DNA from: the human T2T-CHM13v2.0 reference genome, Homo sapiens | Direction: 5' to 3' (one strand) | NCBI RefSeq assembly: GCF_009914755.1 | Contig: NC_060926.1 | DNA length: 64,000 bases | In this document: positions 1-64,000 of the stretch, piece after piece | Position numbering within the stretch: the stretch's first letter is position 1 | Layout: every line of letters begins with the position of its first letter | Notes under the pieces: model-generated | What the model was told of the DNA's origin: nothing | What the model saw: only the letters and a program-made list of their open reading frames with translations | Databases searched by the model: none | Made by a program: the position numbers and the translations under genes

Positions 1-206
1 TCCAATGAAATGCTAAGCACAGGGCATTATGGGAAAAGCTGAGATGAGTACCTGCCACCCTATCGTGGAGGTGGGAAGGCATCAGAGGCCTTCTCAGGAG
101 AGAGGAGTGTGTGCACGGGCTGGGAAGACAGCAGGGGGAGGGGGAGCCACAGGTAGCTCATTATGATGGAAGCTTGGGGTACATGTGAAAGTGATGGAGA
201 ATATGA

Positions 207-651
<445 letters not shown>

Positions 652-1364
652 TCTTTCTTCTTTATTCGTGAGGTGTTTTCTCCCTTTACACTTGCTGGCC
701 CATGGAAGGTGCTTAGTAAGAATGGTGGCTGACTTCTAATGCTTCCAGAGAGCCTGACAGGCTGACATGGGTGTCTTCCACTGTCTGTGGGGAGGCTTAG
801 AAAGAGGAGTGGCTTTTATTAATATTATGAGTGTGGATCAGATCCTGCTGGAGCCAATGGCAAAGCCTGGAGCCGGCCCAGATTCTGCGAGAGTGCTAGG
901 CTGCACGGTCACAGATCAAATGTGCTTTTCAAGAATGGCCCCTCTCCTGGGATGGGGAACTTAGAGCTCTGAGGAGCACCGTGAACTGGCACCTCTATGT
1001 GTGAGAGCTGTGCTGTCTGACATGTGGTCTAAGCTTCGCGAACTGGTGTTTCTGGCACAGCCCTGAGCACAACCTCAGTCTGCCCACTGGTGCTGGCTGA
1101 GCCTGGCCTAGGTCCCGCGAGTCTGCGGCTGGAAGACTGGGGAGGAAAAGTGATGAGACTGCAAGAGAAAGATAATTTAATTATGATTGTCCTGAGTTAT
1201 TTACTGTTTCCAAGTCCCCTTTTGTATCTTGAAGGAAGGTAGGAATGGATCAGAGATAACCACTTGGGAAAATACGAGTTAACTCCATATAAGAAATCTT
1301 GATTATCTTGTATCGGTAACTCTCTACTCTTTAGTATGGCAGGAAAGAATGCCTTTTTTATTTA

Positions 1365-1605
1365 AATAAACATTTTTAGTTTTAGGTTCACAACAAAATT
1401 GAATGGAAAATACAGAAACTTTCCAAATACCCGTTCCCCTTGACATGCATAGCCTCCTCCTTTGTTAACATCCCGCACTACAAGTGGTATGCTGGTGACC
1501 CTCAGTGAACCGACAGGGACACATCACTCTCACCTATATCTTTACTTCACCTTAGGGCTCACTCTTGTACATTCCATGGGCTTGGACAAATGTATAATGA
1601 CATGA
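1365..1605 (-). mobile_element. Old L1 (L1MC-like) 3' fragment; boundaries approximate
   Basis: Resembles L1MC 3'UTR motifs (tttaggttcacaacaaaattga...ggacaaatgtataatgaca). Confidence 0.6.
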
Positions 1606-2071
1606 TTATAACTTCTCTTTGTATTGCAGCCACTCTGTCAAATGTCTGGTGCCTTGTGATCATTTTTCCATTTAAAATTGCCAGCACTAATCATGTCTGT
1701 TTTTAGCATCCAATAAAATTATCATTGTGGCATTAGAACCAGGGCTTACGATTCTGCTATTGAAAACTGGTTCAAAAGGTGATTTCAGGAAGGCTGGAAG
1801 TCCAGAATCCATTGCTCTGAGGAGCTGTGCTGTGTTTCTGATGATAGGTTGTTGCAGGTTTTTATGATCTAAACTCACATGGGGTAATAATGGACACTCA
1901 ATAGCAGTAGTTATTATGTGCCAGTAGCTGTAGGGCAGGGTGCTTCATTTAGTTTTCATAGGATAGCCTGTGATTGGCATCGCTATCCCAGTTCACAAAT
2001 GTTGTCTCCCTCCAGTCACAAGTCACCCTTTGCTTTTCTATGTTGTTTAAGTGGGTTAAAAGGACTTTTTA

Positions 2072-2497
<426 letters not shown>

Positions 2498-2954
2498 CTA
2501 TAAACATTTGCTGAATATTATATATGAGAGTACCTCTATCTAATTATTCAACCCTGCAAAGTGGGTATTGTTCCTGCTGGTTTCTGGAGAAGAAATCTGA
2601 GGCTCGGGAAGCAATAGGACCCGTCTTCTAACACAGCTTACAAGCTAATGATATTTGGGTTTTTCCAAATCCAGAGTGGGGTTGCCTCCACCTTGTTAGG
2701 GCTCTATAGGGGGAAGGGGTGCAGGCACGATAGGAGTCCCTGGCAGGCAGGGGCATCCTGGAGCCTTGCTGGTAACCAAGGAGAACGGAGGGTTCGGCTG
2801 GAGTAATTCACTTCGCTGCAGAGGGCTCACGTCCAGCAGGTGCTGTGGGCAGGAGACAGCTTGCATGCTGCAGGAGGAGGAGTTGGTTTTCAGTAATTGC
2901 CAACAAACTTCTGCTTAGTGCCATTTGGAAACCAGTCTTCCACACCACACTGAG

Positions 2955-3039
2955 GGCTTGTCTCCCAGAAACAGGTGCCGAGGGACCTGGCAGAGGAGGC
3001 TTGTCTCCCAGAAACAGGTGCCTAGGGACCTGGCAGAGG
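2955..3039. repeat. Two-copy tandem duplication, period 43
   Basis: ggcttgtctcccagaaacaggtgcc(g/t)agggacctggcagagg at 2955-2996 and 2998-3039. Confidence 0.95.
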
Positions 3040-3126
3040 CAATCAGAGTGGCACTCAACGTGGTGCTCGCTGCTAGCGTGGTCTCAGCACAAACACGGTT
3101 TAATGACTGTATTCTCTACATTTTAG

Positions 3127-3199
3127 GCTTTGGACGTGGACCGGATGGTTCTTTACAAAATGAAGAAATCCGTGAAAGCAATCAACAGCTCTGGGCTGG
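3127..3199 (+). CDS. ASAP2: ASAP2 coding exon (inferred exon 2), 73 nt, ALDVDRMVLYKMKKSVKAINSSGL(A); BAR domain
   Basis: ttttag acceptor, gtgagt donor, phase 0/1. The peptide matches my recollection of ASAP2 and joins the next exon in frame. Confidence 0.96.
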
Positions 3200-4299
3200 G
3201 TGAGTATACATCCTTCCCTAGAGGTTTCTGTGTGGAAAATGTCGCATTTGAAGTCCTGGTACCGTAATATTGATGACCATTAACAAATGAGCCAGCTAGA
3301 CTCCTTTATCGGGGCATGCAGATCACAGAGGTGAGCTGGGATGTTTCTTTTTCAGAAGTATGTTTTGTTTTGCCAGTCGTCTGATTCAGGTGTGGGATTT
3401 CGTCCCCTGTCATCCCCTGTCATCCTCCGTGCTGTCTGTCCCACGTTGCACTTCCTGTTTTCTGGAGCATCGTCCTGCACGTACCCACTTTGTCAGCCTG
3501 GCTGATGGGGGCCTGGATTCATTCCTGCCTCTGTCATTTGGTTTTTGCTGTTAATTGTGTCACAGTGCCCTTTCCGTTTCTCTTTTACCCAGTCTTGCCT
3601 TTTCTAGTATAGGAAGAAAATGAATAAATAGACAAACATAAAGTAATATTTGATCTAGATTTACACATACATATTTTTTACACATATATATTTACACATA
3701 TATATTTTTTAAACCCATGCAACTTTTGGCTTAAAGATGACAAGTAGGTCACCTGTAGCATACCTTCCCTTGTACAAATCCTACGAGTGATACAAAATAT
3801 TTTTTAAAAGTCGTTAAGTGACTATATAGTTTCATTCAGCAACAAAAAGGTGGCATCCTTGCAGGGCTAGGAACTGTGAGGAGTCCCTGAGAGACTGAAA
3901 CAGGGCTGATGGGTTGCTCAGGGGAGCTTGCCCGTGCTCAGGTGCAGATAGAGTTTGGGTGACAGGGTGGGAGGAGGAGGGGCCTGGGGTCTGCTCCCAC
4001 TGAAGTAGTCAGGTCCCTTCATCTATACTGTGTCCCCTCACCCTCGTGGTGTCTTTCTTTAGTGAAAGGGGTGATTGGAACAGGAGGACAGGGAGTGCCT
4101 TAGATGGTCGTGGTGTCAGGAGGGAAGGGGAAGAGCCTGGAAGTACACATTCCACCTGCTCCCCCCCACCGCCCCCACCAGTTACAATAGGGCGGGCACA
4201 AGCTCCAGTTGCCGCTCTTGATTCTCCCCCCATGAGAGCTGTGCAAGCCACAATCGGGAAGAATCTAGCAGGAAATCCCAGGTGCAGGATAATGTTACA

Positions 4300-4550
4300 G
4301 TTGAGCATTGCCAAGTGTATTTAGGAACAAATTTAACAGAAGACGCACAGGAATCCTACATCAACAAGTACAAAACGCTGCTGACCAAAATGAAAGAAGA
4401 CCTAAATGAGAAATATGTGATGCACAGGGGTTAGAAGAGTCACCACTGTTAGTGTCAGGCCTCCCCAAACTGATCTGAAGATTCACCCCAACCCCAGTCA
4501 GAATTACAGCAGCGGAAATTGACAGGCCTTTTCTAAAACTGATACAGAAG
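4300..4550 (+). mobile_element. Decayed L1M ORF2 fragment
   Basis: tatttaggaacaaatttaaca...tacaaaacgctgctgaccaaaatgaaagaagacctaaat resembles the L1 ORF2 YLGINLT..YKTLLKEIKEDLN segment. Confidence 0.65.
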
Positions 4551-6866
4551 GTGGCCATCCGTCTCTAGCTTTTTTACCTGGATTAAGTGTGGGGCAGGGA
4601 GCAATAATGATAGTTTTGATTTTTTTGAACACTTACTGTGTATCTTGTGCTTTCTGTACATTGTGCTAATCTTGTCAACAACTGATTCTCCTTATACAAA
4701 TGAGTAACCTGCAAATCAGAGAGTTCTGGGTGTTCCCAAGATGTCTGTGCAGCTGGAGCTCAGACCCTGATGGTCTTACTGCTGTGTCAGGGTTGTGTGC
4801 AGTGAGTGGCCCACTCTGTTTCAAAGCCACCATGCCTTCAGTGTGTCTGTCACACGGGTGACATCTTGAAGACTTCAGTGAGTCACTAAGAAATGGTACG
4901 CCCAGTTTCATTGACAAGCACCAGATTTCAAAAAGTATCTTGGAAGATTTTTTTTTTTTTTTTACTGCGTTCACTTGGACTTTTTGAGTTTATAACTTGA
5001 GGGATATTTGATATTCTGGTCAGACTCAAAAATGATTTTATAGTCATATGTTGAAAAGGTTGCTCTTATCAGAAATAAAAATGAAATAATCTGTGTCTTA
5101 TGCAAACACTGGCTGTGTAGCTGCTGCTCGTCTGGAGGAGAGACTTGTGTGACTCCCAAGGCTGGCCCAGTGGCTGGCAGTACAGCTTATAAACAGCCCT
5201 GCATTTGAAGGGAGAAGGCGCTAGTGCTTCGGTGTCAGGAAGCTGGCCTGCAGGAATTTAACAGCACCTCTGTCTAATTTGCCATGCTGACCTATATTGC
5301 TGAGCGTGTACCACAAACCTCATTCCTATTTCTAACCACCCCCAAGCGTCGTTTGCTAAAATGCAACCCCACTGGTGTTACTTCTCTGCCTAAAACTCTA
5401 TAGCATTTTTTCATCACCCTCTTTGAAGTTCGTGGAAGTCAGTTCCAGAGCATGGGAGAGAGAAGGAAGGCCTCTGTGGGCTTCAGAATTTTAGGGCAAT
5501 TGGGATAAAGATGGTTCTCTTACCACAGATCCATCCAAAGATTTTAATGTGCTAGTAATGTGGATTGTGAGTGGTTATCGTTCTTAACCCTTTCCCAATT
5601 CATTTGTCGATGAAACTGTCACTGCCTCCCCTGATCACCCCACTGTGAGCCTCAGGTGAGTAAATACTGCAGAGCACCAGATGAGTTCCGAGCTCTTGTG
5701 CGTTGCCTGGACTCAGGCCACCTGTCCCGACCCTCCCCACCTGGACTCCTCTGTGCCCTTCTTTGAAATAACTTGCAGTTTTCCCCAGAGAGCCACGTTT
5801 TATGCCTTCTTCCCTCTGCTCATGCTCTGCTGTTTGCTTAAAATAGCATTTGCCACTTTATGAAAGAAAACTGAGGTCCAAGGAAGTTGAGAAGTTTGTT
5901 CAAAGTCACAAAGCTCTACAGTGACAGGGCTGGGATTTTAACGTAGCTCCTTGGGCTCATGTCCTTTTTGAGGCCCCGCACATAACAGCCTGGCATGTGA
6001 CCTTGGAGGGGGTCTCCTATTTTTGTCATCCTTTAGCCATCTATTATGTCATGCCAAGTTTGAGTTATTCTAAGGTCATGAGTCTGAGTCCTGAAAAGTC
6101 CTAAGTCCTAAAACCAGAGCCTGATCCTGAAATCTTTATTTCGGAACAAGCGTTGTCTACTGCAAAGAAGTCACCTGAGGAAACGTGATACTTTCTCCTG
6201 TCATGTTGCTGACATCATTCACAGTGTCTTTAGAACTCTTTAGAACTGCTTTTAGTAGCACGTTCTTTTGCATATATTTAGTAGAGAAGTCTAAGGATAG
6301 ATTAAATTTTTTTAGAACTAGATGTCAGAAATAAGTCAGGCATATTCAAGAAGGGACTGAGTGCCAGCGACCACAGTTGGCTTCGGTGCACTGTAACTAC
6401 AGTCATGGGCTCTGAAGGCAGCTGGTTCCAAAGGAGAAGTCCCCATAGTGTTTTGATCACGAGAATAAAGACCAAAGGCAATTCCTGTATAGGAAGAGCG
6501 CTCATTTTATGTACGATTGAAAGAACAGTGAGAATAAATTAGCATTTATGCTTCATACTGCCATATTCCTTGTCTTGTCTCATGTTTCTTAATTTCTTTG
6601 GGACCAAGATTTCCTGCCTGCTTTCCTGATTTGTCACAGATTGGCCCCATTTGACCCATCTCTGTACCAGTGTCCCTCACTGCAGGCTGCTGGCCTGTCA
6701 CTGCTTCCTGAGTGTGTGCCAGCTGTACTTCTGTGTCTTTGCACAGCCCCACCCAGTCTGTAAACGGACTCCCCCATCCCAGTCACCTGCAGGGGACCTG
6801 CCCTTGCTTCCCCACCCATTTTCATTAAGCCTTAGCTCTCTTTGACTTCAGCGTAGCCCTCTTTGA

Positions 6867-7149
<283 letters not shown>

Positions 7150-7430
7150 TGTAATAGTTTCTTATTGCTGTTGTAACAAATTACCATAAAATGAGTTGGC
7201 TTAAAATGGCACAAAGTTATCTTTCAGTTCGGCCATGGGAAACCCGACATGGGTCTCACTGGGCTAAAATGAAGATGTTAACAGGGCTCCTTCCCTGAGG
7301 CTTCAGGGGAAATCGGTGTCCTTTTCCTGCTCCTAGAGGCCACCTGCATTCCTTAGCTCACGGCTCCCTTCCATCTTCAAAGCTGGTCATGGCCGGTGGT
7401 GTCTTTCTCACACTGCATTGCTCTGACACT

Positions 7431-7813
7431 TAGATGGCTCGGGCTGCTATAACAAAATACCATAGATTGGTGGGTTAAACAACAGAAATTTATTTTCTCA
7501 CAGGCCTGGGGGCTGGGAAGTCCAAGATCAGGGTGTCAGTGTGGATGGGTTCTGGTGAGGGCTCTCCTCTCCTTCCTGGCTTGCAGACAGCTGCCTTCTC
7601 CCTGTACCCTCACGTGGCAGCGAGAGAAAGCAAGATGTCCACTTTCTCCTCTTATAAGGACCCTAATGCCATCAGGAGGGCCTCACCCACTTGACCTCAT
7701 CTAAACCTAATTATTATGCTTCCCGATGGCCCCATCTCCAGACACCATTGCCTTGGGGATTAGGGCTTTAATATATGAATCTGGGGGAAGGGACGCAATT
7801 CAGTCCCATAGCA
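7431..7813 (-). mobile_element. MLT1A-like MaLR solo LTR nested in the older MLT1
   Basis: ctcgggctgctataacaaaataccatag...aattcagtcccatagca. Confidence 0.8.
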
Positions 7814-8269
7814 AACACTGACTCTTCTGCCTCCCTCTTCTACATATAAGGACCCTTGTGATGACATTGGCCTCATCCAGATAATCCAGATAATCTCCCC
7901 ATCTCAAGTTCAGCTGATTAGCAACTGTATTTCATCCACAATTTCAATTCCTCTTTGCCAAGTAGCATAACGTACTCACAAGTTCCAGGGATTAGGAGGT
8001 GGGCATCTGGTGGTGGAGGAGACGTTATTCTGTCTACCACACCTCTCCTGAATTCTTAGGATTTGGAGGTTGAATCAGTTTCCACTGTTTTGTTCAGCTA
8101 CAAATTAAAGGGTACCTAACATGCAGGCACTGTTAACACTTTAAATATTGCTCCTGATTGTTCTCTAGTAGTTTTGTATCTGTTGATCTTTTCTCAGTTA
8201 ATTAGAAGCCCTTGAGGTGAAAGACCAATTCTGGGAGATGGTGTCATTTAGGATAAAGAAGACGTAGGT

Positions 8270-8470
8270 ATTAGAATCCAAGAACCCTTGATTAAAAGCT
8301 AGCAATGCCACTCAAAAAGCCTGTGACATTAGGACGATTATTTTACCTTTCTGAGCCTCAATTTCCTCATGTGTAAAATGGGAATTTAATAGGTCATAGG
8401 ATTGCTAGTGAAGATTAAGTGAGATAACATGAAAAAGTGCCATGCATGGTTCTGGACATACACGTGGTAA
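8270..8470 (+). mobile_element. MIR SINE
   Basis: Core ctgagcctcaatttcctcatgtgtaaaatggga...gattaagtgagataac. Confidence 0.75.
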
Positions 8471-8837
8471 GTGTGACAGCTGTGACATACCTCCTGTGTG
8501 TTCCTTGCAGTGGCTGCCATGGGTGTGGGTGGGTAATAGGTGCCCAGTAAATACTGAGTGTTTATACATTATCAGGTTCCTGCTGTATGTACTTACACTG
8601 CTTTCTTAGTGTAGGAGGGGTGAACTTACAATTTTAGATGTAAGTGGTGTGTGTTACGACAGGCCCTGTATTCTATTCTTTGAGGATTTATATGGATTTA
8701 TGTAGAAGGAAGATTTAAGATGCCTTACAATGGAGGCTGGAAAACTGTGGCCAGACACCTGTGTTTTCACAGCCTGAAAGCTAAGAATGGTTTCTTACCA
8801 TCGTTACCTGCACAATAACCTCAGTATTGCCTCAGCA

Positions 8838-8936
8838 ACCCACAGTGTGATGGTCTCTGGAGATGGGGCCTTTGGGAAGTAATTAGCTTTAGATGAGGGC
8901 ATGAGAGTGGGGCCCTCATGATGGGGTTAGTGCCCT
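8838..8936 (+). mobile_element. MLT1A fragment
   Basis: ggagatggggcctttgggaagtaattagctttagatgagggcatgagagtggggccctcatgatggg. Confidence 0.75.
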
Positions 8937-8992
8937 GCTTAAATATTTACTCTCTGACTTTCTAGGAAAAAGTTTTTGAATCCCTGCATTAG

Positions 8993-9150
8993 AGCAGTGG
9001 TTATAAACTGGAGAGAGTATCAGAATACCCCGGGGTCTTGTTAAAATAGGGATTGAGTTTCTGGTTCAGCAGGTCAGGGATGGAGCCTGAGTATTTTATT
9101 TGCTAATTGAAAAAGCTCCCAGGTGACGGCACTGGACTTTGAGAATCCTA
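8993..9150. mobile_element. MER5A-like hAT-Charlie DNA transposon relic
   Basis: cagtggttataaact...tcagaataccccggggtcttgttaaaata...ctcccaggtga...ctttgagaa. Confidence 0.65.
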
Positions 9151-9926
9151 CCTCAGAACCCCCCATCCCCACTTCAAACACTGAACTGGGACAAAAGGGT
9201 ATCTGCATGTCCCACGTGTATACAAAACAGTAGTCTTCTTCCACAATAGTCAGTGCATTATGTTTGCTCCCAGTCTTCAAAATGATGGCAACCCAGCCAG
9301 CTGTATTTTCTGGAGAGTCTTAGCTTGGGTTTCCAAAAGCAGTTGTCATAATGATTTATGAGAAACTGTTTGCCACTCAGTGATGGATTGCTTATTTATT
9401 TTAAACTCTTACTTGTCTAAAATTTCCCAAGCTCTGGCTCAGCCCAAAGGTGTTCCTTCCACACCCCAGGAAGTTGAAGCTAACATTTTTAGCTGTTTGA
9501 CATATCAGTGGGTGGAAAAATTCATCTCTATCAAGAAGGAAGCAACAGAAGATTTTCATTTTCACTTCTCTAGAATTATTCTGTCATAAGGACTTGTTAG
9601 AACATTCTTATCGAGAGTGATATTCCTACCCTCAATCAGAATATCCTAGAAAATTATCACATTCTTGAAAGTACAAAGAAATGCTGATTTTCCCTCAAAT
9701 CCTTACCATCTCCCACATACAAAAGAAAATGAGAATACAACAACTTTGTGTGTGTGTTCCTGCCTGTTGTTTGCAGTGTTAATTGGAACATGATATTAAA
9801 ATACACTTCAAATTCATACAGAAAACTATTTCTATTGTAGATATTATCAATTAGAACAGGGCAGTTCAGAACAAATATATATAATAGTTGAGGAAATGAA
9901 GTTTCACTGTGCATTAAGAAGATACT

Positions 9927-10289
<363 letters not shown>

Positions 10290-13200
10290 CTACCTGTTAC
10301 ATGAGAAAATAACAAAATCAGAATAATCTTTACTGTTTGGCAAGCTTACAGTAACTAGTACTCTGCTCCATTGTTGTGGCACTGAAAACATGCACGCAGA
10401 GTTTCTGGAAAGCAGTTTGGTGGTACACATCAAGAAAAATAACAATCTTTTTGTGGAAGGAGATCCATGCACAAAGATGTTCACTTTGTTGTTGCACTGC
10501 TTATCAAAGTGAGAAATTGGATGCCTCCTATATATAGCTGAATTAGGATTTAGCTGCTTGCTGGAATTATGTTTATACAGCAACAGGAAGAGAAATGCTT
10601 GTGATGAAATCTTCAGCAATAAAATTCAGGATGCAAAATTTATGTACACCGTGTGTGATTAAAAAGGAATAGATGATAAATGATGATAAAGAATATTTTT
10701 ATTGATATTCACAAACGAGGGTAGAAGCATAGTGGTAATAAATACTCATGAGGTATTTGTTAGAATATTTGTATTATAAAGCTAAATAAAAACTTTATGT
10801 GAATTCCATCCTTACAGCCTTGTGAGTTGGGTCCTGTCCATTGACAGATGAGCTCACAGAGGCACTGAGTAGTGATCTGCCAGTGTCATCTAGCCAACAG
10901 TTGGAGGAGCTGAGATTCAAAACCAGGTGAGCGTCCCGTCTCTGCTTCTGACTGCTGCGGCATGCTGCCTGGTGCTGAGGCGGGAAGTTGCTGGGGGCAC
11001 ACGGTGGAGAAAACAAGCGGCAACGTGGGGAGCACCCTACGTGCCACCTGGCTGAGCCATCGTAGTCCTTCTGAAAAATTCCAGATGGTTTTGGTTGATT
11101 ACAGGGTCAGTGTGAGCCAGTACGTGGCACATGCCCCAAAGGTGAGCCACACATGACCTCAGTGAAGTCTTTGGTGCTTATAAATAAGGTTGTTGTTTCA
11201 TTATTTAGTTGTAAGAGCAGCATTTAAAGAAGAACCTGAAAACCTTAGGGATGGAGAAACCTCCTTGTAGGACGGATATCTGAAGGACGCGGGGCTCCTG
11301 GTTTCGGAAGGGGCAGGAGAGGGCGTACATGAAGGGCTTTCTCTGGCTGAGGAAGGTAGACATAGTATTTGTTCCTCTCTAGAGGAGGCTTTCACAAGAG
11401 CAAGCCTTGACTCAGATATGAGGGAGAGGATAACTGGGTGAGCAGACTGAGCGGCGAGCTGGTGGTTGGAAGGTTCCTGCAGCGGGTGGACGGCCTCTGT
11501 CTCTGAGGAAGTTATAGAGGGAGGTGAGGACGTGGGCTCGAAGGCCCTGGAGATGTCTTCCAGTTGTGAGACTCTGGAGTCCAGCCTTCTCCCCCTGCTG
11601 GCTAACAACAATGATTGGAATTTAGATGGTGACTTGTGGAATCCTGTCCGCAGTGACCACTGCATTAGTCATGGAAGGAGGGTACCTCTGAAGGAACACA
11701 GAGGTCTGTGACTTAACTAACGTCCAAGTGTTGGCATGAATCATACTTTGGTTCAGAGGTATCTGCTATTTAATTTGGCTGGCTTTTATAGTCAGCCAGT
11801 CTGTGGGCCAACCTGGTGGCCGCATGCATCTGTAAGACATGGGGCTGCAGTTTCATCAGTGGTTCTTTAATCTTTTGGTTATCATAGACATCAGTAAAAA
11901 TAAGAAGGCTGTTTTGGATGATCCCTCCAGGAAAAGGTACCTTTACATAATTTTGCATACACTGTTTGGGATGCCCATACCCCCATAAACCTGTCCGCAA
12001 ACCCAACCTACCAAGCAAAAAAGCTCAGACCTTGAGCTTAAATCTTCTACCAAATCAACACGATGACTTCATCTGTTTCCTCATCTGTAAAATCCTGCAG
12101 AGTTGTAAGGATGAAAGATATTTCTACACGTATGTCATCTCCACAGTGTTCATGGTAGCTACTATCTGAGGCTTTAGAGACCATGTACTTTCCAAGGGCT
12201 GCTTGTCCCTGAGGGTGAGGCTCCAGGATCTCGTGAAACCACAGGAGTCAGCTTGCTTCCCAGGGGCTGTGCCCTCCATGGAGTTGGGTGGGGGCAGCGT
12301 GTGTTTTTAAGTCATCACTGTGGTGAGCGTGGGGTCATGGGGTATGACGTGGCAAAAATGAAGGGCTGAAAGCTGCTTACCCTGGCAAAATGCACATTCT
12401 GTAATGTAGCGAGTCAGATTGCTTTGCCAACATGAACTCTTCCTCCATTAAAGGATGTGAATATAATTGGGAGTAAAATTTCTAATAGCTTGTACTCCCC
12501 ATACAACAAATGTTGAATTCACCTCTTGGCTTTGAACCCCAGACACCTTGGGGTAGCCTGTCTCCAGGCTAAAGGAGAGCCCTGCAAGTTTTTTAGTGAA
12601 ACCCCCTTCCCACCACCTCCAACCCCCTTCTCCTTCCCTGATTTGGTCTCAGAGCACCCCTAGGAGGGAAGCAGCTCTCTGGTTAAGGAGAGTCTAGGGT
12701 GAGTCAAGCAGCTGGTAGCTCAGTTTTAATCTCATGCCATACTACATTTTCAATGAGGAAATTCCTCTAAATGTCATCTGCTCCAAGAAGCCTTTTCTGT
12801 TACCAGCCCCCAGAAAATGTACTCCTTTCCCCATAGAGTGCTGTGTTTCCACCTCGTGTAATTTACATCACAGTGGATTGTTTTCGCATGTTTATCTTTG
12901 TCTTGCTAAGTTGTGTGTTGGCAGGTACCAAGGTTTATTATCTTTCTTGAATGCAGATCTCTTAGAAGCCTTTTGGCTGCTCTCCGTTACCTGGGATGAA
13001 GTTCCTCATCTCTGGCTCCTGCCTGACTCTCCAGCCCTTCCCCATGCTCTGGACACACCAAGCGCCTTGAATTCCCCAGAGCTCATTTTGTTTCTTGCCT
13101 TTGTGTCGCTGCACTGAACTGATGGGCTGAGTCTTTCTCACTTATTGGATGCTTGCTTCTTGAGGGTAGGGGCTCTGTTTGATGAATCTTTGTGTTCATT

Positions 13201-14011
13201 AGTGCTTGCTGGAGAATAGACTTTCAGTGTGATTGGATTTTATTCTTTAGTAACCAGAAATATTCTTGACCCGTAATGGAAGCACACAATGAATGAATAA
13301 AGGTAAATGCGGATACATTCTGTACTCTAAAGCCTAAAGGGACAGAAACCATCAACATAAAAAAAAATATGCAGTAGCCCAGTGTCCACTCTTCACCCTC
13401 TCACCTGCCTTCCAAGTGTACTCCTACAAGCAGTAGGAGCTTCACAGGGAGGTCATTGGGGTGACGTTTAGTTATTCACACAGACTTTGAACTCATTTGA
13501 ACATCACTGGAAGGATGGGATCATTAATATAAGGCAGGATCAAAGAGGATGGGATGATCATAGACAACAGGTTTTGTATTTTAATAGCGCACACCTTGGC
13601 CTGATTAGTGAACTCCATTGCTAGCTGCCTGTGCTGAACACAACCAGACTAGATACATCCTGGGGTACCATCCACAAAGACTGGCTGTTTCTTGAGGAAT
13701 CACATTCCAAGGGACTTCCTAGGAAAGATGATGGAAATGGGTATTGAAAGTGGAACAAGCCCGGGGTGTTGGAGAAGGCGGAGGAAGTGGCAGGAAGAAG
13801 CCGGTGGTGAGAGGCATCCTTCCAGTTGCTCATCCTGCACGGGAGCTCTCAGGGGTTATGAATAGGGAGGACATTCTTGTTCAACCCCTTCTGGTTGTGG
13901 CTACTTCTGTCTTGTCAAAGATGATACAGGTATACTCAGTTCCGAAGGCTGTGTCCCTCCCGTCACCTTGTCCAGGGAAAGCTTTGGGAGAGAAAGACAT
14001 ATTCTAATGTT

Positions 14012-14325
14012 ATTTATTTATTTATTTATTTATTTTCTTTTGAGATGGAGTCTCGCTCTGTCACCCAGGCTGGAGTGCACAGTGGCACGATCTCGGCTCA
14101 CTGCAACCTCTGCCTCCTGGGTTGAAGTGATTCTCATGCCTCAGCCTCCTGAGGAGCTGGGATTACAGACACCTGCCACCACTCCTGGCTAATTTTTGTA
14201 TTTTTATTAAAGATTGGGTTTCGCCCTGTTGGCCAGGCTGGTCTTGAACTCCTGACCTCAAGAGATCTGCCCATCTCGGCCTCCCAAAGTGCTGGGATTA
14301 CAGGCGTGAGCCACTGCACCTGGCC
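14012..14325 (-). mobile_element. AluS with a (TTTA)n tail
   Basis: Full dimer; taatgtt repeated on both flanks. Confidence 0.95.
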
Positions 14326-15704
14326 TAATGTTCTTAATAGGCACAGGCACAGAGCACTGTAACAATCTAGCCATTAGAGCTGGTGCTTCAGATTTCATTT
14401 TAAAGTTTTATTTATTCTTTACGTTGTTATTATAAAGCTAAGATAAGCTTAGTTTAGAAAATTTAGAAAGTTCAGAAAAGCACTAAAGCAAGCAAGTCTT
14501 GAGCCTGGCAGGATCTCAGTATCTTTATAACCAGCAGAGGCTCAGGTGAGCGCTGGGTCTGAGGCCCACTGCGACTTGGAACACAGCTCTGCCTCTTAGA
14601 AGTTGCAGGATCCTGGGCTTGTTCACACTCTGACAGTCTGTTTCCTTGTCCACTCAGAGGAGAATAAAATAACATCTAGAAAGCACTTGGCCTGGGACCT
14701 AGTATATAACAGCCTTGCATATGACAGTTTATTGACTGCTAGCAAGTGCTCAGTTTTCCCCACCACTGTTAGCATTTTGATGTATTATCTTTTCAACCTC
14801 CTCTCTACATTTCACTTTTTGCAAAATTGAGACTAAATATCTAATTTTATGTCCTCCCTTTTTTAAACTTGGCTTTCTGCTCCTACCATATTCCTATATC
14901 ATGATTTTAAAAGCCAACATAATATTCCATTTTGTAGAAATACTGTTAATTTAACCATTTTCATATTGTTGGAACTTAACACATTTTAAATTTTCACTCT
15001 TTATAAATGTTCTGTACACACATCTCTGATCACCTTGATTATTTCCTTAGGATAGATTTCTGGAAGTGGGATTATCCAGAAGAATGATACACATTAGTAA
15101 ATTGGAAATGAAAATATGTTTTCAGCCGTTTAGTTGGGATGATTCTAGAAATAAAGTTCTGAAAATGGTTCTCTCTCACGAGATGTCCACTAAGTAGAGA
15201 CCCTGTTAAGAAACAGGGATGATGTTTGATTTGAAGAAATTGCATTCCCATGAGATCATGCGCCACAAGTGAGGTCGGAAACAGGTGGCATGTACAGCCG
15301 ACAGCCGGAGGAAATGGTCTCCGCTGTGCAGAGTTGTGCACAACATCACAACATTCGTGTCGTGACACACATTTGAGTAGTAATCGTCATGTCATCCGTC
15401 TAGGGAGAGTCTCCACCAGGCTGCTGCCATAGAGAACATATGTCTCTCCTTAAACGCTCCCTTCGCCGAGCTGTCTGCATGGAAGGTTGGAATGTGGGGT
15501 GTCAGCAAGTGCTTTTCCCTCTGCCTGATTCCCAAGTGGCCTGTGGTCTGGCCTGGAGCAGGGGTTTGGAGGGTCTTTGTTGGGTCAGCAAGGAGGCTGG
15601 GGCTGGGTAGCCATGAGGCTGGTGCACCCTGCCTTCGTTCTGTTATGCTGGTGACAGCACTTGGTGTTCAGGTTAATGGTACATGCACTTGACTGGAAGG
15701 TTGT

Positions 15705-15768
15705 ACATTGTCGCTGTCTTCAGCTCTTAGCTCTTATCTAGGCTAAGAGCTGAAGATAGCGACAATGT
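15705..15768. repeat. Inverted repeat with 27-bp arms and a 10-nt loop
   Basis: acattgtcgctgtcttcagctcttagc / gctaagagctgaagatagcgacaatgt; 26/27 Watson-Crick pairs plus one G.T. Confidence 0.97.
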
Positions 15769-15804
15769 CATTAGCAAATGAAGAAACGGTTTTTGCTGTG
15801 GGAG

Positions 15805-15920
15805 GAAGAGCACTGGACTCAGAGTCAGGAAACCCGAGTTCTTGTTCCAGCTCTGCTGCAAACTCACTGTGTGACCTTGAGCAAGTCATCACCCTCTCTG
15901 AGCTTTGGTTTCCATGTTTA
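15805..15920 (+). mobile_element. MIR fragment
   Basis: agagcactggactcagagtcagga...tgtgaccttgagcaagtca. Confidence 0.7.
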
Positions 15921-16074
15921 GACTAGGTCATCTTTCAGGATCCATGGAATGAAAGGACTCAGCAGTGAGTATAGCAGCCCTGAGGAGGTGGGGACAATGA
16001 GACCTGTGCTGCCCTGTGGCGATTTTGAGAGTTGAGAGCTGGATGCAGACAGGGGCTTTAAAACAGAGAAAGTA

Positions 16075-16356
<282 letters not shown>

Positions 16357-17812
16357 AAAACAGAGAAAGTATTAACAGTGGGAACACATAGGACTCCCTG
16401 GTATTCCCCTGGGGCTAATGCCTGTCTGTTTCTGTGATCTGCTCCTTCTCTACTCGACAAGTCTTACCTGTCCTTGGAGCCCCAGTTCAATGTCTCCTTG
16501 CCATCTGAGTCCTCAGCGCCTAGCACATTGCCTGATGCATTGTAAGTGATCAGTGCATAGACTGACATATCTTTCCCCAGGCATTCATCCCAGCCATGAG
16601 CATATGTGTCCTTGTATCTCACCCCAGCATACCGTCACATCCCTGTTGCCGGGCTGGAAATAGTAAGTTTTATGTTTGAGATGAAAAAGGAGGTGATTGA
16701 AGGTGAGTTGGCTGGGGGACGCCCATCCTCTGGCAGTGCTGTGTTGGTGGCTTGCTTCCTCACTGTGCTGTGGGCCACACTGACCTGTCAAGAGCCGTAT
16801 CTACATGTGTGGCCCGTAGAGGGGGCGCAAAGGAGCCATTCTTGTCCTTTTTGTATCCAGCAATTTTTGCTGAAACAATTTGCACTGGGCCTTCTCCTTG
16901 ATACCAGTTTTTTTAAATAACAGAATCCAGTAAACTAAAAAGCACACAACAAAACCTAGTCATTGCCTCTAAACTCTGTATGTACACATGCATGCTGGCT
17001 TCATGATCGATTTCTCTGCCAGAGTCTCTCAGTTCATCCTTTTGCAGGGATTGATGGGTTTCGTGCAGTGAGGTGGGGGAGATAAAGGGGTGATGGCTTA
17101 GAATTGAGAAGAAACGAAGTCTTGTCCTAGCATGGTCTCTGTGACTCAGATTCTTATTTTCCAAAGTCCCTCCCAGGTCAGTGATTATTGGATCTGGATC
17201 ATTAATGAGAATTAGAGTTTAAGATACATTTGAACAAGGGGGAGGTGAGAGTGTGAGCTCTTTTTAGAAGAACAGCTTTCACAATTCTGTAAATAAAAGC
17301 TGATAGACCCAGTTTGAGATCTTTCCAGAAACTTTATTCCCAAGCTATTTATTTTAGGTTCCTGTTTTAAGGTTGTTTTTGGCAAAAGAAAAACAAAGGC
17401 ACTGAATGATTTTCTGTTCTCTAGTAGGAAAATCTTCACCTTGGGGTGATCTGCAGCAGTGGGTCAGTCAGTGCCATGTTAATCATGGAGGGATGGCTGT
17501 TGTCGTGGTGGGCACCGTGCTAGGTGTTAGAGGAAGACACGGGGCTTATGGGCTTCAGCAGGAAGCTTCAAGTTCATTTGCAGGATGAAAAATACATCTA
17601 AAAATCCCCAACTAGACCAGTGCACAAAGATTCCCACTGACCTCAACTGGTACAGTGTGAGCATCAGAAGACAGTGCTGATTGCAGTGGATGAAAGCACT
17701 GTAAACGTAAATCCATGAGATGATGATGGTGATGATGAGCCAAAGAACTAATTGATCACCTTGGGGTTGCTGGGGATCAATACATCGTTTAGAAGATGTA
17801 TAAGGACAAGAA

Positions 17813-18161
<349 letters not shown>

Positions 18162-21113
18162 TGAGGAGCCCAGAAGGAGGGATGATAAGGAGTGCTTTTG
18201 TATTTCTTGGTGCTGGAACATAAAGTCTACTATCAGTGAGAAGGCCGGCTCCTCTCTCCTACCAAGGGCTGGAGGACCAAGGGCTGGAGGCAGCCTGCGT
18301 GGTCCATAAAGTGCACCGATCCTCCTACCAACTCTATGGTCTGGGGCAGGTGACGTGACTCTCTGAACTGCACTTGATTCAGAAGAAAATAGGGATAATA
18401 ATAGCCAACTCTTAGTGCTCAGGTTAAACTGAACAAAAGACTTACAAGCCACCTAGTAGGCGTTGACCTTTATACGAAGTCCCTTCCCTTTGGGTGTTCA
18501 CTTAGAGCAACACTGAGGTCCAGTCCTCCTCTTGGTTTGAAGGACACCACGAGGCTGCATAGAGTCTTCAGCTTCTCTCCTGCTGGGCTTTGCATTCATT
18601 GCCCAGCACCGTGAAGGAGGACACCACGGCCCAGCTCCCCTCCTTTGTCATCTCTTGAAAGACCCATGGCTCAGAAAGCAGCGAGCGAGGGAGTAAGCAG
18701 GACCATGGAGGTTGCGTTCCTGTTTCTGTCATGCAGTAGACAGTGTGTAGTGACAGATGCCTGCCTGTGGCCACCAGCCCCCTTCCTGAACCCAATGAAA
18801 CTAAACTGCCCATGTCTTGACCGCTGATTTTGAGATAGTTTAAAAATAGTATGTGGTTTGAAAGGACCTATCCTTCACTGTTAACCACACTCTAGAATTA
18901 TAAATAGAGTAAAACAGAAGGAATTATTGATCCATCTGTGAAACTGGATTTTAAAAATCTAAAAATTAGATACTTTTGTTTGACAAGGTAAACTTTTTAA
19001 CGATGAAAACAAACATCGTGTAGTAGAGTAGGAGAGTGGACTTTGGAATCAGAAAATTTGGGTTTGAATGCCAGCTCTGCCACTTTCTGTGTTTCCTTGG
19101 ATGAATTATTTGATCTCTTTGAGCCCTAATTGCCTAATAGTGTTATGAGAAATAATACATGTCTTACGAAGTTTAGAAAAAATATATGTGAAGTTTGTGC
19201 TTTGAATAAGTGACGCCTGTTGCTGCTGTTACTTTTGTTAGTGTTATTGGTTATGCACCAAGTGTGGTAAACTGAGTCTCTTTACCTGATTCTTTCATTC
19301 TTCCTCTGACCTTGAGAGCATCTCCCAGCAGGTTTTTATCCTTTATGTAGCTGACGCCGCAGGCCCAGCGTCACTGTGACTTACCAAGGTCATACAGATA
19401 TTTACAGGTGGACATAGGACTGGAACCTAGATCTTCTGAGGGCTCCTGAGGAGCTGCGTTTGCGGGTGTGTGTGTGTGCACATGTATGTTTCTGTCAGAA
19501 TTTGTTTGCTGAATCTGGTCTCAGAAATTCATTTAATTTATCTAGAACTCTCAGGCTCTTTACTGGAATGTTAAAAAAGAAAAAGGACTCAAACAGTGAA
19601 GTGAGTTTTCTTTTGTGTCTGCTAGATCCCCATTAGAACCCTCTAGTCCCCCAAATGCCACTGGAGGTCAAAGACATGGTGCTTCCCCCATAGGATGGGT
19701 GAGCAGACCATTCATAGGTCATAGGGATTGGCTCAGGGTCCAGGACTGCCCTCCAGGAACAAATGTTCCCTCGTTTTCCCTCATTGTCAGGCCCAGCCTA
19801 GCCATTGGCGTTAGCTGACAGTGGTCTCATTTCCCCGAGAAGGAATTCGGGAGCTACAGAGGGGCTTTCAGGATCTGTCCCTTGGTGGAGGAGCTGCAGC
19901 ACTAAGGCTGTCTCTGGTGGAGTTCACATCCAGGTTCACACCGCAGGTCTGGCTGCCCTGTTGTGCCTGTAAATAGTTGTGTTATATTTCCAATTGAAGT
20001 GATGAAAACATAGAAATTAGGTAGCCATGCAGATAGAAGTTGTTTTATTATAGACTGGCTGGTTTCCTTTGAAAGTGCCTGACCTAGAAGTGAGGGAATT
20101 ATATTCAACCACATTAATTTACCAGAATCACCTGTGTCCCCTCCCCCATTCCTACCCACGGTTTAAATCAGAGGTCTGAGATGGGACGGTGGTGTCTAGA
20201 GTTTGGTGAAAATCCATGCATGCATTTGGCGTCCAGCAGGGATTGAGAACCACTGTGCCAGAGACCCAGAGTCCAGATTTTCACTCTTTCAGGTGCTACT
20301 TTGAGGCCTAATGATAGTAAAATGCCATGAGATGTAAGCACCTGGTATGTTTTTTCTGCTCAAACAACATGTGTGTTGTCTAATATTTCAGGCACACGAC
20401 TTCGTCGAAGATGAATACAACTTAGTCTGTCAACTCTAAGCACATCCGATGTATGGGGAACACATTTGCCAGACTATTTCAATATAACATGCTGAGTGCA
20501 AGGATAGGAGAGGTGCCAATGAAATACCCAGGGTGTAGGGCAGAGTCATGGAAGGCTTCCTGGAGGAAGCATGAGTCTGTAGGATGCAGAGGAGTTTGGG
20601 AGGGAAGGGCCCCTGGGTAGAGGCTGCATCCTGAGCAGAGGCACTGGAGCTGCAAAGACCACTGCTGTTGCTGTATTAAAAGGAGAAGGAGCTGCTGTGT
20701 GGGGCTCTGAATCAGAGTCCTGGGCTGCAGGCTAGAGAGGAATGGGGCATCTGTGGTTGAGTTTCTGGGAGGGGGCTGAGTCTGGTGACTTGTGCCATCA
20801 TTTGGTGAAGGAAGAGTCCTCGGAGAGGTGGAAATGTTGTGTGTCCTTGGCCATCTCATCTGATATGCTGAGGACCACTGGACGTGGGCAAGGGCTTCCC
20901 CTCTTGCATACCACACTTGTTCTTTGGGATCTGTTGCCGGCACCACGGGTTGTTGTTGGGATAACGAAGCTATTTCTGTTCCTGGTGCAGCTTGACTTTT
21001 CTCAGATTTTTCTTCTGCTGATGTGTTCAGTGTTATTCACAACCGAGAAGAACCTGGTGGGGAGTGAGGGTGGCATGCCTGAGACTCACAGCACCTCCGT
21101 CATTCTGTTGCAG

Positions 21114-21259
21114 CTCACGTGGAAAATGAAGAGCAGTACACCCAGGCTCTGGAGAAGTTTGGCGGCAACTGTGTATGCAGAGATGACCCAGATTTAGGAA
21201 GTGCGTTCCTGAAGTTCTCAGTGTTTACAAAGGAGTTGACAGCACTTTTCAAAAACCTG
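21114..21259 (+). CDS. ASAP2: ASAP2 exon 3, 146 nt, (A)[48 protein letters not shown]
   Basis: ttgcag acceptor, gtaagc donor, phase 1/0; overlaps ORF 21119..21325. Confidence 0.97.
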
Positions 21260-22779
21260 GTAAGCAGCTCTGTGTATGAAATGCTGCGGTTACTTCAGTT
21301 GGGAAAGTGGCTCAGTAGAGGATAGTTATGGTTTGTTTGATAAACTAGGAATGCATTTCATAGTTCCTTGGGTACCCAAAAGAATTATGTTTTTATACAC
21401 ATTGGGTCAGTTTGGAATAAAGTTTAAAATTGTAATTTTTACTTTAACAAGACTTAAAATTCAGCTCTGCAATTTAAATGTACACAGCTATGGGACAAAA
21501 TGGGTAAATGCATTCGTCTTCTTAAGGGCCTCTGACTTGAAGTTTTAACAGTTTCTAAACTGTGTAGACTACTCTCCTTCTGGTAATTATAGTAGGCATT
21601 TAAGCTTATAATATTTAATAAATATGTTTCAGGCCCATCTTACACAGCAAGGTAACCTGTAATCAAAGCACAGAAATTACCATGAATATTTAAAGGCCTT
21701 TTGTGCTCCCAAGTGTAGAACCTAAAAAAAAGCAGGACTGAGAGCAATGCCTCGGTTTTCAGCCGTGGGAATGCGGTGCTGGTGCCTGCTGCCTGTGGCT
21801 GCTGCTTGGTGCTGTGGGTGAATTGCGCCTTTCTTGTGCCTGGCAGCTCTGTGCTATCCTCGTGATGGGGACAACATTTTGAAGAAGTGGGCAGCCCAAG
21901 AGGGCTGTTTGGGACCCTGCCCGGGTGGAATGGACCCTGGGATCGCTCCAGCTTTTCTTTCCTGTTTTTCTTCTCCAGTTTCTCCTAAAGGTCAGGGAAG
22001 GCCAGGTCAAGAACTCAGTAATGCTTTCTCTGTAGGCCACACACAACAGCATCTTTTTCGTGTCCTCTGTTAGGAAGCTCATAACAAGTGAAAAACATAG
22101 CTCATTCCTGAGATGGTGATGACAGTGGTTTTGGGAGACCGGCCTTAGAAGGGGAGAAATGAGGGAGCATCACATGTGAGTTCCTAATGGGAAGGGGAAG
22201 AGCAGGAGCACTCGGGCCCTTGCTCTTTCTCCCCGTCTTCACTTATGAACATTTCTGTAGGAAATGGTAAAAGTAAAAAACTGTTTCTCTGCTCGAGCTT
22301 TTCACTTAGAGGAATTTGAAATCCCCTGGGGCTTTGGTCAAGCTCATCCCCCTTCATCCTTATCCTAGAGTGGCGGCCCACCTGCTCAGCAGTGGAGCCC
22401 TCGCCCTGCCTCAGCCCCATGCCCTGGACACTGGCAGGCATGCATGGTGGGGTCTCATCACCAGGTCGGGAAAGAGTGGAGATTTTTTTTAAACTGGAGA
22501 AACTGCATGGGCCCAGGGTAAAGATCCGTAGATGCTGCCATGGAGGGCGTCTCCTGGTAGAAAAGTCAGTTGGCTGCCTGCTCTCCCCGCACCTGGGTGG
22601 ATAAGCCCTTTCCATGCACACAGAGCTGCCTGTTAGCTTCCTGGTGCCTCACACTTCAGTACAGATGAGCAGCCTCCAGCATGAGGGAGACCAGAAATAG
22701 CAGAAAAATGAACGTACGGGAAGACTGGGATGCAGCATGCTATGAAAGAAGGCCAGGGACACAACTATGGTAAGAAAAT

Positions 22780-23330
22780 ATAACATTAAAAATCCAACAG
22801 GAAGGGCTGGAGTAGAGGAAATCTCTCAGAAAATAGATCAAAAAGACCAAAAAGTGGGAAATAGATAAAAGACGAGGATTAATTCTCAAGGCCCAGCATC
22901 CAACTGGCAGGTGTTTTAGAAAGAGAGAAGGTTGTCATCAATGCAACAAATCTAAAGGCAATTTCTAAAAATGGAACGGAAGAGTCTCCAAGTTGAGAGG
23001 CTCACAAGTACCCAGCGCAATAAGGGAAAAGACCTACCCTGAGGCATCCCTGTGTGAACTTGCAAAAGATCTTAAAAGCTTCCAGACAGCAGCCGGAGGA
23101 TTCAGAATCAGAATGGCGGTGAACTTCTCAGCAGCAGCACTGGAAACGTTATGGCATGGAGCAATGCCATTAAAATCGTGAGGAAACTAACTCAGCCTGG
23201 AATGATGCCCAGCCAATCAAAGACGAGAGTAGAATTAAAGATATTTTCAGACATGCAAGGCTTAAAAACTTTGGCTCCCATGTGTCATTTCTCTGAAACT
23301 CCTAAAGGATGTGTTTTAGTAAAATGAAGG
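22780..23330 (+). mobile_element. Ancient L1/HAL1 ORF1-region relic; boundaries approximate
   Basis: A-rich, with aatcagaatggc..gaacttctcagcagcagcactggaa..tggagcaatgcc motifs of old L1 ORF1. Confidence 0.55.
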
Positions 23331-23762
23331 GAAAAGCCAAGAAAGAAGAAATTGAGAGTCAGGAAACAGGACCCAACACAGGAAAGCAAGCAGTGGAAGG
23401 GAATTCCAAGAGGATCATGGCGAAGGGAAGTCCCAGCGGGGCTGCCAAGCAGGGGGCCTAGAAAGCAGCCAGCCCAGGACGGCTGACGACGTAGGAGACG
23501 GGTGGAGGCCCGGGTTCTGCTTCTCACTCCCAGACTGCCCTTTTACCTTTATTCAGCTGATATCTAGACCTGGATTGTCTCAGCTGTAACATGGAGATAA
23601 TAATACCATACCTGATTGTGTGGATAGATTATAGCCAGCCGGTGACTCTTACACAGGATAGCTTACTTAATTCTTATGACAATCCCATAAGGTCAGTCAG
23701 TGTCATCCCCACTTTACAGATTAGATAACTGAGGCCCTGAATGGTTTGAAGAGCTAATATCT

Positions 23763-24060
23763 GGCCCGGCACAGTGGCTCACATGTGTCATCCCAGCACT
23801 TTGGGAGGCCAAGGTGGGCGGGTTGCTTTGAACCCAGGAGTTCAAGACCAGCCTGGGCAACATGGGGAACCCCTGTTTCTACAAAAAAATACAAAACTTA
23901 GCCAGGCGTGGTGGCTCACGGCTGTAGTCCCTGCTACTCGGGAGGCTGAGGCTGAAGAATTGCTTAAGCCCAGGAAGCGGAGATTGCAGTGAGCTGACAT
24001 CACGCCCCTGTACTCCACCTGGGCGACAGAGAGTGAGACCCTGTCTCAAAAACAAAAGAA
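23763..24060 (+). mobile_element. AluJ
   Basis: TSD agctaatatct at 23752-23762 and 24066-24076. Confidence 0.94.
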
Positions 24061-25553
24061 GCAGCAGCTAATATCTCTGTTGGGAGGCTCAGAGTCCTTG
24101 CCTAGGCAGGCCCACTTGGAGCACTCCACACCATGGAATCCGGACGAAACTAACTTGTCTCAGTTAACAAAAGGGCAGCTGCATAGTTAAATAAAAGGAA
24201 TCCCTCCTTCTCCTTTATAAAATTTCCTGCAAAAGCAGAAAGCAGAGCAGGGCCTGCATGTTACAGCTGGTACATTGCTCACCACCCTGTGGCTTTGCCA
24301 GTTTTTAATACTTCACATATCACTGCAGGTCCTAGTTGCTGTCCAGCTTTCTACAGAGAGTAAAGGTATCAATAAAGGTATCTGTGGCAGTGATTTGATG
24401 AGCACCCACCGGTGTAGCAATCACTGGGCTATGCATGAAGGATACTCTGTTTCATTTATTCCTCTTGGCAGCTGTGCAGGATAGTTTGTATCACCATCCT
24501 CTTAAGGCACACAGTCACTTACAGGGCCCTTAGCTAGTGAGGGACAGAGTTGGGATTCAAACCCAGGTATTAACACTCCAAACCCATGTTGTTGTCATTG
24601 TGACATTTAAAGGAACCATGGCCTCTTGTCACCTTCTTGACTGATCATAAGGGTTCAAGTTTCAACTTGCACTTTATGGAAGTCGGATTGTTGATCCTAT
24701 TTCCTGGCAAAGATCAAAGAGAGAGAAAATTTCTTACATGAGCCAAAATTAGCACTCACCATGCCTGGTTTTCCAGGCCAGCGCCGGTGTGGAAGCTGCA
24801 CAGCCAGAGGAAGGCCCAGTGGCGGCTCCTGCAAAGCTGGGCAAATGGGGAGCGGATTATGGCGGAAGTCTCCTTTTTTGGAATTTTGTGCACCATTCTT
24901 CTTCCTGTTTTTGGTCACATCTGGCTTATCTCATATCTTCCAAGCCTTGCTTTTGCTTTCCCTCGGGCATTTAAAACATTTCAGTTCTGTCTGGCTAAGA
25001 CTCACAGTGCTACCTCTTGTCCAGAAAGAATAACAATTACCACCTACCTGCTTGGAGGCGTGAAAGAATGTTTATAAAGCAGTTGGAAGATCTCCAGAGA
25101 AATGCCAGCTTAATATAAAGCAAGATTTTCTTACTAATGGGTGAGATTCTCACCTGCAGAAGTCTGTGAATTTTCTCTGCGGTGATGCAGGATGAAAGGG
25201 AAAACCAGACGGCTCCAGAAATGTGACATGTGTGAAATTAAAGTGCTTATGAAGTCAGCCTAGTTTCAGGGGTTCTTTTCCTCTTCCCCAATGGATGTGA
25301 GAATCCTGGAAAGACTCCAAGGGCCACCTCTGTGCTGAGAAGTGGCTTTCTAATGAAAGGCTGCATTTCAGGGCAGGTTTCTGAAAGGTTTGTTACAGAT
25401 ATGTAGTCTCTGTCTCCAGTGTTAGAGGATTGTTAGTGAAAGATGTCCTCACGGTCTGCAGAACCCGCTCCACATGAAGATCAGCATCCATTGAAAGCAG
25501 GAGCCAATGGGTGCTGAGGAGAGGACAGAGTTGCAGCATGAGATCTGAGGTGA

Positions 25554-25938
<385 letters not shown>

Positions 25939-25983
25939 TTTTTTTTTTTTTTTTTTTTCCCAAACACAGATGATGTAAGTTAG

Positions 25984-26636
<653 letters not shown>

Positions 26637-28242
26637 AGAAGACATTATAGCTAACCTTACTAGGGAGGTAGTAAGGTTCTGTTGGGACAAGCAGTAGTTT
26701 GTGGCTTTCTCATATGTGCTGCACTTGGCAGAGGGGCATCCTGGCTTGGCTGCATTGGTACTAGTACAGCAGGACTCTGCCCAGTGCTGTCAGGCTTAGG
26801 TTAAGTGTGAGCTGATTGTCCATATTAGTAAGGCTTGTCTCGTCACTCAATATAGACATCTCGCTACCAGAGGTCCTCACCCTCAGTACTTCCATAGACT
26901 TTCTCCTAACTTCTTGTATTGCAAATGTCTTAGATTCTTAAATGTCTTACTTTGTTTTTTAATTAAACAAGAGCAATGATCATAGTATCATCTTTTTGGG
27001 AGGAAGATTTAAGTCACTGTTTTAGACATAAACTAATGAACTATGCTGAAATCTAGAGACATCCCCAGTGGCTTGGGGTACGTGGGAATATCCGCCCTTG
27101 GATTAGTCCTGGACTATTATTAGGTGTCCGTTTCTGACATTTGCTTTTTAATATTCTGACACTTTTTCTATTGGTTGCCCTTTTTCCTGCTGTCAGTGCT
27201 TGGGTGCCTCTAAGGTCTCTGTTTCACGATGCTGCGAGCTGAAGAGCAAGGTGACTTGGCTTGTTAGACTTGGGTGCAAATTAGGAGTCCATAGGCTTCG
27301 CTTGAGGAGGGCTTGAGGGCTAGGGCTTTGAGTGAGGAGGGGAGAGAGAGTACCTTGATGGACTTGCTGACAGTCGCTTTGGGCCCCTAGAAACCTCTGC
27401 CATTTAGATTTTGGCATGGCCTCATTTATAGTTGGAAATTCCTTATCTAAGACCCAAAAGACTTCAACGCTAAGCTATGTTCTATACTCACAAATCTCTA
27501 ACCAAAAACAAAAGCACATTGTTTGATCGAGACGATGAACAAATAAGGCTGGTGTCAGATATCTACATTTTGGTTGTGGCATAGCCACATAATAGATTTC
27601 CATTGGACTTGGATACTGTTTCTTTTTGGGGTTGGGAGGGAATGCTGTGATACGGTAACCCCCATACAGAGAAAGTGGGAGAAGCCATATTGGGCAAAGA
27701 TAGCGTGGTGAGGCCTTGGGCGTGGGAGGGAGAACTCACAGAGACGAGGACTGGGCACCTGCTGGGTGCTATCCATGCGCTGGTGCTGTATGGGGCGGTG
27801 ACCTCTGGCAACTCCTGCCTGGGCAGGGGACACAGATGCTTTTATTAGAAGACATGTGCCGGGACAGCCACTGGCAGCCTGCGGAGCCCTGAGGGTACAG
27901 CATTGGAAGCAGGGAGCAGTGACTCCCCGCCCTGAGCCCTGGGTCCCTGCTTCCCTGGATCCCTGAGGGTGGAGGGGCACTGCAGTATGGCACTTGTCCA
28001 TCTGCACACAAGCCTGCTTGCAAGGTTTAGAAATCAGTTTCTTCACAATTGTCAAATGTGTGTAGGACATGCTGTTTCTGTTTGAAAGTATTAATGAACC
28101 TAAAACAGGGTTTGTTTTTGTTTTTGTCATTGTGTGTTTTCTTAATTGCTGGCTATTAAAGGGACAACTGCCACGATGTAGGTGACCTCAAACTTAGAAA
28201 AAAATTGTTTGCCAAATCTACAAGGTACTGTGTGGAATGGCT

Positions 28243-30385
28243 CTAGTGGGGATGTAGATAGGGGGTGGAAGGGCTGTAGGGGGTGTAGATATGCGGTGGA
28301 GGGGCTGTAGGGGGGGTGTAGATACAGGTGGGAGGGCTGTAGGGGGATGTACATAGGTGGGAGGGCTGTAGTTGTGGGGGTGTAGATACAGGGTGGAGAG
28401 GCTGTAGTCTTGGGAGTATAGATATTGGTGGAGAGGCTGGAGTAGTGGAGTATAGATATTGGTGGAGGGGTTGTAGTATTGAGGTATAGATATTGGTGGA
28501 GGGGGTGTAATAGTGGGGTATAGATATTGGTGGAGGGGCTGGACTAGTGGGGTATAGGTATTGGTGGAGGGGGTTGTAATAGTGGGGTATAGATATTGGT
28601 GGAGGGGCTGGAGTAGTGAGGTATAGATATTGGTGGAGGGGCTGGACGAGTGGGGTGTAGATATTGGTGGAGGAGGTTGTAATAGTGGGGTATAGATATT
28701 GGTGGACAGGCTGGAGTAGTGGGGTGTAGATATTAGTGGAGAGGCTGGAGTAGTGAGGTATAGATATTGGCGGAGGGGGTTGTAATAGTGGGGTATAGAT
28801 ATTGGTGGACAAGCTGGAGTAGTGGGGTAAAGATATTGGTGGAGGGGCTAGTGTAGTGAGGTATAGATATTGGTGGAGGGGCCGTAATAGTGGGGTATAG
28901 ATACTGGTGAGGGGCTGTAATAGTGGGGTACAGATATTGGTGGAGGGGGTTGTAATAGTGGGGTATAGATATTGGTGGAGGGGCTGGAGTAGTGAGGTAT
29001 AGATATTGGAGGGTCTGGAGTAGTGAGGTATAGATATTGGTTGACAGGCTGCAGTAGTGGGGTATACATATTGGTGGAGGGGCTGTAATAGTGGGGTATA
29101 GATGTTGGTGTAGAGGCTGTAGTAGTGGGGTATAGATATTGGTGGAGGGGCTGTAGTAGTGAGGTATAGATATTGGAGGGGCTGGAGCAGTGAGGTATAG
29201 ATATTGGTGGAGGGGCTGCAGTAGTGGGGTATAGATATTGGTGGAGAGGCTGTAGTAGTGGGGTATAGATATTGGTGTAGAGGCTGTAGTAGGTATAGAT
29301 ATTGGTGGAGAGGCTGTAGTAGTGAGGTATAGATATTGGAGGGGCTGGAGTAGTGACATATAGATATTGGTGGAGGGGCTGTAATAGTGGGGTATAGATA
29401 TTGGTGTAGAGGCTGTAGTAGGTATAGATATTGGTGGAGAGGCTGTAGTAGTGAGGTATAGATATTGGAGGGGCTGGAGTAGTGACATATAGATATTGGT
29501 GGAGGGGCTGTAATAGTGGGGTATAGATATTGGTGTAGAGGCTGTAGTAGTGGGGTATAGATATTGGTTGACAGGCTGGAGTAGTGGGGTATAGATATTG
29601 GTGGAGGGGCTGTAATAGTGGGGTACAGATATTGGTGGAGGGGCTGGAGTAGTGAGGTATAGATATTGGAGGGTCTGGAGTAGTGAGGTATAGATATTGG
29701 TTGACAGGCTGGAGTAGTGGGGTATACATATTGGTGGAGGGGCTGTAATAGTGGGGTATAGATGTTGGTGTAGAGGCTGTAGTAGTGGGGTATAGATATT
29801 GGTGGAGAGGCTGTAGTAGTGGGGTATAGATATTGGTGGAGGGGCTGTAGTAGTGAGGTATAGATATTGGAGGGGCTGGAGTAGTGACGTATAGATATTG
29901 GTGGAGGGGCTGTAATAGTGGGGTATAGATATTGGTGTAGAGGCTGTAGTAGTGGGGTATAGATATTGGTTGACAGGCTGGAGTAGTGGGGTATAGATAT
30001 TGGTGGAGGGGCTGTAATAGTGGGGTACAGATATTGGTGGAGGGGCTGTAGTAGTGGGGTATAGATATTGGTGTAGAGGCTGTAGTAGTGGGGTGGTAGA
30101 TATGGGATGGAGGGGATGTGGGAGAGTATCGATATGAGGTAGAGAGGCTGTAGGGGGTGGGGTTATGGGGGTAGGGGCTGTGAGGGGTGTATATATTGGT
30201 GGAGGGGCTGGCGTAGTGGGGGTGTAGACATGGGGTGGAGGGGCTCTAGGGGTGTAGAGAGGGAGTGGAAGCGCTGCAGGAGGGTGTATATACCACATGG
30301 AGAGTTGTAGTACTGGGGGTGGAGATATGGCCTGGTGGGGCTGTAGGGGATAGAGATACCGGGTGGGAGGGCTGTAGTAGTGGGG
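28243..30385. repeat. G-rich minisatellite/VNTR, ~34-bp unit GGTATAGATATTGGTGGAGGGGCTGTAGTAGTGG (30/31/35-bp variants), roughly 60 copies, degenerate at both ends
   Basis: Directly visible tandem array with higher-order 129-bp and 660-bp periodicities. Confidence 0.98.
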
Positions 30386-30959
30386 GTTGTGAGTGAAGGA
30401 GGTCGGGGAGCCACATCCGCAGCAGGGATGCAGAAGAGCAGCCGTGTCGGCTTGGGTGCCTGCGAGGGGCCTCAGGGACGTTTCCCAGACTTTCTTAAAG
30501 GCAGAAGAGCGGCTGCTGCAGGTGGAGGCATAGGGACCACAGGTGTTCACTGTTCTAAGAAGGGTTGATAACGGAAGAGGAAAGCAGGTGGGAAGGGTTC
30601 CTAGGGTGAGAGGGGCTTGAGCCTGTTTCTGGGCCCCAGGGAAGGAGCTGGAAGCTCAAGGTTGATGAGAAGGAAAATGGGGGGCTGTGAGCTGTGGAGA
30701 CCCTGTGCCCCTTTGTCCTCGGGTTGATGAGCCCAGCCAGGAGTCAAGCCTCTGCTCCTGGCTCGCTGAGGGAATTGTCAGCGAATTGATAGAAATTCAG
30801 CATGTGCTTGTTTGCATTCCTCCTTCTTTGGGAACTTTCAGCCGTTTGGTAATCATTGCTTAAAATCTGAAGCCTGGCACCCCATATCAGTGCCCATATA
30901 CTCCAGGTTCCAGCTTAGAAGGCATGTGGGCAGGGTTTGTACCATTGGTGCCCCAGGGG

Positions 30960-31385
30960 CCCTGGCCGGACATCCACAGAGCATCACTGGAATCGCCTGG
31001 GGCTTCTTAGAATTCCAGCCTCTTGGAGGCCTGCAAAGCCAGAATCTTAGTGTGTAGGAGCCCCAGGCAATAGCAGGCAGTCAAGCTTGAGCAGCACTGC
31101 CCTGGAGCAGAGGTCCTCCAAGTGCAGCCCCTGGGCCAGCTGCACCAGCAGCACCGGAATTGTTAGAAATGCGCAGCCCCAGCTTCCACACCTCACCTGC
31201 AGGGTTGTGGCTCTCCAGCTGGAGTGCATCAGCATCGCCTGCGTGGCTTGTTAGACCACACCTGTTGGACTTCCCCTAGAGTTTCTGATTCCGCAGGTCT
31301 GGGATAGGGCCCAGGGTTTTGCATTTCCTGTTCCTAGTCACGCTGGCCTTGCTGGTCAGGAGCCACACTGAGAACCACTGCCCCA
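30960..31385. mobile_element. Cluster of MER5-like hAT relics
   Basis: gcagaggtcctccaagtg...ttgttagaaatgc...ttctgattccgcaggtctgggatagggccc...tgagaaccactg. Confidence 0.6.
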
Positions 31386-31980
31386 AGGACAGCCTGGGTC
31401 CAGTGCTTCCGACTCTCACCCTTGGCGAGATGGAGACTTCAGGTGCCCCAGGTCCTGTGGAGGTCAGAGCTACTTCCTAAACCTGGATTCTTGGAGGTAA
31501 TACATTTGAAAAAGTACTTTCATTTCTGGTTGATGGCTTCAGCAAATGTTTTACCATCACCCGGTTTTAGAAGTAGTTTTGGGTGCCTGAGTCCTGGGTT
31601 CTCCAGTGCTGCCCTCCGGCTCCCAGAACCGGCCTTCAGCTGGTGTCAGTGTGGTTGTTGGTGGCTGACTGACATGTCCAAGCTTATCCTTTATTCTAGT
31701 GGAGAAGGGGGCAGAGGGCCCAGTTTTCTCTCCACTTAGAGCCTGAAAGATCAGAGCTGTTGACTGCCAGAGAAGCAGCATTAAGAGCAGAAACCAGGTC
31801 AGCGATTTTCCTCCTTGTTCTGGTGTGAAAGTTGCCAATGTGTTTTTGGCAGCTGGCTGGTTTTGATCTTTCAGTTTGTGTTAAACACTTAGGATCAGCA
31901 TGGGCTCCCCCTTCTCCTTTTTAATTAAACAGCGACTGTGCTGCCAGGGACGGGCTGGGCGCATCTGTTCAGGAGGGCCC

Positions 31981-32068
31981 TGTGTGAGAGTGCATAGACG
32001 GGAGTGTGTGCATACGTGTGCTTGTCTGTGTGCATGCATATGTGTACGTGTGCATGCATGTGTGTATG
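31981..32068. repeat. Degenerate (TG/CA) alternating purine-pyrimidine tract
   Basis: gtgtgtgcatacgtgtg...tgcatgcatgtgtgtatg. Confidence 0.8.
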
Positions 32069-32141
32069 ATAGACCTCAAGGCAATTCTGTGGCCCAGGGG
32101 ATCTGTTCACTGACACCAAAAACAAAAGTGGCCTAGATGAT

Positions 32142-32569
32142 TGTATTAGTCTGTTCTTGCACTGCTATAAAGACATATCTGAGACTGGGTAACATATATA
32201 TAACACATATATAACACACACATATATAACATATGTTTAATTGGCTTACGGTTCCACAGGCTGTAGAGGAAGCATGGCAGCATCTGCTCTGCTCGGCTTC
32301 TGGGGAGGCCTCAGGAAACTTACAATCATGGCAGAAGGTGAAGGGGGAGCCAGCACTTCGCATGGCCGTGGGCAGGGGCAAGAATGAGGCGGGAGGTGCC
32401 ACACACTTTTAAACTCACTTGCTACACAGTACCAAGGGGCATGATGCCAAACCAGTCGTGAGAACTTCACCCCCGTGATTGAGTCATCTCCCACCAGGCC
32501 CCAGCTCCAACACTGGGGACTGCAATTGGACATGAGGTTTGAGCGGGGACACAGACCCAAACCACATCA
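32142..32569 (-). mobile_element. MST (MSTA-like) MaLR solo LTR
   Basis: tgtattagtctgttcttgcactgctataaag...caaaccacatca; 5-bp TSD atgat/gtgat. Confidence 0.88.
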
Positions 32570-33239
32570 GTGATTTTCCTGTTTAGAGTTTCCTTGTATG
32601 TACCTGACGGGCTGCTCTGTGTAAAAGGGAACAGGAGGGCTTTTCGATGGAGACAGCATCTAGGATGGCAGCATGTGCCCAGCCTCAGCTTAGCTTAGCC
32701 TGGCCTGGCAGGTGTAAACCATCTTGCCCTGTGCCAGCAGGAGTTTCAGTCCAGCCGTCTTTAATAGTGAGCTGAGAGGAAGAGCTCTGGCTTCACTGTT
32801 CTAGCCAACTCCGCTGCTAATAGTTGTGTGATTTGGAGGCAACGTGGATGACTCAAGCCTCTGTTGCCATACCTGCAAAATGGGGGTCACGGCACATACT
32901 TCTCAGAGTAATTGCAAGGGTTGAATGGGATTAAAGGGCCCTGTGTCATCTGGTGGTTTATTCAGGCCATTTTAGTCAGTACCTTGTGCTTCTCAAAAAT
33001 ACTTTCTGCCTGGATACCCGTTCTTTCAGATAAGCGGCCTTTAGAAAGAACAGAGAGCTGTCCTTTGAACCTGCCAGTCATACTCCTGCCCCAGGACCTT
33101 TGTGTTAGAGTCCCGTTGGCCCAGAGCGCACTTCCCCCAGGTCTTCATGTGGCTCTCTGCCCCGCCTCCTTTGCGCTCTGCTCCAAGACCACCTTATAAA
33201 AAGGCCTTTCTGACACTATTTGAAAGAGTCTCCATCCCA

Positions 33240-33745
33240 CAAATGATCATGGCATCTTTATTTGTGGTATCCGTAGTATCCCCCAAACTGGAAACAACTC
33301 AAATGTCCATCAGCAGGTGTCTGGCTAGACGGCAGTGTAGCCATATGATGGAACAGTGCTGGCCAAGAAAAAGAAGTGAACTACTGGTACACGCAACTAC
33401 ATGAATGAATCGCACAGTCATGCGCAGTCCCAAAATCATGATGCAAGAAGCCAGATGAAAAGGCGTACATGCGGGATGATTCCAGATACCGTATATAAAA
33501 TTCCGGAAAGTGCAGTGTTCTCTGGCAAAGAAGCAGATCAGGGGTTGCCAGAGACTTGGGGGTAAGGAGCTGGGGTTGCAAAAGGGGCACAAGAAAACAT
33601 CCTCTTGGGGTGAGAGGGTACTTTCCCAGTCTGGATTTTGGTGATAGCTTCATAGGAATATCCATGTGTCATAGCATATCAAGTCATACTTTAAATGTGT
33701 GTGGTTTATTGTCTGTCCGTGACACTTCAATAAAGCTGCTTAAAA
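33240..33745 (+). mobile_element. Old L1 (MC/ME-like) 3' end
   Basis: ccaaactggaaacaactcaaatgtccatca...gaactactggtacacgcaactacatgaatgaatc...ttcaataaagctg. Confidence 0.75.
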
Positions 33746-33774
33746 CTTTTCAAAAGCCATTTGTCCAAAGTGTT

Positions 33775-33965
33775 GGTGCCCAATAGAACTGTTTGCGTTG
33801 ATGGGAATAGTGTGTATCTGCTTTACTGAGTCTAGCAAGTCTCTAGCCACATGTGACTATTGCATTTGAAATGTGGCTAGGGCAACTGAGGAACTCAATT
33901 TTTAACTTCATTTAAGTTTAATCAATTTAAATGTGAAGAGGGGCATGTAGCTATTATCTGTCCTG
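33775..33965. mobile_element. MER3/MER33-like hAT relic
   Basis: caatagaact...tagccacatgtgactattgcatttgaaatgtggctag..gaggaactcaatttt. Confidence 0.7.
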
Positions 33966-35188
33966 TGGGACATCACAGGTCCAAAGCCCACTTTCCGCTC
34001 TTCAATGCCTGCCTCACACACATGTTGTAGGCCGTGAGCTCTGGCTCCTGGAGGTGGCTGGAAGCTTCCAGCACTGGAAGGCTGTTTCACACTCTGATAC
34101 CCTTGTTAATGCTGCAGCCTCTGCTAAGAATGCTCTTAATTGATACAATGAGGTGTGAGGTCTTTCTACAACTGCCCACCCTTAGACAAGGTGTTGCTTG
34201 GCCTGTGCAGAAGGTGAATAGGTGGTTTGCTTTCTCTGAAGCTGTGCTTTTTCCTATTTAACTCTTATGACTGAGCAGCATTTGCTCGAATTAAAATCTC
34301 CCCACATTTCAAAGCGTCTTTTCTACCTCTCAAGTTTCTCATAAATTGGGCATATTCAAATAAGTGACATGATGCAGGCAAGCCTCAGGTAAGATCCTTT
34401 GGCCATATTGTATATTACATGGTAACAAAATGGCTTTTTAAAGGAAAAGCTGATTATCCTGGAAGAGAGTTGGATTCTGTTAAGGGTTTTGGAGGTGAGC
34501 CCTGGGAAGACCTGTTATTTTCTAGACCTTTGAGGCTAGAGCTGGAAAGATTCTGCCCAGTGACCTTTGGCTGCTCCTTAAAAATAGCTATGATGTAAGA
34601 ATCCTGTCTAGCTTCAGGCTTCTAGATGGGATCCCTTTGGGCAAGATCATTTGACAAAGCAGAATTACTCACTGCCTAAGTCAGAAGGCAGCACTGCAGC
34701 TCCCTGGGGTGGGGCTGCACCTCCACACTTTGGCTGGATCAGCAGCTGTTGATCAGTGGCCAGAGAACAGAGAGGGTGACCTGTGAACTGAAGGGTGGGG
34801 GAAAGTAGAAAGTGACAGATCTACAGGCAAGGAATTTTAAGATCCCCACCACCACCATCCACCCCCACCAAAAAATAAAAAATATTAGGAAGGACATTGT
34901 GAAGAGATGGCTGTTTGGCTGGCTCTGTTCCCCTCCTCTGTGCCTTCTGGCCTATCTTTGTTTGCTCATCAGCTGTGACATTAGCATAATGATTTTGTTC
35001 TTTATATCTAATAGCTCTATGTGCTGCCTGCCCCACTGACTGAATCATTTTATTTCTACTTGTGAGATCACAGACCTTTGACTACTTACTTACCTTGTCA
35101 GACATATCCAAGTGAACTCGGGGGGGAAAAGCTAAGACAGGAAGTAGGGGTGGGGAAAGGAAGGATTGTTATTTTGAAAGATTGCCTG

Positions 35189-35453
35189 GGCTGGGTGTGG
35201 TGGCTCATGCCTATAGTCCCAGCACTTTGGGAGGCTGAGGTGGGTAGGTTGCTTGAGCCCAGAAGTTTGAGACCAGCGTTGGCAACATGGGGAGACCCTG
35301 TCTTGACAAAAAATAAAAATAAAAAAATTAGCCAGGCATGGTGGCTCATGCCTGTGGTCCCAGCTACTCGGGAGGCAGAGGTGGGAGGATCACTGGAGCC
35401 CCACTGTGCTCCATCCTGGGTGAGAGGCACTCTCTCAAAAAAAAAAGAAAAAA
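35189..35453 (+). mobile_element. AluJ with a right-arm deletion
   Basis: TSD aaag(a/t)ttgcctg on both flanks. Confidence 0.92.
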
Positions 35454-36104
35454 AAAGTTTGCCTGCTTGTTGGTCCAACGTTAATAGCAGTGATTAAGAT
35501 TAATAATTTGTATTCAGGTTGCACTCGATGTTTTAAAAAGCCATTTTACATAATATATTTGTTAAAAGTGAGTCAGAACATAAGAGAAAGCCCTATGCTT
35601 TCTTGGTGCTAAGGAAAATATTCTGGTTGGGTTACCCAGGGATAATGTAATTCTTCCCATAGAGCATGAAAATGTCATTACTCATAAATTGAGACTGGAG
35701 CTGCCTGAGCACAAGGGATATGTAATCATCTTCTGGCTGTGGTTTCCGTCCCTCTCGGCCAGAACTCGAGGATGGCTCGTTCGGCTGCGGGCCTGAGGCT
35801 GCTGGACACACAGAAGAAGCCCAGAGCCTGCCCGCCACTCAGGCTGCAGGGCACACCTGCCGAGAAGCGCGTCTGGCCCCCACGCACTTGTTCTCTGGCC
35901 CAGACAGAGACCAGAGTGGCCATGTCCTGGGAAATTCTCCCTGAGCCACCAGGCGTGTGTGCTGTGTGGATTGCATACACCAAGCATGGAAAGGCAGAGG
36001 CAAGCAGGCTGATGTCCAGGAGTCTGGAAGCTTTATTAGTGAAGCCATCGATGGGGATTCTATTTATATTTGTGAGATTTTCTTTAAAAAGTAAACACCT
36101 TTGT

Positions 36105-36310
36105 TAAGCATATTTTATGTATTATAAAAATCACCCATTTCAAGTGTACACATCAGTGATTTCCAGTAACTTTACCAAGTGGTGCAACCATCACCTCAAA
36201 TCCGTTTTAGGACATTTTCTTCTCCCCTTAAGGACCCTCATGTTCTTTTACAGTTAATCCCATCTTCCCCTTTGCTCCAGGCAACCACTGATCTACTTTT
36301 CAATCTCTAT
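36105..36310 (-). mobile_element. L1MB-like 3' fragment
   Basis: aaatcacccattttcaagtgtaca...gtgcaaccatcacc...ccaggcaaccactgatctacttt. Confidence 0.7.
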
Positions 36311-36610
36311 TATAATAATTTATTTTCTGATTAGAAAAGTAATAGTTTCCTATTTTGGATAATTTAAATAATTCCAAAGAGAAAAACCGTGAATGAAACC
36401 AGAATCCCCCTCATTGACCTGGCACCAGGCTTCTCTCTCTCCAGCTGCTGCCTTCTGCTGACTCCTCGACTGCCACGGCTGGCAGGGCCCACACCAGCAC
36501 TTCGACCACCCTCTATGCCATTCCTTTTGCCCAGTCTACCCCTGCCCCCACCTCACGATGCCCCATCTTTTGAAGGTCTGTCTCACATCCACTGCTTAAC
36601 AGAGATTTCC

Positions 36611-36739
36611 CTGGTATCCAGGCTAGAAATAATGTTCTCTTCATGGAAGTTCCATGATGTCTCAGTCCTGGCTCCTCTGGTATCTAGGCTAGAAATAATG
36701 TGTTTTCCTTGAAGTTCCATGGTGTCTCATTCCTGGCTC
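36611..36739. repeat. Two-copy diverged tandem duplication, period 66
   Basis: ctggtatc(c/t)aggctagaaataatgt...gaagttccatg(a/g)tgtctca(g/t)tcctggctc present twice. Confidence 0.9.
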
Positions 36740-36934
36740 TCAGAGTTTCCACTTGGTAGTTTACTTACCTAAACATGGGGCGTGTCTCCCCATTCACCCG
36801 AGGGGAGAGGCTGTCTGAGGACTGAGGTCCTCACTAGCTTGTTTTTGTTTCCTAACCCATCCGTACACCCCCCTCTCCTGCCACCACTGCGGCCACATGT
36901 GGCTCCTTTACAGTGGTCATCAGAGCTGTCCTTG

Positions 36935-37186
<252 letters not shown>

Positions 37187-38063
37187 CTAGGCTGTGGGCC
37201 CTGTTCCCAGCATCCAGAGGTCACACTCACTGCTGAAATGAACGAAGAACGAAAGCAAGCCGACCAAGTGGGTCTGCATGTCCGTGGAGTGTTCACTCTT
37301 CTCCACTTGAATGTTTTTGCTGTAGGTCCCAAAGCATAGTTGATCTCTTCTCACCCTAATCTATTATTAACAGCACCTAAGTTCTTATTGGAATTAAATA
37401 ACGAATAATCTCAAAATAGATGGATAAACCAAATTGTGATGAATTTCTTTTTCTCTGCTGCAGAGAATCTTGTTTTTCCCACTCACTCGTGTACATTCAT
37501 GTTCATGTGTGTACTCCCGCTTCATGAAAAACCTAAGATTCTCTTTAGAAATGTGAATTTTAACTTGTGGACACTTTTAACTTTCTTCCCCACAACCCAC
37601 CTTATCACTGGATGGTTCTGGTGCCTTTGGCGCTGCCCCCGCCAGCCGCCGGACAGCGACTCTAATCCTCCCTGTAGGCTGCCTTCTTTCTTGCACGTGC
37701 CTTGTTCTAGACCGCACAGCATTGGCTCCCAGCCAGGCAGGGTTCAGGACCAAATTGACCTGCGCCGGTGACTCTGATTGTGGTTTTGTATGATCGTGTA
37801 GATGAGTGGGCAGTGAGCATCTCAGGGGTTAGTAACTGGGACAGTTACCCTTCCTTCTTCCCAAGCCCAGGCCAGCTGGCCTGACCACCTAAAACCTAAG
37901 TCACTGTTTTCTCACCTTTCATCAATGAGGAGCCATTAGTATCTGTGCAGTGTAAAATATGCTACTATGTGGTATTCTTAGAATTTTACATTCTTGGTGT
38001 GTATGTACATAATTCTTCCTCTGAAAGGGCAGGCATCGTGTTTCATTTACCTTTGTAAATTTA

Positions 38064-38368
<305 letters not shown>

Positions 38369-38722
38369 TAAATTTACCTACTGTTGCTGTATGCAAAATA
38401 GGTGCTCAATAAATCACTTGAATGAATGAATTCACACATGCATTTGCTATATTATGTTTGGTTTAAGGTGTTAATAGAACTAACATTTTATCTGAAGCCC
38501 CTGTAGATTCTGTCTTTCACATATTCGATGCCCAAAAAAATATTTCAGTATACTGATTTCTTCCATCAATAATTTTTAAGCCTCTATTCTAGGCCAAGCC
38601 CCATGCTAAGAGCTCTGGTAAATATAAAATACAATAAAGGTGGATGCTACCCTTTAGAACTTAGTGTGTGAGATCACTAAGATGAACACGAGAAGAGCCT
38701 GCCAAGTGCCTTAAAACATTTA

Positions 38723-39018
<296 letters not shown>

Positions 39019-39039
39019 TAGAAAAGAAAATATTGGAGG

Positions 39040-39600
39040 ATCTGGGGGAGGGAGGGATCACATTCTGCTGGGGTTGCTTAGTAGAGAAGGTGGCGTTTGA
39101 GTAACTCCTGATGGATGAGAAGGCTTTGAACAGCAGGGATAGGGAAGACGTTTCCGTCGAATAGAACAAATTGAGCACATGCGTAGAATCAGGGAAGGAG
39201 AGAGTTCAGTTTGGAGAAATATGAAGATGAAACATGGAAAATAAGGATGGATTGTGGAGAGTGTGAAATGCAGGAATAAGTAGTTTCGTCTTTATTAGGG
39301 ACACAACCCCAGACAAGCCTGCCATAGCCCTGAAGCGGGGAGTGGGGCAGGCAGAGACTAGGAAGCGGCAGCAGGGAGCAGGGGAAGCCATAGCCTTAGT
39401 CCTGAGAAGGAGCAGTGAGGCGCAGCCAAGGCAGTGGACGTGAGAATGGCATGGAGGGAATGTTGGAAGACGGGTCTGCGTATGTAGGGTTAAGACCTGG
39501 AATTTGTTGAGAAGCGTGCCGCACGGCTGGGTGGCAGCACTGGGGTCAGAGATGACTCTTGGGTGTCAAGCAAGTGAGGAGGGTGGGAGAGAGGGCTTTG
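39040..39600. mobile_element. Probable L2 relic; boundaries approximate
   Basis: Purine-rich, with gaaggtggcgtttgag and gatgactcttgggtgtcaagc motifs typical of L2. Confidence 0.45.
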
Positions 39601-40111
39601 TAGGAAGGAAGAGAATTGGAGGAAGGAGAGCTGGCTGCATACTTGGGGCTGCCTGCAAGTAGAGGGAAATGTGGCCCTGGAGGCGGGAACTGTGACGGGA
39701 GTTTCATTCCTCACTCACCTGTCTGGCTGCCAGGACTGTCAATGACAGTGGAAATCTAGGCGTGCTTGCTGTCGTAGGTTACTCATCAGCACGGCCTTCT
39801 GTTTGTCCTTGTTCCTTCCAGTCGTTCCTAAGACCGCACCTTAAACTGCGCTTTTCAGCATTTAAAAATTTAATGCTTAAGGCTGATCTTAGCAAGACAT
39901 AGCTGATGACATTGTACCTTGGAGGAAGGCCAGGTACGTGAGAAATGTTGAGTTGTTTAATCCTAGGGCAAAAGTTCCCCAAAAAAGTTTATTTCTGAAA
40001 TGACAGTCATTAATTGATCATTTATTTAGCAGAATTGGCTGTGGATGCAGACGTTATTATACACCTTACCAGTGTTTTCCAAGTACATTTCTGTTTCTAA
40101 TGTAAAATTTA

Positions 40112-40396
40112 GTCCAGGCGTGGTGGCTCATGCCTGTAATCCCAGCACTTTGAGAGGCCGAGGAGGGCAGATTGCTTAAGTCTAGGAGTTCAAGACTAGC
40201 CTGAGCAACACAGTGAAACCCTGTCTACAAAAACTACAAAAAAAAAATTAGCCAAGCATGTTGACCCGTGCCTATAGTCCCAGCTACTCAGGAGGCTAAG
40301 GTGGGAGGATCGCCTGAGCTCAAGAAGTTGAGGCTGAAGTGCCCTCCAACCTGGGCGACACAGTGAGACCCTGTTTCAAAAAAAAAGAAAAAAAAA
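40112..40396 (+). mobile_element. AluJ with a right-arm deletion
   Basis: Dimer, gagaccctgtttc, A tail. Confidence 0.92.
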
Positions 40397-40976
40397 TTAG
40401 TACACTGAATGGTGTATAGAAATCGGATGCCATATTGCTTTAAAAGTGGTGCCATTTTATCTTCCTATTTAAGATAATTATACTAAAAATAAAACTTTCC
40501 TTTGCTTGATGGTATGAATGAATACATAAGGTCCCAAGTCCCTCTTCTCGTCCTTCTCCTTCTCTGGGCCTGTAATCTAGAAGCCCAGAGTGTCACAGAA
40601 GCCACAGGGGCCCAGCAGTGGGAACTGGCCCTTGGGTTGATTCAGGGGAGTGGTCCAAGCCTGGGAAGTGCGAAAGTGGGTTTCGAGCTCGTTTTCCACT
40701 TGAGGGAGGGAATCTTTTCAGGCTCAGGGCTCTGAGTCCGTACTTGAAGGCTCTTCCTGACTGAAGTTTCGCATCTTGAGTTGACTCGCATTTGAACTGC
40801 TGTCACGGAGACTTGCTTGCTCCTCGTGTACCTGTTGGTTAGGAGGCTTCCATTCCACCCAATTTAATCCATGCGGACGGTGTGTGTCCCCACTCTCCTG
40901 CCTTCTTGCTTCAGGGAGAAGAATGGGGGCACCAAGGCTCTTGCCCTTCCTGTTCCCTTTTATCTCCTTTCCCTAG

Positions 40977-42110
40977 CAACACCCCCCCAACACACACCCC
41001 CTCACAATCACACCCTCACTCTCACACCCTCCCACACACCCCCCCAGTCACACCCTCTCATGTCCACTCTCATACACTCTCACAACCACACTCACACAAC
41101 ATGCAATCATTCCCACTCACATCCACACTCCACACAACCACACAAAATCACATCCACACACACACTCAACCACACTCATACCCCACGCAATCACTCACAT
41201 CCACATTCACACACTCACAACCACACAACACACTCACATCCCAATCACACCCACTCACATCCACACTCTCACCACACTCAACACACACCCCACGCAATCA
41301 CACCCACTCACATCCACACACAATCACACAACCACACTCATACACACCCCGTGCATCACACACACTCATATCCACACCCTCACACCCTCACAATCACAGC
41401 CCCCCACATCCACTCACACAATCATATCTTCACTCAATCACACACACCCTCACACAATCATTCACATTCACCCCCAACTCACATCCACACACACCCTCAA
41501 ACACACACATGCTCCCTCACACACCTACACATACTCACATTCACTCACACACACACTCATGTGCATTCACCTTATACTCAGTCACTTACACCCTTACACA
41601 CCCACTTACACCCCCACAATCACACCCCACACATCCACACAATCTCTCACCTCCACAATCACACTCACACACCCACACACCCGTACACAATCACATTCAC
41701 GCACTCACATCCACAATCACACCCACACACACCCATACACACATTTACACACTTACACAATCACTCACATCCACAATCACATCCTGAAACCCTCACACGC
41801 CCACACACACCCATACACAATCACATTCACACTCACATCCACACTCACACTCACATCCGTACACAATCACACCCTCACACACCCATACACAATCGCATTC
41901 ACACACTCACACAATCAATCACACCCTTAGTCCCTTAACATGCTCCCTCACACACCTACACGATCACTCATACCCACATTCACTCACATACACCCTCATG
42001 TGCATTCACTCTTATACTCAAGCACAGTCACACCTTTACACACCCACAACACCCTCACTCAGTCGTACACACTCATTGACACACACTCTCCGTCCCCAAC
42101 ACACACACAC
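40977..42110. repeat. Degenerate CA-rich simple repeat (cacaatcacac / cactcacatccacac motifs), nearly G-free
   Basis: Directly visible; source of the His/Thr/Pro ORFs. Confidence 0.96.
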
Positions 42111-42628
42111 GTCTTTTCTCATTCGCACCCAGCATTCGCTCGTGTGCCTTTGCAGCGGACAGAAGACTCTGCCTTTGTTTCCCCTGCTTGGAGCTTGCTG
42201 TGGAGACTGGGGCCTGGGGCCCAGAGCACCAACCCCAGTACAGTCCAGCTTATGGGTGGAGCCGTGATTGAGAGTCAGAAGTGGGGGTTTCCTTTTATTC
42301 TAGGCTTTCGACGTAATTCTGTCATTGAATGTTTTGAAATATTTTTTCTTCACTGCAATGATTGTCTCTTTACAAACTTTCTAGCATAACAATATAAGAT
42401 TGTTACTGTGAAATATATACAGACCTAGACTTTTCGTTAGCCCTCTATTCATTTGTAAGATGAAATTGTTACAAAGAATGTATGACTGAATAAGGCACAG
42501 TACATGCACCGGCCAGGTTTTAGGTGGAGGTGAATCATTATCAAATGTTCTCTCTAATGTCCTTGCTGTCCTTACTTTAGATTCACAAGGAAGCTGAATA
42601 AGAATCTCCTTTTGTTTTTGTTTTTTAG

Positions 42629-42703
42629 ATTCAGAATATGAACAACATAATCTCCTTCCCTTTGGACAGTTTGCTGAAGGGGGACCTGAAAGGAGTGAAA
42701 GGG
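42629..42703 (+). CDS. ASAP2: ASAP2 exon 4, 75 nt, IQNMNNIISFPLDSLLKGDLKGVKG
   Basis: Long T tract plus tag acceptor, gtatga donor, phase 0/0. Confidence 0.96.
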
Positions 42704-43178
42704 GTATGACATTGACACTGTGACACCAGGGGCAGCTTTTACACCATGTAGAGTCACAGTAGCTTGGCCTGCCGGGCAGCAGCCACGCCAGTACGTTCTC
42801 ATTGGGACGATAGGATGGCTCTTTTATCTCAGCTTCCTCTGATTTGCCATCTTGGGACCACCTTTCAGCCAAAAAGGTGGTGACTTCTGGCCTTTCTGGC
42901 CGTCCTGTTGGCACAACAAAGTTGGTGAGGGGAGGAGACTGGGAAGGGAAAGAAAACTGCTATTTTGGAAAAAGTAAAGAGTTTCGGTCTCTCCAGGGAG
43001 CAGGGAAACCTGTGGGAGGAGTCGGGCTTTCTAGCTGGCACGTTGCCCATTTAGCACTGGGAAAGGATCCTAGCAAGGGTGTATTTTCCTGCTGGGAAGG
43101 TCGCAGTCGTCAGGCATGAGCCAACTTTGTCTCTCTGTCCTTCAGAGGATGTTGGCTGTTTAGGACATGCCTAGCCAC

Positions 43179-43302
43179 CATAAGCACGCAGGCCAGGAGC
43201 TGTTTAAGGGGGCAGCAGACGGGGCTGGAGGGGCGTTTGCTCATGAGCACGCAGGCCAGGAGCTGTTTCGGGGGCAGCGGACAGGGCTAGAGGCGCGTTT
43301 GC
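43179..43302. repeat. Two-copy GC-rich tandem duplication, period 63
   Basis: cat(a/g)agcacgcaggccaggagctgttt..gggggcagc(a/g)gac..gcgtttgc present twice. Confidence 0.9.
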
Positions 43303-44392
43303 CAGGCAGCGCGCTGCCCCTGCGCATCGCCAGCCCTGACAGACGTGCACCACGGAAGGGACGTGATTGTGGCTGCCTTCTTGGGAGACTCAAATTCTTT
43401 GGATCTGCGCACGATTCCTGGGTCCCATCGGGGATGACTGGAAACCCAGTCTTGACCCATCTCCAGGACCTCTACAGAGGCCTCTCAGGGTCTCCTTCAC
43501 AGAGTGTGCCCGGAGAGAGCTGTTCAGACACATTCCCCATCGAGCCTTCAGGGGCTTGGAGAACAGGTCAGCGGAGTTAGCCCAACTCACGGGCGGGAAG
43601 GCATCCCAGGCAGAGGAAAGGCGCAGGTGCGCACAGGGAGCAGGGCTCAGTGCTGCATGTCAGGCTGCCAGGGCGCAGGAGGAGCCAGTTCGTGCAGGGA
43701 CTTGTGTGCCAGGCTGTGGCACTTGGGCCTTACCTGAGGCCATTGAAAAGCCAAAAAGTAGTCAACAGCAACAACAAAAAGATTTCTGTCTCCCTGAAGA
43801 ACCCCTTTGAAGGGAGCATAAATAGGTGAGGACCATTCAATAGAATTTCCAGTGGCTCAGTAGTTTTTGAGGCAGGCTTTACCAGAGTGTATGAAGTCCT
43901 GAATTGCACACGGAAGAGCAGTAAGAGACCCTAGGAGGATGTGGCGGCCTTTCTATTTCTGGCGTTGGGCTTAAAGCAGGGTTAGATGTGATGAGATTCA
44001 TCTATCAATTAGAGTTCCTTTCTTTTAGAGAGACATCCTGAAGTATTTGCAGATGAAAGGTTGTCTTTCAGGATTTACTTTCAGATTAGGCCCAGGGCAG
44101 GGAGTAGGGCACAGGTGACACAAGGTGGCCCAAGAGTGTCATAACTGGGTGGCAGCACCTTGCTTTTGTGTACATTTAGTATATTCTATATTATTTTAAG
44201 AGAAAGAAAAGAAATGCCACCACTGGTCTACTTAAAAGCATGTACTCTTGGTTCTTTATTTTTCGTGGGATTACATACGTCATTTATTGCAGAAATTAAT
44301 GCTCCTTTCAGGGCTAGTACAGGGATAAGTAAGTTTATCTTGCACAGAAGTGAATGATTAGTCTTGCCTAATTTATTATTCTTTGTTTACAG

Positions 44393-44442
44393 GATCTGAA
44401 AAAGCCTTTTGATAAAGCTTGGAAGGACTATGAAACAAAAAT
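44393..44442 (+). CDS. ASAP2: ASAP2 exon 5, 50 nt, DLKKPFDKAWKDYETK(I)
   Basis: tttacag acceptor, gtgagt donor, phase 0/2. Confidence 0.96.
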
Positions 44443-45004
44443 GTGAGTGTTCTCGTTTTTAAATTTACGTATAGGTAATTTGGGATTTCAAATTTAAACC
44501 AACCTCGTATTGCTTAAAGGGATTGTCCAAATAAACCTTAATCCAGAAAAGAATGTTTATCAGCCATGTTGCTGTGGTTCATTTTGATGACAGATGTGTT
44601 TGGTGATGCTGTCTTCTTCTTCTAATCTGTTTTCTTCTGTTCCTTTGTCTAAGATGTCATAGTGGTTATAGGATGTTATTTTCAGGAAAGTTCATTGAGG
44701 GAAGTTAAGACCAATTTCTCTTAGGAGGTATTTCTTTCTGTTTTTGTTTTTAAACACTTTGTCCATTCCGTTACTGTTTTTGATAGCAGGGCAGTTTTCA
44801 GACTTCATCTTCCTGGTGATTTGTGAAAGCTGCTTAGCTTTGTATCTGTGTTTCTCTGAAATACCAGTTCCCTTGGTTTTAGAAAGAGGGTTCAATACCT
44901 GTCTCCTTCAGATTCATCTGCCAAAAAATAACCTGAAGAATGGAGAATTGATTCTTGGATGTGAACTACGGTTTCTACAAGAAGTAGAATTGGTTTCCTG
45001 ACCC

Positions 45005-45042
45005 GAAGTCAACCAATAGACAAGACTCTGTTGGTTGACTTC
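45005..45042. repeat. Inverted repeat with 16-bp arms and a 6-nt loop
   Basis: gaagtcaaccaataga-caagac-tctgttggttgacttc (one T.G pair). Confidence 0.93.
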
Positions 45043-47225
45043 AGGCAGTTGTAACTTCCCCAATCACAGTTTCTCATCCCTAGAGTAGAGAGAGTCGAGC
45101 TACAGGGAATTGATCAAGCAAGTAATTATGGGGGGAATAATGGCTTCAATTATTTTAAATACTGGAAAGATATGAAATGTGGTGTTTACTTTGTAATCTC
45201 TGTGTCTTGGAGTGCTCTGAATGGAAATAGAAACTTCCATATGAAGCTATCTGTTAAACTAAAAGGTGTTATGAGGAAGTCATTTCAAATCTAAGTACAA
45301 GTATTTCATTAGATTGTTTAAAAAAAAAATAGCTCAGGATATCTTTCCAGTGGTGAAGGATCACAAAGCTCAAATCAGTGAGCCCCACACCTTTGATACT
45401 CCTTCTATCCATGGGAATCTTACATTTCCATACCCGAGGTTGCTTGGCCCCGAGTTCTGGAGTTTCATTGATGGTGTACATTCATTCAGAAGCACAGGCA
45501 GAGTGTTGACTAGAGAACCCTGCAGGTCCATTCAGTCCAGGGAGGCCCCCACCCAGGATCCCTGGTCCGTCAGCATCCTTTATTTGTGTGCCAGTTGGGT
45601 GAAATAAATGGGAAGGGACCAGCGGATTCCTGCTTTGCAGAGGGAAAACCAAGAGTCAGTGGTTTCTGCTTGTCAGCCAGTAAGAGTAATTGAGCCAGGC
45701 CAGGAAGCAGCTTTCCCACTTCACTCAGCCTCCCTTGCTGCCCGTCTCTGTGGCTGATAGGAAATGGTCCTGTGTGTGACTAGACCAAGGGCAGAAAGGG
45801 CTTTCTGAAGAAGAGTGCCTGAGAGAGTCATCTGGTTCTGAAAAGAAAAGGTTTGGAAGAAGGATAACATCAAATTCTGTAAAATCGAGACACACATGGG
45901 TAGGATGGGGACAGAATTCCTCACAAAACCCTAGAATTTAGGAGGAGGGAGCAGCACCCTTTAAACTTGAAGTAATTGTAGGATAAATAAAGGAAATAAT
46001 TCTTTATTAATGTGGGAGATTCATTTATCCCAAGAGGTTTTGTGATATGTAACAACCATAATAGGTTTTAGATGTCTTTAAAATTCCTGGGCAGTAGTCC
46101 CATACCTGATTATTAAGAGAAATGACCAGTGTCTGGACGGTCTCTTGCCTGTGAAGGAGTGTCAGCGACACCTTGGAGTTGTATAATTCTAGTCCCAGGG
46201 ACCCTCCAGTCACACTCCTTTCCGGATGCATAGACTCATTAAACAACAACATCCCTCCCAAAGGGTCTCCTGTGTGTTTATTTTTCACTCATTCACTCCT
46301 TCAAATTATTGAGAACCTACACAGTGCAGGACACACAGAGAAATCACATTTCTTGCCTCTTCTTAAACACTCTAGTCCTCCTTGCCCTAATGACAGGGAG
46401 CCCTCTGGAACCCTGAGTAGCCCATTTCATCACTGGATGCCTTTGAAAGAACATGCTACTTGGGTCTTCTGGTGTCTACTTCAGGCTCTACAGAAAGAGC
46501 TGCTTCCCTTGTCTTCATGGCAGCCCTTTCTGTTTTTTGAGTGCTTTCTGTTGGTTTTGTTTAGTCTCCTTTTCTCCAGAATAAAAACTCACGGCTATTT
46601 CAAGCCCACCTTAGCAGCCACGATTACCCTGGTGGCTCTTCTTTGGATGTGCTCATTGGTCAGTTTTTACCCTGAACTGCACACTCGACATTTAGGTAAT
46701 ACAGGTTAGGCACAAGATGAATGTAGAAAGGATAATTAAGCCGACAGCATGGAAAGGTGGTTGGTCGTCTTCTACAGTGATGAGCGGTGTTGTAGGTCAA
46801 GGCAGAGAGCTGGCCTGGCTTCACTGAGTGAGGAGGTGATGACAGAGACTAGGGAGGAAGTCCAGGAGGAGAAACAGTGGGTAGGGAAGAGTCAGACGGT
46901 GCCCTTGGGTTACTAGAGGGCAGGCAGGCTCTGAATGCTGATGCCAAAGGAGCCCTCCAAGCCCTGTGCAGACTTCCTACCTCCTCTGACCCATACCTGA
47001 CTCAAAGCAGGTGCCTAGGAAATACTTGTTGAGTAAGTGGGAAGACCCGGTTTGACATCTTCGTGAGGACACCCATTTTCCTTTTGAGGGAGTTGAGAGG
47101 CTGCCTGTGCTGAAACGTGTGGTGAGCGTTGGTCTCGCCAGGCTGGGTACTGGGGTGGCTTCAAGGCTGTCCCGTTGAGTTCTGTGCCAACAGGCATCTT
47201 GATGTATCCTTGCTTTCACACGTAG

Positions 47226-47355
47226 AACCAAGATAGAAAAGGAGAAAAAGGAACACGCCAAGCTCCATGGGATGATTCGGACTGAAATAAGCGGAGCGGA
47301 AATTGCCGAAGAGATGGAAAAGGAGAGGCGCTTCTTCCAGCTACAGATGTGCGAG
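47226..47355 (+). CDS. ASAP2: ASAP2 exon 6, 130 nt, (I)TKIEKEKKEHAKLHGMIRTEISGAEIAEEMEKERRFFQLQMCE
   Basis: cgtag acceptor, gtaagg donor, phase 2/0. Confidence 0.97.
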
Positions 47356-48478
47356 GTAAGGCGGTGGTGAAGGCAGGTCCTACAGCCCAGGCTGTGCCGG
47401 CTCTGCCCTCACCTGTGGGAGCATCTCACCGGTACCAGCGGCTTCAGAGAAAACACCACATGCATTGCTGGACTCCCTTTGCCCCTGTGTTGACATTTCT
47501 TTTACTAGGGAAGCGTTAGCCTCCTGGAGGGTAGAATTAGGTTACTTTAACACCAACATTTTCTTAAAAGTAGAGAAAAACCACTAAATGTCTAGAATGT
47601 TCTTTCTGGCCTCACGTACGTACTCTTGCTAAAATATTTATTCCTTGGGTGTATTTAAATGAGATCTCTGAGTTCCCTTGTACCAATGGAGTCAGTGACT
47701 GGCTTGTGGGAGGGTGAGAAGTCAGCTGAAAACAACATACAGCGATGACAGACCATGGCCTGTGTCAGTGTCTGTGAGTGGATGGGAAGTCCAGTCACCT
47801 GTTTTGACTTCCTGCTAGACCTCACCTGCTCAGGCGGGGGCACTCATCTAGCCCGAAGGCCCAGGTGGCCTGGGGAGCGCCTCTCTGCTCCACTCCATTC
47901 CACCCGCAGCCTCAGCCCTTCCCTTAGTGAGGCGGAGACAGCAGGATGGACACTCTCAGAGCATTTCTCTGAGATCAGAGACCATGGATTATGAAGGCCT
48001 TTGCTCACAGATTTTTTATTTTTGTGCCTTGCTTGCCAGGTACGTGTATACAAATGGCACATGGAAACAGCTGCCACCTCTGCCTGGGGTTAATTCCTCC
48101 TGGCAGTGCCAGCGAAGCTCCCTTGCACTGGATGGTATTTGTTTCCCTCTCATAGCAGTGCAAACTTAGGTTTCAAATGTACACAATGTGTGGGTGATGT
48201 TTGTGACAGGCACTGAAACTGGCATTGGCCAGCTCTTAATTCCCTCTGAGCAATCAACAACAAAGCTAATCCAGAAGGCACTTTCTGATTTTGGAATGTA
48301 TGTTTGTTAATTGTAGCAGGAGCTTAACCCTTATAAATACATATATCTTAGAAATGTATTTAAATGAGTTTTTATTCCCAGAGCAGACTCTTAAGTGGTC
48401 AGCAGAGAGGAATCAGTCCCAGGAATCAGGGTGGCAGTTGAAAGTTAAGTCCATTTTGTCTAATGTTAGAATATCTAC

Positions 48479-48861
48479 TTATCTTAGCCTGTTTTCTGTT
48501 GCTATAACTGAATACCTGAGAATGGGTAATTTATAAAGAAAAGAAATTTCCCAGTTCTGGAGGCTGCCAAGTCCAAGGTTGAGGGGCTGCATCTGGTGAG
48601 GACCTTCTTGCTGGTGGGCGCTCTGCAGAGTCCTAAGTCAGTGCAGGACATCACATGGTGGGGGCCTCACAAGAGACAGCCAAACTGGCTTTTTAATAGC
48701 AGACACACTCTTCTCATAATTGTACCACTCCCCCAGTAATCCATGAATGGATTAATCCACTCATGCAGTGACCTCCCAAAGGTTCTACCACTCAACACTG
48801 CTGCATTGGGGACCCAGTTTCCAACATGTGAACTTTTAGGGGACACATTGAAACCATATCA
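48479..48861 (-). mobile_element. MST (B/C-like) MaLR solo LTR
   Basis: tcttagcctgttttctgttgctataactgaatacctgag...ggacacattgaaaccata. Confidence 0.82.
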
Positions 48862-49130
48862 CCACTCCAGCTCTTTTGGTTACTATTTGCACCCTTTTAC
48901 ATTCAACCTGTGAATCTGAAGTGTATCACTTATAGATAATATATATAGCTGGATCATGTTTTTCTTATCAGTTTGACAATCTCTGCCTTTCGATTGGATT
49001 GTTTAATCCATTAACGTTGAATGTTACTATTGATATGATTGGATTTACTTCTGTTATTTTACTTTTTTTTATGTCTGTCTCGTGTCTTTTGCTCCTTGAT
49101 TCCTCCTTTACCGCCTTGTTTTTCATTGAG
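48862..49130 (-). mobile_element. Old L1M fragment
   Basis: ccactccagctcttttggttactatttgc...tgacaatctctgcctt..attggattgtttaatccatt. Confidence 0.6.
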
Positions 49131-50175
49131 AGAATGTTTAGAGATATTCACTAGATGAAAAACAAGCAAATATTTTTAAATATTCACTTGATGAAATGAA
49201 TTCTCAAGATAAAGCCTTTAATTAAACTTAAAGGGTTCTTATAGACAGGAGAATGGATGTTTTTATACACATTTTTTTGTAAACACATATCATGTGTAGT
49301 GTAAGAGGTTGCATTCTCAAAAGAAAAGCACATACCATGTATAATACCACCTTCCTGGCCTACCTCATAGAGTGGCAGAGAAATCAGCGAGACAGCATGA
49401 GACAGGGACTAGGAAACTGCTGTGTGTTATACAAGCACAAAGTATTGGTTTTTGTTTTTGTTTTTCTCAATCCTGCTTCTGTAAGGGTATTGTTTCTAAT
49501 TAAGTACTGTAGTAGCATTTTACAAACAATCAGGGTGAAATTAAGTAGTAGTGTTTTACAAAGAATGAATTTGGAAAGGGGTGTTTGTGTTCAGGTCATG
49601 CTCTTTTTGGTTAGTAAAGTAGACATCTATTTACCTAAACACTTTAAGACTACTTAAAATGCTTACTGAATTTTGACATTCAAGTAGTATGTGAAGGTCA
49701 TAGCCATGACTTGAGGAGTAATTGGTTCCCCACTTGGCTCTGTCGTTGCTTCCTGTGGTATGCACCTTGCACTGGTTACTACTTCTCTTCTGTATCCAGG
49801 TGAATTGATCCTGTGAACTGACTAAGTCATTTATTTTAATGGAAATACACTGTGTAGATGATGCCTCTAAGTCATAGACTTGAGCCATCTTTCGAGCAGT
49901 CCTCAGGTAGTGCTGGGTCCTGGCTCTGCAGAGCTGGCACTTGGAGGGGTCAGGCACTAATGTTTCACAGTTGAGTGAGAGCTGTACTATATGCATGCAT
50001 AAAAGCAGAGGTGGGCTTATCTAACAGTAAACTCACAGTTTTCACAGGAGAAGACATCTGATGAAGAGTGTAGAAGTTGGCCAGATAGTCATGGGCCGTG
50101 AAGGCCTTTCTTTCCATGGGTGAGAAAGATCATTTGAAAAACAGTTCCTTGAGAATCCAACTCTGAAGTGAATTA

Positions 50176-50358
<183 letters not shown>

Positions 50359-50619
50359 TTAAAATTATTTGACTGTTTCCCCAAACTGAAGTTCTCAAGC
50401 TTTAAGTGCTTGCTGTTGTTTAGGTGTTTAAAATTTGAGTTGCCCAGGATCTAATCCAGAAGAGTGGCTTTCAGGCTTTTATTTTAAAGCTATGGAGCCC
50501 TTTCTTCAAAATTCATTTAATAAAGAAATTCAGTATGTCAAATAGGTAGTACAGACCTTCTGTGAGCGGAGAAGGCGTGAGAGATCCTCTGTTGCTGATT
50601 GTAAAAATAGTATATACTT

Positions 50620-51080
50620 TTAAAGAAAATTGGTTAATATAAGAAAATATATATAAAAGGAATTAAAAATCGCCCCCAAATTTTACTTATCCAAAGATAA
50701 CCACTTTGACATTTAAGTAAACATCTTTATATGTCCCTATGTATACATTCAAAAAAAATCGTATAAGTAGATCTTTCGCTGCTGATGCTTTATAACCTAT
50801 TTTCACTCTCTAGTATGTTGATGTCCATGTCAGAAATTTTGGGTTTTATTGGCTTAGTGGCCGCACAGTATTTTCTGTATGGATGCACCATATGTTAATT
50901 TCCCACTCATTAGGTTTGGACTGTTGCCATTGTTTACTTTTATAAACAGGATAGCAGTGTATCTTCTTTTCTGTTCATCTTTGTAAACTTTTGTGGTTAT
51001 CTTCTTAGAATAAATTCCTGGGAGTAGAATTTCTAGGTCAAAATGTACATACGTTTAAAAATTTGATACATTACCAAATA
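50620..51080 (-). mobile_element. Probable L1ME 3' relic
   Basis: cacagtattttctgtatggatgcaccata...taaattcctgggagtagaatttctaggtcaaa. Confidence 0.55.
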
Positions 51081-51928
51081 TTTAATATCAAAAAGAAAGA
51101 GGGAAAGAAGGACCTATAGGTGGTTGTTACAGGCAGAAGGACAATTTGTAGCTTACAGTTTCACAGCAGCTTTCCACCTCCTCCTTGGGCTGCAGAGAGA
51201 CCTCAGCCAGCAACTGAACTTGGGTACCCCTACCCACCCCCGCCCATCCTTTACAGCTGAGAGCCAGGGCATGAATCAGCAGCTTTTCCAGGGGACATTC
51301 CATTTCAGAGATCATCTTCTGACAGCGGAGGGGATGGGGACTCATGAAGTCCTTCTATTTCCTGACACTGGTTTTGTAGCTCCCTGAGGCTTTCTGATAG
51401 CTTCGTGGTCACTAATGAATTCTCCAAGTTAAAAATAGCTTTAATTCATTTCAATTAAACTTTGTTTTTTTCCAACAATCACATTATTTTCCTTGTAAGG
51501 GAAATGTCTCAGGACGAGAGACATGATGCCAAGCATCTCAGCTACAATACGTTAGCAGTTATTGTTCCTAAAGTAAGGGACCTTGGGCAGGAGTGTGTTT
51601 GAGATGGTTAGAAATCCCATTTATTTGAACCATCCATAGTCTTCCATGTAGCTAGAGTGAAGATTTCTCCTAGCAGGCCAGGATAGACTGTCTTATTATT
51701 GGGAGTTTTTGGCACTTCAATATTTAATTATCTGACTGTCAGATAATTCATATGGCCCCAAAATAAAGAAACGGTTACGGAATCCAGGTGATACTAAGTG
51801 TCGATCATGCACTCTACGCATTGTAAAAGATGCCAAAGAAGTAGAAGAAATCATCTCAGTCCTCAGAAGCTCCTTTTAAACTCGTATTCTGCTTACTTCC
51901 ATGACATTTCCTTTTCATTGTTCAACAG

Positions 51929-52014
51929 TATCTGCTGAAGGTCAACGAAATCAAGATTAAAAAGGGAGTAGATTTACTTCAGAATCTGATCAAATACTTT
52001 CATGCCCAATGCAA
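51929..52014 (+). CDS. ASAP2: ASAP2 exon 7, 86 nt, YLLKVNEIKIKKGVDLLQNLIKYFHAQC(N)
   Basis: caacag acceptor, gtaagt donor, phase 0/2. Confidence 0.97.
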
Positions 52015-52121
52015 GTAAGTTCTTCTCTGTTATGTTATCTTAAATGTTTGTTCATGTGTGGCAACTTCTGGTAGATCTATAGATAGCTCATAGGAAATAA
52101 ACACCACTTAGAAGTCTATAG

Positions 52122-52475
52122 TAAAGGGAATGAGGTGCTGACTCATGCGACAACACGGGTAAACATTGAGAACACGTTCAATGAAGGAAGCCAGACACAA
52201 GAGGCCATGTACTGTATGATCCCATTTATTTGGAAGGTCAGGAATAAGTACATCCACAGAGACAGAAAGCAGGTGAGTGATTGCCGCAGCTTGGAGGAAG
52301 AAGGAAATGGGAAATGGCTGCTAACGGGTATAGGGTTTCTTTGTGGGATATTGAAAATATTCCAGAAGTGAGTGCTAATGATTGCACAACTTTGTGAATT
52401 TACTAAAAATCACTTTAAAAGGATGAATTTTATGGCTTTATGGCTTAGGGATTATATCTTAATTAAAAATAAAAG
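52122..52475 (+). mobile_element. L1MB-like 3' end
   Basis: gaagccagacacaagaggcc..tgtatgatcccattta..acagaaagcagg..gattgcacaactttgtgaat. Confidence 0.8.
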
Positions 52476-54327
52476 CATATATACAACATAAAAAATCTGT
52501 AGTAATTGCCAGATATATTTATTTTTGGCTCTTTTTGTAGAGGGACAAACTCATTTGACCTATTCCGCAACTCTCAGATGTTTGTTAAAAGAGAAATGAT
52601 ACGATGTTAATGCAGTGTTTTAAAATAAGAAAACACTTTTATATATTATCCTGTGGAGCCAATGACTGTGATGAGCAAAGGAAGATGTTAGTAGAGGAGA
52701 AGGAGAGGATTCCACGTGCAGGGGCTGCTCAAGTACTCAGCTTTGCCATCTGTGTCAGTACTTCAGTCTGACCCACGTCTCTGACCTGGCTTCTGCTCCT
52801 CGACCCCCAGTCACTGATATAGACAGGCCTCTGGCTCCTTCACTCACCCACCCAACACACATGTCAGGTGCTGGACCAGAGGCGAGAGACACAGTGATGT
52901 ACAGTGCTGGCATAGTTCCTACTCAAAGAGTCAAGTAGGGAAGTTAGACTGAAAGAGACAAATTTCTAATTAGATGTTTACAAAATTGTTTTAAAGTATA
53001 GGAATCTAAGAAAGAATATAATACAGGGACCTGATTTAGATAAAGATTTAGGGTAGAGTTTTTTGTTTTTTGTTTTTCTATTTTGTTCCCTGATACAGTC
53101 TCCAACAGCCAGCACACAGTGCCCGGAACACAGTAGGTACTCGGCTGTTTCTTGAATGAGCTGCAGGCCTCTCTGAGGAGACATGGATCTGAGATCTAAA
53201 GTATGAGTAGGAGCCGGCAGATAAGGAGTGGGGGAAGAACATTCCAGGCAGGGTCTAGGTCTTAAGGCAGGAAAAAGGCCAAGGTGACATAAGCTCAGTG
53301 AAAAAGGAGAGTGGCGTGAAACGAAACTGCATGGAAAAGCCTTAGGGATGTGGATGGCCCCAGACATCTTGCAAAAGTTTTTAGATTTTATCCCAAATAT
53401 GTTGGGAAGCTCTTGAAGAAATTGAAGCAGAGGACCATTTGTATGCACTCCTGTGATCTGCCAGGCGCTATTAGGGGTTTTGGTGATGCAGTAAGGAGGA
53501 AAACAAAGTTCTTGCCTTCACGGACCCTGGGGTCTCATGGGGGAGGCAAGTAGGAAACACGAGCCAATATTTAACTGAGTTTATGAAAAGGCAAAACAGT
53601 GATGGGGAGAGAGACAGTGGTGTTGGTTAGAAGCAGCTTCAGGAAGCTTCTCGGCTGTAACAAGATTACTCTGTGTGTTGTGGAGAAGGAACCAAACAGG
53701 ACAAGGGTGGATGTGGGCAATTGCTTGTGTACACAGCTCCTGTCCCTGTGCAGACCAGAGATGACGATGGCCCAGCTGGCTTCGTGACAGCGGGAGTGGA
53801 AGGTGTGGACTGACAAGAAATCTTTTCCTTGTGGAATTGCCATGCCTGTCTGCTTACCTTCCCAGAGCAGGCTGTGCCACCAGCAGCCTACCTTTGTACA
53901 GAATTGTTTCTTTTCCTAGAAGGCCTCTTTCCTTTGTGCCCTCCCTGTCTTCTGTTCCTCCTAGGACCCAGCTTATGGATCATTCCTGCTTTGCGATGCT
54001 TCTTCCTTTTGGAATTCCTTTTCTTCCTCCTGTGTTGCCACCACACCGTCTGCTTGTCTCCATGATGACATCTTCCTTGTGTCTCTGTGCCACTGAACTA
54101 TATGCTCTTAAGGAAGGGGCCATGCCATTTATTTGTTTTATATCTACAGTGTGTGGCACATTTACCTGGCACGTATTTGCAGCAGTGAATTGCACTGTGG
54201 AATTGAACTGAGCTCTGCTTTGGAATTCTTAATACAGCTTTGATGATGTTGCATTTCTAAAGCACTTGAGGTCAGGCGGCAAAGGAGGATGTGCTGAGTG
54301 GTTCATCCAAAGTTAAAAGAGAGCTTC

Positions 54328-54670
54328 AGCCATTTAAAAAAAAGAAGAGTGAAATCATGTCTTTTGCAGCAATAGGGATAGAACTGAAAGTCATTATCTT
54401 AAGTGAAACAAGCCAGCCGCAGAAAGACAAATATCGCATGTTCCCACTCCTAAGTGGGTGCTAAGAAAGGCATACCCATGGATGTAGAGAGTAGAGTGAC
54501 AGCAGAGTCTCAGGAGGGTGAAGGGAGTGGGGATGATGAGAAATTATTAATACTTAGTAGGTACAATGTATGTTATTCTGGTGATGGATACCCTAAAAGC
54601 CCTAAGTTGACCACCAGGCCTATAACAAAACTGCACTTGTACCCCATGAATTTATATTAAAAAATATAAA
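54328..54670 (+). mobile_element. L1MA/PB-like 3' end
   Basis: cagccatttaaaaa..gaaatcatgtcttttgcagcaa..ttaagtgaaacaagccag..aactgcacttgtaccccatgaattta. Confidence 0.85.
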
Positions 54671-55557
54671 AAGAGAGCTCATCTCTACTTGGTGGAAAAG
54701 ACCTTGCAATTATATAGTTTTCAAGATGAATTATTTTATGGAGACTCAAAATTCTTACTTTGTGATGAGCATGCAAATTACTTCTACAGTTCTTATGTCA
54801 GGCAATTTAGGAAGTGGGTCGCTTCCTTGCTGATATTTTATTTTTAAGAAGAAGCTATTCTGGGATTTCCTTCCCCCGCCCCTTTATTTTGCCCAAACCA
54901 GTCAGTTGGGTAGCAACAGACCACTTGTGGAAAAGTGAAGTAGTTGGCCTTTTATGGACATGATCTCAGTAACCTTTAAAAATATGAATCTTCCATTACT
55001 TCGTTTTTGGATATGAGAGAGAGTGTGTACGCTGCCTGCTCTTCAAATCAGTCAGGCAGCTTTGACTTTCTCAATTCACATTCTGGAGGGTACAACGTGG
55101 AGCTCGAGCAACTCAGCTGCAGAGTAAGAGCTCGCAGCCGTGCGTGTTTCCACGTGTGGGAGCGCCTCTCATTCCCCCACCACACACGCCCAGTTTCCGC
55201 TTCTCGCCCCCAAGGGCACAGCTTTGCCTGCTGGGTGCTGTGCCCTGCTGGGCACACGCGGGCCTCTGCACACTGCTGTGCTCCGCCAGGGTGAAGAGGC
55301 CACTGTGTAAACCAGATTCCAGGGCTCAGGTTTGGCTGTTGACCCTTGGAACTACGTAGATATGCGTTATTTTGCTTTTTCTTCTCGCTTTAAGTGTTCT
55401 TAAAGAATACTTCGTGTTCTTTTATTTTTATTTCATTTAAGGAAGGAATTTTCATCTCTACCTCTTTCCTGGAATATCTTGAAAACTTGTCTTATTAGTC
55501 TTTGCTCCTGAACATTGAAGATCCTGTACTCTAGCGGAATCTAGAAGTAGGGCATTA

Positions 55558-55879
<322 letters not shown>

Positions 55880-58142
55880 TACAACCATGGTTTGAAAGGT
55901 GGTGATGAATGTTGAATTGACTTGTTCTTTGAGCCAATACCTGCTGGAAACCACTGTGACCAGCTGTTGCTCAGTGAACTTGGAATGCATGGTCAAGATA
56001 AGGCTCAGCCCCGGATGCTGCAGAAGCTTGCAGAGGAGGGAGGGGCGGGTGTCACAGGCAGACCCCATCAGCAGACACCGCATTGGAATGTGGTGGCGTG
56101 AAGGCTGCAGGAGGGGCCCTGGCACGGTGTGTGGGGCCCAGAGAAGAAAGGAGCTACTCTGCTTGGTGGGTTTGATAATTGCCTCTAAGTGGGTGTATTT
56201 TAAAGGATAGAAATACACCCCTTCTAGCCTGGTGAGGCAGGCTAGAAAATGTTTAATAGACAACAAAATTTGATTGGGTAATGTTGATGGTAAAAGTTCT
56301 GTGAAGCTTGGAAAAGTGTTAATGGGCTCAACTTAAGAAAATTTTCTGGGGCTATGTAGTTAGGACTGTCATAGGGACAGCAGCCAGCGGAGAAGGAATA
56401 GTGTTCCTTTTCTTGAAGCTTCTCCTGACGCCAGGGCTGACTGCACTTTGAAGGGGCGTCTGGGTGCCAAGACACACCTCAAGGAGGGTACGGGAAGGTC
56501 AGCACTTTGAAAAATCAGAGGGAGGAGATTTTCCAGGTAGGTGGATGGTGAAGATTGGCTGGGCTATTACAGAGATGAAATCTAAATCTAAATCCAAATT
56601 CATATTGTTATTCCAAGTACACCATTCATCGTCATGCTGGAAACAGCATCCTGACGAGAAGTCTCTGAGCACTTGATTCCACTACGGGGCTCATGCTCAC
56701 GCGCTCTCACTCTCGCTCTCTGTCTGACCGTAGGGAGAATTGCCAGGTCGCAAAGATTCTTGGAGCTGTACACCTGCTCCCTCTCCCTGGGTGGTTTTGC
56801 ATTTATCACCTGTAATATTTTTCCTACTCCTTATCTTAGATCTTAGAGATCTCTGTCCTCCTATCTATTTCACAAGAATTTGAAATGATTAAGAAAATAG
56901 TTACATAAAGAAAAACACGTAAATAAAATACAAGAATTAGATGAGTTCAGAAACATATTCTATATTCAGAAAAAAACGTATTAAAATACAGGAACAAGAG
57001 TATAAAATAAAGAATGATGTGTCTGTCTAAAGGTGAATGAAAACATTCTAGCATCCTGACCTCTGTGACTCCTAATAAACACTGGTCAGAGTTCATGCCC
57101 CACGGCCTGTGTGTCCCTCTCCTTCCTCCTTGGAGTTGCTGCATTAAAGGCCACGCTGCAGTGTTTTCACGGCGCCTTCTGTGTGTGACGCATTTGGTCT
57201 GAGAAACACCCATAGAGCTACTGCTGAGTTTAAAAGAAGTAAACATCACCTCACATGACATATGTGAAACCCAGATCACTTTTTAAAGATAGTCTCCTTG
57301 GTATCTAATAAACTGGCTAAAGTTGGTGACAGTCCATCCTTCATTAAGTTATTCATTCAATAAATGGCATGTGCTTGAAATACACCAAACTTTGCGGGTA
57401 CTTTGTGTCTCCTAGAACTTCATATCTAATGAGGGAATTCTGTTTTAAACAATCACACTAATGAATACATAATTGCAGTTACAGCAAGTGTTTTGAAGCA
57501 AAATACAAAATGCTCTGAGAAAGTATAAGAAGGCCTCTTATAGGGGAATAACTTGTAGGGGATTATGGAAGGCCTCACTAACCGGGGATGTTTAACCTAA
57601 AACTTGAAGAATGAGTGGGAATCAGCCAGGTGAAGCAGACACACCTTAGGAGAAGGCTTTAGAGAGAAGAAACAGAATGCAGAGGGCCAGGGGCAGGAGA
57701 ACTTGGTGGTCATGGAGGAAGGGAGAAAAGGCCGGTATGTCTGGAACTGAGTGAATGAAGAGGGTGGAATGGTGTGGATTGAGGCTGGAGCTGCATCAGG
57801 CCTCATTACAGGTTAGAACTTTCTCCTTAGCTCGTGGAAATGCCCGTTCTTCATTCCTCTCAAAAGGGTTACACACAGCACCCTCCAGAGGCAGCACTGA
57901 ACACCAGCCCATGGCTCCAGCAGAAAAACTTGTCCAGCCTCTGTTGTATTTCCTGAATCACTTGTTATAGGTGACCTCACAGCATTGAGTTCTCAGCCTT
58001 AAAATAAAAAATTCCTCTTGATATTTGATCTCAAGTTCTCTACCCACGGTTTCCTACCCCGCAGACACAGTGTGGCCACCAAAGCTGCTTGGTTGGTTCT
58101 TTTCTGCATTATTTCTCTCTCTCTCTGTCTCTGTCTTTCTCC

Positions 58143-58459
58143 TTTTTTTTTTTTTTTTTTTTTTTTTTGGGAGACAGTCTCACTCTGTCGCCAGGCCAGA
58201 ATGCAGTGGCATGATCTCGGCTCACTGCAACCTCCACCTCCTGGGTTCAAACAATTCTTGTGCCTCAGCCTCCCGAGTAGTAGCTTTTTGTATTTTTGTA
58301 TTTGTTTTTTTTTTTTTTTGTATTTTTAATAGAGTATTTTTAGGGGTTTTGCTATGTTGGCCAGCTGGTCTGGAACTCCTGGTCTCTAGTGATCCTCCCA
58401 CCTTGGCCTCCCCAAGTCCCTCACCCTGGGATTATAGGCATGAGCCACAGCACCCGGCC
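58143..58459 (-). mobile_element. Rearranged Alu (internal deletion, duplicated linker tttttgtatttt)
   Basis: Long poly-T, both arms recognisable, tctgcatt on both flanks. Confidence 0.9.
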
Positions 58460-58841
58460 TCTGCATTCCTTTTCTTTTCCATGTCGCGGTCGCCTGTTGC
58501 GGCACATTCTTCAGTGTCTTCCACTTGCGCCCCATGGCCTTTCTGGCTTCAGATGCAGAACCTCTCCCGTTATAAACTGAAACTCAAGGCCTCATTTTAT
58601 ATGGGTCGAGAAAAATCTCAAATACTTAAGCTTATTGCATTTCCTTTTCTGTTCGCTCCTGCTAATTTTGAGTGTCATTTTATTCTTGGTTTGCCTGATA
58701 TTTTAAGGTTCTGTTCATACAGTCTTTTCCCCCAGGAGTTACATAATGACTTCAGTCACTTTAAAGAAGTTTTTAATCTGTCTGACAAAATTATTTTTTC
58801 CTTTGTGAAATGTCATCTCTGTTTCTTCTTTTTCCTGCTAG

Positions 58842-58917
58842 TTTTTTTCAGGATGGACTCAAAGCCGTGGAAAGCCTCAAACCTTCCATTGAAACGCTGT
58901 CTACGGATCTTCACACG
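58842..58917 (+). CDS. ASAP2: ASAP2 exon 8, 76 nt, (N)FFQDGLKAVESLKPSIETLSTDLHT
   Basis: Pyrimidine tract plus ctag acceptor (the only nearby AG that keeps frame), gtgagt donor, phase 2/0. Confidence 0.95.
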
Positions 58918-59196
58918 GTGAGTAGCTTCCCTCCCACTGTGGTTTAAAACCATCTTAATGCAACAGACATTTTCATCTAAATGTCACTTCTGTGTAATCC
59001 TGTGTTTTCATGCCGTGCCGCCCACGTGGAGTGTGGCGTTCCCACGCCTGTCCTCTGTCTTGGTGGGAGGGAAGGTTTGACCAGCGAGGGAGGCAGTTGT
59101 CGCATTGTGTGGAAATGGCCCCATGAGCACCAACGTTTCACTGTACCTCAGTCTTAATTTTCTGATTGGTTCTGTTGTGTGTGTGTGTTTTTAAAG

Positions 59197-59283
59197 ATCA
59201 AACAGGCCCAGGATGAAGAAAGAAGGCAGTTGATACAGCTTCGAGATATTTTGAAATCCGCATTGCAGGTTGAACAGAAAGAG
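59197..59283 (+). CDS. ASAP2: ASAP2 exon 9, 87 nt, IKQAQDEERRQLIQLRDILKSALQVEQKE (end of BAR domain)
   Basis: (TG)6T5-aaag acceptor, gtgagg donor, phase 0/0. Confidence 0.96.
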
Positions 59284-60139
59284 GTGAGGGGATTTAATTT
59301 TGAAAGATTGCGGTTTTCACCCCATTCTTGGAGGCTTTGGGTCTGAAGAACATGAAGTTCATGTCTTCTAGGAGCTCACAGTTCACTCGGGCTGTGTCAG
59401 GCACCAGTAAAACATTTAATGTATTCTTGCAATTTAGTTCTATAAAACCATCTTTTAAAATATGTTTATTTCAGGAGGAAGCATTTACTACATGCATGGC
59501 CTTAATGGCGGTGTATAAACCCTGTGCTCTGTCAGTTGCTAGATAAGGAGCTCTCAGTGGCTTCGTCACAGAGACCATGTGTCATTTGTGCTATTTATCC
59601 TGTACCTGGCCCTGTGTCATTTCCCTACCCTGACATACGTGGACTCTGCCCCTTTAGGCCTAGGCACGTAGCAGGGGACCAGCTGGGGCTCTGCCAGCCC
59701 TGAGATTGTGTTCTATAAAATATGAGGCATGAGCTTTTCTTACAGCTGCCTCCATCATGACAGGCAGAAATCCTTAGTTCTCTTACTTCCCCTCTTTCTG
59801 TAATGACGTCTCTGTGTGCTAACACGTCAGCAGGGACAGTTTGTGTTGTGGGGACTTGTTTTTAAAAAGCCATTAAAAAGTAAGTTTTAAAGATAATTTT
59901 ACTATATTTTCACTACAATGTGGGTATCATAATGTGAATTTAGTATAAATCCATTTCCTTGTTAATAAAAGGAATGTATCTAAACATATATCTAGTGATT
60001 TTAGAGAAATTGCTAAACTACTTGACAGCATAAAGTTCCCTGTTGGCAGTTTGGTGAGCTCTATTTTATTGTAAGTTCTTGTACTATAACTGAATATTGT
60101 TGTTTTTCTCCCAAATGCGTTTACCTTTTGTGACCGAAG

Positions 60140-60148
60140 TCTAGGAGA
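60140..60148 (+). CDS. ASAP2: Alternative 9-nt microexon TCTAGGAGA (Ser-Arg-Arg)
   Basis: gaag|TCTAGGAGA|gtaagt, phase 0/0 matching the end of exon 9; upstream U-rich tract with TGC, downstream TGCATG. Confidence 0.82.
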
Positions 60149-60592
60149 GTAAGTAGTTCAGTATTTTAATAAATTGCAGAATTTTGCATGTTTTATTCGT
60201 GAACATACATATATATATTCCTTTTATATATTAATGGTTAGTAGCATTTTTTATTTTAACCCCTCACCTTTCATTGTTGTAGACTTTATTAAAGGCTGAA
60301 GAGTTTGCATAAATATTAGGGAAGTGGACATTTTCTGGGTTTACAGTTTACACTTTTGCTGCTGTTCCTTTATGAAGATGAAGCAGGTCCCTCCCTCCCT
60401 CCCTTTCTCTCCCCTGAGTGGCTGAATTCTACACATCTCTCTAGTCCCTCTGAAGCCCCACCTCTGGAGCGCTGCCTCTGATCACCCCAGCCCACAGTGA
60501 TCTGAGTTCACAGAGCACATCCTGTTTGAATGCCCCATTTGAATCACAGCCTATTCCTCTTTTTGAGTGTTGGTTGTGCCTTAAGTGCACAG

Positions 60593-60700
60593 ATGGCTTT
60601 TCACCAGCTGGACCTCGAGCAGCCTGAGGATGCCACCCTGCCTTCTGAGCCATTCTTCCATCACACTGTAGTGCCACAGCGCTCATTTAGTAGGATTTTG
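60593..60700 (+). CDS. Candidate alternative exon or coding part of an internal first exon, MAFHQLDLEQPEDATLPSEPFFHHTVVPQRSFSRIL
   Basis: cag|ATGG...TTG|gtaaac; 108 nt, stop-free, ends in phase 0; non-repetitive sequence. Confidence 0.4.
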
Positions 60701-62394
60701 GTAAACATGGGTCAACTAAGTGAGACACTGGCAGAGCAAGGTTATATTTAGTGCTAGAAAGGACCTACAACATGGTGACTTCCTCCTAGTCTAGAGAATG
60801 TAGGCCCTGACGCTTTGATATTCCCAATAAGCAAAAAAAGGAAAAAAAACTTGGCGTAAGGAGAAAATAGTGGGCTAGCGGTAACGAGGAGGAGGTAGTG
60901 CGAGGGCAGGAGCCAGAATGCCGTCCAAGGTGGCTGCTCCCCAGCGCACCGTTGGAAATGATCGAGAACTGCCTTTGTCTAAGAAGGAAGATCCAACCCA
61001 TGAAGCAAAGCTCAGGTTTAAAATAAGGCAGAGCAGCTGCTGGGGCCAAATGGCCCTCTGGGCACAGTGCAAAGGCTGTGTTTGCTTTGCCTGTGCAGAA
61101 TTAGGAGGTTTGGGAAAACGGGCTGTTGTGAGAGAACTGGTTATTTACAGCTTCGCAGGAAAGTAATAACAAATTTACCAGCACAGACCAGAAGTTCTTT
61201 ATAGTTTGTTGTTTTTTGTTAACCAGCCCATCTGCCCCTGATTGCACAGAGGGATCAAATGAACCTCCTTTACTATTCTTCTTTGGCTGTCTGCCCAGTT
61301 GGCTCCTTGTCAAGACCTAACTCAACAGTCTCCTAGTTGTGGGCGTGTTGTGTTTTCTGTGTATCATGCTCTGCGTTGCTTTTAGGTGATGGCATTCAGC
61401 AAGTTGGACAATCTTTGAACACAGTTGCAAGTAATAAGCAGATGTGAAAATGCTAAATTTTCTGTTTTAAAATGATTTTTATGATGGGGGTTCCATCTTG
61501 TATACCTCAAATTTGCAATAAGAATCGATCATTTGGTCATTATTGTTTAGGCCGTCATTCCCTTTGGTTGGATTTTCTTCTGTGACTTAGACAACTGAAG
61601 GTGTTAAGAGGATTTTTATTCAGTGTTATAAAAATTCTAACCCTCCCTGTGTAATAACAGTTGATAGAAATTAAGTAACATGCCCCAAAGAAACTGCCTT
61701 GATGGTTGGTAGAAGCCAGTGCTCCTCATTCTCTTCCTGTAAATCCCAAGCATCAGTTATTGAAGGAATGAAGAGTGGCCATTCCAGTGTGGTAGCTTCG
61801 TGCTGCTGTTTCCTTGTGACCCTGCAGCTTTGTTTTAGTGTGGAGCTTGTGCCGTTCTGGTCCCGGTGACCTCACACCTCCCAATCACTGGCCATTCATG
61901 TTTTGTTCTTGATATTTTCTGCTCTCTGTAAGGAGAATACTACTCTTTGGTATTTCCATTATTTTTCTTTGTGAAGGTTTTCATACTTGGAGAAAAGTTG
62001 AAAAATTGTGCAGTGACCACCCATAGTGCAATATTATACAATGAGGATCGAACTATGTACCATAGTGTTTGATTTTTGGAGAAGATCCTATTTACACAGT
62101 TAAACTCGTTGGCACTGCTCATCTTTGGTTGAGCTCTCTCCCCGTCAGCCTCGCCTCCTGCCTTCCCCATCCCACGTCGTCCATCCGATGGTGTTCTGCC
62201 AGGATGGACCCTGTTGGGGTGCTGGCGGAGTCCCAAAGCCTCATCACTTGTGTGCAGGCTCTCTCTGCTGTTTGATGTGGAGAACCCAGACTTGTGTGCT
62301 TCTATGGGGAGGATCAGGCTCTGGGGCATGGTCTCACAGGTCTGAGTGCTGAAACCACCATGGTTTTCCACTCTGCAGATCTCAAGTATGGTTG

Positions 62395-62475
62395 CTCTCT
62401 CTCTCTCTCTCTGTCTGTCTGTGTCTGTCTATCTCTCTCTGTCTGTCTCTATCTCTCTCTCTCTCTCTTTCTCTT
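62395..62475. repeat. Compound (CT)n/(CTGT)n microsatellite
   Basis: Directly visible. Confidence 0.92.
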
Positions 62476-62989
62476 GCTCCCTCTTTTTCAAGCATCCTGT
62501 CTAGTAGGATGTGATAGAACAGTTTGTGCCACCCAGGCAGCCAAGGTCCACCACAGCCATAATTTTCTTCTGCCTCTGGGTTCGCGTATCTTACATGCCC
62601 AAATCTGGCCTTCATCACAGAGATCTCTGCCAGGGGCCACCTGCCTGCCTCTCCTGCCAAGCTGCTAGGTAGCCTGGCTCTGGCCTCCATGTCACCCTCA
62701 GTGGAGGACTCGTTTGTTGATTCACACATCCAGCTACCCTTTCTTCCACTGTTACCCTAAGCCAGCACTCCACAAACACAACAGAACAAGATGGATCAGG
62801 TTATCATCTCTTCAGGGGATCATGCTCTGGGGGTGGGGACAGAGAAGCAATTGGGGTGCAGTGTAATGAGAGCACTCGTGGACATCAGCTCCAGGAAGCA
62901 GTGTCTGCCCAGTGCGGGCTGGGCAGGTGCCATCAGGGATGACTTCCCAAAGGCTGTGATACCTGGGATGGAGCTTAGAAGGATGATTA

Positions 62990-63300
<311 letters not shown>

Positions 63301-64000
63301 CTGGGGACGGGGCAGGAGTTAGCAGAGTCCCAGCAGGTGAGGCTGGTGGAGAGGACAGCTTCTGACTAGGACGGGGTTGCCTGGGGAGCTGTCTAGCAGA
63401 GCAGAAGAGCATGGATCTTGGCATTTGAATCCTGGGTCTCCCACTTCCTACCCTGCCCTGTGACACTGGGCAGGTTCCTGGACCTCTCCATGTCATGGTC
63501 TCCCCGTCTGTCAAATAGGAATAATACAGCCAACCTCAGAGTTTTCAGGAGATCTAAGAGATAATTTCTGTAGAGCACTTACCATATTATCTTAATAATA
63601 GTAAAATTATTTATTAATAATCTTAATAAATATTAATAAACTATCTTAATAGTTCATTCAACAAATACTGAGCTCCTAGGTGGTAAAGATACCGTAGTGA
63701 CCAAATTCCCTTCCCTCATGGTGTCGCGCTCTTAGAGGTTCAACAGGAATGGATACTGCTGCTGTCGTTGTGTGTGACATATCCCTTAGCCTCCTTGTTG
63801 GTCCGTCCTCTGGCCCTATGTCTTCATGGCTCTTGCCCCTCTTCCTTCTTCACTATCTGACTCAAGATGCTGTCATACCCAGCTCTAGGCTTCTCCTCTT
63901 ACTCCTGACCCAGGCCTTCCAGCCTCACCTGCCTCTCACCCACCTCTCTGTGTCCAGCCTGCGTCACATTCCACATTCACTCTAGGGGAGGAGGGACCTG

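What the first reader, a model, noticed from the sequence alone, without database searches (positions are those of the whole stretch)
60084..60190. Hidden 9-nt microexon (Ser-Arg-Arg) in the BAR-PH linker with a neural splicing signature
Seen: gaag|TCTAGGAGA|gtaagt at 60140-60148 with a consensus GTAAGT donor and the correct phase after ...VEQKE. A possible branch point (ctataac, 60084-60090) and a U-rich tract lie upstream, with TGC at 60116-60118, and TGCATG lies 37 nt downstream (60185-60190). It is invisible to the ORF track. Established: neural microexons are 3-27 nt, preserve frame, are activated by SRRM4/SRRM3 via upstream UGC and by RBFOX via downstream UGCAUG, and are enriched in trafficking and GTPase regulators. 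From memory, the paralog ASAP1 has an SRR insertion at the equivalent position. Inference: a neuron-specific switch adding basic charge and a phosphorylatable Ser between the membrane-binding BAR and PH domains. It may already be catalogued in splicing databases.
Basis: partly seen in the sequence, partly recalled or inferred. Interest (0 to 1): 0.8.

Follow-up and report, generated by a model that had tools for sequence, protein, structure and literature searches.

The report
Known neural 9-nt microexon of ASAP2
This is a real 9-base exon that adds Ser-Arg-Arg between two membrane-binding domains of ASAP2 in nerve cells, but it is already annotated and catalogued, so only its protein function remains open.

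Summary

The exon is not hidden. RefSeq already lists 60140-60148, and human predicted isoforms contain the window-coded sequence plus SRR plus the next exon.

A published table lists a human ASAP2 microexon, HsaEX0006174, as the orthologue of a 9/4-nt zebrafish asap2a microexon. Its neural ΔPSI is 70. Overexpressing an eMIC-domain (SRRM3/4-type) protein gives ΔPSI 99, and zebrafish srrm3/4 loss gives -56.

New here:
- The homologous ASAP1 intron holds the identical 20-mer, which occurs only twice in the genome.
- 118 of the 120 best protein hits, from human to lungfish, bichir and teleosts, carry [S/A]RR at the site.

The insert falls between the BAR end and the PH N-terminal extension.

The RBFOX idea and the phospho-Ser idea are not supported. 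ASAP1 has no GCATG nearby, and the Ser is Ala in five fish models.

The exon's protein function is untested. Verdict: already known, low interest.

The parts
59197..59283 (+). Upstream constitutive exon, encoding the end of the BAR domain (...ALQVEQKE); its donor joins either the microexon or the next exon
   Evidence: Hub annotation. Translation. The ASAP3 BAR structure 9jih aligns up to this junction.
60084..60090 (+).
   Evidence: It lies inside a 62-nt stretch with no AG upstream of the acceptor. Neural microexons have a median predicted branch-point distance of 45 nt (preprint section read).
60103..60112 (+). Displaced polypyrimidine run TTTTTCTCCC, at -37..-28
   Evidence: The position fits the upstream-shifted Py tract described for neural microexons.
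60116..60118 (+). UGC motif at -24..-22, between the Py run and the acceptor AG; the expected SRRM3/4-responsive element
   Evidence: A UGC between branch point and AG is found in 57/73 and 51/71 SRRM3/4-dependent microexons (preprint section read). ASAP1 has UGC at -18 and -40.
60138..60139 (+). Acceptor AG, preceded by the purine-rich GACCGA
60140..60148 (+). The 9-nt microexon TCTAGGAGA = Ser-Arg-Arg. An internal AG at 60143-60144 would give a 4-nt frameshifting variant (60145-60148).
   Evidence: RefSeq exon (hub). Human predicted isoforms carry SRR at this junction. The zebrafish orthologue is listed with two acceptors 5 nt apart.
60149..60154 (+). Consensus donor GTAAGT
   Evidence: Identical in ASAP1.
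60185..60190 (+). Single TGCATG at +37; a possible RBFOX site of unproven relevance
   Evidence: There is no GCATG within 300 nt of the ASAP1 microexon.

Best explanation
Window 60140-60148 is the known neural microexon of ASAP2 that depends on SRRM3/4 (their eMIC domain). It is most probably VastDB event HsaEX0006174.

Splicing. By default the 9-nt exon is skipped. It is too short for exon definition, and its 3' splice site is unusual: a 62-nt stretch free of AG, a pyrimidine run displaced to -37..-28, then UGC at -24, then a purine-rich stretch before the AG. The donor is a perfect GTAAGT. In neurons, and perhaps in endocrine cells, SRRM4/SRRM3 act on the UGC-containing region upstream of the acceptor and the exon is included.

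Protein. [quoted passage not shown] This adds two positive charges and three residues to the tether, about 10 residues before the conserved YSLHQ motif. The ASAP1 counterpart of that motif contacts Arf1 switch 1.

What is shown and what is inferred:
- Shown by sequence: the anatomy, the reading frame, the identical copy in ASAP1, and the insert in vertebrate gene models.
- Shown by published tables: neural enrichment and the eMIC response.
- Inferred: the mode of SRRM4 action at this particular exon, and any effect on membrane binding, BAR autoinhibition or GAP activity.
For: Anatomy and frame.

Annotation: the hub table lists a RefSeq exon at 60140-60148. Seven human predicted isoforms contain SRR followed directly by the next exon, and 5 of those 7 also contain the full 241 aa coded in the window.

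Published regulation (eLife 2025, PMC12626424, supplementary file 1; header and rows read):
- zebrafish asap2a DreEX0015082, neural microexon, ΔPSI neural 80.03, ΔPSI on srrm3/4 loss -55.77
- human orthologue HsaEX0006174, ΔPSI neural 70.12, ΔPSI on eMIC overexpression 99.04
- what these values measure was read in the methods

A 2026 preprint (PMC12871342, Table 1) lists an ASAP2 microexon among 13 conserved neural microexons. It gives a mean human PSI of 8.3%, 72% human-chicken alignment, and function 'unknown'.

Paralogue: the ASAP1 intron holds cgaag|TCTAGGAGA|gtaagt. This is the only similarity between the two introns outside repeats. The 20-mer occurs exactly twice in the genome at up to 1 mismatch, and the reversed control occurs 0 times. 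The flanking exons are only 67-68% identical, 38-45% at third codon positions.

Vertebrate spread: of the best 120 of 905 hits, 113 carry SRR, 5 carry ARR and 2 are skip forms. The taxa run from human to monotremes, turtles, alligator, birds, Anolis, lungfish, bichir, gar and teleosts.

Domain placement.

PH N-terminal extension (ASAP1 residues 325-334) contacting Arf1 switch 1: passages of PMC12485133.
Against: - The link between HsaEX0006174 (and the preprint's 'ASAP2 microexon') and these coordinates is inferred. It rests on the 9-nt length, on the zebrafish listing of two acceptors 5 nt apart (matching TCTAG|GAGA), and on the orthology call. No source I could open gives human coordinates.
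- ASAP2 has at least one other small alternative segment, 6 aa near residue 862 in jerboa isoforms. The preprint's exon could in principle be that one.
- No RNA-seq was examined here.
- The motif signature alone is matched by 3 sites on the + strand and 10 on the control strand.
- Gene models in other species are largely automatic predictions.
- Nothing here tests a protein-level effect. Published ASAP1 PH and PH-GAP-ankyrin constructs start at residue 325, downstream of the insertion site.
- The eLife abstract names other microexons for its defects and says single deletions typically had mild or no effects; I did not read asap1b's own results.
Confidence: 0.9

Rival explanations
1. RBFOX proteins binding the UGCAUG at +37 are a main driver of neural inclusion, alongside or instead of SRRM3/4.
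For: One TGCATG lies at 60185-60190. From recall, downstream (U)GCAUG sites usually enhance inclusion. The chance of a TGCATG within 100 nt is about 3% at the window's own frequency of 20 per 64 kb.
Against: The ASAP1 microexon is identical and, per published tables, equally neural. It has no GCATG within 300 nt on either side. eMIC overexpression alone gives ΔPSI 99 in HEK293. One text search (ASAP2 + Rbfox + exon; 10 papers, 8 listed) showed nothing on this in titles or abstracts. Conservation of the motif in other vertebrates could not be tested, because no vertebrate genomes are on hand.
Confidence: 0.2
2. The internal AG (TCTAG|GAGA) makes the element work largely as a 4-nt frameshifting 'poison' exon that lowers ASAP2 output.
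For: There is an AG at 60143-60144. The 4-nt form gives a stop 12 codons later. The zebrafish table lists both acceptors for asap2a and asap1b, and quotes RT-PCR bands of 106 vs 102 bp for asap1b.
Against: PSI above 90 in zebrafish brain would then destroy the reading frame of a conserved gene. All 118 insert-bearing models carry the 3-aa form. The 4-nt listing may be only a coordinate convention. No reads were examined.
Confidence: 0.04
3. The exon is annotation noise: a cryptic splice event with no conserved role.
For: The motif signature alone occurs by chance several times per 64 kb. Mean human PSI is only 8.3%.
Against: The identical 20-mer sits in the paralogous intron and nowhere else in the genome. 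[S/A]RR appears in 118 of 120 best hits across bony vertebrates. Neural and eMIC responses are published.
Confidence: 0.02

Closest known systems
ASAP1 neural microexon (human HsaEX0006155; zebrafish asap1a DreEX0015055 and asap1b DreEX0015073)
   Same: Identical 9-nt exon and identical 5 + 6 flanking intron bases, in the homologous intron. Listed as neural and eMIC-dependent: human ΔPSI neural 60.01, eMIC overexpression 98.52. UGC upstream and a long AG-free zone.
   Different: The microexon lies 6741 nt into a 7569-nt intron, against 856 nt into a 9348-nt intron in ASAP2. ASAP1 has no GCATG nearby. It has been deleted in zebrafish lines (asap1b); the ASAP2 one has not, as far as the texts I read show.
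The vertebrate SRRM3/4 (eMIC) neural microexon programme
   Same: Length of 3-27 nt, frame preserved, UGC between Py tract and AG, upstream-shifted Py tract, strong donor, a GTPase-regulator host gene, deep vertebrate conservation.
   Different: Nothing atypical was found. Splice-site strength scores were not computed.
Cytohesin-1 3-nt microexon in its PH domain (read only as cited in PMC6724607)
   Same: A tiny exon in an Arf regulator that alters a phosphoinositide-binding module.
   Different: That exon lies inside the PH domain and has a shown effect on lipid preference. Here the insert is in the BAR-PH tether and no effect has been shown.
AGAP1 neural microexon (PMC12871342)
   Same: Another ArfGAP gene with a conserved neural microexon of unknown function, probed in the same study.
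   Different: A different gene family branch and position. AGAP1 shows covariation in both species sets; ASAP2 shows it only in the 9-species set.

Membership tests
SRRM3/4 (eMIC)-dependent neural microexon | Cassette exon of 3-27 nt that keeps the reading frame | tested here: met
   9 nt, phase 0, no stop.
SRRM3/4 (eMIC)-dependent neural microexon | UGC motif between branch point / Py tract and the acceptor AG | tested here: met
   UGC at -24, downstream of the Py run at -37..-28. The feature is present in 57/73 and 51/71 SRRM3/4-dependent microexons and is not strictly required.
SRRM3/4 (eMIC)-dependent neural microexon | Extended branch-point-to-acceptor region, shifted Py tract, strong donor | tested here: met
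   62-nt AG-free zone, Py run at -37..-28, GTAAGT donor. This was compared only qualitatively with the description read. No MaxEnt or SVM-BPfinder scores were computed.
SRRM3/4 (eMIC)-dependent neural microexon | Higher inclusion in neural than in other tissues | tested here: met
   By look-up of a published table only: HsaEX0006174 ΔPSI neural 70.12, zebrafish orthologue 80.03. The link from event identifier to these coordinates is inferred. No reads were examined.
SRRM3/4 (eMIC)-dependent neural microexon | Inclusion responds to SRRM3/4 or the eMIC domain | tested here: met
   Published table only: ΔPSI 99.04 on eMIC overexpression in HEK293 and -55.77 on zebrafish srrm3/4 loss. Same caveat on the identifier.
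SRRM3/4 (eMIC)-dependent neural microexon | Conservation across vertebrates | tested here: met
   118 of the best 120 protein hits carry [S/A]RR, from mammals to lungfish, bichir, gar and teleosts. 72% human-chicken alignment of the region. Nucleotide conservation across species was not testable.
RBFOX-activated exon | (U)GCAUG within a few hundred nt downstream | tested here: met
   One TGCATG at +37.
RBFOX-activated exon | Motif conserved in orthologues or paralogues | tested here: not met
   There is no GCATG within 300 nt of the identical ASAP1 exon. Orthologous introns were not available.
RBFOX-activated exon | Inclusion changes on RBFOX perturbation, or CLIP binding | not testable with these tools
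   The one text search run found nothing on this.

The most novel reading that the evidence does not exclude
The BAR-PH junction of ASAP proteins may be an ancient, reused site for tiny neural-type exons that set the length and charge of the tether ahead of the PH N-terminal extension. That extension activates Arf1 GTP hydrolysis in ASAP1.

Evidence in hand:
- The exon and its splice-site flanks are frozen, identical over 20 nt, in ASAP1 and ASAP2, while neighbouring exons are 67-68% identical.
- The 175-nt homologous ASAP3 intron holds gaag|TCTCCCTGA|gtgagc. It matches 13 of 20 bases, has an in-frame stop and no Py tract, and looks like a decayed copy. My estimate of the chance probability is about 0.03.
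- Gastropod ASAP gene models differ by a conserved 9-aa (27-nt) insert at the same ...KE| junction. It is present in Elysia chlorotica, Aplysia and Lymnaea, and absent in Elysia crispata, Plakobranchus, Candidula and Bradybaena.

If the mollusc insert is a regulated microexon, this would be one of very few positions shared outside vertebrates. A fly-mammal comparison found only four exons in equivalent positions.
Probability: 0.2. Interest if true: 0.45.

Novelty: already known. Interest (0 to 1): 0.15.

Why it matters
As a finding it adds little. The exon is in RefSeq, in VastDB-derived tables and in a 2026 structure-probing study.

The open point is its function, which that study lists as 'unknown'. 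The insert sits about 10 residues ahead of the PH N-terminal extension, recently shown in ASAP1 to contact Arf1 switch 1. The PH and PH-GAP-ankyrin constructs used in that biochemistry start downstream of the insertion site, so those construct types cannot show any effect of SRR; BAR-PH constructs (ASAP1 aa 1-431, ASAP2 aa 1-397) do span it, and I could not tell which isoform they carry.

ASAP1 and ASAP2 carry the same exon, so single deletions may be buffered by the paralogue. I did not read the asap1b-specific results; the eLife abstract says single deletions typically had mild or no effects. A double deletion would test this.

Tried and rejected
They may hold the human coordinates of HsaEX0006174 and the probed ASAP2 fragment.
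- Text search for 'HsaEX0006174': 0 papers.
- Papers not held: Juan-Mateu 2023, Jian 2009 and Irimia 2014. Anything said about them is recalled or taken from other papers' citations.
- A 29-aa exon query was too short, so I used a 48-aa exon instead.
- Cluster-representative search: 0 of 62 alignments covering the junction carry SRR. Representatives are evidently skip isoforms, so this is uninformative about distribution.
- My idea that inclusion creates an RRxS kinase site: dropped. The residue after RR-D/E is P, A or L in seals, panda, a bat and horses.
- RNA structure: the ASAP2 region folds no better than shuffles (z -0.66), and neither does ASAP1 (z +0.38).
- Rfam: no family in 59000-61500. 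No meaningful ORF on either strand.
- TDP-43-regulated 'ASAP2 exon 23' is a different exon.
- ASAP2 appears only in the reference list of PMC8395343.
Whether SRR extends the last BAR helix or lies in a flexible linker is therefore undetermined.
- ASAP3's constitutive ...SRKNS... could align either with SRRDS or with the downstream SR of ASAP1. This is ambiguous and I make no claim from it.

Full report
**1. The observation**

The sequence is exactly as described.
- The acceptor AG is at 60138-60139, TCTAGGAGA (Ser-Arg-Arg) at 60140-60148 and the donor GTAAGT at 60149-60154.
- CTATAAC is at 60084-60090, TGC at 60116-60118 and TGCATG at 60185-60190 (+37).
- The eight annotated coding exons in the window translate open in one frame and end ...ALQVEQKE at 59283. 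The 9-nt exon therefore enters in phase 0.

The next constitutive exon lies outside the window, at window coordinate 68632. I found it by comparing the downstream DNA with the paralogues. The junction reads ...QKE / SRR / DSQ....

**2. Is it more than chance?**

The motifs alone are not enough.
- On the + strand there are 133 AG-N(3k)-GTRAG candidates. Of these, 114 are stop-free and 3 also have a pyrimidine-rich upstream region and a TGC.
- The antisense control strand gives 122, 96 and 10.

Three other lines settle the question.

(a) RefSeq lists an exon at 60140-60148 (hub table). Seven human predicted isoforms returned by a protein search contain SRR followed directly by the next exon, and five of the seven also contain the full 241 aa coded in the window.

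(b) The homologous intron of ASAP1, found with the upstream exon's peptide, contains cgaag|TCTAGGAGA|gtaagt.
- It is 1 of 19 stop-free candidates in that intron, and the one with the strongest pyrimidine tract, 0.86.
- The 20-mer is the only similarity between the two introns outside repeats.
- It occurs exactly twice in the 3.1-Gb genome at up to one mismatch, while the reversed control occurs 0 times.
- The neighbouring constitutive exons are only 67-68% identical, 38-45% at third codon positions.

(c) A protein search over the junction region returned 905 hits. Of the best 120, 113 carry SRR, 5 carry ARR (Fundulus, Xiphophorus, Poecilia) and 2 are skip forms. The named taxa include human, other primates, carnivores, bats, rodents, a sloth, monotremes, a marsupial, turtles, alligator, birds, Anolis, lungfish, bichir, gar and many teleosts. 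An earlier search with a BAR-domain exon listed 120 mammalian ASAP2 models. Of these, 86 contain the junction: 16 with SRR, 68 skip forms and 2 intron read-throughs.

**3. What is known in print**

*eLife 2025, PMC12626424.* I read the abstract, methods sections 13-14, passages, and supplementary file 1 part 1. The supplementary table lists:
- zebrafish asap2a DreEX0015082 as a neural microexon with two acceptors 5 nt apart, giving 9 or 4 nt. This matches TCTAG|GAGA here.
- for that exon, ΔPSI neural 80.03 and ΔPSI on srrm3/4 loss -55.77.
- its human orthologue HsaEX0006174, with ΔPSI neural 70.12 and ΔPSI 99.04 on eMIC overexpression in HEK293.
- asap1a and asap1b with 9-nt microexons orthologous to human HsaEX0006155 (60.01 and 98.52).

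The asap1b exon was deleted in fish lines. It is also included in zebrafish beta cells, PSI 86.78.

It lists an ASAP2 microexon among 13 conserved neural microexons taken from VastDB. It gives a mean human PSI of 8.3%, 72% human-chicken alignment, covariation 'yes/no', and function 'unknown'.

*Caveat.* No source I could open gives human coordinates for these events, so the link to 60140-60148 is inferred. The inference rests on length, acceptor geometry, orthology and the RefSeq exon. ASAP2 also has another small alternative segment far downstream.

**4. How it most likely works**

*Splicing.* The upstream region has the published architecture of SRRM3/4-dependent microexons.
- There is a 62-nt AG-free zone, a pyrimidine run at -37..-28, UGC at -24 between that run and the AG, and a consensus donor.
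- ASAP1 shows the same layout: a 117-nt AG-free zone and UGC at -18 and -40.
It is unverified, and TTTAC (A at -17) is an alternative.
- The RBFOX idea rests on a single TGCATG that ASAP1 lacks.

*Protein.* The placement is as follows.
- Pfam puts BAR_3 at 33-266 and PH at 310-398 in the human isoform.
- SRR is at residues 284-286 in the dog and squirrel isoforms, which have the same domain coordinates.
- The ASAP3 BAR crystal construct (9jih) aligns up to the junction, and the ASAP1 PH structure (5c6r) aligns from residue 293.
- In a 43-sequence alignment, the stretch just after the insert is variable and the following YSLHQ.QGNK motif is conserved.
- In ASAP1 that N-terminal extension (residues 325-334) contacts Arf1 switch 1 and is needed for activation (passages of PMC12485133).

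The insert adds two invariant Arg and three residues about 10 positions ahead of that element. The Ser is not invariant. Any effect on GAP activity, BAR autoinhibition or membrane binding is inference. Published PH and PH-GAP-ankyrin constructs begin at residue 325.

**5. Verdict**

This is a true feature, correctly read, and already known.
- the exact 20-nt identity with ASAP1 and its uniqueness in the genome
- the ARR variant in some fishes
- a possible decayed copy in ASAP3
- a possible mollusc counterpart at the same junction

The last two are leads only.

Noticed in passing
L003 reverse complement 1680-1688 (= G000 C1, ASAP3 intron bases 96-104 of 175): gaag|TCTCCCTGA|gtgagc lies in the intron homologous to the one holding the microexon. 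It matches 13 of 20 bases of the ASAP1/ASAP2 20-mer, has an in-frame TGA and has no pyrimidine tract upstream. It may be a decayed copy of the microexon; my estimate of the chance probability is about 0.03.
   Followed up: partly
Proteins P0142, P0371, P0373 versus P0138, P0372, P0374, P0375: Gastropod ASAP gene models differ by a conserved 9-aa insert ([S/T]NRFSG[T/S]GW) at the same ...KE| junction between BAR and PH. It is present in Elysia chlorotica, Aplysia and Lymnaea, and absent in Elysia crispata, Plakobranchus, Candidula and Bradybaena. This may be a 27-nt alternative exon, but the evidence is from gene models only.
   Followed up: partly
window 10818-10926 (+): This 109-nt exon of 'other transcripts' has stops in all three frames and a length that is not a multiple of 3. 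Its inclusion would truncate the protein, so it is likely a poison or non-coding cassette.
   Followed up: partly
window 59176-59192 (+): (TG)6 followed by T5 lies directly before the acceptor of exon 59197-59283. From recall, this arrangement resembles TDP-43-bound UG tracts at 3' splice sites. The TDP-43-regulated ASAP2 exon in print is exon 23, not this one.
   Followed up: no
window 60106-60112 with 60144-60149; L006 minus strand, the same relative places: In both ASAP2 and ASAP1 the centroid fold pairs the UCUC(CC) of the pyrimidine tract with the GGAGA(G) of the microexon and donor. This would loop out the UGC and the acceptor. Neither region folds better than shuffles (z -0.66 and +0.38).
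   Followed up: partly
Proteins P0036/P0039 and P0066/P0079 (outside the window): Other ASAP2 isoform differences are a 6-aa segment (VDLSGT) near residue 862 in jerboa models and a 45-aa cassette near residue 800 in squirrel models. ASAP2 therefore has at least one more small alternative segment.
   Followed up: no
eLife 2025 supplementary files 1 and 4: For zebrafish asap1b the table gives a length of 9 but 4-nt coordinates, and RT-PCR bands of 106 vs 102 bp. For asap2a it gives a length of 4 with both acceptors listed. Whether a 4-nt form exists or this is a coordinate convention is unclear.
   Followed up: no
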